Source: Candidatus Heimdallarchaeota archaeon (GTDB taxonomy: Archaea > Asgardarchaeota > Heimdallarchaeia > Heimdallarchaeales > Heimdallarchaeaceae). Taken from it: a stretch of 64,000 nucleotides of DNA. Positions 1 to 64,000 of this stretch are shown piece by piece. The stretch lies in contig JAHLWR010000001.1 of NCBI GenBank assembly GCA_019057815.1, positions 32,001-96,000 on the forward strand. Reading direction: 5' to 3'. The notes under the pieces are model-generated. The model saw only the letters and a list, made by a program, of their open reading frames with translations. It was not told the DNA's origin and did not search any database. Each line of letters begins with the position of its first letter. Positions within the stretch are counted from its first letter, which is position 1. The position numbers were made by a program, and so were the translations under genes.

Positions 1-36
1 ATAATAACTGTTAAATAGAATTTTTCTTGATATTGA

Positions 37-999
37 GTGATTCAGATGAATTCTGCTCAAGAAGAAATTCAAAAATATCTCTCTACATTCAATAGTTATA
101 GACTTGAAGCAGAGGAAATAATGATTCAGATTAATAGAAGTAAAGTTATTAAAAGAAGAGCACCAAGTGTTGTTTCACATTTCTTTGATGTTTCTAAAAG
201 CGCAGTAAAAGACACTATGGATTTATTTTCAACAAAAACTGAAGATCCTTTTAAAAATTGGATATCTTCTTTTAATAGAGAAATTAAGGATTTAGATGAG
301 TTCCTTTCGCTGTGTGTGATTTTAGATCAAGATTATTCTATCTCTAGAAGGAAACCAAAAACTTACATTTCAAAAGTTCATTCTGTTGAAACTCCAGAAT
401 ATAAGGTTAAACATGTTCTTGATGGATTAGGAAAACTCCAACTACTTGGAAACAATATTAAGCTTAAGGAAGAGATTTCTTCCCGAGAAATTAAAAAAGT
501 AAAAGGAAAGAAAACAGAAAAAATAACTCCCGTTAAAGTAGCTAAACAATTGTGGGAAAAAGTCCTAGATAATGATATAGATTTTGCTCTTTCGATAGAC
601 GAATGTGAATACTTTGAGCGTAAGAGAGAAATGATTCAAACCAAAAAAACAGAAGAGCTCCTTGTCGCAATAACTAATACTTATGGAGGTATTGTAGTAT
701 ATGGAATTACTGACGAAAAAGTTCCTTTGTTATTAGATAACAATCAAAGAGATGATATACAAAATCAGATAACTAATATTTGTAGAAATAATATTAGACC
801 TCAAATAACTGCGGAATTCAAGTCTATAATCTTGCATAAAGACAAAGGTTACCTCTTTATATACGTTCCAAAAGATAAAGAAATTCTACACACAACAAAT
901 AATGATATTTATTTCAAAAGAGTTGGTAGTAATAATGTTCGTATGTCTCCTGATGAGGTAAGAGCTTTTTATGACAAGAAAAGTTTAAAGAACAACTGA
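37..999 (+). CDS. Schlafen/AlbA_2 domain protein with uncharacterised helical N-terminus
   Basis: The C-terminal half has the AlbA_2 pattern: E-x-K-like 'EYFERK', 'VAITNTYGGIVVYGITD', 'ITNICRNNIRPQI', 'YFKRVGSNNVRMSPDEV'. Confidence 0.8.
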   Translation: MIQMNSAQEEIQKYLSTFNSYRLEAEEIMIQINRSKVIKRRAPSVVSHFFDVSKSAVKDTMDLFSTKTEDPFKNWISSFNREIKDLDEFLSLCVILDQDYSISRRKPKTYISKVHSVETPEYKVKHVLDGLGKLQLLGNNIKLKEEISSREIKKVKGKKTEKITPVKVAKQLWEKVLDNDIDFALSIDECEYFERKREMIQTKKTEELLVAITNTYGGIVVYGITDEKVPLLLDNNQRDDIQNQITNICRNNIRPQITAEFKSIILHKDKGYLFIYVPKDKEILHTTNNDIYFKRVGSNNVRMSPDEVRAFYDKKSLKNN

Positions 1000-1052
1000 C
1001 AACATGGAATTTATTAAGTAAGATTTCTATTTAATATTGTCAAATGTACTCA

Positions 1053-1078
1053 TCATCTAGTGATTTATTATATCAAGA
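1053..1078 (+). repeat. Direct repeat copy 1 (TCATCTAGTGATTTATTATATCAAGA)
   Basis: Identical to 8447-8481 except that the second copy has GATTTATTA duplicated. Confidence 0.85.
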
Positions 1079-1121
1079 AAAGAAAATTAAAGATATTTGG
1101 AGGGAGATTCAAAAAAACAAT

Positions 1122-1379
1122 CTAGACTATGTATCTATGGTAGATGAATCTGAGGCTTTTGATAGAAAAAGACAGTTTCATCCCAGGAACAGTTGTTTTC
1201 ACGATGAGATTAAAGTCTAGACTGACTGTAGTTAAACCTTCGATATTCAAATCTTCAAGTTCGAATGGAATTGTGTAGCTTTCTGCTCTTATTCCAGAAC
1301 TTAAAAGGAAAAAACCTAAAGCTAATGCAACGAATAGAAAGCAAGCTCTTCTCTTATTGGATAATGTATTCTTTTTCAT
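1122..1379 (-). CDS. Small secreted protein, possibly a truncated gene fragment
   Basis: Starts MKKNTLSNKRR with a hydrophobic signal peptide ending GIRA. The mature part is short and the ORF ends ~45 bp from the direct repeat. Confidence 0.45.
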   Translation of the reverse strand: MKKNTLSNKRRACFLFVALALGFFLLSSGIRAESYTIPFELEDLNIEGLTTVSLDFNLIVKTTVPGMKLSFSIKSLRFIYHRYIV

Positions 1380-1586
1380 AAAATTATTCCCAAACACTTT
1401 GCATTCTTTTTTAGGTTTTATTTTTGAAGCCTAATAGTTTTGTTAATCTATTATATATTTCAAACTTTTCCTTAACTAGTTCTAAATATGCATTATTGTA
1501 TTGTTAATTAACAAAGCAGTGGGCAAAGTTTATATATCTTTAATTTAATGTTTAAGAGAATAGTAGATACTATTCAGGATGATATT

Positions 1587-2099
1587 ATGGTTCAAAAAAA
1601 GTTCAAACAGCTAAAATCAGTTGGATTGTTACTATTGATTGTTTTGAGTGCTTTTTCGATTATTTTCTTCATTAATCATGCTCAAGCAGCTAGCATACCA
1701 ATGCACATTATTTGGAATAGAATCATTGTCACAGAATCTTATGATTCTGGTAGAGGAGAGTTTAGGATTCAAATTAAATATAATGATGGTCAAAACATGC
1801 GAGCACAAAAATCTTCCACACACAGATGTTATGCCGGAGACTACAATCCTCAAATAACTTTCACTTTAGATGAAGAAGTATTATTGGGTACATTAATCTA
1901 TCTTAGATTGATCGAAGATGATGTCTTTCAGGACGATCAAATAATAAGACCGTATGACGAAAATTCTGGTAGTGGCATAAATAATGGCAACTGGTATTCC
2001 TATTTCTACGTAGGTACTACTTTTGAAGATTATATTTTTGAAATCTATAATTCCCGTGGAGATAGAATTTGGGTAAGATTTATAAACCTTGAAGCTTAA
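1587..2099 (+). CDS. Secreted beta-rich hypothetical protein
   Basis: Signal peptide (MVQKKFKQLK, hydrophobic stretch, AQA). Start chosen at ATG 1587 within the 1548 ORF. A T-rich terminator follows. Confidence 0.7.
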   Translation: MVQKKFKQLKSVGLLLLIVLSAFSIIFFINHAQAASIPMHIIWNRIIVTESYDSGRGEFRIQIKYNDGQNMRAQKSSTHRCYAGDYNPQITFTLDEEVLLGTLIYLRLIEDDVFQDDQIIRPYDENSGSGINNGNWYSYFYVGTTFEDYIFEIYNSRGDRIWVRFINLEA

Positions 2100-2116
2100 T
2101 CAAACTAAAAATTTCA

Positions 2117-2143
2117 AGTTTTTTTATTTTTTTAATTTCTTTT
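2117..2143 (+). terminator. Oligo-T archaeal terminator
   Basis: T-tracts (TTTTTTTTATTTTTTTAATTTCTTT) just after the stop of 1587..2099. Confidence 0.45.
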
Positions 2144-2202
2144 AAAAAGAAAAAAAACTATTTAATCTATTGTATGAGAAAAGGATAAAAAAAGGTGTAT
2201 AA

Positions 2203-4923
2203 ATGAGTTTATTTCGATTGTTTTTTCTTTTGTATCGCAGATTTTTCAAACTCATATTACCATCAACAATCATAACTTTTATCATTCTTGTTTTAATGGG
2301 AAGCACAACAATAGCAATTACTATCACTTTTAATGCCAATTTTAGAGATGAATTAAATAATTTGTCTGTGAGTTTAAGTACCTCACTCCCTCAGAATAGC
2401 ATGCCGGATATTTCATTAGAGGGGCTATTTGATATTTTATCCTCAATTTCAGCTAATGATGATTCTTTAGGATATGGATTTGTTATTAGTTTTCAATTCA
2501 CGAGTCAGAATGAAACTATGAATATTCCATTCATTGGTTTAAGTGATGATTTGATCGAATTTCTTGGTTTTAATGACCAAGAAATTATTGGTTCTACAGG
2601 ATTTACAAATAAGTCTGTAAACTTGTTTGAACCTTTTCCCACTGATTCAAAAAGCTATAATATAAATATTACCAAAATCGAAGATTTAAGTACTAACAAT
2701 CTTTTTGAATATACTCAATTTATTATAGAAACCAATAATCTTCTTTCACTTAATTATACTACTAAAAGGTTCTCACATTTTCTTTTAGGCAATCTGACAG
2801 TAGTATCTGATTTAGTAAATCATTTTGATATTGATTCTCGTGAATTAGGTGCTTTTTTTCTAGAATTATTAGATAGTGGAGTATATTTAAACCGATTAAA
2901 AATTGATGAGATGGAAAATGAGATTTTTCGAAGAGAGAAAATTATTTTTCAAAGTTTAGTGGAAAAAGGATTCAACCCTGAGTTTATAATTTTCGATTCT
3001 CCTCTTAGAGTTGCTATAAACAACCTTGAAAGGAAAATGAATAAAGAGATAAGTTTAATCCAACTACTAAGCATTCCTAATCTTGTTATTGTTCTAATTC
3101 TTCTATTTACACTTGAAGTCGGAGCTTCAAAATTTATGAAAGCTGAAAGAAAAACACTTAAATCTAGGGGAATTTCTGATAAAAAAATTGTTTTTCTGTT
3201 CTTTGCCCATGAATTAATTTCAGATTTAATTGTTGTTTTTATTTCACAAGCTATTTTTTCATCCATTATATATTTACTAGGTTTACCAAAATCACTTATA
3301 TTTTCATTATTTCAGACATATGTCCTTGTTTATTTTCTGCTAACATTATTCAAATTACTTAGTTTTGCTGATATTAGTAAAGAAGATTCAAGCAAAAAAA
3401 CCAAGAAAAGAGGAAAAAAGCATTTAAGGGGAAGAAAAAAATTTTTTACAAGAAAATACTGGATCTCAGCTTCAATAATCTTCATATTTACAATAGAACT
3501 ATTCATTATTTTTGAACCTCTATTCTGGTTTCCCATTATTAGGGGAGTCATTAAAATAATTATTGATATATTGGCAGTTGCTATAGTTTCATATCTCCTA
3601 CTAACATCTATAATTTCAAATAGTGAATATGAGAAAAAAGAATTACTAAATCTTAAAAACTTACTCTTTCGTTTATATTCAAAAGGTTTAAAGAAAATTA
3701 GAATGCAATGTATTGTTACTCTCAGCCTATATACATTACTTTTTTATTTAGTAGTATTTCAAACAGCTAACCAAACTTTCAGTAATATATACAAGGATAA
3801 AGGTATGATTTGTGATTTTTATCTAGATAATAATGATCAAAGTGGGTTTAACTTTAATGAAGTAAAAAATTTAACAAAATTAATTCCTAAAATTAAGGAA
3901 ATTTGCACACTACAAGGTGGTGCAGGATATGTATTAGGAGAAGAAGAAATTATTCCTACTCAGTTATGGGCAATAAATTCATCCTTCTACTCATCAAATG
4001 ATCTAGGGTGGGAACATTTTATTGGATTTAAATCTAGCGGTTTAAGAAACACTAATTTAGAGGATCTTAGAAGTAAAAAAATTATTATTAATCAACGATT
4101 AGCAGAAAAATCTGGTTTAAGGGTTGGCGATGTTACTTCTCTTGATATAAATTTCCGTACCATATCCGAAGTTGAACTTTTACCACCTATTAGAAATTTA
4201 ACTGTTTTTGGTATTGTAGACACTTTACCTCTTCTCAGAACATTCAGTTCTACAATTCACAATTATGTTTTTATTGATATTTCATTACTTCTTGAAATAT
4301 ACTCTGAGATAGGAGTTGATGCGAAAATATCATCATTTGGAGTAAATTTAGTATTAGATGAGAATAATTCTCAAACTGACAAAAAAGCAGAAATAGATAA
4401 CGTTATAGAATCAATTCTTGGTGAACTAGAGCTGTTGAGAATAAATGTAGGTATTATAACATCTTTTTATGAACTTGCTGAAAATCAAGCAGGAACCTAT
4501 TTTACTGTTTTTGATATAATTTTTGCAGTTATTTTTCTTCCTTTGACTACTGTTATTTTCAGTCGAGCAACAATTAAAACTCTTGCTCCGTCTTTAATCC
4601 AATTGGGAACTCGAGGATATCCAGATAGGAAATTAAGAAAGAGCTATATTACTAAAGTTTATAGTTCCCTAGTGTTTAGTTCACTGATGGGACTTGTTTT
4701 AGGGTTAATAATAGGGCTAATATATGTTCGATCTTTTTTTCCGAGTCTTTTATCAGCTAATAATATTCATTTTTATAGCCAAATATCGTTATTTCTGCTT
4801 ACTATTTTTGTCGGAGGAATAGTATCTTTATTTACTATAATTCCATTTTCTGTGAAACAAATAAAAACTATTGTTAAAAACAAAGAAAGGAAGTTATTTA
4901 AGAATGAAACACATCATAGTTGA
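2203..4923 (+). CDS. FtsX/MacB-like ABC transporter permease (two permease repeats)
   Basis: Multi-TM protein with large extracellular loops. FtsX-type motifs 'ERKTLKSRG' and 'LIQLGTRG'. Adjacent to a LolD-type ATPase. Confidence 0.75.
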   Translation: MSLFRLFFLLYRRFFKLILPSTIITFIILVLMGSTTIAITITFNANFRDELNNLSVSLSTSLPQNSMPDISLEGLFDILSSISANDDSLGYGFVISFQFTSQNETMNIPFIGLSDDLIEFLGFNDQEIIGSTGFTNKSVNLFEPFPTDSKSYNINITKIEDLSTNNLFEYTQFIIETNNLLSLNYTTKRFSHFLLGNLTVVSDLVNHFDIDSRELGAFFLELLDSGVYLNRLKIDEMENEIFRREKIIFQSLVEKGFNPEFIIFDSPLRVAINNLERKMNKEISLIQLLSIPNLVIVLILLFTLEVGASKFMKAERKTLKSRGISDKKIVFLFFAHELISDLIVVFISQAIFSSIIYLLGLPKSLIFSLFQTYVLVYFLLTLFKLLSFADISKEDSSKKTKKRGKKHLRGRKKFFTRKYWISASIIFIFTIELFIIFEPLFWFPIIRGVIKIIIDILAVAIVSYLLLTSIISNSEYEKKELLNLKNLLFRLYSKGLKKIRMQCIVTLSLYTLLFYLVVFQTANQTFSNIYKDKGMICDFYLDNNDQSGFNFNEVKNLTKLIPKIKEICTLQGGAGYVLGEEEIIPTQLWAINSSFYSSNDLGWEHFIGFKSSGLRNTNLEDLRSKKIIINQRLAEKSGLRVGDVTSLDINFRTISEVELLPPIRNLTVFGIVDTLPLLRTFSSTIHNYVFIDISLLLEIYSEIGVDAKISSFGVNLVLDENNSQTDKKAEIDNVIESILGELELLRINVGIITSFYELAENQAGTYFTVFDIIFAVIFLPLTTVIFSRATIKTLAPSLIQLGTRGYPDRKLRKSYITKVYSSLVFSSLMGLVLGLIIGLIYVRSFFPSLLSANNIHFYSQISLFLLTIFVGGIVSLFTIIPFSVKQIKTIVKNKERKLFKNETHHS

Positions 4924-5569
4924 ATCATTATATAAAATATATAGTGGCATTGTGGAAACTGTAGCTTTAGAAAATATTAATGAAAAGTTTGAAAAAGGAG
5001 AAGTAGTTGCTATTGCAGGCCCTAGTGGGAGTGGAAAGACAAGTTTACTCACTTGCCTTGGGGGTGTTTTACGACCTACTAGTGGTAAAATACTAGTTAA
5101 TGGTGAGGATATTACTAAACTATCCGATGATGAATTAGTAACTTATAGACGCGATAAAGTTGGTTTAATCTATCAAGATTTTAATCTGATCAATCAATTT
5201 ACTATATATGAAAATGTTGCTCTTCCTTTACTTATCGCAAACAAGAAATCAGCATTTATCAAAGAGCGAGTAGATTTATTACTGGAGAGTTTAGATATTA
5301 CTCGATATAAGAAAACATATCCACCCTACCTTTCAGGAGGAGAACAACAACGTGTTGCTATTGCTGTAGCTTTAGCAAATGATCCTCAAATTATTCTCGC
5401 TGACGAACCTACTGGTAATTTGGATCTAGAATCTAGAGAAAGAATTCTTAATCTACTTATTAATAAAACTCGTGAACACCAAAAAACACTCATTATTGCA
5501 ACACATGACCCATTTATTTTAAAAAAAGTCAATCGTATTGTGCAACTTGCTAAAGCTAATGGTGAGTAA
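4904..5569 (+). CDS. ABC transporter ATP-binding protein, LolD/MacB family
   Basis: Walker A GPSGSGKT, signature LSGGEQQRVAIA, Walker B ILADEPTGNLD, H-loop ATHD. Confidence 0.95.
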   Translation: MKHIIVESLYKIYSGIVETVALENINEKFEKGEVVAIAGPSGSGKTSLLTCLGGVLRPTSGKILVNGEDITKLSDDELVTYRRDKVGLIYQDFNLINQFTIYENVALPLLIANKKSAFIKERVDLLLESLDITRYKKTYPPYLSGGEQQRVAIAVALANDPQIILADEPTGNLDLESRERILNLLINKTREHQKTLIIATHDPFILKKVNRIVQLAKANGE

Positions 5570-7909
5570 ATGGTAAAAATTGTTTTTCTTTTTTTCAAAA
5601 GAAACCCCAAATTATTTTTGAAAGTTGGTAGCTTATCTTTTTTTTTATTTTTACTCATAAGCTTTTATGCAGTTGGATATGCTAGTTTTGAAAAAATCTC
5701 CGTAAACACAAAAATTGGTGACATAGAGAATGATTTAGAAATTCAAGGTCAGATAACAGATAGCTATACTATAGACAACATCTCTTTGATATACTCTTAC
5801 AATATCAAGTGGATTGATTCCCTGAAAGATTGGAAACAGTATGTTATTTCTGACGGACTAGTTCTTATTATCAAAACATCTTTTAATGAAGACTCATTTA
5901 TAATTGGTTTAGATTTGTCTTCAAATAGTAAAAATACAAAAAGGAGGGATTTAACAAATGAAACTATTGAATTCTTTAATAATCAATTGGATATCTCTAA
6001 CTTTACAAAACAAGATTCATTACCTTTTAATCTGGATATCTTAATAAACTACAATCAATTGAATAATTCACATTTTTCAGAGTTAAATATTGATTCCAAT
6101 AATTGTAATATGGGTTATTTTGTAGATATAAGTACGAAATTAATTTCCTCTTTTAAAATGTATACAAAAATACTGAACAAAATAGAAAGTAATTTTATAG
6201 TTTTTGTTTCTCAAAATGACATTATTTCATTAAATAGATTAGAATCCTATAAGATTGAAATTGAGATAGATCTCTTTAAAGAGTCGTTTCAATCTCTAAT
6301 ACTGTTAATTACTTTTATCTCAATTTTAATATCAACATGGTTAATTGAGTTTTTTTCCAGCTTTTATTATTACCAAATTAAAGAAGCACTAGATAAATTT
6401 CAAAAAAGGGGATTGAATGACAAAAAGCAGAACAAAATAACAAAATTTCTTCCAATAGCTACTGATACAATTAGTTTTATCATATTAGAGATTTTATACT
6501 TGCTTATAAGTATTGTTTTTCATATTAATCTTATTTATGCCTACATATCAGTAGTAATGGGATATTTCTACTTGTTATATAAAAGAATTAAATTAAGTAA
6601 TTTAAATGATGAAAATTCAATAAAAATGGGTATTGTTTCATTTGTGAAATATGTTATTATTCTGTTAATTTTCTCTATTATTCTTATTCTTACAAATAAT
6701 ACTCTTTATGCACTTATTCCTCCTTTGGTTTCTTCATTTTTCTCCACAGGATCGATTATTATTCAGTATTATGTAATAACGATTTTACTTTCTGAATTCT
6801 CTCTTAAACTTAAAAAAAAGGTCAATATCAATAAGTTAACAAATAATATGTTTAAACTAATTGAAAAATCTATAATTTCAGGAAAGCAAAATTTAAAATC
6901 ATGGATTCATATAACAATTCTTGTTATATGGTCTATGTCTATCATTTTTACAAGTATTAACACCTTCACAGCTAATTATAACTTGAATCAAACGATTGAG
7001 TATCCAACAGACATAATTATAGAGGTCGAAGGTGTTTATCTTGCCAATATTTCAAAAATTGAGATACTACCAGAGGTTGAAAATATATTACCCATTTCAC
7101 ATAGCGTTGAACAATATTTTTTTAACTATGATTACTATTTAATGGATTTTTCAAAAGTAAAAATAATGTTTCCAGAATTCGTTAAGCTGTCAAAATTGAA
7201 CGATATCCAAGAAGAATACACTTATATCCACAAGACAATGGCTGAAGAATTAAATTTGAATAATAATGACCTCTTCCCAACAAAATTTGGTAAAAATCAA
7301 ACAAATATTATAGTTAATCAGCCAATTTTTGTAACAAAATATTTTCCATTAATAAAAACAATAGAAGAAAGACCTTTTGTCGTATCAAATTATCGTGCAG
7401 AGTACGAGAATCTGACTATGATAACGAAAATTATGATAAATTTTAATAATTCTTTTGATGAAGAACAAAGCCTTGAAAAAATTAAAAATATTCTTAAAAC
7501 AAATTTCCAAATACAAAAGAAAAATGTTTCTCTAGATTATAATGTACCACTAAATATATGTAAATATTTCTTCTTTGTAATCTCTTTATTTATCTGTTCT
7601 TTGAGTTTTATTCAACTCATCTCACAGCTATCACCTATTTTCAGAAAAATGAATTTACGAGGGTTAAAAAAGAGACATATTTACACTTTACTGCTCAGAC
7701 AATTTAGCTCTTATATTATAACTGCCATTATTATTGGAGTAATTTCAGCTCTCTTCTTCATTTTTGTACAAATGCAAAAAACCATTTATCACATAACTCT
7801 GTTCACCCCGATAAAAATCTATTTTGATTTCTGCTTATTAATGTTAATTTTGGTACCATTATCATACTTTGTTATCCTATATATATTTAACATGTTAAGA
7901 AAGGATTAA
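5570..7909 (+). CDS. FtsX-like ABC transporter permease (divergent)
   Basis: Multi-TM protein with 'KFQKRG' and 'KMNLRG' FtsX-type motifs. Starts immediately after the ATPase stop. Confidence 0.7.
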   Translation: MVKIVFLFFKRNPKLFLKVGSLSFFLFLLISFYAVGYASFEKISVNTKIGDIENDLEIQGQITDSYTIDNISLIYSYNIKWIDSLKDWKQYVISDGLVLIIKTSFNEDSFIIGLDLSSNSKNTKRRDLTNETIEFFNNQLDISNFTKQDSLPFNLDILINYNQLNNSHFSELNIDSNNCNMGYFVDISTKLISSFKMYTKILNKIESNFIVFVSQNDIISLNRLESYKIEIEIDLFKESFQSLILLITFISILISTWLIEFFSSFYYYQIKEALDKFQKRGLNDKKQNKITKFLPIATDTISFIILEILYLLISIVFHINLIYAYISVVMGYFYLLYKRIKLSNLNDENSIKMGIVSFVKYVIILLIFSIILILTNNTLYALIPPLVSSFFSTGSIIIQYYVITILLSEFSLKLKKKVNINKLTNNMFKLIEKSIISGKQNLKSWIHITILVIWSMSIIFTSINTFTANYNLNQTIEYPTDIIIEVEGVYLANISKIEILPEVENILPISHSVEQYFFNYDYYLMDFSKVKIMFPEFVKLSKLNDIQEEYTYIHKTMAEELNLNNNDLFPTKFGKNQTNIIVNQPIFVTKYFPLIKTIEERPFVVSNYRAEYENLTMITKIMINFNNSFDEEQSLEKIKNILKTNFQIQKKNVSLDYNVPLNICKYFFFVISLFICSLSFIQLISQLSPIFRKMNLRGLKKRHIYTLLLRQFSSYIITAIIIGVISALFFIFVQMQKTIYHITLFTPIKIYFDFCLLMLILVPLSYFVILYIFNMLRKD

Positions 7910-8446
7910 TATAAAACATTGCAAAGAGAGAGTTATTATTATTATTCAACTTTTCACATTTTATCTTTAGGGTGTATTATAGGCATAAAACGTTTACCTC
8001 CAATAACAGTGAATTTTATCACTACTTAATGAAAAGATAGAAAATATTCTCAAAAAATGGCTATTTTGCTAGTAAAACAGTGTTTGCTATTCGAGAAAAG
8101 ACACAACTTGTTATGTTGTACTAACTAGTCTAGCATTAAAAGAAATTGTTTACATTTATTAGAGACTGAATACTTGTATATGTTGATTTCTCAACTTAAT
8201 AATGGAAAAATGATGATTTTAATTTAATATTGACTTAATTCGATTTTTATAAGAAAGAAAACAAAGAAGGAATAGTTGCTATATAATCTATTTTTCGTCT
8301 TTTTTGAGAGAATAGTTTTATGAGTAGCAAAGGAACTACTACTATTAGTAGAGTAAATGTGAAATATAGATAAGTTTCATCAGTTCGGTATTCATTCTTT
8401 TTTCTCGCTTCAACCCCCTCTCTTTTCTCTCTTTTTCTTCTTCAGT

Positions 8447-8481
8447 TCATCTAGTGATTTATTAGATTTATTATATCAAGA
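8447..8481 (+). repeat. Direct repeat copy 2, with internal 9-bp duplication
   Basis: TCATCTAGT-GATTTATTA-GATTTATTA-TATCAAGA, compared with TCATCTAGT-GATTTATTA-TATCAAGA at 1053. Confidence 0.85.
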
Positions 8482-8562
8482 GCTTTTTACAACTTTCTTG
8501 AATGCTAATACAGTTGAAATAACATTTATCAGTTTAAATATCCAAATCTTAATATCAAAATA

Positions 8563-8790
8563 ATGGATATTGATAATTTCTCTGATTTTCAATTAGGAAT
8601 AATACAAACAGAAACTGAAAAAGCTTATTTTGCTACTATTATTAGGCTAACAGAAGACCCCGTCTGGATTCCTAAGAGTGTTGTTGAACGTAAGACTATG
8701 AAACTCAAAAAGTGGTTTATCGATCAATTACAAAACGAACTTAAAACCAATAAACAAACAACTTTGGCTGATTATTTTTCTACAAAGTAA
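8563..8790 (+). CDS. Small hypothetical protein of a type common in viruses and plasmids
   Basis: 75 aa with an 'ETEKA...WIPKS...W' pattern recalled from small phage proteins. Confidence 0.55.
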   Translation: MDIDNFSDFQLGIIQTETEKAYFATIIRLTEDPVWIPKSVVERKTMKLKKWFIDQLQNELKTNKQTTLADYFSTK

Positions 8791-8893
8791 TTTTGTAGGT
8801 TCATCCTCTAATCATCTGAAGATAAACTTGGTAAAAAGATGTGGTATTAACATATCGCATAATGCTATAAACTAGTATTTCTAATTATTATAC

Positions 8894-9172
8894 GTGAGCA
8901 ATTCAAGACTCAACTTTAAAAAGCCATGTGTTCAATGTAGAAATAAAACTATGACATTTTGTAAAACTTGCAGGAGATTCCTTTGTGGTAGATGTAAAAC
9001 AAAGAAACCAATTAGATTTCCTTTAAGTAAAATTCATTTTCCTTCTGGTGTATGTAAAGATTGTAAAGAACTCCTATTAATAAAATACTCATTAAATTTA
9101 GGACTTGATTTTACTTCTTTTCTTTTAAAACTACCTGAAAAAGTAGAAGAGTGGAAAAAGAGGTACCTTTAG
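8894..9172 (+). CDS. Small Cys-rich zinc-finger protein
   Basis: Four CxxC pairs (CVQC, CKTC, CGRC, CKDC). GTG start. Confidence 0.6.
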   Translation: MSNSRLNFKKPCVQCRNKTMTFCKTCRRFLCGRCKTKKPIRFPLSKIHFPSGVCKDCKELLLIKYSLNLGLDFTSFLLKLPEKVEEWKKRYL

Positions 9173-9327
9173 ATCTCTCTTCTAACATGAAACACGTCTG
9201 TGAATACACTTTATTGTTGTTTATGCTAACCGTACGAGATCATTTTAATCTACGAAACAAACCAAAATAACAAAAAGAAGATATTTATTCTTCCGATTAT
9301 TCGAACAAAATATCAAGAAGTGGTATA

Positions 9328-9918
9328 ATGGATATTAAAAGAAAAATAAGCAATTTATCACGAGAAATTAGTGTGAAACTTTAAGAAATAGAAGATTTAC
9401 TTGAAACAAGTTACTTAAGTAAATCTTTTATTGACATTCCTAGTGGTCCAATTTCTTACGCAGATACGCATCGTAAGAGATTTTCGTTTCTTAAATGTCC
9501 AAAATTAATAAGTAATGTCTCCTACCACCTTATGTTGAATGACCTTTTTAGTTGGATGTTGCACAAATTTAATTTGTATTCTGTAGTTGAAGAAATGTTA
9601 ATCAAAATCTCAATTGCAAATTATGGTAATATAATTGCTGCTATTGTTACTCCCATTGCCAAACGCTTTATGAAACGCAAAAAACTTGGTTTTAATCAAG
9701 CTTGTAGTATTTTGGTTCAATCTAAGATTATTTCCTCCGATTTAAAAAAAGAACTGAGATGGGTATATGATATAAGATGTAAACAACATGTTGATACACT
9801 CAATCAATGGGAATATGAAGAATATAACTTAAGCCAATATAAGAAAACTGAAGATATTTGGTACAAACTTTTGAATCAAATAAAAACAGCTTCTAATAAT
9901 GGACTTATCCCTGATTAA
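9328..9918 (+). pseudogene. HEPN-like protein interrupted by a premature TAA
   Basis: ATG 9328 reads MDIKRKISNLSREISVKL*EIEDLL..., in frame with ORF 9532..9918, with a single TAA at 9382-9384. A helical C-terminal part carries an R-x3-H motif (IRCKQH). Confidence 0.6.
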
Positions 9919-10342
9919 AATAAACTTTCGTTGATCTCTAATTATTTTCCGATATTATAAGTAAAGAAACATAAGCATATTTAATCCTGAAAAATATAGT
10001 TTGTGATTTTTCTTATGTTTTTCTGCGAACTATTTTTGTCGGAAACTGGAGAATTTTTGAGTTTTAGACCCCAGTTCTATTTTCTGTGATTCTTTAAATT
10101 ATTTTTTTAACTCATCCCTTCCGTCAGTATTTTCCTTGGTGTTCTTGTCGTCATTATGAACATTTATAGTGAAAAGAAATTTTTCGTTTGAATAGGCTAT
10201 ATGATCTATTCTGATTCTTTCCTTGTTCTTGTTGAGAAAAAAGAGGAAAACTGATTTGTACTAATCCATCCTTTACTTCACCAATGTTTATAATTGATAT
10301 CTACTAACTTATTATGTTAAATTATTAAAAGAAGGACTTCAT

Positions 10343-12607
10343 ATGGACATCAAGGAATTCCTCGATAGACATCTTGGTAAAGAAGAAGTAAAATATTTAG
10401 CAAGATGTCTAGGTTTGAAACTAACTGGTAACAAAACTGAATTACTAGACAGTATAGTTACATGTGAGTATTTTGATAGAGACGATATCCCCAAAATCTT
10501 TCACAGAGACTTCTTAGATATGTTATCGAGAAAATATTCTCAACCTGTATCAGGATTAAAAGATGTGGCATGGAAAAGAATAGTAACTAAATTAAAACTT
10601 GATGGAGGAACATCAGCTTTAGAAGAGAAAATAGCAGAAGAACCTTTTGTAAAAACACAAATCCTAGATGAACCTATAGCTAAAGACAAAACTCTCACTG
10701 TAGAGAATCTAATAGTTGAAGGTGGTTATGAGGAAGCATATAATCAGATTCTTAAATTAGAAAAAAAACCTCTTAAAATTGAAGACAAAATCAAGTGTCA
10801 AATACTCAAAAGCAATGTTTTAAACAAACTAGGAAAATATGAACAATCTTTAGATCTTTCCTTAAATGTTTATGAGCAGAGTAAAAAAATCAACGACTCA
10901 ATATTAACAATGGATGCTGTTCTTAATATGTCCTATTCATTATGGAAAATAGGCAAATTTGATGATTCTTTAGCAATTATTGACAAACATGAAGATTTAG
11001 TGGAAAATCATAAACAGAAAGAACCTCATAAAGCTATAATTCAAAAAGCTACACTCTTAAGAATCAGAGGGGTTAACTTTCACGTTCTTGGAAAATTGAA
11101 TAAAGCTTTTGAATTCTATCAACAGAGTCTTGAACTATGGGAAAAATCTGATAATAAACAAGAAATTAGTTCTACTCTCAATAATCTAGGCGTACTGTGT
11201 AGAGGTAAGGGAGAATTACATAAAGCATTAGAATACTACCAGAGAAGCCTTGCAATATATGAAGAACTTAATAATGAAGATGATATAGCTACTTCATTAA
11301 ACAATATTGCTAATCTTTATCGGAATCAAGGTGATTTAGAAAGAGCCTTAGATTTTTATCGTAAAAGCCAAGCTACATGGGAAAAAATAGGTAATCAATC
11401 AAATATTGCATTATCTTTCTGTAACATAGGTGAGATATTTCTACAACAGGGGAATATAGACAATGCAATTGAATATCTCCAAAAAAGCCTTCGTCTCAGA
11501 GAGAAAGTAGGAAATAAACACGAATTAGTTTTAACTCGCTTTTATCTCATTTCTGCACTCTTAGATAATAGAAGAACTAAAGATGCACAGAAACATCTTA
11601 TCCACATCAAGGAGATTGTAGAAGGTGAAACAGATCCCTTCTTAAGTCAGATAACACGAGTATCTGAAGCTATGATTCTAAAAACAAGTACTCGTATAAG
11701 AAATAAAGCTAAAGCTGAGGAAATTTTTCAAAAAATCATAGAAGAAGACATTGTTGATTATTCAATAACTATTGTAGCTCTTCTTAATTTTGCTGAATTG
11801 CTACTTGACGAGCTAAGAATTACTGGAGACACAGAAGTACTAGCGATGCTTAAATCAATTTCTCTTAATCTTCTGGATGTATCAAAAAGGCATAATTCAT
11901 ATCTATTATTAGCAAAAACATATTGTCTTCAATCTCATTTAGCTTTAATAGATTTAGATCTAAACAGAGCACGAAGTTTGCTTACACAAGCTCAATTTAT
12001 TGCAGATGATAAAGGTATGTGGAGAATGGCAAGAAAGATTTCAAGTGAGCATGATGTTTTATTAAGCCAAACAGACAAATGGGAGGCGCTTGTAGAAAAA
12101 AATGCGCCAATGATTGAAAGGTTGGAACTTGCTCAATTGAGTAATATCATGCTAAGAATGATACAAGATGGGGAACTTACACCACCAAAATTGCTGAATG
12201 AAGAACCTGTTCTCTTACTAATATTAGCAGAAGGTGGCATGCCCTTATTTTTCAAGAACTACCATACAGAAGGACAACTTAATAGTTATCTTATAGGGGG
12301 CTTTTTATCAGCAATCAATGCATTTAGCAAAGAAACATTTTCTGTTGAAGGCTCAATTGAGAGAATAAAACACAATGAATTTACAATGCTCACAAAAAGC
12401 TTCGAACCATTTTTATTCTGTTATATCATGAAAGGACAAACTTATGCAGCCATGCAGAAATTAGAGGGGTTTGTGTATAGCATAACTTCCTCGGTTACAA
12501 TAAGTAATGAACTACTTAAATCAGTAAAAACTTCTAAAACCCTCACTCTTGAGTCATCAAAAGCTATTGAGGATATAGCTGTAAACATATTTCCAAGCAA
12601 AAGGTGA
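10343..12607 (+). CDS. SAP-like domain + TPR repeats + C-terminal longin/roadblock-like domain protein
   Basis: N-terminal 'KEEVKYLARCLGLKLTGNKTELLDSI'. Central TPRs (TLNNLGVL, SLNNIANLY, SFCNIGEIF). C-terminal 'LLILAEGGMPLF...LIGGFLSAINAFSKE'. Confidence 0.8.
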   Translation: MDIKEFLDRHLGKEEVKYLARCLGLKLTGNKTELLDSIVTCEYFDRDDIPKIFHRDFLDMLSRKYSQPVSGLKDVAWKRIVTKLKLDGGTSALEEKIAEEPFVKTQILDEPIAKDKTLTVENLIVEGGYEEAYNQILKLEKKPLKIEDKIKCQILKSNVLNKLGKYEQSLDLSLNVYEQSKKINDSILTMDAVLNMSYSLWKIGKFDDSLAIIDKHEDLVENHKQKEPHKAIIQKATLLRIRGVNFHVLGKLNKAFEFYQQSLELWEKSDNKQEISSTLNNLGVLCRGKGELHKALEYYQRSLAIYEELNNEDDIATSLNNIANLYRNQGDLERALDFYRKSQATWEKIGNQSNIALSFCNIGEIFLQQGNIDNAIEYLQKSLRLREKVGNKHELVLTRFYLISALLDNRRTKDAQKHLIHIKEIVEGETDPFLSQITRVSEAMILKTSTRIRNKAKAEEIFQKIIEEDIVDYSITIVALLNFAELLLDELRITGDTEVLAMLKSISLNLLDVSKRHNSYLLLAKTYCLQSHLALIDLDLNRARSLLTQAQFIADDKGMWRMARKISSEHDVLLSQTDKWEALVEKNAPMIERLELAQLSNIMLRMIQDGELTPPKLLNEEPVLLLILAEGGMPLFFKNYHTEGQLNSYLIGGFLSAINAFSKETFSVEGSIERIKHNEFTMLTKSFEPFLFCYIMKGQTYAAMQKLEGFVYSITSSVTISNELLKSVKTSKTLTLESSKAIEDIAVNIFPSKR

Positions 12608-12727
12608 AATATTTCTACATAAGGGGTTATTATACCAGTAATTGCAAATGGTTAGAAGTTAATTAACCATTCTCATTTTGAGAATCTTAAAACACTTTAA
12701 AATATCTGAATCAAATTCCAAGTTAGA

Positions 12728-13603
12728 ATGAATAAAAAGAAGATTTTACAATTTTTAGAAATTGCATTTCTTATACTGACTATAATCGGCTCGCTAGTTT
12801 TCAGTTTCACTTCAATATCTATTGGAATTCGAAACACATCTCTGAATGTAAGAGAAGGAGATATTCTACGTTTGATAATCCACGCATATGAATTTGATTA
12901 CACCAACACAGGAAATGTGTCACTCTATGATATAGTTGCAGGTATATTTTTGTATCCCTTTGAACTTGAATCTAAACAAGAAATTACTACTGAGGAAACT
13001 GAGAGCTCATCAGGAGAAAATGAAACAACGTATAACGATATAGATTATCCTATGCATAGTGATCGAGATATACCATTATTTGAAGGAAATCTTACTACAA
13101 ATCTAGTAATAACATTTGAAGTAATTGAAAAAATAGATGAAGACCATGCCATTTTACAAATTAAGGAAACTGGAGAAAATTTCACTTTGTGGTTATCTGA
13201 AACTTATAGAGCTCACAATCCATTTGCTTCCCCAAAAATGTATATTGGACTTGTAATAAGAGAAAAAACTAATCTAACACAGAGTTATGTTCATTGGAAT
13301 CCTATAAGCATTTTTTCCAGTAAAACTACAAGAGAAGCTCTCAATTGGATGAGTAGAGAATCAGAGAATATTGCAAATTTTGAAGTTCTTAAACTGTCAA
13401 AGAATCAATTTATGTCACCAACAGGAACAACTTCCGCGGGAGGTAATTATCAGTCTAATACTACCTGGACACTAGTTTCAAATAGTAACAGAATACAGTC
13501 CATTTCTAGTTATTCCCCTACTACTGTAGCTGATGATTTGGTTTGGAGTTTTAGTTATTCTATCGAATTAGAATGGGAATATCCAAAGGAGGGATCTACA
13601 TGA
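12728..13603 (+). CDS. Membrane-anchored or secreted hypothetical protein
   Basis: N-terminal TM or signal segment and an S/T/N-rich ectodomain. Confidence 0.7.
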   Translation: MNKKKILQFLEIAFLILTIIGSLVFSFTSISIGIRNTSLNVREGDILRLIIHAYEFDYTNTGNVSLYDIVAGIFLYPFELESKQEITTEETESSSGENETTYNDIDYPMHSDRDIPLFEGNLTTNLVITFEVIEKIDEDHAILQIKETGENFTLWLSETYRAHNPFASPKMYIGLVIREKTNLTQSYVHWNPISIFSSKTTREALNWMSRESENIANFEVLKLSKNQFMSPTGTTSAGGNYQSNTTWTLVSNSNRIQSISSYSPTTVADDLVWSFSYSIELEWEYPKEGST

Positions 13604-13821
13604 AGCCAGAATACGTTTTTTATTCTTTATATTCATTGATTGCAATTGAAATGATCATTGGACTAATTCTGAGGAGGTACATCCTCCTTATTTCTTGTCT
13701 TATACTGTTATTCTTTGCGGTCTCGATGAGGATATTACGTTTGATAGAATTTAAGATGCCAAAAAAGAGAAGCATGCTAATTTTTCCCCATTTTTCCCAT
13801 ATTTCTGTTAGCTTTTTATAG
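13600..13821 (+). CDS. Small two-TM membrane protein
   Basis: ATGA overlap with the upstream stop, GGAGG upstream, two hydrophobic segments. Confidence 0.55.
   Translation: MKPEYVFYSLYSLIAIEMIIGLILRRYILLISCLILLFFAVSMRILRLIEFKMPKKRSMLIFPHFSHISVSFL
13813..13820 (+). promoter_or_regulatory. Candidate TATA box for the structured RNA / wHTH transcript
   Basis: TTTTTATA about 21-28 nt upstream of the first hairpin at 13841. Confidence 0.4.
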
Positions 13822-13840
13822 GAAAATCTAATAGAAGTAC

Positions 13841-14080
13841 TGTCTTAAGCCAATGGCTAGAGACAAAGTAGAGTCATCTACTTACACCCGGAGCTGGAGT
13901 GAGAGCCTAAGGTTCTCAATAACATAGTCTTCAGTAATGAGTCCCGGAGAGGAGATGAACCCTCTCACCTCCGCTAACACTGTGTGTTGGAGGTGTAATC
14001 CCAGAGCTTGAAGCTCCCCCTACGCTACTGCTTGATGCGATGCGACCTTAAACGTTCTTGGGTTGGGAAGAGTCCTCAAA
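13841..14080 (+). ncRNA. Unassigned structured non-coding RNA or long leader RNA
   Basis: About 49% GC by hand count, in an AT-rich genome, with no ORF. Six consecutive hairpins. G-U wobbles favour the + strand. Confidence 0.65.
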
Positions 14081-14126
14081 ATTATTCGTCACTACCCTTA
14101 AGTGGGAAAAGTGGGAAAAATAACTC

Positions 14127-14609
14127 ATGAATTGGACAGATGTACGAACTCTTCTTTACGAAACCCTTGTTGAACAAAAGATTCTTATTAATGGAAAAAA
14201 AGCGATTAAAGGCGGAGCAGGAGGGAAAATCGTTGATTCCATCCAACATGTTGAGGATAATTATTTCAAGGAAAATAAGGCTTTTATTTCAGAATTAAGA
14301 GATATTGGAATTGATGGAATTTTATGCTTATTTTTCCTTATGCAACAAGAACCAGCTCTAACTGCTGTTAAAATCATCCATAAGATACTGCAAATTCCTG
14401 TAGCTTCAACTTATAGAATTATGCAAAAAAATTTGGATAAGGAACTAGTTACACTTCACTATTTAACGAACAAGCCAGGGAAAGCTTACTATCGTATAAC
14501 CGATGAAGGAACTTCTCTAATAATCCAACTTTACGAGCTATTAGGAGGGAAAATAATCCTTCCCTTCTCTAACTCAAAAGCGCAACAAGGCGTAGATGCG
14601 ACAATTTAA
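14127..14609 (+). CDS. Winged helix-turn-helix DNA-binding protein
   Basis: 'IHKILQIPVASTYRIMQKNLDKELV...KAYYRITDEG' wHTH plus wing. Confidence 0.75.
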   Translation: MNWTDVRTLLYETLVEQKILINGKKAIKGGAGGKIVDSIQHVEDNYFKENKAFISELRDIGIDGILCLFFLMQQEPALTAVKIIHKILQIPVASTYRIMQKNLDKELVTLHYLTNKPGKAYYRITDEGTSLIIQLYELLGGKIILPFSNSKAQQGVDATI

Positions 14610-14703
14610 TAATAAAATGTAAAAAGAAGTTCTTTCTTTTTCCATCATTTTTCTTTACTCTGATCTTAATGACGAGGAAGTGTCACTTTCTTTTTTTAAT
14701 GAT

Positions 14704-15108
14704 TTATTCATACAATAGCGCTTTTTCTGGACAATATTTCACACACTGTGGTTCGCCTTCACATAAATCACAAGTTATTGCAACATTGTTTACGGGGTGT
14801 ATGTACATGACCCCAAAAGGACAAGCAAGCACACATTCTCTGCAACCTGTGCACTTTCCACTATCTATTTGAACAGCACCAGTTTTTTCAGATTTAGATA
14901 TAGCTCCCTCTGGACATGATTCTACGCATTTATAACAAAATCTACATACATTAGGTACAGCTATACCTTCCTTTTCATTTTTCTTTACTCTAATACGGGA
15001 ATGTGATGGAGCATAAAATCTTTCGTGAAAAAATGAACAACGCAATTCACATATTCTACAACCATTGCATTTTTCTTTTATTACAGATATACGTTTTATT
15101 TGAGTCAT
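14704..15108 (-). CDS. 4Fe-4S polyferredoxin (AOR electron-transfer subunit)
   Basis: Four Cys clusters (CNGCRICELRC, CRFCYKCVESCP, CTGCRECVLACP, CDLC...C...CP). Directly downstream of aor. Confidence 0.9.
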   Translation of the reverse strand: MTQIKRISVIKEKCNGCRICELRCSFFHERFYAPSHSRIRVKKNEKEGIAVPNVCRFCYKCVESCPEGAISKSEKTGAVQIDSGKCTGCRECVLACPFGVMYIHPVNNVAITCDLCEGEPQCVKYCPEKALLYE

Positions 15109-15118
15109 TTTTTCACCT

Positions 15119-17038
15119 TCAAATCAAATCAAAGCGTTCTGCCATTTCTAATAATCCTAATTCTTCCAATTTTTCTTTCAAAGGATAACCTGTCTCGGCA
15201 TCCCATTTTCTTAATGCATAATATTCTGGAAGCATTTTATCCAATTCTACTTTTTGACCCTTTGCTGGTCCATCAGGAAGTGGTTCATCTGTAAAACGTT
15301 TGGGTAAATAGTCTTGTTTTTCTCCCATTCCTTCTCTTTGATTGAAAAGCCTCTCAAGATTATATATTCTTTCACCAATCTTAAGCACGTCATCTGCGTC
15401 TATTTTCATCCCAGTTGCATAAGAGATGAATTTGGCCATATCTTCTGGTTTAACTGCGTATGCAGAAAAACATGTGTATTTGCACATTTCTGCTGAATCT
15501 ACTACAGCACCCAAATTTTCATGCCACACAACCATTCTTGCTTTACTTTCCCATGCATAAGGATCTACAGCTTTTTTGGAACCAAACCACTCTATACCCT
15601 TTTCTTCAGGATAACCTAGCAGCTCGAAATTTGGTAAAGCTGTAAGATGATCAGCTCCTCTGTTTGCTGTCGCCCATCCTAAGCCAAAAGCTTTGGCAAT
15701 TCTTACATCATAAGCAGGAGGTTCCATACCTTTAACGTGTAAAGCGTATTCTTCCGAACCTTTGTTAATTTTTTCAGCTACACGTTTCGTTCCCTCCGCT
15801 AGTAAATCTCCTATTCCTTCTCTCTTTGCTATTTTTGTTATGAGTTTAATGACTGCTTCTTCATTACCCCAAACAAGTTCTAATCCATCTGTGTTTTCTT
15901 TTGTTAATACGCCTTTTTCATATGCTTCCATCGCAAAAGCGATTGTATCCCCTAATGATATAGTATCCATACCATATCTGTTGGCAAGTTCATTAGCATA
16001 AATTACTGCATCCAAATTACCTATTCCACATTTTGAACCTAAACAGATAATCGTTTCATATTCAGGGCTCCCACCTTTTGTTCCTTTGTATGGACCTTCT
16101 TTTACTTCAGAATATTTTCCACAATGAATTGGACAAGCAAAACAGCTTTCAGACTTGACTTTATATTTCTCATAAAAGGTTTCAGCTGAAAGACCTTCAT
16201 ACTTGTCAAAGGTACCGAATTGATTATTATTCGTAGCTAAACCTCCACCGATATAGGATAAATCTACTAAGAAAGAGGTTCCATATTCAGATAAACTTGG
16301 ATAAGCAGGATCAGTGTAAATTTTTTCTAAAGTTTCTTCAATTAGTAAGTCAAACTTCGCTGGTTCAGCTACAGTTACAGCTCCGGTGCCTTTAACAGCT
16401 ATAGATTTAAGATTCTTTGAACCCATGACAGCTCCTACTCCAGTCCTAGCCGCTGCTCGTGAAAGATTATTCAGAATAGCTGCGTATCGAACCAAGTTTT
16501 CCCCTGCTTGACCGATAGAGAGAATTTGAATATCATCTATATCGATTTCTTTTCTAAGCATTTCATCTGTTTCCCAAGTATCCTTCCCCCACAAATTAGT
16601 GGCTTCTCGAATTTCAACAATTTCACCTTCTATAAAAATATACACAGGTTTTTCTGCTTTTCCATGAACAAAAATCGCATCATAACCAGCATAGGCTAGC
16701 TCAGGAGCAAAATGTCCTCCAGCATTCGAATAACCAATACAACCGGTTAAAGGGGATTTGGTAGCAATGGTATACCTGTTAGAAGAGGGAGCTAGTGTTC
16801 CAGTAAGGGGACCAGTACTTATAACGAGAATATTATTTGGACTAAAAGGTTCTGTGCCTTTAGGTAAATTATCAAATAGATATTTAATCGCGATACCCCT
16901 CCCACCTAAGTAATTTTCAATAATAGAATGATCTATTGCTTTCTTCTGAATTTCTCCATTAGACAGGTTTACAATTAGAACTTGACCTCTATATCCTTTA
17001 TATTTTGGAATGGTACCTTTCAATGTAAAATAAGTCAC
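15119..17038 (-). CDS. aor: Tungsten-containing aldehyde:ferredoxin oxidoreductase
   Basis: YLGGRG, KSPLTG, GAVMGSKNLK, CFACPIHC, EYET, GMDTISLG, RGADH motifs. Confidence 0.95.
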   Translation of the reverse strand: MTYFTLKGTIPKYKGYRGQVLIVNLSNGEIQKKAIDHSIIENYLGGRGIAIKYLFDNLPKGTEPFSPNNILVISTGPLTGTLAPSSNRYTIATKSPLTGCIGYSNAGGHFAPELAYAGYDAIFVHGKAEKPVYIFIEGEIVEIREATNLWGKDTWETDEMLRKEIDIDDIQILSIGQAGENLVRYAAILNNLSRAAARTGVGAVMGSKNLKSIAVKGTGAVTVAEPAKFDLLIEETLEKIYTDPAYPSLSEYGTSFLVDLSYIGGGLATNNNQFGTFDKYEGLSAETFYEKYKVKSESCFACPIHCGKYSEVKEGPYKGTKGGSPEYETIICLGSKCGIGNLDAVIYANELANRYGMDTISLGDTIAFAMEAYEKGVLTKENTDGLELVWGNEEAVIKLITKIAKREGIGDLLAEGTKRVAEKINKGSEEYALHVKGMEPPAYDVRIAKAFGLGWATANRGADHLTALPNFELLGYPEEKGIEWFGSKKAVDPYAWESKARMVVWHENLGAVVDSAEMCKYTCFSAYAVKPEDMAKFISYATGMKIDADDVLKIGERIYNLERLFNQREGMGEKQDYLPKRFTDEPLPDGPAKGQKVELDKMLPEYYALRKWDAETGYPLKEKLEELGLLEMAERFDLI

Positions 17039-17126
17039 ATCCTTGACTGATATAAATTTTGCTTAGCATCTATTTTATTTCTACATTATTAACTGTATTA
17101 GGTTTTATAATATGAAAAATGGTTAC

Positions 17127-17681
17127 TTATGTTATTCCATACAAACGAATGACAACAATATTTTCAGCTAAGAACGATAAATCTGTTTTTTCAGGATCAT
17201 CCTTTTTCTTATCCCAACCCATTAAAGCTTTTGCAGCCATAGGGTGTTTACTGACATACCAATGAAAGACACCTTTTCTCTCTTCTATGTCGATTATCTC
17301 AGGTTTAACATCATATTTCTTGAAATTAATACGGATTTTTACATCCTCCGGATTAGCTTTTAAGTTCATTAACCAATTCGCTTTATCCCCTCGACCAGCA
17401 AAAATGTGAATTATTCCATTTATTTTGTGATATTCAAGGGGACTTATTCTTATTTGACCTGTTTTTCTTCCTTTTGTGAACAATAACAAAAAGATAAAAC
17501 CTGCACCTAGAAGAGGTAAAAAGCCAACTCTGTAGAATGGGACCGTAAAATATTTGTTTACACACTTCCATTTTTTCAGTGTTTTTTTCTGTTGTTCTTT
17601 GTCAGCTATTAAGAAATTATATTCAGCGGAACCTTTTCTTGGATAAAATGTTGTAGATTTACTAGTATCCTCGGAAGTCAT
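17127..17681 (-). CDS. Deazaflavin (F420)-dependent nitroreductase family oxidoreductase
   Basis: 'LLLFTKGRKTGQIRISPL' and 'NWLMNLKANP' match the DDN-family pattern. Confidence 0.8.
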   Translation of the reverse strand: MTSEDTSKSTTFYPRKGSAEYNFLIADKEQQKKTLKKWKCVNKYFTVPFYRVGFLPLLGAGFIFLLLFTKGRKTGQIRISPLEYHKINGIIHIFAGRGDKANWLMNLKANPEDVKIRINFKKYDVKPEIIDIEERKGVFHWYVSKHPMAAKALMGWDKKKDDPEKTDLSFLAENIVVIRLYGIT

Positions 17682-17846
17682 TCAGATCAATAAGAAGCTG
17701 GGAGTTCATATATATTATTTTTATTCTAATAGTAATACTTTTTAAAATACTTTCAATTTAATATCACTATGTGTAGAATTAGTTGATGAAAAGAGGTTTT
17801 AACCCCTCAGCTTTTGCTCACATAGGCTTTAAAGGAGAGTAATAGA

Positions 17847-18326
17847 ATGGGAAAAAACTTAGAAATAGAATCACAAAAAGCAACAAAACAAACTTCTAAT
17901 AAATTAGATTATAAGAAAATTGAAATCATTATTTTGACACTTTGTTCAGCAACTTACTCATTCTTTTTTTTGATTACACTCTTTATAGGATTTGAAAATT
18001 ATATTAATTTCTTTGAGGAACTATTTAAAGCACAAGCCATTTTAGTCATTATTATTCCTGCACTTTTCGCTCTCATTTATACTACACTTACCCTTTACCT
18101 TTCCTATAAAAAAGAGAACTCACAAAAAAGTTTCTCTGTCTTCAATATTGTTGGATTGATAAGCCTTGGTCTATGTTTCATAGTGAGTCCTTTTATTAAT
18201 TATCCAGCTACATCAGGCTTCGCAACATTAATCTATGCTTCTGTTGCTTGTTTAATTTCTATAATTGTTGCTATAGTAGGTGTGTTTATTGTTAAAATAG
18301 TGGAAAAAAAATATAAAAAACATTAG
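17847..18326 (+). CDS. Four-TM hypothetical membrane protein
   Basis: Four hydrophobic segments. GGAG upstream. Confidence 0.7.
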   Translation: MGKNLEIESQKATKQTSNKLDYKKIEIIILTLCSATYSFFFLITLFIGFENYINFFEELFKAQAILVIIIPALFALIYTTLTLYLSYKKENSQKSFSVFNIVGLISLGLCFIVSPFINYPATSGFATLIYASVACLISIIVAIVGVFIVKIVEKKYKKH

Positions 18327-18381
18327 CAATATCAAGCTATGGAAAACCTATGTTTCTAGAGAAAAAATTGCCGTTTGATGT

Positions 18382-19146
18382 TTATTTTTGCGCTTTAATG
18401 AAAAATCTGTGATCATAAAGGTCTAAATAACCTTGTTTTTCTATTATTTCATGAATATACCTTAATTGAGTCTTGTGTTTTTTGATAGAAAAACCGGGAA
18501 CTTCCCATTTTATATTAATTAGGTGATAAACAACTGCACCAACATCAAATATGCGGGTTAATGGATAGTGTTCTTTATATTCCAAAACTATAAATCCTGC
18601 TTTTTCGAGTTCTTTAACAGCAGAAACTGCGTTCCATTCCACACATTCTGGTTTTTCATCACCAAGTATCAACTTCCGTAATAAATCATTATTTCTAGCA
18701 CCTACTTGTTGAGTTATAAAATATCCACCTGATTCTAAGATTCTATAAACTTCTTTAGGTGAATATGATTCATGGCGATTGATAATCAGCTCAAACTCCT
18801 CATCCTTAAATGGTAAATCTTCATCTTTTTCACACTGAAACACTTTTACACCTAAAGGTTCCAATTTTTTTGTAGCTACAGGCAAGTTAGGTTCATATCC
18901 TTCGGTAGCACATGTATGTCTCGGTAAAGGAATTAATTCTGATAAATGCTCTCCTCCACCTGTTCCCATATCAAGGAGAGATTTTGCTTTTCTGATATAA
19001 AGTAATACTATACTTCTGTAGCTCCAAGTCAGGGGAGCTGTTACGTACCTTTCTTTATTATAAGGGAAATTCCAACCTATTATTGATCTTTTTTCTGCTT
19101 CAGACACGTAAAGATCAAATTTCTCGTCACTTGTTAATTCTTTCAT
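18382..19146 (-). CDS. Class I SAM-dependent methyltransferase
   Basis: LLDMGTGGGE motif I, LPFKDEEFELIINRH. Confidence 0.9.
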   Translation of the reverse strand: MKELTSDEKFDLYVSEAEKRSIIGWNFPYNKERYVTAPLTWSYRSIVLLYIRKAKSLLDMGTGGGEHLSELIPLPRHTCATEGYEPNLPVATKKLEPLGVKVFQCEKDEDLPFKDEEFELIINRHESYSPKEVYRILESGGYFITQQVGARNNDLLRKLILGDEKPECVEWNAVSAVKELEKAGFIVLEYKEHYPLTRIFDVGAVVYHLINIKWEVPGFSIKKHKTQLRYIHEIIEKQGYLDLYDHRFFIKAQK

Positions 19147-19265
19147 CTATGCCACCATAACAAGTGGAAATGCAATTATTATCCTCTGACATTCCACTCA
19201 TCAACAACTATATTAATGATTTCAAGAGATTGTCTTTAAAAATTAAGGTAATATTAGGTGTAAAT

Positions 19266-20141
19266 ATGAAAAAGCAGTTTGTTTTTGTTTTACCAATAAT
19301 TATTTTTTTACTATCTTCAACCTTTAGTACAGTACATGTGTCTGCTGATGATGAATTAGGCATTTTCGCAGAAGAAATGACTAAAGACTCAATGTATTTA
19401 TGGTATTTCACAGAATTAGAATTCTCAGGTCTCTGGGATGGCTATGGGATAATTCTCAATGAAAAAACAGTTAAAGAAGGAAACACTATAGGAGTAAAAG
19501 TACTTACAGGAGCTAATGAAACACAAGTTTATAGAGATAATAGTTCCAAAATCAGCTTTGAAACTGATGAACCTATTTTCGAATATTATTTCGAAGATGA
19601 ACTCCTAACAGATAAGAGTCTTGACGACCTTTTGCATCTTTTTACTGTCAACGTTTCCAGTTTAATTCTCCCAATTATTGCACAAAATGGAACGTCACAA
19701 GAATCATGGTTCCAAGGACCTTATGACTTCTTTCATGAAAATTGGGAGATGGTTAATGAAACAGAACAAGATGACTATTATTATCTTCGATACGAAAATG
19801 ATATGGATTTCATTTTAGAATCATCATTTTTCACTATAACTATGAATGAACATTTAGTTTACAAAACCTATGATAATGGGGTGGTAAACGCAACAGGTGA
19901 TGAACTCATAGATCTTGAGTTAAAGTTTAACGTAACAAGTGGGCGTTTCCATAGTTTTCGTTTCACTTATGATGTTGAAGCAGAAGTAGAAGGAGACCAA
20001 CAATCGGGTAGAGTTGTTATTGAAATTGGAGGAGAATATGAATCATCCTTCTTACCCTTTGAATGGGGCTATGGTATAATAGGTCTAGTAATTGCGGGTT
20101 TTGCTGTAATTGTGATAAGGAAAAGAAAAAGAAACAAGTAA
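19266..20141 (+). CDS. Cell-surface protein with C-terminal sorting/anchor signal
   Basis: Signal peptide from ATG 19266 (GGTG upstream). Acidic ectodomain rich in N-x-S/T sequons. C-terminal 'LPFEW', TM segment, RKRKRNK. Confidence 0.8.
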   Translation: MKKQFVFVLPIIIFLLSSTFSTVHVSADDELGIFAEEMTKDSMYLWYFTELEFSGLWDGYGIILNEKTVKEGNTIGVKVLTGANETQVYRDNSSKISFETDEPIFEYYFEDELLTDKSLDDLLHLFTVNVSSLILPIIAQNGTSQESWFQGPYDFFHENWEMVNETEQDDYYYLRYENDMDFILESSFFTITMNEHLVYKTYDNGVVNATGDELIDLELKFNVTSGRFHSFRFTYDVEAEVEGDQQSGRVVIEIGGEYESSFLPFEWGYGIIGLVIAGFAVIVIRKRKRNK

Positions 20142-20332
20142 TTTACTTGGGTTTAGATATTGAACTAAACCATTTTATTCTACCTACTTGCTTATGGCAT
20201 GAACTTTGTACATTTCTTTGTATATTTAATCCTTTAGAAGTACTTATTATATTGAATCCAAATTACAAAATCCATTTTTGTAAGTAGTGAAGTTTTTTAA
20301 ATAATATACCATTATTATTTTAGTGAATAATC

Positions 20333-20713
20333 ATGGAATTTTATGGAACCGCAGATTGGAAAACAGAAAAACATGTACCAGTTATTGAAGTACCGGAAAC
20401 AATTGAAAAAGGAGCTTTAATTTCTGTTAAAGTATCAGTAGGAAAAGAAATAGCTCACCCAAACACTACAATACATCATATCCGATGGATAAAACTGCTG
20501 TTTTGGCCAGAAGAAGAGAAATATCCTTATGAAATTGGAAAAATAGAATTCAGTTCTCACGGAGAATCTATCAAAGGTGCTGATACAAGTACAGTATATA
20601 CAGAACCTTTTGGTAAATTCCGTTTCAAAACAGAAAAATCTGGAAAACTAATAGCTACAAGCTCATGTAACATCCACGGATTATGGAAATCTGAAAAAGA
20701 AATTAAGGTTTGA
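20333..20713 (+). CDS. sor: Superoxide reductase (neelaredoxin / desulfoferrodoxin Fe-binding domain)
   Basis: EKHVP, HPNTTIHHIRWI, CNIHGLW iron ligands. Confidence 0.9.
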   Translation: MEFYGTADWKTEKHVPVIEVPETIEKGALISVKVSVGKEIAHPNTTIHHIRWIKLLFWPEEEKYPYEIGKIEFSSHGESIKGADTSTVYTEPFGKFRFKTEKSGKLIATSSCNIHGLWKSEKEIKV

Positions 20714-20768
20714 AACCTTTAATCCTTCCTTTTTTTCTTTTAGTAAAAATAGAACGTTTTATTTATTC

Positions 20769-22115
20769 ATGAACTACTCCTACCTAAAGGTAGGCGTTTC
20801 TTGATTCATTGAAAAGACTTGTCCACTGATGATTGCCGAAGCAGTAAGAGTGAACAGGGGTCTGTTCTCCACAAGTAAAGAGGTATGTCCCTTACGCCTC
20901 TTCAAAATGTTTATTGAAGCGTTATAGTCACGGTCTAGCTCTAAGCCACAATAAGGACAAGAGTGTGTCCTATCATTTAATGTCTTGGGGACTATCTCTC
21001 CACATCTGGAACATTCTTGAGTAGTGCCTCTAGGAGGAACTTTAACTAGTTCTTTATCAGCGTTTACAGCTTTATAAGCTAAATAGTTGAAGAATATTCC
21101 CCACGAAGCGTCGAGAATGTTACGATGGAGTGTGCGTGACCGCTTGTGTTTCTTATTTCCGTTCTGTGTGAGTCCTTTAATATTCAAGTTTTCCACACAG
21201 ATAATATCATAATTATCTACATAAAAGTTTGAGACTTTATGTAAGAAGTCTTTACGCTGGTCAACAGCTTTAGTGTAGAGTTTAGCCAACTGATATTTGG
21301 CTTTTAACCAATTCTTTGAACCTTGCTTTTTACGACTAAGAGATTTGTGCTTATTTTTAAGTTTCTTTAATTGTCTTTCTATGTTTTTAGGATTCTCTAT
21401 CTCTCGTCCATCCGAATCCACTGCGTAAGAATTTATCCCTACATCTATCCCTACGCTTTTAGAGGTTTTAGGAAGAGATATAGGAGCGTTCTCTACTTGT
21501 ATATTAGCGAACCATCTACCTGTTTGAGAACGTTTGAGTATTATGCCCTTGACTTTGTTTGTACGTATACGATTGTTTAATCCTCTACAATTGATAGTAC
21601 CTATCTTAGAAAAGGTTAGTTTATTTTTGTTTTCATCTATCTTGAATCCACTCTGGTTATAGTTGATAGTCTTGTACCATCCTTTTCCTTTGAAACGTAA
21701 GTGACCGATCTTATGTCCATTCTTCTTTAATTGTGCTAGACTTTTGATATTTGTCCATAGAGTGTAATTGACCATCTGTAAAACTTTAGAATATACCCCT
21801 TTCAATTCAGGCATAGAACTGTTTTTTAGCCCCACGATAAAAGATTGAGTTTTGATTTGTGTGAGTTTTTCTCCCTTCTCTCACGCTTTTTTGCGCTCTT
21901 CTAATAGCTTATTATAGAGTTTTCTGCAAATATCCAACTGTTCAATGAGTGTGGCTTGTTGCTGTTTATTAGGGTACAGTTGCACTTTGTAGGTTAACAT
22001 CAGTTCATTTCCTTATTTCCTTAGTACTTTTTTCACTATAAAAAGACGAGTATATGCTAAAGTGATGTTTCTATCGCATTCATCCCCACCTAAAGTTAGG
22101 GGATTTCTGCTATGC
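20769..22115 (-). mobile_element. Non-autonomous IS200/IS605-family (IS1341-like) element, tnpB only
   Basis: Left-end hairpin (minus strand) AATCCCCTAACTTTAGGTGGGGATGAATGCG, preceded by TTGAG. Right-end hairpin CCTACCTTTAGGTAGGAGTAGTTCAT. No tnpA. Ends are accurate to within a few bp. Confidence 0.85.
20780..22000 (-). pseudogene. tnpB: TnpB RNA-guided nuclease with in-frame TGA at codon 40
   Basis: ATG 22000 reads MLTYKVQLYPN...ERKKA*EKGE and continues in frame into ORF 20780..21835. RuvC motifs GIDVG, VENL and DRDYNAS and the Zn ribbon CSRC/CPYC are intact. Confidence 0.9.
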
Positions 22116-22122
22116 TCAATAT

Positions 22123-22533
22123 TTAAAAGTCTTCAGCAGTAGCAGATTCTTCTTTTTTCTTCACTACTTCAGCTGCATCTGCTTCTTTTTGTGCTTCCTG
22201 AACTTTTTGCTCTCTTTTGTTTAACTCTTGTTCTTTATCTGCAATTTTTACTTCAAGTTCGCGTATTTTAAGTTCTTTCTCAGCAATTGAAGCTTCTATT
22301 TTCTTAACAGCAACTTCTAGCTTAAAGGCTTTATCTGGTCGCCCTTTTTCTTTTTCTTCTGCAGCTTTCATTAGTTTTTCTTCAATTGACTTGTAATCCT
22401 TGAAACTCTTCTTATGTTGAGATGCGACTTTTTTCCTAAGATCTTGGATGTCTTTAAGAGTGTCATAAATATCCATTTCCAAATCATATTGCTCTTCACG
22501 CAATTCATAATACTTCTTTCCTTCTTCACTCAT
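22123..22533 (-). CDS. Coiled-coil hypothetical protein
   Basis: E/K-rich heptad pattern, 136 aa. Confidence 0.7.
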   Translation of the reverse strand: MSEEGKKYYELREEQYDLEMDIYDTLKDIQDLRKKVASQHKKSFKDYKSIEEKLMKAAEEKEKGRPDKAFKLEVAVKKIEASIAEKELKIRELEVKIADKEQELNKREQKVQEAQKEADAAEVVKKKEESATAEDF

Positions 22534-22606
22534 TTAGATCACAAATTCTAATGCATATTTGCTATATTAAATCTATTTGTTTGTAGATTATTTAGCTTTT
22601 CAGAAT

Positions 22607-23173
22607 TCAGAAAAGGAAAGTATCACTTAATTCGATAAAAGGAGTAAACAATAGATGTATTTTGTCTCTTAATAGATATAAAATTATAGAACCTATAATT
22701 CCAGCTATTGATCCCCCCAAAATATCCAAGAAATAGTGAGCTTTTATAATTATCCGTCCATAACCTACTAGAATAGCCCAAATAAGGATTATCCAGCCTA
22801 TCTTTGGGAAAAGAAGCATTATCATAGTAGCTGAACAAGCCATTCTACCCGCATGACCACTTGGAAAACTCCAAATATCTAGTTTACTCACATATTTACT
22901 CTGTACTTCTTTGGATGGTCTTTTCCTTCTAATGATTCGTTTAAGTATCTGAATGACCAAACCAACAACAGCTATAGCGGTTATTTGTAACAAATTTTCA
23001 AATCTAGGGAATATTATGTCAAAGATATAACATATTAAACTGAAAGCTAGCCAAGGTAAGAAATCTCCTGATTTTGCAAAAAAACCTGCAAATTTATGAT
23101 TCATGAGGTCTGTATCAACAATACGCTGAGTAAGAGTCTGATCCCATGTTCCTAACTTGCTCAACGTTGACAT
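22607..23173 (-). CDS. PAP2-family membrane phosphatase
   Basis: KxxxxRxRP, SFPSGH, GRxxxxxHYxxD motifs. Confidence 0.9.
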   Translation of the reverse strand: MSTLSKLGTWDQTLTQRIVDTDLMNHKFAGFFAKSGDFLPWLAFSLICYIFDIIFPRFENLLQITAIAVVGLVIQILKRIIRRKRPSKEVQSKYVSKLDIWSFPSGHAGRMACSATMIMLLFPKIGWIILIWAILVGYGRIIIKAHYFLDILGGSIAGIIGSIILYLLRDKIHLLFTPFIELSDTFLF

Positions 23174-23371
23174 TGTAAGTAGTAATAAGAATCAAACCCT
23201 AATGAATATAATGTTAGTTGAAATTTACTTAAAGAATAGAAAATTTAGAGAAAAAAGGATTTATGTTCTTTTCTTCACTTTTTCTAATAACAGAAAAGAA
23301 AAATTTAAGAAGTAAGGTAAACGAAAAAAGATTGTAGGAGCAATGAGGGAAACCTTGATGCACCAAAAAGT

Positions 23372-23492
23372 CGGGCCTTAGCTCAGCGGCAAGAGCGGGC
23401 GGCTGTAGAGTAAATCGCACTTGTGAATAGTGATCAAGGTGTCAGTCGCAAAAACCGTCAGGTCCCGCGTTCAAATCGCGGAGGCCCGACCA
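23372..23492 (+). tRNA. trnY: tRNA-Tyr(GTA) with 45-nt intron at 37/38 (23409-23453) and encoded CCA
   Basis: Acceptor CGGGCCT/AGGCCCG with A73 and CCA (C1:G72, A73 = archaeal/eukaryal Tyr identity). D arm GCTC/GAGC. Anticodon stem GGCGG/CCGTC around CT-GTA-G. T arm CCGCG-TTCAAAT-CGCGG. Confidence 0.95.
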
Positions 23493-23775
23493 AATATTTC
23501 TAATTTTCTTTTTACTTCCTAAAAAACTATGAAGATAACATAATTCTAATTTTGGTAAATGTTACTATTTTAATAGATTATAATTAAATTAATAATTAGA
23601 ATATAATTTCTGAGTGTAACATTTTGTTAAGAGGTAATAGGATACTGCTGAAGAATATTATCAAAACTATTTCAAAAGTAATCATTCACAATCTTATTGT
23701 CGCATTGTAATAAATCCAAAAAGCGCTAAATTCAAGAAAAAACACTCAAAACATCTAAGGAAGCCAAATCTCAAA

Positions 23776-24534
23776 TTATATTTTTCTACCCACAGCTGTA
23801 AAAATAGGAATAAAAATCATCCTTGTGTTTTTCTTTATCATTTCCTTTTCCGTTCTTATAATTTCAGTAAATTCCTTTTCAGATATTTGTGAAGTTTCTA
23901 ACACTCTCCGCCATTCTTCTTCTATATTTTCAGTTAAGTGTTTCTTACTCCAAGTCTGAGCCACTACAGATACTGAAGTTTCTAAGTTTGCTGACTGGAA
24001 TAAATCCAACAATTGTCTACCCATAAACGGATTTGCACCTTGCTTTTTAAGACTCTCAACATGATACTTACCTAAGCTTAGTTCAGGATTTTCTATCCAT
24101 CCGCCATAATCAGGTTCTGCTAAAGCGATAACATATCCTCCTTTTTTACAAACTCTTACCATTTCATGAAGAACATCACTGGGTTTTGGGAGCCATAAGA
24201 AGAAATAATGGGAGAACACTATATCATAAGAAGCAGGCTTAATTTTCATAGACTTCGCATTTTCTACTAAAAAATCTACATTTTCAACCATAATTTTGGC
24301 TTTTTCAATCATCAATGGATCAGAATCTATTGCAGTAATTTTTGCAGAACATTTTTTTCTAATTTCTTTGGTTACAACTCCAGTGCCACATCCTACTTCT
24401 AGTATTCTCTTTGCGTTTAGCAATCCTATCTGGCGATAGATGTTGTTTCTGAAACCTTTTGTCCATTGAGCTTGACGCTTGAACTGTCTATCAAAAACAT
24501 CATATTCATTGTCTTTAAGATCTTTACTACTCAT
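23776..24534 (-). CDS. Class I SAM-dependent methyltransferase
   Basis: ILEVGCGTG motif, 'EMVRVCKKGG...EPDY'. Lies 37 bp downstream of the radical SAM gene with a GGTGA RBS. Confidence 0.9.
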   Translation of the reverse strand: MSSKDLKDNEYDVFDRQFKRQAQWTKGFRNNIYRQIGLLNAKRILEVGCGTGVVTKEIRKKCSAKITAIDSDPLMIEKAKIMVENVDFLVENAKSMKIKPASYDIVFSHYFFLWLPKPSDVLHEMVRVCKKGGYVIALAEPDYGGWIENPELSLGKYHVESLKKQGANPFMGRQLLDLFQSANLETSVSVVAQTWSKKHLTENIEEEWRRVLETSQISEKEFTEIIRTEKEMIKKNTRMIFIPIFTAVGRKI

Positions 24535-24571
24535 TTAGTTCACCCAAAAAGAGAGGATGGTGTTTTAGTTT

Positions 24572-25876
24572 CTATGAAAAGGCGTTTTTACATACGTTTC
24601 CAGGGGTTATATAATTGAGAGGACAACCTCCTCCACACAACTCTCGTTCAGGACATTCAGTACATTCTTGAGGAAGATACTTCATGTTACGAAGATGTTT
24701 TGCTAGCTTATGGTTCCAGATTTTCTTCCACCTCGTTGTTAGAATGTTACCTAGGGGTTCGAAGTAACTCTGACATGGGATAACCATTCCATCTGGTTCA
24801 ATAGCCATTGCTATATGAGCAGCTGAACACTGTTTCATTCCCAAGTTCTTCTCTATTGGATTGAAATCACAATATCTTGTTGGAGAGTACCAGAGGAAAC
24901 CCATTTTAAGCTCTTCAGCCTTGTTCATCACAAGATTTAGAGTATCATCCAGTTGTTCGATAGAGAGAGATAAAGCTGGATTTTTCCCACCACCAGATTT
25001 TATTATGGCGTTTGCAGCAAATTTTTCTATTCCAAGTGAAGCTAAAAAGGAAATTGTTTCTTCAACTCCTTCAATATTATGTGGTGTTAAAGTTGTATTT
25101 GTCATAATATAGACAGGTGTTGGTATAACATTCTTTATCCCTTCAACGGTTTCCTTCCAAGCTCCTTCTACTCCCGATAATTTATCATGGGTTTTTTCAT
25201 CATAACTCTCTATTGTTACTTGAAAATGATCAATTCCTGCTGTTACTAGACTTTCAACTAGTTTTTTATCTTTCAGCTTTCTTCCATTAGTGATTATTCC
25301 AGTAACTATCCCTAAATCTTCAGCATGTTCTACTAGCTCTGTTAAATCATCTCGAAGTGTTGGTTCTCCTCCTGTAAAAGTCACATGAGGTATACCTATC
25401 TCCCATAATCTATCTAGAACTCTTTTCCACTCTTCTGTACTTAACTCTTTGATTTCTCTATTAGTTTCAACATAGCATTTTGTGCACTTGTTATTACATC
25501 TGTAAGTTAAAGCTAAATCTACTCGAAGTGGAGCTGAAAAAGGTGCTTCTTGTAAAGGTGAAATATCTTGCGAGAGATCTTGAACTGGGTCTATATCTGG
25601 TTCAGCCATTAACTCTTGTATTGATGTTCTTAGGTCATCCAAATCGTCAATAAGTTGCTGTTCTGTAACTTTGTATTTCTTCTTCAATTCTCTAATTATT
25701 TCATCGTCACCTTTTCCTTCTATTATTCTAGAGACGATTTCCGTTGCTGTCTTATTAAGATAGAAGATTCTTGTAGCATTAATTATAAGAATACCTTCAC
25801 CTTTTTTCTCTTTTCTGAGATGCATTCTACCAAAAGTTTCTGTATCTCGAAAATGATAAATTTTTGTTGACTTCAT
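24572..25876 (-). CDS. PqqD/RRE - radical SAM - SPASM peptide maturase
   Basis: True start ATG 25876 (TAATG overlap with the upstream stop). RRE-like 'YLNKTATEIVSRIIEGKGDDEIIRELKKKYKV...DDL'. CNNKCTKC, TGGEP. SPASM CSAA...PDG..IPC...GNI...CTEC.....CGGGCP. Confidence 0.92.
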   Translation of the reverse strand: MKSTKIYHFRDTETFGRMHLRKEKKGEGILIINATRIFYLNKTATEIVSRIIEGKGDDEIIRELKKKYKVTEQQLIDDLDDLRTSIQELMAEPDIDPVQDLSQDISPLQEAPFSAPLRVDLALTYRCNNKCTKCYVETNREIKELSTEEWKRVLDRLWEIGIPHVTFTGGEPTLRDDLTELVEHAEDLGIVTGIITNGRKLKDKKLVESLVTAGIDHFQVTIESYDEKTHDKLSGVEGAWKETVEGIKNVIPTPVYIMTNTTLTPHNIEGVEETISFLASLGIEKFAANAIIKSGGGKNPALSLSIEQLDDTLNLVMNKAEELKMGFLWYSPTRYCDFNPIEKNLGMKQCSAAHIAMAIEPDGMVIPCQSYFEPLGNILTTRWKKIWNHKLAKHLRNMKYLPQECTECPERELCGGGCPLNYITPGNVCKNAFS

Positions 25877-27651
25877 TATCTTCCACCTCCGGCACACGCG
25901 CATGCACAAGCGCAAGCACAAGCACATCCTCCTCCACCGCCACCTGACCGTCCTCCAGATGTTCTTGTTGGCGCTGGCCTTGTTACTCTCTGAATTGATC
26001 GATGTAGTGACCTAGGTTTTCGAATTAATCCCGAACTAAAACTTGACACAGGGGCTATTGGTCTGATATTTCCATGGGGTTTAATTCTTCTAAATAACCT
26101 TGTGCTTGTTGGTATATAGCTAGTATTTCCTGAATAGTAGTAATAATTTACAATGTACCAGTTAGGATAGTAATAACTGCCATAATACCGATCGAAATTT
26201 TCTTCATAACCTTCGTCTACCATTACCCATAAGAACGCATCTTTCAGTTCTGGTTTAGACTTACTTAAATCTTGCCAAGATTTTTCTACAATATCTTCAT
26301 AATAATTTTTTGTTCTTCTAAGCGAGAATCCTTTCATTTTTTTGGATACATTTTTAATATGTGCCAGCAATGCTGCTTCCAGTTCCTTTTGATGTACAGG
26401 TTCGGTTGCTATACTTCCTGACATTTCTCCTTTACTAATTTTCACCGTTTCTTTATTTCTTCGTTCAATCCCTTTGATTATTTGCGTTTGACTAATGGTC
26501 ATTGTTTTTACTTTCTTGTTAACTTGTAACCTAAATGGAGATTTTTGTTTGATTGAAATATAACCCTTTTCCATCATTTCAAATAGAATAAGAGTTGCTA
26601 CTTGAGCCAACGGTCTCTCCATTACAATAGCTGCTTCTGAAGGAGTAAGGTTTTCTCTTACTCCACCTCCAAGGGAGTTAATTGATGGAGGAAGATATTT
26701 TCTAGCTTTTCTTCTTTTATTCCATAAAGAGAAAATGACTATAAAAATTATTATTGCACCAAGTGCAATTACGTACCTTTTTTCATATAATGTTAGTTTC
26801 CAAAATACTGAATGTACTTTTACATATGTATCAGGAAAAGCTATTCCAACAAAATATCCTTCATCAGGATATCCATCTATCAGGCTAAACTCTATATATG
26901 ACCCTAATGTAGTGAAATCATATACATTGAAATCACCAGAAGTTGTAAGTCTTTCTTCAACAACAGATAAGTCAATATATTCCCCAGGAAGAAAGATTCG
27001 TACAGTTCGATTTGTTGTTCCGCTCGTAAAAGAAGAGCTAAACCATGTTTGATCAAATAATAGAGATGCATATCCTTCATTCTCATCTGGAAAAATCATT
27101 GCAGGATTATGACAATATACTACTAAAACAGCTGTATGTTCAGGTAAAATAGCGTGCTCTTCTAGATATATTTCAGGACCGATTTCAATATATGTACTCT
27201 TTTGAATGTTAAATATTTCAATGCCATCTATCCATGCACGAACTGAATTTATCTTATAGTTATGATTGGGAATACCAATATCCACTATGTCGATTGGATC
27301 CGCTCCAACTAGATTCTTGAAGACAATTGTGTAGTAAATATCTATGGAACCATCTTTTAAAACAGTAATATTAGTAGTCATTGTAGGGACTTCAAAATTG
27401 TATGATTGAACAGTTGATTCATTGCTTTCAGGAATTGTAATTTCAGCAACAGCTGAACTACAAAGTAAAATTCCTATAACTAAAAGAACAAAACTTAGTG
27501 AAACTACTTTTGGAAACCTTATTTTAGACACCTTTCTTACATTTATCTTACTGCTTTTTAAATTTTCTAGCAACGTCCATCTTCTGTACTTCACTTGATT
27601 ATCTATTATATCAATAGCGAAAACAAGATTTGTTCTAATGTTAGAGTACAT
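25876..27651 (-). CDS. DUF2207-like secreted/membrane protein with C-terminal G6-(CA)6-GGGR tail
   Basis: Signal peptide, beta ectodomain ('ITVLKDGSIDIYYTIVF'), one TM, 'LTPSEAAIV...ATLILFEMMEKGYI', Gly-rich tail ending CACACACACACAGGGR. The true start is probably downstream of 27651. Confidence 0.8.
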   Translation of the reverse strand: MYSNIRTNLVFAIDIIDNQVKYRRWTLLENLKSSKINVRKVSKIRFPKVVSLSFVLLVIGILLCSSAVAEITIPESNESTVQSYNFEVPTMTTNITVLKDGSIDIYYTIVFKNLVGADPIDIVDIGIPNHNYKINSVRAWIDGIEIFNIQKSTYIEIGPEIYLEEHAILPEHTAVLVVYCHNPAMIFPDENEGYASLLFDQTWFSSSFTSGTTNRTVRIFLPGEYIDLSVVEERLTTSGDFNVYDFTTLGSYIEFSLIDGYPDEGYFVGIAFPDTYVKVHSVFWKLTLYEKRYVIALGAIIIFIVIFSLWNKRRKARKYLPPSINSLGGGVRENLTPSEAAIVMERPLAQVATLILFEMMEKGYISIKQKSPFRLQVNKKVKTMTISQTQIIKGIERRNKETVKISKGEMSGSIATEPVHQKELEAALLAHIKNVSKKMKGFSLRRTKNYYEDIVEKSWQDLSKSKPELKDAFLWVMVDEGYEENFDRYYGSYYYPNWYIVNYYYYSGNTSYIPTSTRLFRRIKPHGNIRPIAPVSSFSSGLIRKPRSLHRSIQRVTRPAPTRTSGGRSGGGGGGCACACACACACAGGGR

Positions 27652-27696
27652 ATCATTAATAGAGTTTTACTCAAAAACCTAATCAAGAGATAAATA

Positions 27697-28617
27697 CTAA
27701 ATTTTTGTTTTAATTGTCCTTTCTCCTTTAATCATCTTACTTTTTCTTTTTTGCTTTGGTTTAGGTTTAGGTTTTATACCGAAAACTATCCGTTCTTTTG
27801 ATTTATCTATTGTAATAGTTACTTTTAGACCGCTTTTTTTTGTTCTTTTATCCCATTTGTATTTCAGAAGGTCTAAATATTCATCCTCAGTCATTTTGTT
27901 GAAATCAGAAATCTGTTCTAACGCTTTTAAATCTTTAAACCTATCAAAAATGATTTCATATTCATTATCCTTTTTCATTATTACTCCCTTCCAACCAGTT
28001 ACATTTGATCCTATTACTGCTATATATGCTGCTATTTTGAAGGAACCTTCTAGAAAACCAAATAACTGATCTACTTTCTCATTGAACTCATCAGAATCAT
28101 CAAAAAACGCCTTAGCTTTCTGTTTTCCTTGTTCTTTCTTGATTTTAGTATAAATTTTATTAATTGTTTTTATCTTCTCATAATTTTGAAGATGTTCTTT
28201 CATGTTTATATCTAAACGAGGAATTTCAGTTCTTTTTCTTTGTGTTTCTTCATAAATTGGGATAGTCATTGTATTTATACTTTCAATAACAAGCCTTTGA
28301 GCTTCTCCTTTTGGTTGAACCAATGTCCATGTAATATCACTTGTTTCCGTTGGAGAAATACGCGTTGATGAATGCATGCGTATTTTTCCGTTTCGAAGTT
28401 TTTTAACAAATCTGGGATAAACTCTAAATCTAGTAGTGCTTTGTTTAAAATTAGAAATCAACATACTCAAGTATGCTAGAATAACGCCCATTATCCCCTC
28501 ACCTCCAACTATTTCCTCTAGAGCCCAAGTTTTGTTATTATTAATTACTGATTCTAAATTAATTAGAAGATAATTAATCATTTCTTGTTCTTCTTCATTT
28601 ACATTTACATATTGCAT
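27697..28617 (-). CDS. Hypothetical protein with basic C-terminus
   Basis: 306-aa ORF with no motif recognised. Confidence 0.65.
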   Translation of the reverse strand: MQYVNVNEEEQEMINYLLINLESVINNNKTWALEEIVGGEGIMGVILAYLSMLISNFKQSTTRFRVYPRFVKKLRNGKIRMHSSTRISPTETSDITWTLVQPKGEAQRLVIESINTMTIPIYEETQRKRTEIPRLDINMKEHLQNYEKIKTINKIYTKIKKEQGKQKAKAFFDDSDEFNEKVDQLFGFLEGSFKIAAYIAVIGSNVTGWKGVIMKKDNEYEIIFDRFKDLKALEQISDFNKMTEDEYLDLLKYKWDKRTKKSGLKVTITIDKSKERIVFGIKPKPKPKQKRKSKMIKGERTIKTKI

Positions 28618-28715
28618 CCAACCACTACCTTTCGATACTACTTAACTATATTATGCTTAATTATTTTTGCTGATGTTGATTTTGAGAAAAAAATCAACCC
28701 ATATATCGTATTTAA

Positions 28716-29432
28716 TCAATAGAAAAGATGTTCTTTTTCCTTCTTCTCTTTTCTTATCCTTATTCTTCTTCGTCTCTTATTGTTCCCTTTATCCTCTTTT
28801 TTAGGTTTTCTAGGAGGAACGAATGTTAATTTCTTATTGAACTGATTTGATATCTCTTCCAGTTTGCTATAAATCAAAAACTTCATTTTAGTACTTCTTT
28901 CCATCTCGTAAATCATTGATAGTTTCCCTAGCGTTTCTTCATCAGCATAAAAAGGTAAAATACTCAAAGCCATTTGTCTTGTAAATAAAGCTGAATCATT
29001 GGTTAAAACTGAATACAGAAGTGAAATTATCTTATTCTTATCACACTTTTTTCGTTCATGCAAATGCTTTAAAGCTATAGAACGCAAAATGTCAATTTTA
29101 TCTTTCTCTACAGCAAGCTCTAGAATTTCTTCAACTTTCGAAGAATCATATGTTGACATAGCTTCAATAATCGCTAATCTAACTGAATGTTCCTTTTCAA
29201 AAAGGTATAATTCAGCTAATTTGTCTGCAATCTCTTCGCCTTTATTTTTATTCAATGCAAGAATTGCTTGTATCCTGATTTTTTCATAAAGGTCATTTTT
29301 CGCTAAGTTTAGAAGAAAATTTTTAACTTCTTCTTTTTCAGAATAATTACCAAAATCTAGAATAATTGTTAGTTTTTCTCTATCAGTTGATTTCTTGAAT
29401 TTCTCGAATTTAGTACCCAAATCACTATTCAT
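28716..29432 (-). CDS. HEAT-repeat protein with basic tail
   Basis: Repeats 'IRIQAILAL', 'VRLAIIEAM', 'LRSIALKHL', 'TRQMALSIL'. Confidence 0.8.
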   Translation of the reverse strand: MNSDLGTKFEKFKKSTDREKLTIILDFGNYSEKEEVKNFLLNLAKNDLYEKIRIQAILALNKNKGEEIADKLAELYLFEKEHSVRLAIIEAMSTYDSSKVEEILELAVEKDKIDILRSIALKHLHERKKCDKNKIISLLYSVLTNDSALFTRQMALSILPFYADEETLGKLSMIYEMERSTKMKFLIYSKLEEISNQFNKKLTFVPPRKPKKEDKGNNKRRRRIRIRKEKKEKEHLFY

Positions 29433-29516
29433 TGTTAAAAAATCTTCTTCTTTGTTTTTAAATGATGTGAATTTGAATACTTCTAAAAGAAAATTCGGGG
29501 GTTTATATATCCAAAG

Positions 29517-30107
29517 TTGGATATAGAAATAATGTCGTTTTTTAGTTCTACTCGTACGGAAAACAGAGCTACAGATGGTTTTGCAGTCGTGTTTTTCAAT
29601 GATATGGGATTTGAGCTTTTTGCTACAAACATAACAGATTCAAAATTAATTACAAATTTAATCCATTATCCTGCATTAATGGGAATGCTTCAAAATCAAA
29701 AACCAGAAGGGTTAGCAACGACAAAAATACAGAAAAATCTCTTTCTCTTTGCGTATGTGATTTTTACAAAAAATCTTGAAGCTAAGGATCCTAGATTGCA
29801 TCAGAGTACAATGACAGTCATTAATTTCCTCGTAAGCCGTGAGAGTTACCAACATTTAATGGTACGTTTTGATGAATTTGAAGGTTTTTTAGAAAATTAT
29901 TTTTATCCAATTGCTTTCATCGAGGATTTATATGCATTAGATTTCACAAAAATTATCCCACAGTTTTTAGATCAGCAAAACAAGAAACAAGAGCTTGTTC
30001 TTAAAAACGTTCATGAAAACGTTCATGAAAACGTTCATGAAAGTCGAGAATATTCTCTTGCTTTGGAATTTAAACGATGGTTAAAAAAAGTGAAATTCAA
30101 CTCATGA
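29517..30107 (+). CDS. Hypothetical protein, possibly longin/uDENN-like fold
   Basis: Beta-hairpin 'FAVVFFNDMGFELF', later beta strands flanking 'KDPRL'. The fold call is weak. Confidence 0.55.
   Translation: MDIEIMSFFSSTRTENRATDGFAVVFFNDMGFELFATNITDSKLITNLIHYPALMGMLQNQKPEGLATTKIQKNLFLFAYVIFTKNLEAKDPRLHQSTMTVINFLVSRESYQHLMVRFDEFEGFLENYFYPIAFIEDLYALDFTKIIPQFLDQQNKKQELVLKNVHENVHENVHESREYSLALEFKRWLKKVKFNS
30004..30039 (+). repeat. 12-bp tandem repeat x3 (AAAACGTTCATG) encoding NVHE x3
   Basis: Perfect in-frame repeat inside 29517..30107. Confidence 0.9.
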
Positions 30108-30192
30108 GCAAATTATCCTAATGATTTCTTTCAAATCGTTTTATTCAATAATCTTTTAATGGTTGCTTAAGCTTGATACTTAGTGGTCGTCA

Positions 30193-31107
30193 ATGCTAGA
30201 GATTCGATTTCATGGCAGAGGAGGTACGGGGACTGTATTAGCTTCAAGAGCTTATGCCAAGGCTGTTTTTTATGCAGGAAGACATGCTATAACCTTTCCA
30301 TCATTTGGTCCAGAGAGAAGAGGAGCTCCTGTTCTTGCTTTCGCTAGAATTGACAACAAGAAAATTTACAAGAGAACACAGATTTACGAACCAGATGTTG
30401 TTGTATGTCTTGATGATGCAATTATGGAACTAATTGATATAGCTCAAGGATTAAAAATAGGAGGGAAGGGTGTGCTAAATTCTCCAAATAAACCAGAAGA
30501 AATTAAACTTTCCAAATCTATTGAGGTAGGTGTTGTTGACGCTACAAAAATAGCTAAAGAAGTTTTAGAAAGCACTATCACTAATAGTGCAACTCTAGGT
30601 GCATTAATAAGAACAATTGATAGTATATCCTTCAAACATTTAGAAAAAGGGATTTTATCTGTTTTTGGTGAAAGACTTGGGGAGAAACTTGCAAAGAAGA
30701 ATGTCGAGGCTGCTAGAATAGCATTTGAGGAGACTATCTTTGGAACAACACTAAGTGGGAGAAATTATTCTCAGGAAAAACGTTGGTTACCAACAGTTGA
30801 TGAACTACCGATTGGAACAATTTTATCTAAATCAGAAGTTAATTCAGGACAATTAATTGGTCCGGGATCTGCTATTACTCGCAAAACTGGGACATGGAAT
30901 CACAAAAAAGCAAAAATCAATCAAGAAAAGTGTACTAAATGCTTAATATGTGTTTTTCATTGTCCTGAAGGAACTATTCACCGAGAAGGAGATATTATCA
31001 AAATAGATCATACCTATTGCAAAGCTTGTGGTATATGTGTTGAAGAATGTCCAGAAAATGCAATTTCTATGGTTGAAATAAAAGATTTCTCAGAGATTAC
31101 ATCTTAA
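30193..31107 (+). CDS. 2-oxoacid:ferredoxin oxidoreductase gamma subunit fused to delta (ferredoxin) subunit
   Basis: N-terminal EIRFHGRGG and FGPERRGAPV (gamma). C-terminal KTGTW...CTKCLICVFHCP...CKACGICVEECP (delta). Confidence 0.9.
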   Translation: MLEIRFHGRGGTGTVLASRAYAKAVFYAGRHAITFPSFGPERRGAPVLAFARIDNKKIYKRTQIYEPDVVVCLDDAIMELIDIAQGLKIGGKGVLNSPNKPEEIKLSKSIEVGVVDATKIAKEVLESTITNSATLGALIRTIDSISFKHLEKGILSVFGERLGEKLAKKNVEAARIAFEETIFGTTLSGRNYSQEKRWLPTVDELPIGTILSKSEVNSGQLIGPGSAITRKTGTWNHKKAKINQEKCTKCLICVFHCPEGTIHREGDIIKIDHTYCKACGICVEECPENAISMVEIKDFSEITS

Positions 31108-31138
31108 GAAAAGAGCGATAGTTAGAATATTGAATAAA

Positions 31139-32008
31139 TCATTTGTATTTATCTAAATCCTCAGCCTTATCATCTAAACGTTTTAAAGAGCTGTGAAGAC
31201 TAAAGAAATCTTCTTCTTTATCACGATTTGAGGATTCCTCTCCATTATCTTCCTCGTATTCAAATGATTCATCATATTCATCAAATTCTTCTTCTCCTTC
31301 TGATATTATTTCCATTTCACCCTCTAAAAATGAAGAATCAAATTCAACGAGCTTATCAGAATGTAGGTTGTCTCCAACTATCTTTTCTAATTCTTTAAGT
31401 GCTAAAATTGAAGCATCTATATCAATGTCATAAGTATTGCAATAAGATAGAATAGCTAATACTGGTTGTTGAAATGCTGTACCTTCCGTTAGCAAGAAAT
31501 TTAGAGGACCCTTGATGGTTTGTTGATCTTTGAATGTTCTTTGTGTTCCATACAATTCTGTGTACAGTGGAGTTGGAATTAGACTAGTCCATTCTTCATC
31601 TGTTGTTTTTCTAATATCTTCTCTTAAACCTCCGATGACAATATAGCGCTTAGCTTTCCAAGACAATATTTCTTCAGACAACCACTTCCAAAACGCGTCA
31701 GGAAGTGCATTATAACCTACAACAGGGACAGGTAAACGAGACGCAACAAGTACAATTTTATTTTTATTTTTTGTTGAGTTAACATCTAGTGTATATATTG
31801 TAATAGGGGTTTCTAAATTACCTTGATGATACCAACTTATTGAACCCCAAAATCCGATTGAAGTCACAGGTAAGGTTTCGATAAGATGGTTTAAAACTAC
31901 ATTACCTACAGAACCATAACCTGAGAATCCAAGAATTACAGTAGTTTCTTTATCAATATAATCTGTATTAATACTGAACTGATTAAGGAATTGAATTGTG
32001 CTTTTCAT
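31139..32008 (-). CDS. PAC2-family proteasome assembly chaperone-like protein with acidic tail
   Basis: 'ILGFSGYGSVGNVVLNHLIETL' and 'YIVIGGL' PAC2 pattern. Confidence 0.75.
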   Translation of the reverse strand: MKSTIQFLNQFSINTDYIDKETTVILGFSGYGSVGNVVLNHLIETLPVTSIGFWGSISWYHQGNLETPITIYTLDVNSTKNKNKIVLVASRLPVPVVGYNALPDAFWKWLSEEILSWKAKRYIVIGGLREDIRKTTDEEWTSLIPTPLYTELYGTQRTFKDQQTIKGPLNFLLTEGTAFQQPVLAILSYCNTYDIDIDASILALKELEKIVGDNLHSDKLVEFDSSFLEGEMEIISEGEEEFDEYDESFEYEEDNGEESSNRDKEEDFFSLHSSLKRLDDKAEDLDKYK

Positions 32009-32067
32009 CTTCTGAAAGCCAAGAATATTACTTGGTTAAAAAATTGGTGATTAGAGCATTTTTTGTG

Positions 32068-33564
32068 TTATTGACTCTTTTTTAATCTTCTAACTTTGCT
32101 CTTTTTAATGAATTCTTCTTCAGGTGGCCACAAGAATGTTGATACAGTGGTTAGAAGGATTAGAGCTACTGTGGGAACCATAAGAGCTATTAACTGTGTT
32201 TCGATTTTCCATCCATCTATGAGAAAAGCTACTAGTAGTGCTATACCACCTAAAACAATTCCAACAATTTCACTTATTGCCGTAATAATTTGTTGAACAC
32301 TCATAGTAGATCCGTGTCTTTCTTCCTTAAATCCTATTGAGCTACTATCACCTAATCTTCCACTTATTGATGGAGCATAAGCTGAAGACATTATAATTGA
32401 AGTAGCGAGAATTACAGCAATAAGTGGATTATCGAATATTTTCTCAGGTTGATTCATATCTAGGTATCCCAGGAAGTAAGCTATAACCATTGATACAGTC
32501 ATCCCTATAATTCCAACGACACCTATAGTTAGTGTTTTTTTTCGTCCTATTTTATCAGCAACATATCCCCATAACGCCATTGGTAAACCCATAATTAAGG
32601 TGATTATAATAGTTAAATAGGCTGCAGTATCTGGTCCTGTATCAACAGCTAAGATAATAAAACCCCAATTGTTCAAAATACCGATAATAGAAGCAGTACC
32701 TAAAAGAGGTAAAATTATTCCACGCCTTTCCTTGCTAACCATTATTTTCCAAGAAGCTTTAAATTCTTCTTTAAATCTAAATCCCTCTTTTCTTTTCACA
32801 GCAGGTTTTGTTTTATCTACCAGTTTGTAGACAATAACAGCACTCATAACTAGACAAAAAGCAAATAGAAGGTAAACATAGATTAAATTATATTCCCTAG
32901 TAGGACTCCAATCACCAGAATCTACTGGAGGAGTTTTACCTACAATGACTGTATATAACACTCCAGCTAGAACTACACCTAAAGCCCTTCCTGCAAAGAT
33001 AGCAGTGTTATAAAGACCCATTCTACGAGCTCTTGTTTCATAGACAGAATATCGGGAAATATATGCAAAAGATGAATTAATTTTACACGCTGCAACAACT
33101 CCATGAAGCAGATGGAACAAACTCATCCCAAAAAGGAGTAAACCACAAGCTAATGGAGCTAAACCTATGATACCCTCCCAATTGAGAGCACAGATTCCAT
33201 AGCCTATCAATATCAATCCACCAGCTGAAGTTCCAAAAAGAATCCACTTTTTAGTATCATCCTCATCTGCTCTAAAACCGAAGTAACCCGATGCTAGAAT
33301 AAGACCTATCGAATAGGTTATCTCAACAACAATTACAGCGATATAAAAGAGTGTTCCGCGTAATCCTAAGTGGTGATAAATGAAGATAGGCATAAGAACT
33401 GTTGTACTTCCAAATGCTATGCGTAGAAAGAAAGTAGAGATTATAATTCCATAGATAGATCGATTTGGGTGGGGAATGTTGAATTTATCTCCTTTCATGG
33501 TTGAAAGAGAAGGGGAGGATGGGCTATTAATTTGTTCAGTAGTGTCAGAGCTCATGGAGTTCAA
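32068..33564 (-). CDS. MFS transporter
   Basis: About 12 TM segments and the motif-A 'GYVADKIGRK'. Start is probably ATG 33555. Confidence 0.85.
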   Translation of the reverse strand: MNSMSSDTTEQINSPSSPSLSTMKGDKFNIPHPNRSIYGIIISTFFLRIAFGSTTVLMPIFIYHHLGLRGTLFYIAVIVVEITYSIGLILASGYFGFRADEDDTKKWILFGTSAGGLILIGYGICALNWEGIIGLAPLACGLLLFGMSLFHLLHGVVAACKINSSFAYISRYSVYETRARRMGLYNTAIFAGRALGVVLAGVLYTVIVGKTPPVDSGDWSPTREYNLIYVYLLFAFCLVMSAVIVYKLVDKTKPAVKRKEGFRFKEEFKASWKIMVSKERRGIILPLLGTASIIGILNNWGFIILAVDTGPDTAAYLTIIITLIMGLPMALWGYVADKIGRKKTLTIGVVGIIGMTVSMVIAYFLGYLDMNQPEKIFDNPLIAVILATSIIMSSAYAPSISGRLGDSSSIGFKEERHGSTMSVQQIITAISEIVGIVLGGIALLVAFLIDGWKIETQLIALMVPTVALILLTTVSTFLWPPEEEFIKKSKVRRLKKSQ

Positions 33565-33753
33565 TCCTTAAAGTTTAAAAAGAATAGGAGACGAGAGTTA
33601 TAAAAACTTGTGCCATGTTGTCTTCAGAGAAAAAATGCATAAGAGAAGGGAACACACTCAAAGGAAAAAGAAAAAAAGGAAAAGATAACAGCTTAAACAC
33701 GAAGATTTCAACTATTATACAAAGAAGAAAAGATTCACATATTACACACACAA

Positions 33754-33788
33754 GCAAAAAGTATTTAAGAAAGGCACAAAGTATTTAA
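33754..33788 (+). promoter_or_regulatory. Tandem BRE/TATA-like direct repeat (GCA[A/C]AAAGTATTTAA x2, 20-bp period)
   Basis: 33754-33768 and 33774-33788 match at 14 of 15 positions, upstream of 33836. Confidence 0.5.
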
Positions 33789-33835
33789 TATTGTATATTC
33801 ATAATAATTTAGCAATAGAATAAAAAAGTGATTTT

Positions 33836-34261
33836 ATGAGCGAAAAAGGGTCAGTTACAATTGCACAAATGGTTAGATTAGAAGAGGAAAAGCCTATATC
33901 GTTACCAGAAGAGTTCTTATCAGCTCTTAAACCCGATGGGAAGACTTACGCAGTTTTGATCTTAGCACCTAATACTCGAATTATCAGGATTATTCCTACA
34001 AGTACAAATGAGGTTGCTAAAATCAATATAAATATTGGTAAACTCTCTCCAGACTTCTTGCGTAAAATGGGATCTATTTTCATCCGACTAGGAATTAAAA
34101 CGCTCTATAGCACTGGGCTTTGTTTCACTCAAAGTGCCTGTGTCTACGAAGGATATATAGATTCTGAGGAACTTAACGAAGTCAGTATAGACGAAATTAG
34201 GGAAGAACTTGAACGTATAGAGGGTGTCTCATCGGTCGAAGTTGAGACCCTTACTGCCTAA
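33836..34261 (+). CDS. AbrB-like N-terminus plus ACT-like domain protein
   Basis: 'PISLPEEFLSALK' AbrB-like segment. C-terminal 'IREELERIEGVSSVEV' ACT-like segment. Confidence 0.5.
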   Translation: MSEKGSVTIAQMVRLEEEKPISLPEEFLSALKPDGKTYAVLILAPNTRIIRIIPTSTNEVAKININIGKLSPDFLRKMGSIFIRLGIKTLYSTGLCFTQSACVYEGYIDSEELNEVSIDEIREELERIEGVSSVEVETLTA

Positions 34262-35000
34262 TAGGAGCGACCCTTCTGTGGTTCGTCAAAGGAAGAAAAA
34301 AGAGAAACGTCTGACTCTACTTCTTCATCCTTTACGACGAGAGATATACCGACTTGTCTGCGAGACTCCTGGACTTTATTTTTTTGAATTATCTAATATT
34401 TTGACAGCACCTCATGGTACTGTCAATTGGCATTTACGTAAATTAGAAGAAGCTAGTTTAATTAATACTATCAAGTTTGGTGGGAAAAGAGTTTACTATT
34501 CTAAAGCTCTACGTTCAGAGGAAGTAGAGAAAGCTTTCGTTGTTCTCAAGCATGCAACAGCAAGAAAGATTTTTGCTTATATATTGAATAACGATGGATG
34601 TCATCAAACACAGATTGCTCGAGCTTTGGGTGTCCATCACGATACAGTCAGGCATCATGTTGAACGCATGAAAACAGCTAATCTTGTGTCTATTTTTAAA
34701 GATGGACGTAAGACATGTTACTCTTTAGATGATGTGGGGTTGAAGCTCCAAGAAGAGAGTATTAATACAATCTCTAACAGCTATGTTGTAGCTTTGATGG
34801 ACATCTTAGAAGATAATTGTCTTCACCCGGAGATAGAAGAAGTTACTAAAGAGAGTCTAACAATACGTATAGAATGTCCAGGTAAAGAGGACGCTACTTT
34901 CACCATTTCCTTATCACAATGGGAGTTCGATGAGGTATTGGATGAATCTTGGAACGGAGATATTGTTGATTCGAATAAAGTTGTACTAGAGGAAACATAA
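34224..35000 (+). CDS. Double winged-HTH (ArsR-like) transcriptional regulator
   Basis: 'HPLRREIYRLVCETPG...GTVNWHLRKLEE' and 'ARKIFAYI...QTQIARALGVHHDTVRHHV'. The start is probably downstream (GTG ~34278). Confidence 0.85.
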   Translation: MSHRSKLRPLLPNRSDPSVVRQRKKKEKRLTLLLHPLRREIYRLVCETPGLYFFELSNILTAPHGTVNWHLRKLEEASLINTIKFGGKRVYYSKALRSEEVEKAFVVLKHATARKIFAYILNNDGCHQTQIARALGVHHDTVRHHVERMKTANLVSIFKDGRKTCYSLDDVGLKLQEESINTISNSYVVALMDILEDNCLHPEIEEVTKESLTIRIECPGKEDATFTISLSQWEFDEVLDESWNGDIVDSNKVVLEET

Positions 35001-35111
35001 TCTTACACTACTTCGATTTTTAGAATGGTGTTCTTAAGAGAAATCTACTAATGGTAAAAAAAAAGGTTTTTAAGAGCTTTTGTCCCCATCCTTAATAATG
35101 GTGTTTTATCT

Positions 35112-36131
35112 ATGAGTTCAAAAGGGAGTACGTCCAAATCGAAAAAGCTTTCTACAGCAAAAAAAGTTAGTATCAAAACCATATCAAAACAACTTGTTGA
35201 TATACAAAAACAGATTAGTCAAGTAATCGTAGGGCAAAAAGAGGTTATTGAAGCCATGATTACTGCGGTATTAGCAGATTCTCACGCTCTTTTAGAAGGT
35301 GTGCCAGGTGTTGCTAAAACGCTGATGGTGCGTTCATTAGCGAAATCTATTTCTTGTGATTTTAAAAGAATACAATTCACACCAGATCTGATGCCTTCTG
35401 ATGTCACTGGAATCATGGCATATAGACCAGAAACAGGAGAATTTTACTTTAAACAGGGACCTGTTTTTACAAACATTCTGCTATCTGATGAGATTAACCG
35501 TGCACCTCCCAAAACACAGGCAGCAATGCTAGAAGCAATGCAAGAAAAACAGGTCACAATTGAAAAACGAACTGATAAGCTACCAGAACCCTTTCTAACT
35601 TTCGCAACACAGAACCCTATAGAACAAGAAGGAACTTATCCTTTACCTGAAGCTCAAATAGATCGTTTTGCTGTAAAGATTCTAGTTACATACCCTAATG
35701 AGAAGGATGAAGCTGAAATTGTAATGCGTTTCACTGGAGAACACGATTCATATGCAAAATTGGAGGAAATAAAACCAGTTCTCTCTGCTAAAGAAGTGAT
35801 AGAAATTCAGAAATTTGTTCGTAAAGAAGTAACAATCTCTGATGAACTAGTTAAATATATTATTCGCATTGTCAGTTTGACACGAGAAAGTGAAGAAGTG
35901 GAGATAGGCGCAAGCCCTAGAGCAAGCCTTTGGTTAACAATAGAAGCTAAAGCTTCTGCTGTAATAAATGGTAGAAAATATGTTAATCCAATCGACATAC
36001 AAAAAGTTGCTAAAAATGTTCTGCGTCATCGTATTATAATTAAACCTGAATACGAATTCGATGGAACAACTTCTGAGATTATAATTGATCGCATACTTAA
36101 ACACACTCCAGTTCCAAATATTAAAGCATAA
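35112..36131 (+). CDS. moxR: MoxR-family AAA+ ATPase
   Basis: LLEGVPGVAKT, RIQFTPDLMPSD, DEINRAPPKTQ, ATQNPIEQEGTYPLPEAQIDRF. Confidence 0.95.
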   Translation: MSSKGSTSKSKKLSTAKKVSIKTISKQLVDIQKQISQVIVGQKEVIEAMITAVLADSHALLEGVPGVAKTLMVRSLAKSISCDFKRIQFTPDLMPSDVTGIMAYRPETGEFYFKQGPVFTNILLSDEINRAPPKTQAAMLEAMQEKQVTIEKRTDKLPEPFLTFATQNPIEQEGTYPLPEAQIDRFAVKILVTYPNEKDEAEIVMRFTGEHDSYAKLEEIKPVLSAKEVIEIQKFVRKEVTISDELVKYIIRIVSLTRESEEVEIGASPRASLWLTIEAKASAVINGRKYVNPIDIQKVAKNVLRHRIIIKPEYEFDGTTSEIIIDRILKHTPVPNIKA

Positions 36132-36143
36132 AGTGAAAAATAT

Positions 36144-38333
36144 ATGAAACTATCAAAAAAAACTGTGATTCTTACATTTTTTTGTATAGAATTAGCAAGT
36201 TTATTGGTAGTAAGTTGTTTTCTAGTTAACAACAATGATTTTTCTGACACTACAGAAGTTAATGCTCAAGAAGGCAATTTGACTGTTGAAGTGTCTCGCT
36301 ATCAAAAATATTTCAAAAACGACACTTTCTTAACAAATGGTTATCTCTATTGGGCAGAACTTGCAGGTGGAGAACTTTCTCTTTATGGAAATACTTCAGA
36401 TATGTTCTCGTACTCTTTCTGGGACGCTATTGGAAACTATTCTGAAGGTGAAAATTTCTACTTGGAGTCTGATAGGATTGTTGTCCATGTTAGAACTACA
36501 GAATTATATTATCAAATTCGTGGAAATTACTATCCAGACTATTTCCAAGACACAAACTTTGTAGTAATTTTTGACACATTCTGGGCTCAATTTAGCTATA
36601 TAAGCCCTGAAGGTGAAAGTGTTTACGCTCCAATAACCTATTACAACAAACAAATACTTCCGGAAGGGGCAGGGATTGTAAGTTATGCTCCTACAGATGG
36701 AGCAACTATCATAAGAGAGGGAAATGCCTTTGGTGTAGTATGGAATTATGTAGAAAGGGCTATGGATCCTTTTCATAAACCACTAACATATGAAATCACC
36801 TACAATTTCGACCCAATTTACCTCCAATTTACAGAACAAATGTATCAAAATCAGCAGCAACAACAAGAAATAGAGCAGAATAATAGTTTATTGAATTTAT
36901 TACAAACATATTTCAGAATAATTGCTTTCTTTGCAATAGCACTTAGCATTATAGCAGCACTTTTGGGTTATTTAAGGGCAAAAATGAAATTCAAGTCGCA
37001 ATTAAATAAAGCTAAAAATATGCCTAAGCGAATGCTGAAGGATATAGAAGGAGAAACAGAACCAGGTAGAAGAATCTCATCATTATTTAATGTTTTCATT
37101 TTGATTCTAATAATTTCCACTGTAATTCCTCAGACTGATAACTCATCAGCTCCTAGTATTGATATAGCTTACAATGAACAATTAGTTGAGTTAATGGGTT
37201 GCTCACTAATAGAAGAAACCTCTAGAAACATAAATTATCAAACAATTATAGATTTAGGGAAAGATGGTATTGCATATGAAACGGTAATTATGTCTATGCC
37301 GTACTCTGTCACGAATTATAGTATATGGGTTGATACAACTAATGTTATATCATTCAAAGCGTATAATAGTTTAGGCACGCCTGTTTCCTTCCAAGAATTT
37401 TCTGACCGATATCTGATTAATAATGTTCAAGGCTATATAGAATACGAAATTATCAAACCTTATGTTTATTATAATAACAGCGATATTCTTGTCTATCTCG
37501 ATTATTTCTGGCTATATTTTGTTGACCCTGATTTAGATCCAGAGCAAAGTAGTGATAATTATTCGAATGCTGACATTACTTTCACAGTAATCATACCAGA
37601 AGGAGCCATATTATACAGTGCCTCCCCTGAAAATTATTTGACCCTATCTGTTACTCCAGAAGGAAGAAAAAAAGTTACTTTTACTCACTATAATAGAGAA
37701 ATAGATCCCTATCATGATCCCTTCTCAACCCAAGTTACGTTCTCATTTTTCAACGTTATAGAAGCAATTGAGAATCAATCAGCAAGATTTGAACATTGGA
37801 GAGTGGAGACAGACTTAACTCAACAACAAGTAACCTCATTAACGCGTAATTTATTTTTCATAAGCTTGTTGGGGATAATAGCTCCTATTCTAGCTTTTCT
37901 CCTAACTTATTTCATCATGCGAACTAGGATGCTCAAGAAAATCCAAGAGGAAGAGCAGAAGTATGAGTTATTAATTTCAGTCGAAGAAAGTCAATTGATT
38001 GCACTTATAAAAGCTCAAGAAATAGATCTTACTAAGGAACCATGGAAAGCGATGTTAGGAGGGTATTGGGAACTTTTATCGTATTTAAGCCGCTTTACAC
38101 CGATTAACTTGATGGCTGCAAAAGAGGATTTACACGAAAAGACAATCAGAAAATACATTCCCTCATTCTTAATTAATGAAACTCTTGAACATCTCTCAGT
38201 TGGTCAAGGGATATCCAATAGTTGGTTAAAGGGAGAACAGTTGATATACAACCGACAGCAATCTCGTGATTACCTTGAAACAGTTAGTAAACTAACAGAA
38301 AAATTGGAAAAATGGAGGAAGGAAAAACCATGA
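36144..38333 (+). CDS. Membrane protein with two homologous ectodomains
   Basis: Internal repeat ILPEGAGIVSYAP...DPFHKPLTYEITYNF versus IIPEGAILYSASP...DPYHDPFSTQVTFSF. Each unit is flanked by TM segments. Confidence 0.75.
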   Translation: MKLSKKTVILTFFCIELASLLVVSCFLVNNNDFSDTTEVNAQEGNLTVEVSRYQKYFKNDTFLTNGYLYWAELAGGELSLYGNTSDMFSYSFWDAIGNYSEGENFYLESDRIVVHVRTTELYYQIRGNYYPDYFQDTNFVVIFDTFWAQFSYISPEGESVYAPITYYNKQILPEGAGIVSYAPTDGATIIREGNAFGVVWNYVERAMDPFHKPLTYEITYNFDPIYLQFTEQMYQNQQQQQEIEQNNSLLNLLQTYFRIIAFFAIALSIIAALLGYLRAKMKFKSQLNKAKNMPKRMLKDIEGETEPGRRISSLFNVFILILIISTVIPQTDNSSAPSIDIAYNEQLVELMGCSLIEETSRNINYQTIIDLGKDGIAYETVIMSMPYSVTNYSIWVDTTNVISFKAYNSLGTPVSFQEFSDRYLINNVQGYIEYEIIKPYVYYNNSDILVYLDYFWLYFVDPDLDPEQSSDNYSNADITFTVIIPEGAILYSASPENYLTLSVTPEGRKKVTFTHYNREIDPYHDPFSTQVTFSFFNVIEAIENQSARFEHWRVETDLTQQQVTSLTRNLFFISLLGIIAPILAFLLTYFIMRTRMLKKIQEEEQKYELLISVEESQLIALIKAQEIDLTKEPWKAMLGGYWELLSYLSRFTPINLMAAKEDLHEKTIRKYIPSFLINETLEHLSVGQGISNSWLKGEQLIYNRQQSRDYLETVSKLTEKLEKWRKEKP

Positions 38334-39007
38334 AATTTTCAAAATTAATTATATCACTATTTGTATTAACCACTACTCTATCAACGTTATCAATACCTAT
38401 AGGAGTCTTAGGGGAAGAAACGGGTTATACTTCTCCACTTAATTTCTTTCAAATAGGAGGAGACACAAATTTCACAGCTTATGTGGTAGCACCTCTTTCT
38501 TGGGAACTCAATAAACCAGTTAACCTAACACTCTACATTAACGTTACAGTTTTGCCAGAGGGTTCAAACATGACAATAGTTAGTTTATCTTATAGTTACA
38601 ACTTACCTAACAGCCCCTATCCGATTTATCAAACACCCTCAACTCCAAATGAAATGATAACTGAAGCTAATCAACAAGTTGTTGATAGAAAAATTCTTCG
38701 TGCACCCTCTGATGTGGAAGAGTTCAATATAACAATAAAAATCATAGCTAATAGCTCTTCCTCCCCCGAAAATCAAGAATTTGAAATGGAATTTCCTGGT
38801 GATCTTCCATATATAGAAGTTGAAGATACGTCTGCAAATCCTATCATAAACCTACCAGGATTCCCTGAATCTAGAACATTTTGGAGATGGATTTTGATCT
38901 TTTTCGTAGCTATGATAATTATGACTTTACCGGCTTCATATGTTGCTTTCATGAAGATTCAGCAGAATTTGAAAAGTAGGAAGAAGAAAGGAGCGAAGAA
39001 AAAATGA
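38330..39007 (+). CDS. Secreted Ig-like protein with C-terminal LPGF-TM-basic anchor
   Basis: ATGA overlap with upstream gene, signal peptide, 'NLPGFP', TM segment, KSRKKKGAKKK. Confidence 0.75.
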   Translation: MKFSKLIISLFVLTTTLSTLSIPIGVLGEETGYTSPLNFFQIGGDTNFTAYVVAPLSWELNKPVNLTLYINVTVLPEGSNMTIVSLSYSYNLPNSPYPIYQTPSTPNEMITEANQQVVDRKILRAPSDVEEFNITIKIIANSSSSPENQEFEMEFPGDLPYIEVEDTSANPIINLPGFPESRTFWRWILIFFVAMIIMTLPASYVAFMKIQQNLKSRKKKGAKKK

Positions 39008-40596
39008 GTGAGAAAGAAACAACTTCACCTTTAGAAAGAGGAACAAGAAAAATGGATGTTCTTATGCGTGCATTTGGTATGAGGACTAGAATCTTTAAGG
39101 GTTCATCTCGTTCTATTGTTAAAGGCACAAGGAAAATTTATCCCTATGAGCTAAATGCAACTGTTATTGAAACAGCAAGAGGTGTAGGTATTCGTATCCA
39201 ACTAGAAAAACTATGGTACACCTTTCTCAAGTTCATACCATTCTTACTACTAATAATTATATCACTTTTATCTTATTTTGTTCCTAGTATAGGAGACAAC
39301 ATTGCTAGTGTAACAGGAGTAAATCCCTTCAAACTAGTTTTAGGTTCAGAACCGGGTTTTATTGGATTATGGATTATACTCCCTATATTAGGTCTGATTT
39401 TTATTGGAGTTGAAATATTAGAAAGAATTATTCGAGCTAGATATATTCAAGACAGAATGCCAAGATTCCTTAGTGGTGCAGAGTGGGAAATAGCAGAACC
39501 TCCAATAGTTTTAGACACAGTATCTACTTCAAGTAATTTATTGTGGTTCATGTATGTAGTAATGATTTTAATTTTCGCGCCTTTATCCTTTTCAGATTGG
39601 GTTTACACAAAATTCCTAGAAGTATACAAGGTTGAATCATCAGCTATTTTCAACACAACAACCTTGATTTCTATTCTAGATATAGCTATTCTATCAGGAA
39701 TGATGTTCGCTATCCTTTACATGAATTATGAGAAATTTAGAGGAAGTTTAGACAGAAAACAGTTTAGATATGATGTAAGGGTGGAAAGCCAAGTAAGACA
39801 AATGATACAAATAGCTACTGGTACCACAATTCTGGCAACTTTTGAATTGGTTCTATTTTATTTCATGTTTTGGAATAATATTACTGTAATCCAAGTAATC
39901 ATTTTTTACGTTCTAACAGTTGCTGCAAGTGTTTTAGGAACGTGGCTTTTCTGGCAAAAAGAAAATTACATCTTCATTGCACTATCTATTTGGTTCTTCT
40001 TGAGTGATGTAGTAATGATTTTCCTCAATGCTAATGACCCTTCATATTCATGGATGATAATTTGTCATCTATTTCTAATTCTATTCATAGTTGGGATATC
40101 ATTAAACAGATATTTTGAAGGTTACCTCGCTAAAAAAGGAATGTATGAACCTAGCTGGATCTTCAACCCATTCCCATTTTTTGCCTTTGTTATACTCTTA
40201 AAGAAGAAGAAGGTAAGAATTACAAAAAGTGTTGATAAAGAACTTGAGGAGATTAGAGATGAGGAAATGGTAACACGAGTTCGAGAGAGAGAACCTTTAA
40301 CCATAGATATAGATAAGATAAAGAAGAAGGGTAAGGGAGCTGATAAAATTATCCAATATTATCAAAAAATTCTTTCACGAATAGTTACTGGGGAGTTTAG
40401 TATTTTATCTATTACCACATTAAATTCTCAAATCTTGGAGTTTTTACGAGAAAAGAAAGAGTTAGTACCTCAAACTAAGGAGCTATTCATTGTAATAGAC
40501 AAATTATTGTGGGAAGACAATTACAAATTACAAAATGGAAGTAAGTATGTAAAAATCGCGGAACAAATGTATGAAATCGTCATTAAGATGAGGTGA
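39004..40596 (+). CDS. Polytopic membrane protein (MoxR operon)
   Basis: About 8-9 TM segments. Overlaps both neighbours by 4 bp. Confidence 0.75.
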   Translation: MSEKETTSPLERGTRKMDVLMRAFGMRTRIFKGSSRSIVKGTRKIYPYELNATVIETARGVGIRIQLEKLWYTFLKFIPFLLLIIISLLSYFVPSIGDNIASVTGVNPFKLVLGSEPGFIGLWIILPILGLIFIGVEILERIIRARYIQDRMPRFLSGAEWEIAEPPIVLDTVSTSSNLLWFMYVVMILIFAPLSFSDWVYTKFLEVYKVESSAIFNTTTLISILDIAILSGMMFAILYMNYEKFRGSLDRKQFRYDVRVESQVRQMIQIATGTTILATFELVLFYFMFWNNITVIQVIIFYVLTVAASVLGTWLFWQKENYIFIALSIWFFLSDVVMIFLNANDPSYSWMIICHLFLILFIVGISLNRYFEGYLAKKGMYEPSWIFNPFPFFAFVILLKKKKVRITKSVDKELEEIRDEEMVTRVREREPLTIDIDKIKKKGKGADKIIQYYQKILSRIVTGEFSILSITTLNSQILEFLREKKELVPQTKELFIVIDKLLWEDNYKLQNGSKYVKIAEQMYEIVIKMR

Positions 40597-41543
40597 ATAG
40601 TATGTCACTCTCCCGAGAAGAAAGGACAATTAAAGCGCAAGATGATAAGCCCAGAATTCCATTAAGGAAATTGAAGAGACTTGAGATTCTTGCGAAACAA
40701 AGAACGACTAGTTTCCTACAAGGTCATAGAAGATCAGTATTCCGCGGTCCTGGTACTGAATACTCAGATTTACGAGAATATATAGCGGGAGACGATTTAC
40801 GTTATGTTGATTGGAATGCCTCTTCTCGCGTTCCTTTAAAGCTAATTGTAAGAAATTACGAGCAGGAGAGAAATACTAACGTTGTTTTGATGATGGATAC
40901 AAGCCATTCAATGTTACTCGGAGATCCCATCCCAAGAATAAAACTTTCCGTAGAAGCCACTGCTACATTAGCTTACACCATTCTGGATAATAGAGACAAT
41001 TTCGGTTGGGTGTCATTCTCAAACAAGATTCACAAATTTATACATCCTAAAAGCGGTAAAAAACATCTTTACCATGTTTTTAATGAAATGTTTAAAATAG
41101 CACCATTCGGTCGAACAATAATTGGAGAAACCATCCGTGAAGTTTCTTTAGCACTTAAAAGAAGATCAATTATAGTAGTTTTAACAGATTTGCATGGTGA
41201 TCTTTCAGGAGCTATTGATGGTTTTAGGGTTGCAAAGGTAAAAAAACACGAAGTTAAGATTATTCATGTTCATGATCCTGAAGAGTTTCTCTTCCCAAAA
41301 CAACCTCGACAAGTTAAGTTTCAAGATCCTGAAACAGGAGAAATGCATGCTATCAATCTTAGTAATCTTCTAGAACGTGGAAAATACATGTTTGAAGTTG
41401 GAAAACAGATTCGGGAAATCAATGACTTTAAACGAAAAATTAGGGGATTAAATATTGATGTTATTGATGCACCTACAACTGTTCTTTCTGAAAAACTTCT
41501 CCTGGCATATTTTGGATCAAAAAGAAGGGGGTTGAGAACATGA
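40593..41543 (+). CDS. DUF58 / vWA domain protein
   Basis: GTEYSDLREYIAGDDLRYVDWNASSR, MIDAS-like DTSHSM, VVLTD. Confidence 0.92.
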   Translation: MNSMSLSREERTIKAQDDKPRIPLRKLKRLEILAKQRTTSFLQGHRRSVFRGPGTEYSDLREYIAGDDLRYVDWNASSRVPLKLIVRNYEQERNTNVVLMMDTSHSMLLGDPIPRIKLSVEATATLAYTILDNRDNFGWVSFSNKIHKFIHPKSGKKHLYHVFNEMFKIAPFGRTIIGETIREVSLALKRRSIIVVLTDLHGDLSGAIDGFRVAKVKKHEVKIIHVHDPEEFLFPKQPRQVKFQDPETGEMHAINLSNLLERGKYMFEVGKQIREINDFKRKIRGLNIDVIDAPTTVLSEKLLLAYFGSKRRGLRT

Positions 41544-43417
41544 AAAAAACGCATTTTCACTTAATTATAGTATTAATTTTAATTATATTTAGTACTGAAG
41601 GTTTAGCCTTCATAGAAAATGAAACAATTGTTATAGCAGGAAGTAGTAGTTCAGGAGATCTCCCTCCTCCAGATGGGGGATCAGGGGGAGATACCAGTGG
41701 TGGAGGTGCGGCAGGAGGATTATATATGAATTACAGAATTCCACTTGTTTTTAAAACTGGATCTTATGCCCCTACTTTCATATCAATTACATCGTTTCAA
41801 GATGGGCTCCCAATCATATTTGGGTATGAATCTGCATTATTTCCGGAGAATTCAGTTGTTTTAAATGTAACAGAACCTCTTATTATTAACGCGACAGCAG
41901 AACCAGAACTAACAAATGGATCTCTAATACAATCTTATGGACCACTTCAAATAACGGTTTACCATGTTGCGGAATCAGACGAGAAAGATGATAGCTTCTC
42001 ATATTCTCCTTTAGTAATGTCGATGTGGGGAAGAAGATATCAATCACCATTTGACAATGCAAAAGTAATGTTAGTTGCAGGTTTTAATAATACAAATATT
42101 GAGATTAGATATTCTAATGGAACTATATCGTATGAAACAATCCCTTTTGTTGGGGAAGTAATCGAACTAGATGTAACAAATGGGACAATTATTGAAGCTA
42201 ATGGACCAGTAGGAGCAACATTTTATTTTCTCACTCAAGATAGGGGTTCATACGCTTTTACCTCTATTCCTCAATTTCTGTGGGGAAAAGAGTATATGCT
42301 TTCACCTCAACCATTTATAGGTAATCTTTCTTTAGATGATAATTCAACTGAAATAGTATTTACAACCATGGGAGAGGGGAACCTCTCCACGTTAACCATA
42401 TCAAATCTTGGTAGTTTTGATCGCCTTGATGTACCATATAATAGCACAGCTAGCTTAAAAACTAACATTTTAAGAGAAAATGAGCACTATTATGATATTC
42501 TAGGTTTTTCTCTTGAAACAGGTTTAGAAGCCAACTTTTCAATCACCATATTGTATAATTATACAGTTAACAGCGTGATTCATGTATCGGCAATGCAATA
42601 TGTTGCATTAGAAAAAATGAAATGGGCAGAAATTTTCTATGCTACACAGAATTTCCAAAATGATTATTTAAGCTCAGTAGCCTTAGAAGACAGCGATCCG
42701 GTAATAGCATTCTGGGTAAACACAACACATATTGGAATAAGTAATCAATTTTCTGTTAATAAGGGGGACTACTTCAACTTAACATACTTTGGATTATATG
42801 GTTTCGCAGGAAATGGAACATTTTTTGCTTCACAGACAACTCCACCTCCTGAAACTAATTATTGGAATAGTTCAGCAAATATACTCTATCCAATGAATCT
42901 AATGTCTTTGAAAAACACTTCAACATTTTTTCCTTCTTGGTATAGATTCCCTAATGTAAATATAAAAGAAGTCCTTATCTTTCCTGAGGAACCTACAGAA
43001 CTTAGAAAACTAAAGCTAGATATTGTAGTTCAAAATAACGGATCTATTCCTTGTGCACCGTTTCATGTAACAGTATTTGTAAATGAATCATTGAAAATTC
43101 ACACTCTGTTGGAAGGTTTGGATATTAACCAATCGGTGTCAGTCGACTATGAGGAATTTCAATGGTTTGGGAGAAAAGTGCTAAATGTGTCAATTTATGT
43201 CGATTCTTTGAGCCAAATTTTTGAATTAGAAGAATTCGATAACGGTTTTGAGTTAATGATTGAAATAACGCGTAATTGGAATATAATTTATATCGGTGTT
43301 ACTATAGGTGTAATAGTATTTAGCTACTTAGTCTATAGGATAGTAAGAGCACTTTTGAAGAGGAGTAAGAAGCGAAAAAGAAGATTTGATATTATTGTCA
43401 GCGATGTAGAAATTTAA
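41540..43417 (+). CDS. Surface protein with IgGFc-binding-like region and CARDB domain, C-terminal TM
   Basis: 'WGRRY' and 'WGKEY' repeats. CARDB 'VVQNNGSIPCAPFHV...VDSLSQIFELEEFDN'. TM segment plus basic tail. Confidence 0.7.
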   Translation: MKKTHFHLIIVLILIIFSTEGLAFIENETIVIAGSSSSGDLPPPDGGSGGDTSGGGAAGGLYMNYRIPLVFKTGSYAPTFISITSFQDGLPIIFGYESALFPENSVVLNVTEPLIINATAEPELTNGSLIQSYGPLQITVYHVAESDEKDDSFSYSPLVMSMWGRRYQSPFDNAKVMLVAGFNNTNIEIRYSNGTISYETIPFVGEVIELDVTNGTIIEANGPVGATFYFLTQDRGSYAFTSIPQFLWGKEYMLSPQPFIGNLSLDDNSTEIVFTTMGEGNLSTLTISNLGSFDRLDVPYNSTASLKTNILRENEHYYDILGFSLETGLEANFSITILYNYTVNSVIHVSAMQYVALEKMKWAEIFYATQNFQNDYLSSVALEDSDPVIAFWVNTTHIGISNQFSVNKGDYFNLTYFGLYGFAGNGTFFASQTTPPPETNYWNSSANILYPMNLMSLKNTSTFFPSWYRFPNVNIKEVLIFPEEPTELRKLKLDIVVQNNGSIPCAPFHVTVFVNESLKIHTLLEGLDINQSVSVDYEEFQWFGRKVLNVSIYVDSLSQIFELEEFDNGFELMIEITRNWNIIYIGVTIGVIVFSYLVYRIVRALLKRSKKRKRRFDIIVSDVEI

Positions 43418-43434
43418 AATGTGAGGGGTAGTGA

Positions 43435-45615
43435 ATGAAAGACGCTATCGATACTAGTAGAAAAGGTAAAAAACAGAATAAAAAACAGAAGGAAGAAGAG
43501 ACCTTCGCACCTTTAAGTGTTATCCTAGCTAGAGACCTAATCTTCATGGATTGGACAATCAATTTTGGTTCACAGATATTAGGTATCATTGTTGGAGCTC
43601 TAATAGGATTTATGTTTGGTACTAATTTATTCGACTTATTCTCACAAACTAAAGAAGTTCCTGCTTCAGCTTATCTTGTATATTACTTTGGAATTGCCTT
43701 AAGTGTTGTAGGTCTCACTCTTTATTATATTCAAAAGATGGGAGTAAGATTGAATTCTCCAAAAAAGATTTCATCAAATTGGTTGAATATAATAAAAATC
43801 TCGTTTTTTGGGTTAGCTTTTGTTTTTGGTGTATCATATTTGTACAAAGATTACATTGTCCCTGCTGCATACAAAATTTCAGGAATAGACATACCTATAA
43901 ATGGAGATTCTGGTGACAATGGAAGTACAGGAATTGACATTCAAACTACTAACCAGTACATACTTCTACTCTTCGCTGTTATATTAACAACTGCGGTGAC
44001 AGCACTCCTCTATGCAGGATTAATGTATTCTATGAATCGTAAAATTGATACATTAATTGGTATTGCAATCATAGCTCCAGCAATTTTGTTAACATTCACC
44101 ATGCTGAATAATTCGATACGAGAAAATCTTCTAGAAGGGAGATTTCTAATATTTTTGACGGATTTTGCATATTTTCTTGTTATTTCTATTGTTACGATCC
44201 TAGTCTATCATATGAGTAGACGCATAGAGCTCACTCTTATCGTATTGTTCTTAGGGTACACTTTTGGTTATGGAGGATCTACTAATATAGTAGATCAGAT
44301 CATTGCTCTTAAATGGGGATTTCCTAACTTCTCTGACAACGTTACCACAACTGCTGATACTCTCACTCGTTCATTGCAAATTTTACAATATACAGGTCTA
44401 TTTGGAATGGTGGCTTTTCCTGTCATATTCTATAAGGACACAATACGATTCGGAAAAAATGTTTGGAAAACTATAAAGATACAAGGTTTACACATTCTAG
44501 CTTTTTTAGTAGTTGTTTTGACCATTGACGTATTGATGACTTGGTTAATGACAAGTATAGGCAATATTTTTATTACTCTAATAATTTTCATAGGGCTCAT
44601 TTGGATAGTTAATTCTATAATATCTAAAAGATATGGTAAGAAAAGCTATACTGGTATGCTTGCTACAATGACCAAAGCAACAATTCAGATGAGTGGGGCA
44701 ATGATTCCACCACTTGAAGCACAGTTTAAACTTCTAGAAGGAAAAGCTAGAAGAAGAACCATTACACTTCTGATCACTGGAACTGTCATTCCTGTTACAA
44801 TATATTTTGTAGTTATGTATATTACTACAGCAATTACTTCGCTTACACCTGTAAGTACAGCAATTTTCATGTACACAGTTGTTCCACTTTCGATAGCTGC
44901 TATTGCTTTTGCCATAACGTTCTTCTTTGTTAAAGATCCTCTTATTAAGGGAAAATTTTCCTATCCTATTAAAGCGGTATCAGTTATTGGAGGGATAGTT
45001 TATTTTATATTTGCATGCGACCAATTGATTTTCAACAACGTTGGATATTATCCCCTCTTTGTTCTATTTTACCCACTATTAGTTTATATCCCAATAAGAT
45101 CCAAGAAAAAAGTGGGAAGTTTACTTCTATCCATACCGGGAGAAAACAGAAAAAAAGCACTTCGAGAATTGCTAATAAGAAAAGATATGGAGATTATAAA
45201 ACTGGAAGATCATTTTTACAGCGCCCCTCCAATTATTAAAGTTTGGCTAGCCCTCATTCTGTCAAAACGGGGAGATAGAGAAAAAACAATTGAAAACCTA
45301 TCTGTAATGCTTAAAAGTGGTTTTCCACTAGAGAGAGCTACTTCAGCATTATGTTTACTTTATCTCAAACATCAACAAAGTGAAGAAAAATTAGTTAAAT
45401 TACTGGAAAATGACGTGGATCCAAGTGTAAGAAAAGCAATTGCATATGGTCTTAGATATCCAGATAATTTATCAGAAGAAATGTTTAAACGAATAATCGA
45501 TTCACAACATTATGAGGATGATGCAAGAGTGCAAGAAGTCCTAAAAAAAACCATTGTTTTATTGGATGAACATTTTGATAAGGCAGAAGAAGAAATATAT
45601 CTGGAAGAGATATAG
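43435..45615 (+). CDS. Polytopic membrane protein with C-terminal HEAT repeats
   Basis: More than 12 TM segments, then 'ERATSALCL' and 'DPSVRKAIAYGL'. Confidence 0.75.
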   Translation: MKDAIDTSRKGKKQNKKQKEEETFAPLSVILARDLIFMDWTINFGSQILGIIVGALIGFMFGTNLFDLFSQTKEVPASAYLVYYFGIALSVVGLTLYYIQKMGVRLNSPKKISSNWLNIIKISFFGLAFVFGVSYLYKDYIVPAAYKISGIDIPINGDSGDNGSTGIDIQTTNQYILLLFAVILTTAVTALLYAGLMYSMNRKIDTLIGIAIIAPAILLTFTMLNNSIRENLLEGRFLIFLTDFAYFLVISIVTILVYHMSRRIELTLIVLFLGYTFGYGGSTNIVDQIIALKWGFPNFSDNVTTTADTLTRSLQILQYTGLFGMVAFPVIFYKDTIRFGKNVWKTIKIQGLHILAFLVVVLTIDVLMTWLMTSIGNIFITLIIFIGLIWIVNSIISKRYGKKSYTGMLATMTKATIQMSGAMIPPLEAQFKLLEGKARRRTITLLITGTVIPVTIYFVVMYITTAITSLTPVSTAIFMYTVVPLSIAAIAFAITFFFVKDPLIKGKFSYPIKAVSVIGGIVYFIFACDQLIFNNVGYYPLFVLFYPLLVYIPIRSKKKVGSLLLSIPGENRKKALRELLIRKDMEIIKLEDHFYSAPPIIKVWLALILSKRGDREKTIENLSVMLKSGFPLERATSALCLLYLKHQQSEEKLVKLLENDVDPSVRKAIAYGLRYPDNLSEEMFKRIIDSQHYEDDARVQEVLKKTIVLLDEHFDKAEEEIYLEEI

Positions 45616-45673
45616 TTAAAGGCTTTATCATAGGGCAAAAAGATCTTAGTTAAAAGTAAATAGATAATAGGAG

Positions 45674-46369
45674 TTATTTAAGGATGATTCTAGCATCTAC
45701 AGGGAAGATACCTTGTTCATTGGCTATAATCGGGTTTATGTCCATTTCCGCAATGTAATCTCTATATTCCCATGCCAGTTTAGAAAGTATCACCATTTGT
45801 TCTGCTAATTTTTCTCTGTCAACTTTTACCATACCTCTAAAACCATTTAATAAATTCTGTGTTTTTATTTCTTCTATTGCACTAAGTGCTTGTTCTTTTG
45901 TACATGGACACATTCGAAAAACCACATCACGCAAAACCTCTACAAAAACTCCACCTGGTCCTATCAAAATCACAGGTCCAAATGTTTCATCTATCTGGCT
46001 TCCTATTATCAGTTCTATCCCCTTTTTGACCATCTTTTCAACTAGTATTCCTTCAATTTCTTTATTAGCAAATCGTTGCATATAATCTCTATACACACCT
46101 CTTACCTTTTCTTCTGTATCAAGTCCAATTACAACTGCACCTTCCTCTGTTTTATGTAAAATATGAGGACTCATAAGTTTCATTGCCACGTTTCCTTCGA
46201 AATCATGAAAGGCTTTAACAGCTTCTTCCTCACTTTTTACTAAACACGAGGGAGGTAAAACTAAACCTAATATCTTCAGAATATCCTTTGCTTCATGCTC
46301 TAATAATGCGTTTCTACCAGATTTTTTGACGTTCTCAAATATGTTTATCACTTCACTCATAATCTTCAC
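45674..46369 (-). CDS. acdB: Acetate/acyl-CoA ligase (ADP-forming) beta subunit
   Basis: ATP-grasp: LLEHEAK, KLMSPHILHKTE, ELIIG...FGPVILIGPGGVFVE, EMDINP. Confidence 0.92.
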   Translation of the reverse strand: MKIMSEVINIFENVKKSGRNALLEHEAKDILKILGLVLPPSCLVKSEEEAVKAFHDFEGNVAMKLMSPHILHKTEEGAVVIGLDTEEKVRGVYRDYMQRFANKEIEGILVEKMVKKGIELIIGSQIDETFGPVILIGPGGVFVEVLRDVVFRMCPCTKEQALSAIEEIKTQNLLNGFRGMVKVDREKLAEQMVILSKLAWEYRDYIAEMDINPIIANEQGIFPVDARIILK

Positions 46370-47800
46370 CTATTGTTTTTTCAAGGGGGATTCATTTACA
46401 TTGTAGCGTTTTAAGAATTTTGCATATTGTGTCAACAATCCCACAGCACGAACAGCTCTACCTGGGCTATCAAAACAGGGAACATCTTCCTGAAGTAATT
46501 TCTCTGTTCCCCAAATTGCTTCGTTGCCCCCTACAAGAGCTGTTAGAAAGGGTTTATCTTTTCTTTTTGAAAGCTCTTTAGTGATTTGTATATATTCCTC
46601 TATATTCAGATTTGGTATGCAAGGAAGGCAAAGATTAACAACACTATCGACGTTAGGATCGCTATATACTGCTTCTAGAGCTATACGATAGTCTTCAGCT
46701 GTTGCACTCCCGGTAATATCAATTGGGTTTTCTGTAGCATAAAAAACTGGGAAGGATTCATCTAGCTTCTTTTGTGTTTCTTCAGAGAACTTTGCTAGTT
46801 TTAAATTACAGTCAGAAACCATATCTGAAGCCATAACTCCAGCACCACCCCCATCTGTAACGATAGCTACTCTATCACCAGCTGGTAAAGGTTGTGTTCC
46901 AAAAGCCAATACGCAATCTTCAAGTTCACCCCATGTAGTAACTCTAATAAATCCTGCTTCAGTGAGAAGATCATCCACTACAGCATCATTTGAGGAAAGA
47001 GCTGCAGTATGAGATGCTCCAGCTTTAGCCCCTGTTTCCGTTCTATTGGCTTTAATTCCCATGATTGGTTTCTTTAACGAAATTTCTCTGACTTTTTCAA
47101 TGAATTTTCTACCATTCTTGAAATCTTCAAGATAAACTAATATCACTTTTGTTTCTTCATCACTACCCAAATAATCAATGCAATCTGCTTCATTAATATC
47201 TGATGCATTACCATAACTTATGAACTTCGATACCCAATTTCCACTACCAAGACGATATAACTGATCAATAAAAGCTGCACCAAAAGCTCCACTCTGGGTA
47301 AAGATCGATACTTTCCCAGATTTTGGTCTTTTAAGTTTTGATTCAGGTAGGAACATTGTATCATAACCAAGTTTAGGAGCATATAATCCTAAACAATTGG
47401 GACCAATAACGTTAATTCTATATTCATTCATTATTTCAAGCATTTTTTCTTGAATCTTTTGCCCCTCAACTCCTATCTCAGAAAAGCCACCAGTTGTGAT
47501 AATTACTTCTCTTATTGCTTTCTTACCACATTCTTCAAGAGCTTTGGGAGCATATTTTGCAGGAACAATAATAATGGCAACATCTACAGTACCTTCAATA
47601 TCTAAGATTGATTTGTACAAAGGATACTTCTTGCCAGCAAGCTCATGTTCCCCTCCTTTAGGGTTCACAAGATAGAGCTTTCCTGGAAACTTTTTCGCAA
47701 AATTCTCTGCAACAACGCCTCCTGGTTTAAGAGGATTAGTAGAAGCGCCAATAACACAGAAACTTGTTGCATCAAAAAAATTCTTGAGTTTATTAGACAT
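46370..47800 (-). CDS. acdA: Acetate/acyl-CoA ligase (ADP-forming) alpha subunit
   Basis: VIGAS, IGPNCLG, TQSGA, ASHTA (phospho-His), NPIDITG. Start set at MSNKLKNFF; the longer ORF overlaps the divergent gene. Confidence 0.92.
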   Translation of the reverse strand: MSNKLKNFFDATSFCVIGASTNPLKPGGVVAENFAKKFPGKLYLVNPKGGEHELAGKKYPLYKSILDIEGTVDVAIIIVPAKYAPKALEECGKKAIREVIITTGGFSEIGVEGQKIQEKMLEIMNEYRINVIGPNCLGLYAPKLGYDTMFLPESKLKRPKSGKVSIFTQSGAFGAAFIDQLYRLGSGNWVSKFISYGNASDINEADCIDYLGSDEETKVILVYLEDFKNGRKFIEKVREISLKKPIMGIKANRTETGAKAGASHTAALSSNDAVVDDLLTEAGFIRVTTWGELEDCVLAFGTQPLPAGDRVAIVTDGGGAGVMASDMVSDCNLKLAKFSEETQKKLDESFPVFYATENPIDITGSATAEDYRIALEAVYSDPNVDSVVNLCLPCIPNLNIEEYIQITKELSKRKDKPFLTALVGGNEAIWGTEKLLQEDVPCFDSPGRAVRAVGLLTQYAKFLKRYNVNESPLKKQ

Positions 47801-47960
47801 GTTTCTCATTCTGTTCTTTAAATATCTGATTAAAAATATTGTTTTTAGCACATAAATATCATTAAATGTCACGAAAAACGTATTTAAGCACTTATTTAAA
47901 GCTTTAAGCTTTTTTGAGAATTTGAAAAGAGATATAAAGGTGTTATAACCGTAAATAAAT

Positions 47961-48572
47961 ATGGGTCGTAATAGATTTCTATCTAATTTGGTCGCGTTGA
48001 TTGTAAGTTTAGCAATCACCTATCCAATTGTGCATTTTATCGACAATGTTACACGTGGAGGGACTATAAGTGTAAATGCGGGTGCGTTTCTATTCGGTGG
48101 TTTTATACTGGGATTAATTGCCTATAAAAACGATGGAATAAAGATAGCTGCAATTATTTCAATAACGATTTTCATATTAGCTACTATTGTTGGTGTAATG
48201 ATGATAGTAGCTGGAGGAGGAACTATAGGAGATTTCTCACAAGACGTTGTCGAACAAATATTTGGACCAATTTTGGGTTTGACGTTTATCATAATTGGAA
48301 TAATACTCATCGTAGGTTTTGCTATTGCAGCAGGATTGTTCATAGTAGCTTCAGCAATAGGATCAGCTATTGGTAATAGTATTTGGAGAGACAAAGAAAA
48401 GGAACTTGAAGCTAGAGGAGCATATAGTCCAGATGCTTATCAGCCAGCTCAGCAACCTTATCAACAACCCTACCAACAACCACAACAAGCAAGAGTCAAA
48501 CTATGTCAATATTGCGGAACTGAAGTTCCTAGTTCGGATAGTTTCTGTATAAATTGTGGAGCAAAGATTTAA
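47961..48572 (+). CDS. Membrane protein with Q/P/Y-rich linker and C-terminal zinc ribbon
   Basis: TM segments, YQPAQQPYQQPYQQPQQ, CQYCG...CINCG. Confidence 0.8.
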   Translation: MGRNRFLSNLVALIVSLAITYPIVHFIDNVTRGGTISVNAGAFLFGGFILGLIAYKNDGIKIAAIISITIFILATIVGVMMIVAGGGTIGDFSQDVVEQIFGPILGLTFIIIGIILIVGFAIAAGLFIVASAIGSAIGNSIWRDKEKELEARGAYSPDAYQPAQQPYQQPYQQPQQARVKLCQYCGTEVPSSDSFCINCGAKI

Positions 48573-48678
48573 TTCTTTCTCTTTTTCATTATTATTTATG
48601 TTTTTTGAGCCAAAATCACATCTAGATACTATAACATGAAAGACAACTTTTTGTATTTCATTAACATCTACACTCTTA

Positions 48679-49848
48679 ATGACAGATGATACTCCAGTTT
48701 TTTGGTCAGCTCCTTATCAAAAAGAGATATGTGCTAAAATCGTAGAAGTTAATGAAACTGAACTGAGATTCGATCGAGCATTATTTTATCCCGGTGGTGG
48801 AGGTCAACCACACGATTTAGGAACCATGAGCTATCAAGAGTATACACTACCTATCATTGAGGTTTATACAATAGAAGGAGAAATTTGGCATAAAATTGAT
48901 AAGAAAGAGACAATAGATTTTCAAGTCGATGAAGATGTTAAACTAGAACTAAATTGGAATCGTCGATACAATCTGATGAGAAGCCACACAGCTCAGCATT
49001 TATTGTCCTATTACATCAGAGAAATGCATGAATGTGAAACAATCAAAGCTAATTTTGATGAAGGGAAAATAGAAATCGAAACATCAAAAAAACTAAATCT
49101 TAATGATGTGATTAGAGTTCTCGAAGAATCCAATCATCGATTAGAAGAAAATGCTGATGTAATATCGATTATTGTTAATCAGGAAGCTTTCCAGGAAGAG
49201 TATAAGAGGAAAATTAGGGGAAAAACATCTGACGAAAAAAAAGTTAGAATGATACAATTAGGTGATTTTGACCTAGTGTGCTGTGGAGGAACACATGTTA
49301 ATAAAATGGCTGAAGTGAGAGGAATTTTTCTCGAAACAGTGAAAAACAGGGTCATAAAACTCTACACTGGTGGGAAAGGGATTAATTACACTAATAGACA
49401 AAGAGCAAATCTTCATGCGCTTGAAGAAATAACAGAGAAAAAAGATTCAAAACTAATTGAGCTTGTTAATAATAAATTGAAAGAAAATAAAAACCTAGAG
49501 GAAGGAAATATACTCCTTTTGAAATTACTTTTTCAAAAAATTCACACTTGGTCAGAAAAAATACAGAATTATTCTGTGATACTTTTGGATATCCCCACTC
49601 TTGACAGAATAACAGTTCAAGCAGCATTAAAGGAAGTGAGGGAAAAGATATTTGTTGCGATAATAGGCAAAAATGCTATTCTTTACCTTATTTCTACTAA
49701 CGAACGCATAAAAGCAAATGAGGTAATTGATAAAATAAAAGAGAAAACACGAGCTAAAGGCGGAGGTAATGAGGGGTTTGCACAGATGTCAGTCAAGGAT
49801 ATAGAAGAACCTTTACAACTAGTTAGGGAAGTAATATCTTCCCTGTGA
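48679..49848 (+). CDS. alaX: Alanyl-tRNA editing protein AlaX (long form with DHHA1)
   Basis: FYPGGGGQPHD, HTAQH, CGGTH, GGG in the C-terminal DHHA1 domain. Confidence 0.9.
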   Translation: MTDDTPVFWSAPYQKEICAKIVEVNETELRFDRALFYPGGGGQPHDLGTMSYQEYTLPIIEVYTIEGEIWHKIDKKETIDFQVDEDVKLELNWNRRYNLMRSHTAQHLLSYYIREMHECETIKANFDEGKIEIETSKKLNLNDVIRVLEESNHRLEENADVISIIVNQEAFQEEYKRKIRGKTSDEKKVRMIQLGDFDLVCCGGTHVNKMAEVRGIFLETVKNRVIKLYTGGKGINYTNRQRANLHALEEITEKKDSKLIELVNNKLKENKNLEEGNILLLKLLFQKIHTWSEKIQNYSVILLDIPTLDRITVQAALKEVREKIFVAIIGKNAILYLISTNERIKANEVIDKIKEKTRAKGGGNEGFAQMSVKDIEEPLQLVREVISSL

Positions 49849-49855
49849 AGAATTT

Positions 49856-50851
49856 TTAATACCAATCTTTTTTTGATTCTATATATGTATAAGTTAAAGG
49901 ATCATGTTTATCGTTTCTTTTAACCTTCTTCTCGTCAACTAATTTATTAAGATGAGCAGTCATATTAGCTCTGGGAGCTAGAACATTGTAGGGGTGATAC
50001 CACTTAATTCCTTGTGCACTATGTACTCTTTCTATCAAGTCATCGACTGTTAGAAATTTTCGTTCCATCATAGCCATCACTAATTGACTTTCAAATTCTT
50101 TGAATGCTCTAACTACATCTTCGATGTAGGGTTTAACATGACGTCCTTCTTGTACCAGGTCATGAGCAGGACACAAAACGGAAATTTTTGCTTTTAATAA
50201 AAATTCAATGTTCGAGAACCATTGTTTATAAGAAGCTGAATGATCTATCAAGTAACTATGAGGAAGGGAGGGATAAATACTAAGAGCATCTCCAACAAAC
50301 ATTGTTCTCTCTGTAGTGTAGAAGAACATACTATGACCTAGACAATGACTGTCATAGTTTATGATCATTAATTTTCCATCTCCTAAGTCAAATTTGTCTC
50401 CATCTTTGAAAAGGATATCAGGCTTAAAACGCTCTAATTCATCAAAAGGATCTTTTCTTATAGCAAAATATAATCGTTCTTTCTTTGTATATTTAAAGTA
50501 TTTAACTTTTAATACATTCTTAGGATTTTTTGCTACTTCTTCACATTTTTGATTTATTGCTACTTGGGCTTTTGTAAAGATTTTCTTTAAGCGATAGACT
50601 CCAGCCATGGTATCAGGGTGAGGGTGAGTAAGGAAGATATATTTCACATCTTTAGGATTTTTGTTCCTGTTAACCACAGCTTCTTGAAATAAGGTGTCTA
50701 GTGACCCTTTTGTTCCTGTATCAATTATAGCAAGATTGTCTTTACCTACAAGATAGCCTCTTGTCAGTTCTCCACCATCACCTAGTGGTCCATCAACAAC
50801 AGAAATTGTTTCTTTTAAACTTTTAATTGGATCTCCTATCACTTTTATCAC
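49856..50851 (-). CDS. Metallo-beta-lactamase-fold hydrolase
   Basis: IIDTG, THPHPD, H..GH, VGDA, PAH. Confidence 0.85.
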   Translation of the reverse strand: MIKVIGDPIKSLKETISVVDGPLGDGGELTRGYLVGKDNLAIIDTGTKGSLDTLFQEAVVNRNKNPKDVKYIFLTHPHPDTMAGVYRLKKIFTKAQVAINQKCEEVAKNPKNVLKVKYFKYTKKERLYFAIRKDPFDELERFKPDILFKDGDKFDLGDGKLMIINYDSHCLGHSMFFYTTERTMFVGDALSIYPSLPHSYLIDHSASYKQWFSNIEFLLKAKISVLCPAHDLVQEGRHVKPYIEDVVRAFKEFESQLVMAMMERKFLTVDDLIERVHSAQGIKWYHPYNVLAPRANMTAHLNKLVDEKKVKRNDKHDPLTYTYIESKKDWY

Positions 50852-50858
50852 TTCTTGA

Positions 50859-51686
50859 CTATTTAGCTTCAGATAATATTACCTTTACTACTTGACTAAC
50901 TTTTTTCATTCTATCGATTTCTTTAGACTTCTCAACTTTAGATTTTTGATAGGCTTTTTCACCTAGTTCTCCAGTTTGTGATTGAACATATAAAATTTCT
51001 AAGTTTCTCTGAAGTTGTTTCATTTTTCTTTCTAAAGCATCAAAAGTCTTTTTCATCTTAGTAAGTTCTATATTCAACTTCATATTAAAGCTTTCAAGAT
51101 TTTTCTTGTACTTAACCTCCATCTCATCGTAAGTCCCTCGGCTTATAGCTTTATCACCTTTTAAAGCTTGAAGACGTTTATACTTTTGACGCTCATTATT
51201 TCGATCTTCAATGATTTGTTCGATGGGTAATATAGCACTGAAATCTTCAAATTCAGCTTCAGTTTTTGTTATTTCACCTATTTCAGATGATAACGTTTTT
51301 ACTTTCGGTTTAGCTTCGCTAGCAGGGATGAGCTTATTTTTCACCCTATCTAGGAGTTTTGAGACTTCATCTTCAAGTTCTCGCTTTCTTTTTAGAAGAG
51401 AATTGTATTGTTCTCGTTTAACAACAGTTTCTGCGATTCTCTCAACTAGTTCATCATCACTTAGCTCTTTCTTCTCTACCTCTTCTTCTATCTCAATAGG
51501 TTCTTCAACTTCGTAAATTACACCGGTAGGAGATGTCTCGTCTTTCTTAACGCTCTCAACAACTTCACTAATCTCAACTTGTTTAGATTCTACTGGTCGG
51601 ATTATTTTAGCGCCACATTTACGACAAAAATTCCAATGGTCTTCGGTGGGGTTACGGCAGAATGGACATTCACTCATATTTATCAC
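50859..51686 (-). CDS. Zinc-ribbon plus CdvA-like coiled-coil protein
   Basis: CPFC/CRKC N-terminus. Coiled coils with 'AISRGTYDEM' and 'LYVQSQTGELGEKAY'. Confidence 0.6.
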   Translation of the reverse strand: MINMSECPFCRNPTEDHWNFCRKCGAKIIRPVESKQVEISEVVESVKKDETSPTGVIYEVEEPIEIEEEVEKKELSDDELVERIAETVVKREQYNSLLKRKRELEDEVSKLLDRVKNKLIPASEAKPKVKTLSSEIGEITKTEAEFEDFSAILPIEQIIEDRNNERQKYKRLQALKGDKAISRGTYDEMEVKYKKNLESFNMKLNIELTKMKKTFDALERKMKQLQRNLEILYVQSQTGELGEKAYQKSKVEKSKEIDRMKKVSQVVKVILSEAK

Positions 51687-51753
51687 CTAACTATCATATA
51701 ACATTGAGATATATTTAGAGTTATCCTTAAAAAAGATAACCAAAACAAGCAAT

Positions 51754-52326
51754 GTGATATTGATGAAAATTGTTTGTTGCTCCAAAAACCCTGTAAAGAT
51801 TCAGGCCGTTAAAGAAGCGTTTTCTTCTTATTTTGAGACTTTTCAGCTTGAATCTTTGGACATGAAACCTTATTCTTCTGTCTTGTTACAGCCACTTACT
51901 CCTGAGAAGACTCTTGAATCAGCTGTTAACAGAATAATTACGGCACGTAAGTTGGAAAAAGCTGATTTTTTTGTTAGTCTCGAGGGAGGTATGGGGAAGG
52001 ATCAATATGGAGCTTTTCTTACAGCTTATGTTTGTGTTTCTAATGAAGCTAATGCAAGAAAAATATCCGTTTCTGGTGGGTTTCGAATGCCACTTCCGGT
52101 AAAAATCTACCAGAAATTAGAAAATGATAGAAGTCTAGAGCTTGGAGACATAATAGACATAATTACTGGAGAGAGCAATGTAAAGCAACAAGGGGGATCA
52201 GCAGCTGTTTTTACTGATAATCGGATTCACAGAAAAGATGTTTTCAAACAAGCTGTTATTTTTGCTTTAATCCCATTTACAAGTGATAAATACAAAAGTC
52301 TTGAGATTTCTAATAACAATGACTGA
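51754..52326 (+). CDS. yjjX: Inosine/xanthosine triphosphatase (YjjX family)
   Basis: SKNPVKIQAV, QP...T...AVNR, LEGG, ELGD...NVKQQGG. Confidence 0.9.
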   Translation: MILMKIVCCSKNPVKIQAVKEAFSSYFETFQLESLDMKPYSSVLLQPLTPEKTLESAVNRIITARKLEKADFFVSLEGGMGKDQYGAFLTAYVCVSNEANARKISVSGGFRMPLPVKIYQKLENDRSLELGDIIDIITGESNVKQQGGSAAVFTDNRIHRKDVFKQAVIFALIPFTSDKYKSLEISNNND

Positions 52327-52355
52327 TTCCTCAAATTATCTAATGAAAGAGTTTT

Positions 52356-53192
52356 TTAGAAATACTCTTTCGTATTTAATACATAATAAGCACCAAAGAG
52401 AAATGCAACAATAGCTATCATTATTACGAGAAATGCTTGCCAGATATCCATAAAAGAACTAGCAATTCTTAAAGGGAACGTTTCTACTGCTACTATTGTT
52501 TTAGTAAGATAACTATGAATGTAATAACTCCCAAAAATATACCTAATATTGTCGAATAGCGAAACAAAAAGTCTGTAACCTGATAGTTCATAACCTAGTA
52601 CATAGATTACTGAGAATATAATCGAACGTTTAGATAAAGTTCCAAAAAAGAGAACAACAGCAATGATCAAAAGAACATACAACATCACAGCTACGCAAAG
52701 ATGGCACAAATCAATAAGACCTGTTTTGAAATCAAATTGAGGATCTGCTGCCCCATATAATAGAAAATTAATAATTACAGGAGGTAAAGATAGCAAAAAT
52801 CCAATTGGAACTAATGACATGTATTTTTGCAGGATTATCCATAATCTTGAAACAGGCCTCGTTAACAGATAAACAATTGTATGATTTTTTTGTTCTTCTC
52901 CTAAGGAGATAGAAGTGAATATTGCTACCAGTATGGGAATAAGAACATAAAGATAAATAATATAGATATTATTTATGAAAAAAACAACAGCATCTTCACT
53001 TGACAATGCCCAGTTATTGTGATTTCCAGAAATCCGTTGAAAAACATAAAATAAAGGTATAATGATAGGCACTAATAAAATAACTTCAATAACTATTATA
53101 CGTTTTATTTTTAAATAACTAAAGAAAGAGTTTTTGAATATCTCTAAATTGAAAGCAAGTTTTCCTGAATTAGTACTTTTCCCTTGTCCCAT
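52356..53192 (-). CDS. ABC-2 type transporter permease
   Basis: Six TM segments, 'EEQKNHTIVYLLTRPVSR..IILQKY'. Confidence 0.9.
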   Translation of the reverse strand: MGQGKSTNSGKLAFNLEIFKNSFFSYLKIKRIIVIEVILLVPIIIPLFYVFQRISGNHNNWALSSEDAVVFFINNIYIIYLYVLIPILVAIFTSISLGEEQKNHTIVYLLTRPVSRLWIILQKYMSLVPIGFLLSLPPVIINFLLYGAADPQFDFKTGLIDLCHLCVAVMLYVLLIIAVVLFFGTLSKRSIIFSVIYVLGYELSGYRLFVSLFDNIRYIFGSYYIHSYLTKTIVAVETFPLRIASSFMDIWQAFLVIMIAIVAFLFGAYYVLNTKEYF

Positions 53193-53196
53193 TTAA

Positions 53197-54132
53197 TCAC
53201 CTTATAAGATACCTAAACACTGAATCAAGATTATCATCAGTTGATGATATATGAAAAACATTTAATTTGTTAGATTCAATTATTTTGGGGAGTTGCCCAT
53301 AGAATTTTGAGGGGTTACTCGTTTTTACATACAAGACTTCCTCTCCATTCTCATCTTTTATGAAACTTATATTTTGAATGTGAGATAGTGATAGCATATG
53401 TTCAGCAAGCTTTCTTACTTTAACCCCTTTAATTTTTACTTCGTGTGGATATTGATAAATAAGTTCTCTTATTTCATGTATTTTCCCCGAAGCAAGTACT
53501 TTCCCTTGGTAAACTAGCAATATTTTAGGAGATATTTTTTCTATTTCATGTAATACATGAGAGGAAACAATTACTGATTTTCCAGCCTTACTCATATCTT
53601 TTATTAAAAACATAAGCTTAATTCTTGTTACTGGGTCAGCTCCCGCTAAAGGTTCATCCATTATCAATAGTTCAGGATCATGTGCAATTGCTTGAGCGAA
53701 TTTCATTCTTTGCTTCATCCCTTTTGAATAACCTCCAATTGCTCTATCTGCGGCTCCTTCCATTTCAACAATCTTAATAGCTTCGTTCGCTAATTTCACT
53801 GATTCTGAGCTTGAAAAACCATATAGTCTGACTAAGGAGGTTACAAAATGCCTACCTGTTTGTCCATAGTAGAAAGCATCATATTCCGGACAATATCCTA
53901 TTCTCTTGTAGAGAAGCAAGTTCTTCCACGGATTTTGTCCAAGAGTAGAAATTTGACCTTTTGAAGGTTTAATTTGACCAATCATAAGTTTCTGAAAAGT
54001 AGTTTTACCTGCTCCATTTGGTCCCAATAATCCAGTAATTCCACTCTGAATGGTTGTATTAACTTGATTAAGACCTACAACTTTTCCATAGAAACGGGAT
54101 AAATCGACAGCCTCTATTATATTTGCACACAT
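53197..54132 (-). CDS. ABC transporter ATP-binding protein
   Basis: GPNGAGKT, YSKGMKQR, MDEP, SSH. Confidence 0.95.
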   Translation of the reverse strand: MCANIIEAVDLSRFYGKVVGLNQVNTTIQSGITGLLGPNGAGKTTFQKLMIGQIKPSKGQISTLGQNPWKNLLLYKRIGYCPEYDAFYYGQTGRHFVTSLVRLYGFSSSESVKLANEAIKIVEMEGAADRAIGGYSKGMKQRMKFAQAIAHDPELLIMDEPLAGADPVTRIKLMFLIKDMSKAGKSVIVSSHVLHEIEKISPKILLVYQGKVLASGKIHEIRELIYQYPHEVKIKGVKVRKLAEHMLSLSHIQNISFIKDENGEEVLYVKTSNPSKFYGQLPKIIESNKLNVFHISSTDDNLDSVFRYLIR

Positions 54133-54143
54133 ATCATTTTCAC

Positions 54144-55112
54144 CTATTCAGTTAATTCTAGTTTTCTTATTTGTCTAATTAGGATGTAGAGGAAAATCAC
54201 TATCAGAATGACAATAAACAGAAAACATATACCTACACTTATGGGGGAAAGGGTAGCTGCAATTTCTTGGGTACTAGCGAAATAATCGGAGGGAGAAACC
54301 CCAATTAACCACAGTTGAATGACTTTTAGACAAATTGGTAAACTAAATAAATACCAGAAATCTATACCCAAAACATTCCTCATGATTTGAGAAAATAGAG
54401 TCGATAAAGGATTAATTGCTGCTGTTAACATCCCAACATACAATCCACGTTTTGTAATACTTGAGAGAGATAAAACCAATGTCATTATTAAAAAACCATT
54501 AATAAGGCCAGATAATAAAGCTGGGAAGTAAACTGAAACAATATCTAATGCAACTTGACTGAACGATCTTTCCATTAAGATTTCCAGTGTAAAGAAGTAC
54601 AATGTTGTTGGAACCCAAGTAAAAGAAAGAACATAAATGAAAACTGCACCATATTTTCCAATAACATATTCTGCTTTTCTAATAGGCCTAGAAAGATACA
54701 ATGTTATAGAATTGTATTCCCTATCATTAGATATAAGGTTGGATCCTACCCAACCAATTAGAAGAACATCAAAAAAACTAAATTGGGAACCTAACATTGC
54801 TGCAAAGACTCGCAGGAAAGCTGTTTTGCCTGCAAAAATAGGAAGGAAGGTTGGTGACATCATTAACCCAAAAAGAGCATCAAAGGAAAGCATAAATGTT
54901 ATACCAGAAATCCCGAAGGATATTAATTTAAAAATTCCAATAACTAAAATAGCAATTCGCGCAAAAATTAATAATTTTACAACTCTTGAACCAAGTGCTG
55001 TTTTTGCTTCAACTATTGCAATTGTAAGGACCCTATAAATAGTGCCTTTGAATTTCTTTTCCCATTTTCTATACCCTAAAGAGTAAATCTGAGAAGTGCT
55101 TTCACTTTCCAT
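54144..55112 (-). CDS. ABC-2 type transporter permease
   Basis: 'ISNDREYNSITLYLSRPIRKAEYVIGK'. Confidence 0.9.
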   Translation of the reverse strand: MESESTSQIYSLGYRKWEKKFKGTIYRVLTIAIVEAKTALGSRVVKLLIFARIAILVIGIFKLISFGISGITFMLSFDALFGLMMSPTFLPIFAGKTAFLRVFAAMLGSQFSFFDVLLIGWVGSNLISNDREYNSITLYLSRPIRKAEYVIGKYGAVFIYVLSFTWVPTTLYFFTLEILMERSFSQVALDIVSVYFPALLSGLINGFLIMTLVLSLSSITKRGLYVGMLTAAINPLSTLFSQIMRNVLGIDFWYLFSLPICLKVIQLWLIGVSPSDYFASTQEIAATLSPISVGICFLFIVILIVIFLYILIRQIRKLELTE

Positions 55113-55123
55113 TGTTTTCCCTC

Positions 55124-56041
55124 TTATATATCCTGTGATTTCATTAATTCCACAAAGAATTCTTCGAGTGTATAACGTTCTCTTTCTAGAAGCATAAGCT
55201 GAAAATTATTTGCTGCTGCAAGTTTTATTACTTTGGATGGAACATCTGCTTCTCCTTGAATTATCAGTATTTCATCCTTAATTGACACATCCATCATACC
55301 ATTATTAACTAATATTTCATAGAAGGTTTCTGGGTTATTCACCTTAATTTTGTAGAATTCTCTATCTTTGGTTAGGAGATCATTCAAATTGCCATATTTA
55401 ACAAGATGACCTTCTGATAATATTAAAGTGGTTTCACATGTTTCCTCAACATCAGGTAGAATATGAGAGGATAGTAAGATATGTTTACCATTTCGGTTTA
55501 GATCACGTATTAGTTCAAGCATTTCTTCTCTTCCTACTGGATCTAAACCATTAGTAGGCTCGTCTATTAGTAATAAATCGGGATCATGAACAAGAGCTTG
55601 CGCCATCTTTAAACGCTGTATCATACCCGCAGAATATGTTCCAGTCTTTCTGTATCTTTGTTCCTTCAGACCTACATAATCTAAACACTCATGAGCTCGT
55701 TGCATTGCATCTGCTTTTGGCATGCCTACTAAACGACCAAAATATGTACAAACTGATACACCATCCATATCTAGTGGTATGCATTTTGCTTCAGGCATAT
55801 AACCAATTAACTGTCGAATTCTACGCGCATCTTTAGAACTGTTATAGCCCAACACATAGGATTCTCCCTCTGTAATATTCAATAACCCGATTAAACATTT
55901 AATCATAGTGGACTTTCCACTACCATTTGGTCCTAGAATCCCTAAAGTTCCACCATGAAATTCAAAATTTACGGATTCTATACCTTTTATAGGGCCATAG
56001 AATTTTGTTAAATTCTTCGCCTCAATAATAACATCGGGCAT
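55124..56041 (-). CDS. ABC transporter ATP-binding protein
   Basis: GPNGSGKS, YSAGMIQR, IDEPTNGLDP, SSH. Confidence 0.95.
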   Translation of the reverse strand: MPDVIIEAKNLTKFYGPIKGIESVNFEFHGGTLGILGPNGSGKSTMIKCLIGLLNITEGESYVLGYNSSKDARRIRQLIGYMPEAKCIPLDMDGVSVCTYFGRLVGMPKADAMQRAHECLDYVGLKEQRYRKTGTYSAGMIQRLKMAQALVHDPDLLLIDEPTNGLDPVGREEMLELIRDLNRNGKHILLSSHILPDVEETCETTLILSEGHLVKYGNLNDLLTKDREFYKIKVNNPETFYEILVNNGMMDVSIKDEILIIQGEADVPSKVIKLAAANNFQLMLLERERYTLEEFFVELMKSQDI

Positions 56042-56193
56042 AAGACTTACTCTCTTGAGTTTGTACTCCGACTATTATAAAGCTAATTGTTTTTTATCTC
56101 AAAAATGTATGACTCTAGGAAAATTTGTTTTATCGACACATTTTATAAAGCTTGGAACAGAGTTGGTATTAGAAAATTAGAAAAGGGATTATC

Positions 56194-56442
56194 ATGAAAG
56201 ATAAGATCCAAGAAGTATTAAACGAGATTAGAGTTGCTCTTCAACAAGATGGTGGAGATATAGAGTTAGTGGGTGTTGACGAAAATACAGGTGTTGTTAG
56301 AGTAGAGTTACAAGGCAGATGTAGAGGGTGCCCCTATAGTCAGATGACACTCACAGGCTATGTGGAGAAGGTTCTGAAAGAACGAGTCCCAGAAGTTACT
56401 GAAGTTTTAAATGTAAACTTAGAATCCATGAAAACTTCCTAG
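56194..56442 (+). CDS. NifU C-terminal / Nfu Fe-S carrier protein
   Basis: 'IRVALQQDGGDIELV...LQGRCRGCP'. Confidence 0.92.
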   Translation: MKDKIQEVLNEIRVALQQDGGDIELVGVDENTGVVRVELQGRCRGCPYSQMTLTGYVEKVLKERVPEVTEVLNVNLESMKTS

Positions 56443-56497
56443 ATTTCTATGCAAAACGTTTTTATTTCGTTTTTTCTAATAGTAAAAAGGATTAATC

Positions 56498-59044
56498 ATG
56501 GTTTCTACAATTCCTCCGGAGATAGCGGTCCACCAAAACCGAATCAGCCCTGAGCTCAGAGATTTTATTGCTCAAACTTTAGGGATGAAAATAACACCTA
56601 AACCCGTTACACAATTGATTAAAACTCTTTGGAATATCATTGATGACCCAGTTTATGAAACGGATGAGGAACTCAAGTATTTAGCAAGTAAACTTGGCGT
56701 TATTACGGGAAATTATGATTTATCGATCAAATGTATCTCTGATTCAAATGTTGGCACCAAAGTTTGGGGAAGTGTTGGTCTTTTTGAGATAGGACAAGTC
56801 GACCAAGCATTCAGAGGTTTATTTGAGGTCTTAGAAGATGAAAATACAGATGTTGTTCCCCTCATTGAAGCTTTATTTTGGATAATTTATCTTAAAACAT
56901 TGATTGGTGATACAGAAGAACTAGAGAACTTTAAGGAATTATTACAATTACTTTTTGAAGAGAAAAAAACGATGTTAATTCCTGTTCAGTTACGTGAACT
57001 CAAGAATTTCGCAGATGGACTAGTCGATCTCTATTCTTCGAATAGCGTCTCTGGTATCAAGAAAATAGAAGAATTTTATCAAAATCGAAAAGAAGCAAAG
57101 GATCAATATTGGCTACTACTTTCTCTTCTAGTAATGGGAGAACAAAAACTTGATACATCTGATTTTAAAGTTGCAGAAGAGATTTATAAAGAATCTTCGA
57201 TTCTAGCTTCTAATCTTGCAAACATTACTTTGACAGAGGCAGCTCAGATAGGTACTGCTAATGTTTTTTATCTAAAAGGGTTATTAAAACATGGGAATGT
57301 TATAACTGCAAAAATAATAGACAAACTTCAAGGGCAATCTCACTATTATTCAGGAAAAGCTCACTTCATACGGGGTAAATTACTAGCAAAACTAGGACAG
57401 CACTCATCTGCAAGGAATCACTTTTTTGAATCAAATCGTTTAGCTGAGAGATATGGTGACCATAATAAGGAATTTTTATCACTACTAGCCATAGCAGACA
57501 ACTACTCCAATTTGGATGAAATGGATAAAGCAGAGGAGTTATATGAGAAAGCTTACACGCAAGTAGTCAATATTTCAAACAAAAAGCAATTTACTAAAGC
57601 TTTGACCCAACTAGTTATTGGTGATTACAAACAAGAAAAATACGAAAGAGCGTTTAGAAGAATAGATCAAATTGAAACGCTTTCCGAAGAAATATTATAC
57701 CAAAAGGGGAAAACAGATGCTTTGAGATTACGTGCTCAAATAGCTATATTAAGGAATCAAGATCTAGACAAACAAATAAACGTTTTAAAAGCGTGTCAAG
57801 TCCTTTATACAGAAATTAGAGACGAAGAAAATGATGCAGGTTGTTCTATACTGATTGCAGATGCATATAGAAAATCTGGTCGAAATGAAGAAGCTGCAAA
57901 GCATCTAGAGGAAGCTAAAAATTTCTATCTAACAGTACATGATAACATGAAAATCGCACAAATTAAAGAACTTCAATCTACATTCGATGTCAAAGAGGGA
58001 AGATACGATGAAGCTTTAGTTAAATTAAGAGCAGCATACAGCCACTATTCTGACATCTTTGATCGCACTATGAGAGCTAGATGTTTACGAAGAATTGCAG
58101 ATATATTAGTACTAAAAGCTAGTTTTGTAGACGGTATAGACCGCTATGAAAAAGTAAGGAACAGTTTAATAGACTTCAAGAAAGGCACCGAATCAGCGAT
58201 TATTAATTTAAATGAAGCAAGAGTCATTCACATTACTGAAAAAAGCAATAAGAGTCTCAAATATTTTGAAGATGCGGAAAAATACGCGAAGGATAATAAG
58301 TTAACACAAATGGTGTTTAAAATTTATACTGAAAAAGCATATTCTTTAGCGTTACGCGGAAATAAAAATAAATTAAAAGAAATAAAGGAAGAAATTGACC
58401 AACTAGAAGGAATAGAAGATAAAACTAAAAAAACTTGGAATAATTTCCTAACATCTACAAACCTAATTCAAGAAGAAGAATATCAAGAAGCATATGAATT
58501 ATTACTTCAGATCCTACATGATTCTTTAGAAAAAGACAGTTTAATGCCTTTGGGAATTCTTTTTAGTATTCTAAGAATACTTATGACAATTAATAGATTA
58601 GATATTGATGATTTCACTGTTGAAGAAGTCAACAATTATTTAGGATTAACGAAAAGTTTGGTTGCGGAAACAAACTTCTTCTATCTCCAAGGCTTAGTGA
58701 GCTTAATTGAAATAGTTTTGCAATATATAACATCTAAAAACCAAAATATTGCTGAAACAATTGTTCAAGCTTCAACATTTTTTGCAAGTACTGGTATGGA
58801 AAAATTCAGCACAAAATTACTGATTTTGCAATATAACATCAGTGTTTGGGAAGACAACGTCGATAAAAGAATCAAGCAAATACTTGGGTCACCAAAACCG
58901 TATGATTCTCCATTTGAAGCTTTATATGAGTTAGTTGACCAAGCGAGATTCTCTTTGTTTATTGAAAGAATAAGAACAACTGAAAATGATTTTGTACAAG
59001 AACTGAGCTTTGTGAGTAAAAAACAGAAAACTAATCTCTCCTAA
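56498..59044 (+). CDS. Large TPR-like alpha-solenoid protein
   Basis: Repeated helix-pair TPR-like motifs across 848 aa. Confidence 0.75.
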   Translation: MVSTIPPEIAVHQNRISPELRDFIAQTLGMKITPKPVTQLIKTLWNIIDDPVYETDEELKYLASKLGVITGNYDLSIKCISDSNVGTKVWGSVGLFEIGQVDQAFRGLFEVLEDENTDVVPLIEALFWIIYLKTLIGDTEELENFKELLQLLFEEKKTMLIPVQLRELKNFADGLVDLYSSNSVSGIKKIEEFYQNRKEAKDQYWLLLSLLVMGEQKLDTSDFKVAEEIYKESSILASNLANITLTEAAQIGTANVFYLKGLLKHGNVITAKIIDKLQGQSHYYSGKAHFIRGKLLAKLGQHSSARNHFFESNRLAERYGDHNKEFLSLLAIADNYSNLDEMDKAEELYEKAYTQVVNISNKKQFTKALTQLVIGDYKQEKYERAFRRIDQIETLSEEILYQKGKTDALRLRAQIAILRNQDLDKQINVLKACQVLYTEIRDEENDAGCSILIADAYRKSGRNEEAAKHLEEAKNFYLTVHDNMKIAQIKELQSTFDVKEGRYDEALVKLRAAYSHYSDIFDRTMRARCLRRIADILVLKASFVDGIDRYEKVRNSLIDFKKGTESAIINLNEARVIHITEKSNKSLKYFEDAEKYAKDNKLTQMVFKIYTEKAYSLALRGNKNKLKEIKEEIDQLEGIEDKTKKTWNNFLTSTNLIQEEEYQEAYELLLQILHDSLEKDSLMPLGILFSILRILMTINRLDIDDFTVEEVNNYLGLTKSLVAETNFFYLQGLVSLIEIVLQYITSKNQNIAETIVQASTFFASTGMEKFSTKLLILQYNISVWEDNVDKRIKQILGSPKPYDSPFEALYELVDQARFSLFIERIRTTENDFVQELSFVSKKQKTNLS

Positions 59045-59050
59045 ACTTTT

Positions 59051-60301
59051 TCAAAATAGACCAATATCTTTTCTATGAAACAGTTTTCCTTTGATTTTTG
59101 GAATATCTGCCATGACACTCTCACGTGCATCTTGTAATGTCGTTCCTGTTCCAACCACTGCGATAGCTCTACTCTTTGTGGTTAATATTTGATTATCACG
59201 TCTGTATACTGATGCATAATATAAATCATAATTTTGTGAATCTTTAACTTCAATAAATTGATTTTCCAATGGTTTAGTGGGATATCCTTCAGGAACCAAG
59301 TACACACATGAAGTAGCTAAAGGAGAGAATGCTACATTTTTCAAGTTTTGATCAATCATACTCAAACATACACTGTTAAAACCTGTTTCTTGAATTTTTA
59401 AAACATTTAATGCCTCAGGATCACCAAATCTAGCATTAAACTCTACTAAGAAAATCCCATTGTCTGTCTTCATAAATTGTCCATACAAGACTCCTATATA
59501 TGAAAAACCAGTCTTTTTATGAATTATTTCAACAACTTTCTTCATAATTTTGAGTGCTGAAACTGTATCCGCACTGGACAAATATGACAAAGAATGTGAT
59601 GGTAAGGAATATGAACCCATACTTCCAGTATTTGCTCCTTTATCACCATCAAATGCTCTTTTATAATCTTTAACAAGTGGCATTGGAATCAAAGTTTTTC
59701 CATCAGTATAGGTTTGAAGAGAAAATTCTTTTCCCATCAGTTTTTCTTCAATTATAAACTGTGATTGTTGCTTTTGAAGGATTTCAACGTAATCTTTAGC
59801 TTGATCATAATTTGAAAAATGATCACCATATACTCTCACTCCTTTCCCACCTGTCAGACCATCAGGTTTAATCGCTATCTCTATTCCAAACTCTTTTATC
59901 GCATTTTTAAAATCATCTAGTGAGCTACAAATCCTGTATTTTGGATTACCTGGAAGGTTATTTTCGTCTAGTAACTTTCTCGCATAAATTTTACTTGATT
60001 CGATTTGAGATACGACCTTTCTAGGACTACAGGTTGGTATATCTAGTTTCTCCTCAAGATAATCTGCTATACCCTCTGCTAAAGGTTGTTCAGGTCCAAC
60101 TATAGCATAGTCTACTGATTTAAAATTGTCCAACTTTTTGAAATCGTTCAAATTACCTATCAAGAACTTTTGCGATAAATCAGCAATTCCTGGATTTTCT
60201 TTTGACATATAAGAGAATAAGATACCATTATCTTCTACAATTTTTTTGGCTATTGCATGTTCCCTTGCCCCATTTCCAACAAGTAATACTTTGTAAGACA
60301 T
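59051..60301 (-). CDS. purD: Phosphoribosylamine-glycine ligase
   Basis: GNGAREHA, VGPEQPL, KPDGLTGGKGV, NTGSMG, EFNARFGDPE. Confidence 0.96.
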   Translation of the reverse strand: MSYKVLLVGNGAREHAIAKKIVEDNGILFSYMSKENPGIADLSQKFLIGNLNDFKKLDNFKSVDYAIVGPEQPLAEGIADYLEEKLDIPTCSPRKVVSQIESSKIYARKLLDENNLPGNPKYRICSSLDDFKNAIKEFGIEIAIKPDGLTGGKGVRVYGDHFSNYDQAKDYVEILQKQQSQFIIEEKLMGKEFSLQTYTDGKTLIPMPLVKDYKRAFDGDKGANTGSMGSYSLPSHSLSYLSSADTVSALKIMKKVVEIIHKKTGFSYIGVLYGQFMKTDNGIFLVEFNARFGDPEALNVLKIQETGFNSVCLSMIDQNLKNVAFSPLATSCVYLVPEGYPTKPLENQFIEVKDSQNYDLYYASVYRRDNQILTTKSRAIAVVGTGTTLQDARESVMADIPKIKGKLFHRKDIGLF

Positions 60302-60304
60302 TTC

Positions 60305-61702
60305 TTATCCCTCTTCATAATGGCTTCTATTTATTATTTCACCATTCAAATACTTGATCCGAAGCTCCGCAGCGAATTGTGTAGGATAACTTCCAGATAA
60401 ACATGCTGTGCATAAATCATTAATCCCAATTGATTTTTTTAGCGATTCTATTTTTTGATAATATAAATTATCGACATCTAATATTTCCTTGATTTGCTTC
60501 AAAGTATTTCCAGAAGCTATTACTTCTTCATCAGATGGGAAATCAATTCCATAGTAACATGCAAAACGTATAGCTGGACATGTAATAGCGAAGTGAATTT
60601 GATCTACACCTAAAGAGCGTAAATCGCGTATTATTTTCTGACTAGTTAGTCCCCTTACTATTGAATCATCAACAAGTAGAATCTTCTTTCCTTTAATGTA
60701 TGAAGGTATATAGAGGTACTTTCTTTTTGCGGCGTTTGTTCTCTCTTTTTCGCTCTTCATGATAAAAGTTCTTTGTAAATATCGGTTTTTTATAATTGCT
60801 TCCCTAACAGGTATGTTCAACTCCTCAGAAAGACCTTGAGTAGCTGGTCTAGATGTGTCAGGGACTGGGATAATATAATCTATCTCAATATCATCTTGTT
60901 GGATTCTATGGGAGAGTTCCCTACCAAGTGATAACCTGATATCATATACCAATTGTTTCTCAATAACTGAACATGGGTTTGCAAAGTAAACATATTCAAA
61001 CATGCAGTGAGCGTGATCAGCATTGCAAAGTTGAGCTCGTTCAAGTGAATTTTCTGAAAAAATAATTAGCTCTCCTGGTTTAACATCATCAAATTCCGTT
61101 ATACCCATATTCTGGAGAACCACACTCTCTGAAGCAATTACAGTTAGAGAACCATTTTTCCCTATCACAAGAGGACGAATCCCTTTAGGATCTCTGAAAG
61201 TGAACAAGGTTTTTCCAAGTAATCCAATAATTGAATAGCTCCCATCAATGCTATCTATAAAATCTTTAACGGATAATTTGATATCTCCTTTGTTTCTATC
61301 AAGTAGATCCCCTAGAAAATCTGCAATAAAATTGGCATCACTTTCATACTTCCTTGAGGTTAGTTGAGAGAGATTGGTTGTATTGCCATTATGAACAATA
61401 ACTAAAGTGCCATATTTACTTTTCACGGAAAAAGGTTGAGCGAAATTATCAACATTCGTGAAATTAGTTCTAGTCCCAAAAGTAGGGTACCTGGTAGAAC
61501 CTAAGAGAAAAATAGCTTTTTCATCTTCACTAACTTTCAATAAATCAGGATAAGCATCAATCTTACTAATAGATAATTTGTTGTCATTTTCTGAAATCCA
61601 AGCTAAGCCACTTGCATCTTGTCCTCTATGAGTTAACATTTGGAGTAGAATTTTACCTTGCTCAAGCGTTGTTTCACCTTTAACTCCTAGAACACCACAC
61701 AT
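60305..61702 (-). CDS. purF: Amidophosphoribosyltransferase
   Basis: MCG start, HRGQD, CMFEYVYFA, VDDSIVRG, CTAC. Confidence 0.96.
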   Translation of the reverse strand: MCGVLGVKGETTLEQGKILLQMLTHRGQDASGLAWISENDNKLSISKIDAYPDLLKVSEDEKAIFLLGSTRYPTFGTRTNFTNVDNFAQPFSVKSKYGTLVIVHNGNTTNLSQLTSRKYESDANFIADFLGDLLDRNKGDIKLSVKDFIDSIDGSYSIIGLLGKTLFTFRDPKGIRPLVIGKNGSLTVIASESVVLQNMGITEFDDVKPGELIIFSENSLERAQLCNADHAHCMFEYVYFANPCSVIEKQLVYDIRLSLGRELSHRIQQDDIEIDYIIPVPDTSRPATQGLSEELNIPVREAIIKNRYLQRTFIMKSEKERTNAAKRKYLYIPSYIKGKKILLVDDSIVRGLTSQKIIRDLRSLGVDQIHFAITCPAIRFACYYGIDFPSDEEVIASGNTLKQIKEILDVDNLYYQKIESLKKSIGINDLCTACLSGSYPTQFAAELRIKYLNGEIINRSHYEEG

Positions 61703-61704
61703 TA

Positions 61705-62310
61705 TTATTCCTCAACAATTATTTTTCGTTCTTTTATGCTTATTTTACCTTCAGAAATCAGTTTTAATGCAAGGGGTAATATCTCATGTTCGTGTTTTAG
61801 AATTTTCTGAGATAAAGATTCCTCTGTATCGTCGTTACTAATTTCTACCGCTCTCTGTAGTATTATAGGACCATAATCCACTTCCTCACTTGCAAAATGG
61901 ACAGTACATCCAGAGATTTTGGATCCATGATTGAGAGCTTGTTTTTGTGCTTTTAAACCTGGAAAAGCGGGAAGGAGAGAAGGATGAATGTTTACAATTC
62001 TATTAATGAATGTATTTACAAAGAAAGGAGTAAGGATTCTCATAAATCCAGCTAATACTATGAGATCGATATCATGTTTGTGCAATACTTTTACCAATTG
62101 ATTATCATATTCTTCTCTGGAATTATAGGAATTTGATTCAAGAATGATAGCTTTTTTATTATATTCCTTAGAATATTTCAAACCTTCAGCATCTCGTTTA
62201 TCTGAAATAATAAGACTAACTATTGCTTTACCAAGAGAACCTTTTCGTTCAGATTCCAGTATAGATTTAAGGTTTGAGCCTCTTCCTGATATTAATACTG
62301 CTAGTCTCAT
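61705..62310 (-). CDS. purN: Phosphoribosylglycinamide formyltransferase (folate-dependent)
   Basis: ISGRGSNL, LAGFMRIL, NIHPSLLP, GCTVH..., DYGPII. Confidence 0.96.
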   Translation of the reverse strand: MRLAVLISGRGSNLKSILESERKGSLGKAIVSLIISDKRDAEGLKYSKEYNKKAIILESNSYNSREEYDNQLVKVLHKHDIDLIVLAGFMRILTPFFVNTFINRIVNIHPSLLPAFPGLKAQKQALNHGSKISGCTVHFASEEVDYGPIILQRAVEISNDDTEESLSQKILKHEHEILPLALKLISEGKISIKERKIIVEE

Positions 62311-62314
62311 TAAA

Positions 62315-64000
62315 TCACCGAGTTAGTTGTACATCATAATCAGGAATTTTCACTATTGGTTCTTCAATTATTTGTCCTAAAATGTGAGAATCAAAATACT
62401 TGTTTAAATGATAAAGAACTTTCTCTCTTTCTTCTTCAGGAACAACAACTACAAAACCTATTCCCATATTAAATGTAGAAAACATCTCATCGTAGGAAAT
62501 TTTTCCCAATTTTTGAATCTCTTCGAAAATTTTTGAAGGCCTTGGAAAATGTTTCAAAAGAAACCCGTTCTCTGTCAATCTGAATAATTTGGAGAAACCT
62601 CCTCCAGTAATATGAGCTAAGCCACGTACATCGTAATTATCAATAAGAGATTCTATGACTTCAGAATAGATTCGCGTTGGTGTTAGTAATTCATCACTTA
62701 GTTTTTTTTGTCCATCAAATACATCATCTAACTGATAATTACTTAGTAGAACTTTACGGGCTAATGTATAGCCGTTTGAATGTATCCCACTACTTGATAT
62801 CCCAAGTACAACATCTCCCACTTTTATATTCGAACCATCAATAAGTTTGTTTAAATGAACCATACCTAGAGCTGTCCCTACTAGGTCGAAAGGTTTCCCT
62901 GAACCCTTAAGCATTTCAGGAACAGTAGCTAATTCACCACCTATTAAAGGAGTAGAAGCGATTTCACATCCTTTATACAAACCTTTCATAATTTCTTCAA
63001 TCATATCAGCATTTAACTCTGCAACTGCCAAATAGTCCACAAAAGCCTTAGGAACTATTCCCATCGCTAGTAAATCATTTACATTCATAGCGACGCAATC
63101 AATTCCAATAGTGTCAAACTTGTTGACTTTCTGTGCAACAAGTAATTTTGTTCCTACACCATCTGTTACAAGAGCTAAACCTTGATCACCATACTTTATC
63201 AAGTTGGCATAATGACCTTCTCTTCCAACAACATCTCCAAACTCAAAAGTGTTCTTAACATGTTCATTTATTATTTTCAACACTTTGGATTCTAATTTTA
63301 AATCAACACCAGCTTCAGAATAGGAAGAAGGGATTTTTTCTTCATCTTTTTTTTCATCTTTTTCATCTTTTTCATCTTTTAGAGAATTAACAAATTCCTC
63401 TACAATTTTTGAAGCTATACCAACATAGTTCATTGGTTCAAGGATAGAATCAATTTCATCTTCTGAAAAGAATTCCCTGACAGTTTCATTATCTTTTGTT
63501 GCTTGCATAAAATTATCCTGATTAGACAATTGTTTCAAAAGATCATGTGCTTTTTGTCTTCCCATCTTATCACTTAATCTAATCATCAAATGTTCAGAGC
63601 ATTGAGCTCCATTCCTTAAATAGAGGTTTTTCTTAATTTTTTCTTCATTAAACTGAAGAGAACTGAGAACTTGATTCATCTGTAATAGAATATAATGAGT
63701 TAAAATGGAAGTTTCAGCTAAAATCAACCTTTCAGAGCTTGAATTCGTGAGATCTCTTTCATGTTCTAAACACACATTATCAAATGAAACTTGAACAGCA
63801 GAACGAATGTTTCGAGCTAAGCCAGATATTCTCTCACTTTTTTCAGGATTACGTTTTTGTGGCATTGTTGAAGAACCAACTTGAGCCTTGTCGAAAGATT
63901 CTCTGATTTCATCAATCTCCGTTCTCTGTAGATTTCTTATTTCTCTAGCAAAATGATCTAATACTGTGGCAATTAAACCTAAAGCGTAAACATACTTCGA
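62315..64000 (-). CDS. purB-purM: Adenylosuccinate lyase - AIR synthetase fusion (PurB-PurM), 5' end beyond window
   Basis: The frame is open to position 64000 (...EIRNLQRTEI...GSSTMPQKRNP, HERDL = PurB). After a KDE linker come YSEAGVD, TDGVGTK, DCVAMNVND, SSGIHSNG, AHITGGG, FNMGIG (PurM). Confidence 0.92.
   Translation of the reverse strand, partial: SKYVYALGLIATVLDHFAREIRNLQRTEIDEIRESFDKAQVGSSTMPQKRNPEKSERISGLARNIRSAVQVSFDNVCLEHERDLTNSSSERLILAETSILTHYILLQMNQVLSSLQFNEEKIKKNLYLRNGAQCSEHLMIRLSDKMGRQKAHDLLKQLSNQDNFMQATKDNETVREFFSEDEIDSILEPMNYVGIASKIVEEFVNSLKDEKDEKDEKKDEEKIPSSYSEAGVDLKLESKVLKIINEHVKNTFEFGDVVGREGHYANLIKYGDQGLALVTDGVGTKLLVAQKVNKFDTIGIDCVAMNVNDLLAMGIVPKAFVDYLAVAELNADMIEEIMKGLYKGCEIASTPLIGGELATVPEMLKGSGKPFDLVGTALGMVHLNKLIDGSNIKVGDVVLGISSSGIHSNGYTLARKVLLSNYQLDDVFDGQKKLSDELLTPTRIYSEVIESLIDNYDVRGLAHITGGGFSKLFRLTENGFLLKHFPRPSKIFEEIQKLGKISYDEMFSTFNMGIGFVVVVPEEEREKVLYHLNKYFDSHILGQIIEEPIVKIPDYDVQLTR
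63341..63379 (-). repeat. 9-bp repeat (AAAGATGAA) x4 encoding the KDE linker of PurB-PurM
   Basis: TTCATCTTT units at 63341, 63353, 63362 and 63371. Confidence 0.85.

Follow-up and report, generated by a model that had tools for sequence, protein, structure and literature searches.

A hairpin-rich RNA block in a Heimdallarchaeota genome as the probable omegaRNA scaffold of a protein-free TnpB-family element

The hairpin-rich block at 13841–14080 of the window (the whole 64-kb stretch of Candidatus Heimdallarchaeota DNA analyzed) belongs to a TnpB transposon family of Heimdallarchaeia, of which it is the non-coding 3′ module; the copy here is a gene-less short derivative. We assign a probability of about 0.9 to the overall explanation that it is an omegaRNA scaffold, loaded in trans and borne by a protein-free element inserted at a CAT within a gene for a transmembrane winged-helix (TM-wHTH) protein. 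Protein-free omegaRNA carriers are already known, and it is the ends of this element that are unusual. Our literature search found no paper describing these Heimdallarchaeia elements.

The element occupies 13773–14128 on the + strand, comprising 356 nt with both CAT copies, for a net insertion of 353 nt. The host genome (G000) holds 11 copies, 86–100% identical, with unrelated flanks and sharp, identical ends, all of which start with CATG and terminate in ACTCAT. Six are ~355 nt long and five carry ~1.42 kb extra past the first ~67 nt, so that the short form derives by internal deletion from a 1.77-kb TnpB-only element with the same ends. Related copies occur in nine further genomes of the same family. 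Each end bears two 9–10-bp units arranged as sub-terminal inverted repeats: the left repeat (13781–13799, +; T-tract/CCCA units) is inverted relative to the right one (14102–14120, +), and both lie equally far from their junctions. The left junction CAT (13773–13775) is preceded here by G and the right junction CAT (14126–14128) by a T within the element; the former may be a target core or a 3-bp duplication since, with CAT fixed as the target, core crossover and target duplication leave the same sequence.

In the short form, the left end, which retains the tnpB TATA box (13813–13820, +), is fused to what remains of tnpB, its final 22 codons, and to the right end. The box, presumably a promoter, lies ~38 nt before the tnpB start in long copies and 20 nt before the scaffold here. 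The deletion junction (13839–13840), at which ~1.42 kb of tnpB is missing, falls at the identical point in 10/10 short copies from four genomes, always ~20 nt past the TATA box. These short copies are not monophyletic (AU p 0.006), and those of genome G026 cluster with the long copy of the same genome (99/91), which implies repeated origin or gene conversion. A search with a model of this RNA also retrieved a separate 377-bp gene-less family with the same TATA spacing, represented by 16 full copies in H. endolithica and six in H. aukensis. This recurrence suggests selection for a promoter plus a complete scaffold in the short elements.

An earlier note on this DNA had described a multi-hairpin RNA of ~240 nt with ~49% GC, and much of that description survives. 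All six hairpin stems that it listed are present in the sequence, and the GC content over 13841–14080 is 49.2%, compared with 31.5% and 34.2% in the flanks; the background, given as ~30%, is nearer 33% (32.8% over the whole window). The TATA-like box does precede the hairpins at the distance proposed (21–28 nt), ending 21 nt ahead of the first stem at 13841. The + strand, favored as the RNA strand, folds better than shuffled sequences (z −2.62, with 2/200 shuffles equally good), whereas the − strand does not (z −1.04). The Rfam scan that the note had recommended returned no match for the block at gathering or E-value thresholds, and ARAGORN predicted no tRNA, so the block belongs to no Rfam family, as supposed.

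Other parts of that description had to be redrawn. Although described as free of open reading frames, the block is partly coding in origin, since 13842–13910 (+) corresponds to the last 22 codons and the stop of tnpB; this stretch, here interrupted by one internal stop, coincides with the 5′ portion of the RNA. The RNA unit is also larger than 240 nt: the predicted omegaRNA (reRNA) scaffold, recognized by its position at the 3′ end of tnpB and the element's right boundary and by its consensus fold, spans 289 nt (13840–14128, +) and contains the hairpins first noted. The consensus fold of 23 homologues comprises 67 pairs, with 97% of cells paired and ten pairs changed on both sides, and exceeds shuffled and slid controls. 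The covariation, which the earlier note had proposed to check, is modest: the homologues are closely related (87% column identity over the 23 aligned copies) and their first 70 nt are also under coding constraint, so it is supportive rather than decisive and partly shared by descent. Four of the listed stems (13841–13865, 13866–13883, 13900–13918 and 13967–13994) belong to this fold, whereas 13947–13966 and 14004–14016 do not, and the proposed alternative GGAGCT/AGCTCC pairing of 13890 with 14012 is likewise unconserved across the 23 homologues, leaving no support for a switch.

The 3′ end of the scaffold appears to be closed by a short duplex. The internal hexamer ATGAGT (13937–13942, +) is complementary to the terminal ACTCAT (14123–14128), and the predicted helix, which has a pair probability of 0.6–0.8 and is nested in the overall fold, so that it is no evidence for a pseudoknot, would sit directly before the guide. 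Both hexamers are kept in four divergent Heimdall sub-families (including those at 45% protein identity, that of genome G005 and the short family of the closed H. aukensis and H. endolithica genomes), and a compensatory change to ATGATT/AATCAT marks a fifth, the H. aukensis/H. endolithica TnpB family; in Thorarchaeota, the same test revealed no consistent internal partner. Bases directly ahead of the guide also pair internally in ISDra2 (PMC10097598) and in ISXfa1 of the IS607 family (PMC6188088, PMC10711439). Across 27 right flanks, conservation ends at the terminal CAT, with G at +1 in 19. The following host-flank bases (14129–14148, +) differ in every copy and match the empty allele just past its CAT; by analogy with known TnpB systems (PMC10097598), they are the predicted guide.

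Given the remnant at 13842–13910, the RNA shares sequence with the 3′ end of tnpB and extends as far as the right end, which is the hallmark location of an omegaRNA (PMC10097598), and at five of the 11 sites in G000 the same RNA is the 3′ end of a tnpB gene. The long copies encode a protein of ~490 residues (488–492), intact in three (contigs C10, C39 and C40) and frameshifted in two, which matches Pfam Cas12f1-like_TNB (E 2.5e-13) and NCBIfam guided_TnpB (E 1e-21). Its predicted structure (pLDDT 86) matches Cas12f and TnpB structures with E-values of 1e-16 to 1e-12. D231, an alternative E390, D425 and the four cysteines of a zinc finger are invariant among 60 homologues. Unlike in ISDra2 TnpB, the canonical RuvC-II glutamate is replaced by glycine and an alternative glutamate lies 53 residues further on, a rearranged active site that has been described in enzymes that remain active (PMC10691335, PMC10530073). 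Judged from sequence, the RNA combines every omegaRNA feature examined: position, a scaffold with a variable flank, terminal pairing and a cognate TnpB.

An inert MITE of the same origin, in which the RNA is a passenger, the element spreads through its two ends and no guide is used, is the strongest rival, though we consider it unlikely. In its favor, no tnpB neighbors the short family in the closed genomes of H. endolithica and H. aukensis, where the RNA of that family is unlike the RNA of the TnpB copies examined, so that short elements may spread without a cognate nuclease. Solo right ends of 25–540 nt also occur. By contrast, ~70 nt of ends would suffice for such an element, yet all two-ended short copies retain the whole ~290-nt scaffold, its 5′ end coincides, in more than one lineage, with the predicted start of transcription, and its pairing is 97% intact. 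The solo right ends are numerous (L221–L234 in the two closed genomes, and C27:90264–90313 and C19:25553–25574 in G000); they end exactly in CAT on the 3′ side but are truncated to varying extents on the 5′ side. Five of 12 begin at an internal CAT/ATG, and one directly follows the end of another family; target duplications are absent, and this, together with the starts at internal CAT/ATG, fits core recombination better than retrotransposition as their source.

The insertion itself is documented by empty sites. In the sister species (G001), the orthologous locus is empty and has one CAT, and contig C5 of G000 carries the empty site of a G001 insertion, likewise with one CAT. The G001 empty allele at the present locus (L079, G001:C195) reads CATT instead of CATG, and a +1 insertion ~20 bp upstream breaks its frame; these oddities could reflect a repair scar, an escape allele or an assembly error. 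Removal of the element joins the upstream reading frame (13600–13775, +, encoding two hydrophobic segments, with an in-frame ATG also at 13573) in frame with that at 14127–14609 (+, winged-helix-like, with a weak PadR match, E 0.03). The two parts form a single ORF in the homologues L080–L093, and the apparent start codon of the wHTH fragment consists of the AT of the right-junction CAT and the next G. The wHTH gene is thus the victim of the insertion, a split membrane-anchored TM-wHTH gene.

These observations leave very little room for the suggestion that the RNA is a cis-acting leader or riboswitch, or forms an RNA–protein module with the wHTH protein. The RNA does lie upstream of the wHTH fragment and has a TATA box, and transcripts reading through it might allow expression of the wHTH part without its membrane anchor. 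However, the same RNA occupies ten other unrelated contexts, 11 sites in all, the wHTH ortholog of the sister species lacks it, and the stems of the supposed alternative fold are unconserved. The wHTH homologues, beside which related RNAs were to be collected, are intact TM-wHTH genes without the RNA. The empty G001 site refutes a leader as the origin of the RNA, whatever secondary promoter effect it may have; what endures of the "novel ncRNA or riboswitch-like leader" is a structured + strand RNA behind a promoter-like box, outside any Rfam family.

The bases at the junctions suggest how the element could be maintained. At the position preceding the left CAT, insertions have G, C or A, and T occurs in 0/22 (probability ~1.5e-4 at 33% T), whereas the right end of the element itself reads TCAT. 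We therefore propose 5′-VCAT as a candidate TAM: exclusion of T before the left CAT, together with TCAT at the right end, provides the asymmetry needed to cut an empty allele and spare an occupied one. The exclusion of T could also stem from the transposase alone.

In the proposed working of the trans-loaded element, the TATA box would direct a transcript that starts at ~13840, crosses the right end and continues into the flank. The transcript would fold as an omegaRNA scaffold closed by the ATGAGT/ACTCAT duplex, be loaded in trans by TnpB from the intact long copies on C10, C39 and C40, and use the ~20 nt beyond the right end as guide. The complex would cut only the empty allele, which offers VCAT and a guide match, while the occupied allele, reading TCAT, would be spared; repair from the occupied copy would then restore the element at the cut site. 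Such cut-and-copy maintenance is probable in our estimation and parallels the cleavage of excised alleles and repair from the occupied copy described for IS200/IS605 (PMC10055086). New insertions would additionally need an enzyme supplied in trans, with the sub-terminal repeats as its recognition sites and the CAT/AT core as its point of recombination.

Compared with the TnpB omegaRNA of ISDra2 (IS200/IS605; PMC10097598), the present system has the same overlap with the tnpB 3′ end and right end, a flank guide, internal pairing of the terminus and the TnpB/Cas12f fold. It differs in that the RNA, here ~290 nt, has no sequence or Rfam match to the ISDra2 omegaRNA, and the element has inverted sub-terminal repeats instead of hairpin ends and no Y1 TnpA. 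The closest parallel to the short form is found in the PATE-like protein-free elements of G. stearothermophilus, which carry omegaRNAs and need TnpB in trans (PMC10055086). Like these, the short form is gene-less, shares its ends with TnpB elements, is dispersed in several copies and carries the RNA, with TnpB and transposase presumably supplied in trans; the absence of a gene, the shared ends and the dispersed copies are those of a protein-free omegaRNA element. Unlike PATEs, it is not a palindrome-ended IS200/IS605 derivative, an archaeal TATA box is fused directly to the scaffold, and it has no candidate transposase. Membership of IS200/IS605, PATEs proper included, is ruled out by its inverted-repeat ends; the local Y1/IS605-type elements have different, hairpin ends.

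The ends resemble those of the IS607 family (IS607, IS1535, ISC1926, ISXfa1; PMC6188088, PMC10711439), which combine an imperfect sub-terminal inverted repeat with short direct-repeat motifs and a short core common to both junctions and the target. They nevertheless differ in having repeats equidistant from the junctions and a CAT/AT core, which rules out the GG core of IS607 at the junctions and target, and no copy carries a serine TnpA. The genuine IS607 elements of G000 have ends unrelated to this element.

Among TnpB relatives that have a partner gene, the nearest come from Thorarchaeota (37–42% identity over ~90% of the length), where tnpB lies head-to-head with a gene for a 1.7–1.9-kaa protein. 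The N-terminal domain of this protein has the Cas1 catalytic fold (Z 12.8, rmsd 3.9, 178 aligned residues; the top 12 matches are all Cas1). By similarity, the TnpB studied here would belong to this aCas1-associated clade. Asgard aCas1–TnpB loci have been described as Cas1H-Asgard-1/-2 with an end motif (PMC10691335), and the Thorarchaeota relatives end in that motif. Their right-end motif, GTTCACTCAC, resembles AATAACTCAT of this element; with the aCas1–TnpB motif GTTCACTCA downstream of tnpB, the element has only ACTCA in common. Unlike the Asgard aCas1–TnpB loci, the elements here are TnpB-only or gene-less, with no aCas1 ORF in any copy, and a search with the RNA model (R1) misses the RNAs of Thorarchaeota. 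The Thorarchaeota loci themselves (L127, L128, L235–L246) combine one aCas1 family with two TnpB types of ~570 and ~725 residues; in the ~570-residue type, the motif GTTCACTC flanks tnpB in inverted orientation, with one copy between tnpB and aCas1. The RuvC-II rearrangement is of the same kind as in Fanzor and rearranged-RuvC TnpB proteins, which are likewise associated with symmetric-ended non-autonomous elements (PMC10530073), a likeness from which we claim no kinship; unlike in Fanzor, RuvC-I reads DLG and not DPG, and both structure and profile matches favor Cas12f/TnpB over Fanzor2.

A transposase with matching ends was not found among the serine, Y1, Cas1, DDE, IS110 and tyrosine families. 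In the closed genomes of H. aukensis (G004) and H. endolithica (G007), paired ends enclose only ~1.85-kb or ~0.38-kb elements, and the search for serine recombinases gave only two conserved stand-alone resolvases each. A scan for other ATG…CAT inverted-repeat pairs up to 12 kb yielded no convincing autonomous partner. Several residents of G000 were rejected as the mover: its IS607 TnpA genes are broken or lie at contig ends with unrelated ends, its Y1 TnpA elements have hairpin ends, and its IS4/IS5-clan DDE elements are bounded by distinct terminal repeats of their own. The DDE elements are found at C33:3682 onward, C19:41827 and C43:177681 in G000, and with ~20 copies are abundant in H. endolithica. 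Cas1 searches matched two intact genes and one broken gene in G000, the flanks of the latter showing no element end motifs, and aCas1 (profile A1) was not found in G000 or in 30 other genomes of its family. Searches of G000 for the IS630, IS110 and tyrosine-integrase families came back empty.

An IS607-like serine recombinase is our leading candidate for the mobilizing enzyme, at somewhat short of even odds. Stand-alone serine recombinases of 240–285 residues with an N-terminal catalytic domain, two or three of which are conserved across the family, apparently outside elements (L044–L046, L204, L205, L209, L210, L213–L220), are candidates for the trans-acting enzyme. A DDE transposase making a 3-bp duplication is doubtful, as is, to the same degree, something unrecognized, TnpB itself included; an aCas1-type integrase is more doubtful still. 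Of 14 Thorarchaeota loci checked, one has an IS607 tnpA next to aCas1, and the TnpB of that locus is of a different type. It is a rather improbable proposition that the CAT-core inverted-repeat TnpB elements of Heimdallarchaeia form an undescribed family whose mobilizing enzyme is none of the known TnpB partners but, for example, one of the host's stand-alone serine recombinases or the TnpB–RNA complex. If true, it would explain the spread of families with different end motifs and unrelated TnpBs in closed genomes whose elements bear no transposase with these ends.

Symmetric sub-terminal repeats around a short common core would also suit a bridge or seek RNA guiding an IS110/IS1111-type recombinase, but the gene of the long form encodes TnpB and not a DEDD recombinase, G000, G001 and the two closed genomes contain no PF01548 match, and the variable part lies outside the right end, with no internal loop varying with the target, which makes this reading highly improbable. 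A housekeeping RNA (SRP, RNase P or tRNA-like), despite a compatible size, GC content and TATA box, is negligible, given that the SRP RNA (RF01857) and RNase P RNA (RF00373) of G000 lie on C43 and C42, the Rfam and ARAGORN searches were empty here, and the block is multi-copy and patchily distributed.

The genome contains further elements of comparable build. Four or five other TnpB-only families of 1.37–1.44 kb with different TnpBs were located in G000 (C1:96482–97881, C33:134716–136159, C24:150643–152019, C19:48880–50311 and C31:17788–19160, with sister copies); they have sub-terminal inverted repeats of other motifs on the same ATG…CAT end plan, and none has a transposase. Three more gene-less structured repeat families are represented by C1:108270–108561 (10 copies), C7:9671–10027 (four) and C1:35383–35777 (seven), two of them with inverted-repeat/CAT-type ends, whereas the third shares its ends with the local IS607 element. 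Within the window, the region 7 kb downstream (~20770–22130, −) holds a different TnpB-only element, a hairpin-ended member of a 13-copy IS605/IS1341 type. Small genes at 8563–8790, 9532–9918 and 10343–10640, together with the N-terminus of a TPR protein, have homologues (38–42%) clustered in genome G012 (L124) near a HerA-like ATPase gene, which suggests a mobile island; a 75-aa gene of this group has four copies in G000. In genus g3 (L101–L109, L124–L133), TnpBs of 45% identity keep the right-end motif and RNA core with no matching left end, and several follow a HerA-like ATPase gene fragment of varying length.

As a wHTH regulator, the RNA has no importance, the wHTH gene being the victim of the insertion. 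What had been an orphan ncRNA would instead become a specified RNA-guided nuclease system, with a protein, scaffold bounds, a candidate TAM (5′-VCAT) and a guide position, the boundaries of the scaffold being given by natural deletions. For the rearranged-RuvC, aCas1-linked TnpB clade, the literature that we found holds computational descriptions alone. Asgard archaea are the archaeal lineage closest to eukaryotes. The main interest of the finding lies in the missing transposase and in an Asgard TnpB clade whose candidate TAM can be read from its insertions.

Follow-up and report, generated by a model that had tools for sequence, protein, structure and literature searches.

A Heimdall-group archaeon carries, on the minus strand of the window analyzed here (the whole stretch of 64,000 nucleotides), a cassette in which a membrane protein gene is followed by a gene for a radical SAM/SPASM enzyme with an RRE and by a class I methyltransferase gene, and this cassette probably introduces a modification not previously described into an entire membrane protein. 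We judge it reasonably likely that this is a protein-maturation cassette and that its substrate is the cytoplasmic C-terminal tail of the complete membrane protein rather than a small precursor peptide. To our knowledge, RRE-bearing radical SAM/SPASM enzymes have been described almost exclusively in the production of small peptide natural products, and we know of just two or three documented cases of enzymatic thioether cross-links on whole proteins (QhpC and, in 2026, CrpA). A literature search for this cassette returned no paper.

Architecture of the tail protein

The first gene of the cassette encodes P0001. An ectodomain of the ribophorin-I/DUF2207 type is followed in this protein by a single TM helix and a helical domain in the cytoplasm, and then by a disordered linker rich in Gly and (Cys-Ala)6-GGGR at the C-terminus:

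25876..27651, minus strand: tail protein gene P0001, 591 aa (ORF read 27651..25876)
27454..27522, minus strand: N-terminal hydrophobic segment, residues ~44-66 (hydropathy; helix 46-65 in the model)
26827..27408, minus strand: extracytoplasmic beta-sandwich, residues 82-275 (model pLDDT >90; structure comparison by VIA-align and Foldseek)
26701..26787, minus strand: TM helix, residues 289-317 (hydropathy scan, ~291-313, and model)
25981..26652, minus strand: cytoplasmic helical domain, residues 334-557 (domain model pLDDT 89.6)
25969..25986, minus strand: pre-tail motif VTRPAP, residues 556-561 (T557 and P559 nearly invariant in the family alignment)
25879..25944, minus strand: core tail G6-(Cys-Ala)6-GGGR, residues 570-591 ((CA)6 at 25891-25926, GGGR at 25879-25890)

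The topology claimed in the initial annotation is upheld by the two hydrophobic segments (~44-66 and 291-313), by the stretch NKRRKARK right after the TM helix and by an AlphaFold2 model in which a single TM helix joins a beta-sandwich ectodomain to a folded cytoplasmic domain, with the tail disordered. By the positive-inside rule, NKRRKARK places everything C-terminal of the TM helix in the cytoplasm, and a tail predicted to be cytoplasmic would be within reach of an Fe-S/SAM enzyme. Residues ~44-66, which are preceded by a K/R-rich stretch, are predicted from hydropathy and model to form a signal peptide or signal anchor, and the annotated N-terminus, some 40 residues ahead of this first hydrophobic segment, may be over-extended with respect to the homologues.

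According to VIA-align and Foldseek comparisons of the model, the ectodomain has the fold type of Ost1/ribophorin-I and of the M1-aminopeptidase N-domain, with VIA-align Z scores of 15.1 for 6c26_1 (rmsd 3.0, 179 aligned), 14.5 for 6s7o_E and ~12 for the LTA4H/M1 N-domain. The likeness to Ribophorin I/Ost1 is one of fold without family membership, no ribophorin Pfam match having appeared in P0001 or in the family searches. For the cytoplasmic domain, Foldseek returned nothing significant, and the sole structural neighbor is a weak match to GOLPH3/Vps74 (Z 6.4 for 3kn1 and 4.9 for 2zih); this domain is shared with a sister family bearing (CHSA)n tails (BLASTP, E 1e-8). Of the 75 tails that are at least 60 residues long, 54 contain a T[NRSH]PxP motif, and its form in P0001, VTRPAP, is by inference from the sequence a candidate RRE recognition sequence.

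The radical SAM enzyme and the methyltransferase

The remaining cassette genes and their domains are as follows:

24572..25876, minus strand: RRE-radical SAM-SPASM gene P0003, 434 aa, translationally coupled to the tail gene by TAATG
25631..25777, minus strand: PqqD-type RRE of P0003, residues 34-82 (PF05402, 31.2 bits against a gathering cut-off of 23.4)
25475..25498, minus strand: CxxxCxxC of P0003, C127/C131/C134, residues 127-134 (PF04055, E 4e-27)
24623..24871, minus strand: SPASM region of P0003 (PF13186, 39.9 bits against a cut-off of 21.5, E 5e-10)
23776..24534, minus strand: class I SAM-dependent methyltransferase gene P0002, 252 aa (Methyltransf_11, E 2e-21)

As first described, the TAA of P0001 overlaps the ATG of P0003 in TAATG (25874-25878), and the PqqD/RRE domain, CxxxCxxC motif and SPASM domain read into the second gene are borne out by these Pfam matches. 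Residues R21, L40 and N41, in the RRE part of P0003, are invariant in 45 orthologues, as are C127, C131 and C134 and the adjoining Y135, and the CxxxCxxC motif itself is found in 55 of 56 orthologues. The seven conserved SPASM cysteines (C336, C350, C368, C405, C408, C414 and C418) would be enough for two auxiliary 4Fe-4S clusters and, judged by its sequence, P0003 has every part of an RRE-dependent radical SAM/SPASM peptide or protein maturase.

In searches of Pfam and NCBIfam, none of the cassette proteins reaches a family-specific cut-off. P0003 lies far under the cut-offs of all characterized thioether-synthase families, as illustrated by its scores (in bits) against the models for SkfB (TIGR04403, 111 against 300), StsB (NF045574, 95 against 625), AlbA (NF012164, 74 against 850) and rSAM_vs_C_rich, the family of CrpC (TIGR04463, 31.6 against 525); it is likewise under that for PqqE (TIGR02109, 152 against 381). 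P0002, which follows P0003 after a 37-nt gap as the third cassette gene, is below all NCBIfam cut-offs, scoring 53.5 bits against the DVU_1556 family methyltransferase model (NF045667, cut-off 155), for which the Ornatilinea orthologue reaches 62.4.

Selection on the Cys-Ala tail

The C-terminus of P0001 reads RTSGGRSGGGGGG-CACACACACACA-GGGR, that is, G6-(Cys-Ala)6-GGGR, and the tail sequence, coordinates and mixed codons first reported for it (TGT GCT TGT GCT TGC GCT TGT GCA TGC GCG TGT GCC at 25891-25926) proved exact to the base. Across 80 species, the last 14 codons occur as 80 different DNA strings that encode just three peptide variants, and in a 49-member alignment with a mean identity of ~30%, 14 of the 20 invariant columns fall in the tail, with C578-R591 unchanged in all 49 sequences. 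The repeat is thus maintained at the protein level, as had been proposed from its codons, in a segment that the AlphaFold2 model depicts as disordered (core tail pLDDT <50). The family carries six or seven Cys, and the x of C-x-C is always Ala.

Repeats with C-x-C spacing are typical of metallothionein-like sites and of sites binding metal or Fe-S clusters. The tail could therefore act unmodified, its cysteines being classic ligands, while the radical SAM enzyme and the methyltransferase had some other target in the same pathway, for example a lipid, a cofactor, the small zinc-ribbon partner or a different region of the membrane protein. We regard this reading as unlikely, yet as one deserving serious attention. 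The Ala positions never vary, and Ala and Gly are as invariant as Cys; this is not expected of residues that only space the Cys of a metal-binding C-x-C site, and ligand spacers have no need of it. The enzyme also has a conserved peptide-recognition element, and no alternative candidate substrate is conserved beside it.

Co-occurrence of tail and enzyme

A genome-wide scan for the tail pattern matched at least 120 species, and 80 matches were fetched as 8-kb pieces. All 80 are genuine C-termini of one protein family, and an orthologous radical SAM gene lies inside the piece at 67 of the 80 loci, in agreement with the expectation that most homologues with this tail would have such a gene nearby. 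Most of the loci without it lack flanking DNA, and the five exception genomes tested all hold an orthologue elsewhere (E 1e-88 to 1e-136). In the archaeal form, the radical SAM gene comes directly downstream of the tail gene (10/10 loci); in the form with upstream radical SAM genes, it was found at all six loci having upstream DNA. The order tail protein, RRE-radical SAM enzyme, methyltransferase recurs on four of four independent encoding contigs, down to 28% identity. A methyltransferase orthologue is present at these four loci and at 16 of the 22 class A loci whose downstream sequence extends for 3.5 kb or more, and it was not found at some loci among the fetched pieces. The four- to five-gene version of the cassette comprises a zinc-ribbon membrane protein, the tail protein, the radical SAM enzyme, a Cys-less radical SAM paralogue and the methyltransferase; in the genome of the window, the small zinc-ribbon partner gene sits on another contig.

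Many other anaerobes, both bacterial and archaeal, have the cassette, in a range that stretches from Chloroflexota to Asgard archaea. Since kin share gene order and many of the loci belong to Anaerolineae, the neighborhood might be thought functionally meaningless, its order being kept by descent or hitch-hiking. Such an explanation is very hard to credit, because the pairing spans bacteria and archaea at 28-30% protein identity in three gene orders, follows patchy presence and absence inside families, and persists at the genome level after linkage is lost. Among 151 genomes of the phylum to which the window belongs, all 27 that bear the tail have the radical SAM enzyme (E <= 1e-120), and in the patchy families tail and enzyme match genome for genome, occurring in the same three of seven genomes of family f5 and the same three of 25 of family f13. 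Scored by the protein body instead, the same 151 genomes divide into 48 with body and enzyme, ten with the enzyme only, one with the body only and 92 with neither; these genomes yielded no member of the close family that lacks the tail, so that phyletic coupling alone cannot separate the tail from the body as the partner of the enzyme. In the Asgard family f16, the radical SAM and methyltransferase genes are unlinked to the tail gene, a point in favor of an unmodified metal site, and the exact tail is seen in only 7 of 19 genomes, these genomes being 72-91% complete and several body-homologue matches being truncated where a contig ends or divided between contigs.

The initial annotation had also reported that no small precursor ORF was visible, and the intergenic spaces of the cassette indeed contain no small Cys-rich ORF. 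Its further suggestion, the release of a peptide at the Gly-rich linker, finds no support, given that the cassette has no conserved protease or exporter. The layout of P0001, with a recognition motif, a linker and a C-terminal core, does resemble that of a RiPP precursor, and a modified tail cut at the linker would be freed as a small cross-linked peptide, making P0001 a giant precursor of a true RiPP. This is improbable, for besides the missing protease or exporter, the body is well conserved and has three confidently folded parts, the tail lies on the cytoplasmic side, and Gly tails persist in the DUF2207 relatives, which have no system of this sort.

Three kinds of tail

DUF2207 proteins appear to share with P0001 the order of signal, beta-sandwich ectodomain, TM, cytoplasmic domain, Tyr/Trp-rich segment and low-complexity Gly tail. 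The label 'DUF2207-like' first given to P0001 probably suits its architecture and fold, but in sequence P0001 matches no Pfam model: neither PF09972 nor PF20990 hits it at E <= 1, and a PF09972 search of the genome of the window returned nothing. Weak matches exist within the wider group, with five of 49 family members matching DUF2207_C (best E 9.9e-5) and one matching DUF2207 (E 0.049); the sister protein with the CHSA tail comes to 23.8 bits on PF09972, where the cut-off is 24.4. The Atlas structural neighbors of P0001 include clusters labeled DUF2207 and DUF2207_C (TM 0.31-0.37).

Canonical DUF2207 proteins of the same phylum differ in having Gly/Ala tails with no Cys at all (8/8), and they were found only in genomes or families in which no such radical SAM enzyme was detected. 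The type of Cys-bearing tail tracks the clade of the enzyme: (CA)n-GGGR goes with one clade, and the (CHSA)n-GGFR tail of the homologous sister family with another, at 34% identity. This co-variation again speaks against an unmodified metal site, even if the CHSA variant brings in His, a further metal ligand. Taken with the co-occurrence of tail and enzyme and with the Cys-free tails found where the enzyme was not, it makes the tail most likely the substrate; this choice of substrate, made at the outset from the sequence alone, thus gains from the proximity of the two genes, from the matching of tail type to enzyme clade and from the lack of a separate precursor.

A proposed model for tail maturation

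The sequences establish the anatomy of the cassette, the invariance of the tail and its coupling to the enzyme, both genomic and phyletic; from these data we infer a tail modification, its bond type, a role for the methyltransferase and a cellular function for the cassette. The PqqD-type element of P0003 would grip a leader-like segment just before the linker, for which VTRPAP is the candidate, so that the Cys-Ala repeat could be threaded into the radical SAM active site. There, 5'-deoxyadenosyl radicals would abstract hydrogen from Ala or Gly carbons and neighboring Cys sulfurs would form several thioether cross-links, of sactionine or ranthionine type, while the two SPASM clusters handled electrons; by analogy with known systems, thioethers are the likeliest chemistry. 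The methyltransferase might then tailor the product by methylation. What results would be a cross-linked knob, rigid and redox-inert, at the cytoplasmic end of an envelope protein. The broader proposal, which we put at slightly better than even, is that a four- to five-gene cassette of many anaerobic phyla of bacteria and archaea uses the radical SAM enzyme to put a ladder of thioether (or other Cys-derived) cross-links on a membrane-protein tail, where it would stay for good as part of the structure or as a cofactor element, and that other Asgard archaea have a (CHSA)n system running in parallel.

If true, a RiPP-type modification would here serve as a lasting structural or cofactor element of an envelope protein. 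A large membrane protein with one short motif that hardly varies is coupled to such an enzyme in well over 100 species, and the 22-residue tail offers a clean, testable substrate for new enzymology. It also provides a first functional handle on the large class of DUF2207-like envelope proteins, whose Gly-rich tails are unexplained, and the Gly-only, (CA)n and (CHSA)n tails amount to a natural experiment on the purpose of the tail.

Comparison with known systems

By sequence, the best solved relative of P0003 is the thioether synthase SkfB (6EFN; 95 bits, E 4e-26), with which it shares the N-terminal RRE, a Tyr immediately following CxxxCxxC and, behind a Cys of an auxiliary cluster, a C-Q-x loop; PqqE, in contrast, has Ser and C-H-A at these two places. 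SkfB, which acts on the sporulation killing factor, differs in making a single Cys-Met thioether on a 55-aa precursor, and P0003 has a full seven-Cys SPASM.

Considered as systems, the closest precedents by analogy are CrpC/CrpA (2026), QhpD/QhpC and StsB/StsA. StsB of Streptomyces sparsogenes joins C2/C4/C6 to G11/G13/G15 in a CxCxC...GxGxG core and, like BlaB/BlaA, combines alternating Cys with nearby Gly acceptors in a three-sactionine hairpin (PMC10288494). The G6-(CA)6-GGG of the present tail similarly sets alternating Cys between Gly runs. StsA, however, is a short precursor whose RRE (StsC) is a separate protein, whereas the tail has six or seven Cys and x is always Ala. QhpD is a radical SAM enzyme that makes several intra-protein cross-links in QhpC, which stays in a functional complex (PMC7876137), and the likeness lies in this cross-linking of a protein kept in its complex. 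QhpC, the gamma subunit of quinohemoprotein amine dehydrogenase, differs in being small, soluble and later exported, and no sequence relation is claimed.

A parallel in gene arrangement comes from Methanococcus voltae, where CrpC, an RRE-rSAM-SPASM enzyme, puts thioethers on the 28.8-kDa CrpA at C-A-G/C-A-V (PMC13692751, 2026). In both cases, a gene for an RRE, a radical SAM domain and a seven-Cys SPASM stands beside that of a Cys-rich protein, not of a short peptide; both systems are archaeal and anaerobic, and the modified motifs of CrpA (CAGM, CAVD, PCAGD) consist, like the tail, of Cys followed by Ala. The authors suggest that CrpA may bind metals, since its gene cluster is upregulated on pyrite (PMC13692751), a suggestion that also lends some weight to an unmodified metal or Fe-S site in the tail. 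CrpA is nonetheless a soluble protein with ten 17-residue repeats, whereas here an integral membrane protein offers its 22-residue tail as the candidate substrate, and the present cassette has a methyltransferase added.

Organization and predicted topology of the cassette

The cassette comprises three genes, all on the minus strand of the window and at the positions described in the initial annotation:

27651..25876 (-), tail gene: ORF of 591 residues (P0001), ending RTSGGRSGGGGGG-CACACACACACA-GGGR
start ATG 25876-25874 (-), RRE-rSAM-SPASM gene: enzyme of 434 aa (P0003) with PqqD (residues 34-82), Radical_SAM and SPASM domains
24534..23776 (-), class I methyltransferase gene: protein of 252 aa (P0002), beginning after a 37-nt gap downstream of P0003

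The TAA of the tail gene (25878-25876) does overlap the ATG of the enzyme gene, and the twelve repeat codons at 25891-25926 show the mixed usage reported for them. Domain searches corroborated the PqqD/RRE-like, radical SAM and SPASM content of the downstream gene, with the PqqD domain exceeding the Pfam cut-off. P0001 returned no match to any Pfam or NCBIfam model, and both P0003 and P0002 score far under all NCBIfam family cut-offs. The window's own genome holds exactly one such tail.

The full-length model of P0001 (pLDDT 82.9) agrees with the topology originally claimed, namely an ectodomain, a single transmembrane (TM) helix and a cytoplasmic domain. A hydrophobic helix at the N-terminus precedes a beta-sandwich (residues 82-275); the TM helix (residues 289-317), with NKRRKARK just behind it, leads into a well-predicted helical domain (residues 334-557), and the C-terminal tail is disordered. 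This tail is predicted to be cytoplasmic on the basis of the positive-inside rule. The ectodomain resembles Ost1/ribophorin I (Z 15.1 and 14.5) and the M1 aminopeptidase N-domain (Z about 12). The description of the protein as DUF2207-like stands as remote kinship, given that its ESM-Atlas neighbours include DUF2207 and DUF2207_C clusters at low TM-scores and that 5 of 49 family members weakly match DUF2207_C, but not as membership. The cytoplasmic domain reached a pLDDT of 89.6 when folded alone, and nothing significant was returned for it by Foldseek. Its sole structural neighbour, GOLPH3/Vps74, a PI4P-binding Golgi protein, ranked first by both Foldseek and VIA-align, though weakly (VIA-align Z 6.4 for GOLPH3 and 4.9 for Vps74, over residues 334-540, window 26032-26652), and this fold was rejected as a name for the domain because the likeness is too weak.

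Conservation of the Cys-Ala tail

Full-length homologues of P0001 in the protein database, which derive from Heimdallarchaeota and other metagenomic proteins, all end in (CA)4-6-GGGR down to 28% identity. A scan for back-translated (CA)3-GGGR-stop, with one genome per species, yielded matches in at least 120 species. The taxa among the matches listed include Anaerolineae, Planctomycetota, Acidobacteriota, Aminicenantes and Hydrogenedentes, together with Methanomassiliicoccales, other Thermoplasmatota, Heimdall- and Hodarchaeota, and the cultured Ornatilinea apprima. All 80 matches that were fetched are genuine C-termini, and those lying in ORFs of at least 200 residues all belong to homologues of P0001. 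Across the 80 loci, the last 14 codons form 80 distinct DNA strings that encode only three peptides, and in a 49-sequence alignment of about 30% identity the tail accounts for 14 of the 20 invariant columns. Hence, selection acts very strongly on the protein sequence of the Cys-Ala repeat, its Ala and Gly positions included.

Tail variants and gene order at the fetched loci
Class A; 57 loci; last 14 residues ...ACAGCACACAGGGR; order tail, rSAM, second rSAM-like gene, methyltransferase
Class B; 12 loci; last 14 residues ...AGCACACACAGGGR; order rSAM, paralogue, tail, methyltransferase
Class C (archaeal, the window's type); 10 loci; last 14 residues CACACACACAGGGR; order tail, rSAM, methyltransferase

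Genomic coupling of tail and enzyme

The RRE-rSAM gene directly follows the tail gene, with the methyltransferase gene within the cassette, in four independent contigs. The wider co-occurrence of (CA)n-GGGR tails with RRE-rSAM/SPASM genes, proposed as a check in the initial annotation, was tallied in the neighbourhoods of the fetched loci using HMMs built from cassette orthologues. It was found at 50 of 57 class A loci, at all six class B loci with upstream DNA and at all ten class C loci. Flanking DNA is too short at three of the class A loci lacking the enzyme gene, and in the five exception genomes (four class A, one class B) an rSAM orthologue is invariably encoded elsewhere (E 1e-88 to 1e-136). 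Percent identities among the rSAM proteins track taxonomy, so that the idea of their similarity following tail class was rejected and adds no evidence.

The second rSAM-like gene lies after the true rSAM gene in O. apprima (L066:2121-3215, minus strand) and at 31 other bacterial loci of Anaerolineae and Planctomycetota, and is absent from the window. Its products have 0-6 Cys, CxxxCxxC in none of 32 cases and a weak PqqD match; judging by these sequences, it looks like a catalytically inactive paralogue, perhaps acting as a chaperone or scaffold. The notion of one rSAM per Cys block, with the second paralogue serving Gly-interrupted tails, was rejected because an interrupted tail is accompanied by a single rSAM in view at Hodarchaeota, Heimdall B3, Sabulitectum and Aminicenantes loci.

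The same coupling is seen in a sample of 151 genomes of the window's phylum. The exact tail occurs in 27 of them, all of which encode the rSAM at E <= 1e-120, and in two patchy families (f5, 3 of 7 genomes; f13, 3 of 25) tail and rSAM are found in identical genomes. When a search with the whole tail-protein family is compared with that for the rSAM, both are present in 48 genomes, the rSAM only in 10, the body only in 1 and neither in 92. Nearly all of the rSAM-only genomes belong to a single family, f16, whose members are 72-91% complete. There, the tail gene is not linked to the genes for the rSAM and a short methyltransferase (L137-L140, L142, L157); it frequently ends at a contig edge or splits over two contigs, and one genome (G065) carries a partial second tail-gene copy just downstream. 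Assembly loss may account for the missing f16 tails, and the partial second copy is a likely cause of the assembly breaks.

Tail type and radical SAM clade

No tail-less close homologue was found among the 151 genomes, and the comparison of tail against body rests therefore on more distant DUF2207 and CHSA-tailed relatives. The P0001 family combines a G-rich stretch followed by (CA)n-GGGR with an rSAM of the P0003 clade. A sister family, with a body match in 19 of 26 sampled f10 genomes, carries a (CHSA)n...GGFR tail and has, divergently encoded next to it, an rSAM of a different clade, 34% identical to P0003 over its full length, RRE included; the cytoplasmic domain of the sister protein shows homology with residues 330-514 of P0001 (E 1e-8). 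One such f10 system pairs a 736-aa membrane protein (L141:1456-3666, minus strand) with an RRE-rSAM-SPASM gene (L141:4521-5963, plus strand). Canonical DUF2207 proteins over the Pfam cut-off, found in 11 genomes from six families of the phylum, have Gly/Ala-only tails that lack Cys throughout the final 60 residues, and no P0003-clade rSAM was matched in any of these 11 genomes. In this three-kind comparison, the most informative of those made, the counts are descriptive, carry no statistical test and come from kin that are not independent; in it the rSAM accompanies the tail cysteines, and the rSAM clade the kind of Cys repeat.

In all eight of the examined canonical DUF2207 ORFs from other Asgard families (L175-L182), the long Cys-free Gly/Ala tail comes after a segment rich in Tyr and Trp, as in P0001. 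These proteins share the design of P0001, minus the cysteines, and this suggests that Cys-repeat tails derive from an older Gly-rich tail.

Genomic context and relocation of the cassette

At 44 of 80 loci, archaeal ones included, the gene just upstream of the tail gene encodes a small protein (120-136 aa) that has two TM helices and ends in a zinc ribbon. The partner gene is absent from the window. A 40%-identical copy resides elsewhere in the same genome (G000 contig C15:344-742; L173), flanked by a luciferase-like gene on one side and a cupin gene on the other. Since these same flanks enclose the complete cassette of a related Heimdall contig (L005), the tail-rSAM-methyltransferase block has been relocated away from its usual zinc-ribbon partner in the window's genome. 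The genes surrounding the block in the window are the following:

20780-21835 (-), TnpB/IS605 OrfB-type gene with OrfB_IS605 and Cas12f1-like TNB domains
22123-22533 (-), 136-aa coiled-coil protein
22607-23173 (-), PAP2 phosphatase
27697-28617 (-), 306-aa protein without Pfam match, directly upstream of the tail gene
28716-29432 (-), HEAT-repeat protein
30193-31107 (+), fused pyruvate:ferredoxin oxidoreductase gamma/delta-type protein with two 4Fe-4S motifs

About 2 kb separate the TnpB/IS605-type gene from the cassette, on its methyltransferase side, and no convincing ORF was found in the 602 bp between the PAP2 and methyltransferase genes (23174-23775). The 306-aa protein has a counterpart of 305 aa (54% identity) encoded close to the cassette of a related Heimdall contig (L008:728-1645), and the synteny of this upstream gene with the cassette is conserved there. 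None of the PAP2, coiled-coil, HEAT-repeat and oxidoreductase neighbours is kept with the cassette at other loci.

A proposed maturation mechanism

P0003 is complete in the parts that make up an RRE-dependent maturase, and some residues of its RRE are invariant among aligned orthologues. Of the relatives with solved structures, the thioether synthase SkfB is the closest. The active sites were compared at three of the six positions defined by Precord et al., namely those adjacent to sequence landmarks (1, 5 and 6). P0003 and SkfB share a Tyr after CxxxCxxC, and the loop after the auxiliary-cluster Cys reads C-Q-S in the former and C-Q-L in the latter; the corresponding features of PqqE are Ser and C-H-A. 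These landmark residues are a weak pointer to thioether chemistry. As experimental precedents, the motifs that CrpC modifies contain Cys-Ala and sit on a whole protein (PMC13692751), and StsB links alternating Cys to near Gly residues in a hairpin (PMC10288494). The SkfB-like landmarks and both precedents fit an order of events in which the RRE would dock on the pre-tail motif (VTRPAP in P0001, T-N-P-x-P in most bacteria), multiple thioethers would be formed between tail Cys and Ala or Gly carbons, and methylation would follow. The anatomy of the cassette and the coupling of tail and enzyme are direct observations; the thioether nature of the bonds, the site of methylation and the role of the tail in the cell are inferences.

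The main rival explanation is that the tail remains unmodified and binds metal. A complex prediction for the rSAM (45-row alignment, three 4Fe-4S clusters and SAM) with tail residues 510-591 (49-row tail-protein alignment), run with no controls, gave ipSAE values of 0.03 and 0.02 and a mark of 0.32, that is, 'no answer', and speaks neither for nor against binding of the tail by the enzyme.

Comparison with known systems

The cassette is named by no Pfam, NCBIfam or PADLOC model, and no description of the system was found in the searched literature on the tail motif, on Cys-Ala with radical SAM/SPASM or on Cys-rich membrane-protein tails with an RRE. A known defence system was considered and rejected, as PADLOC gave only generic matches to viperin (through the rSAM core) and to methyltransferases. 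With 31.6 bits against a cut-off of 525, P0003 falls outside the CrpC family. The cross-linking of a whole protein by a radical SAM enzyme is an already published principle.
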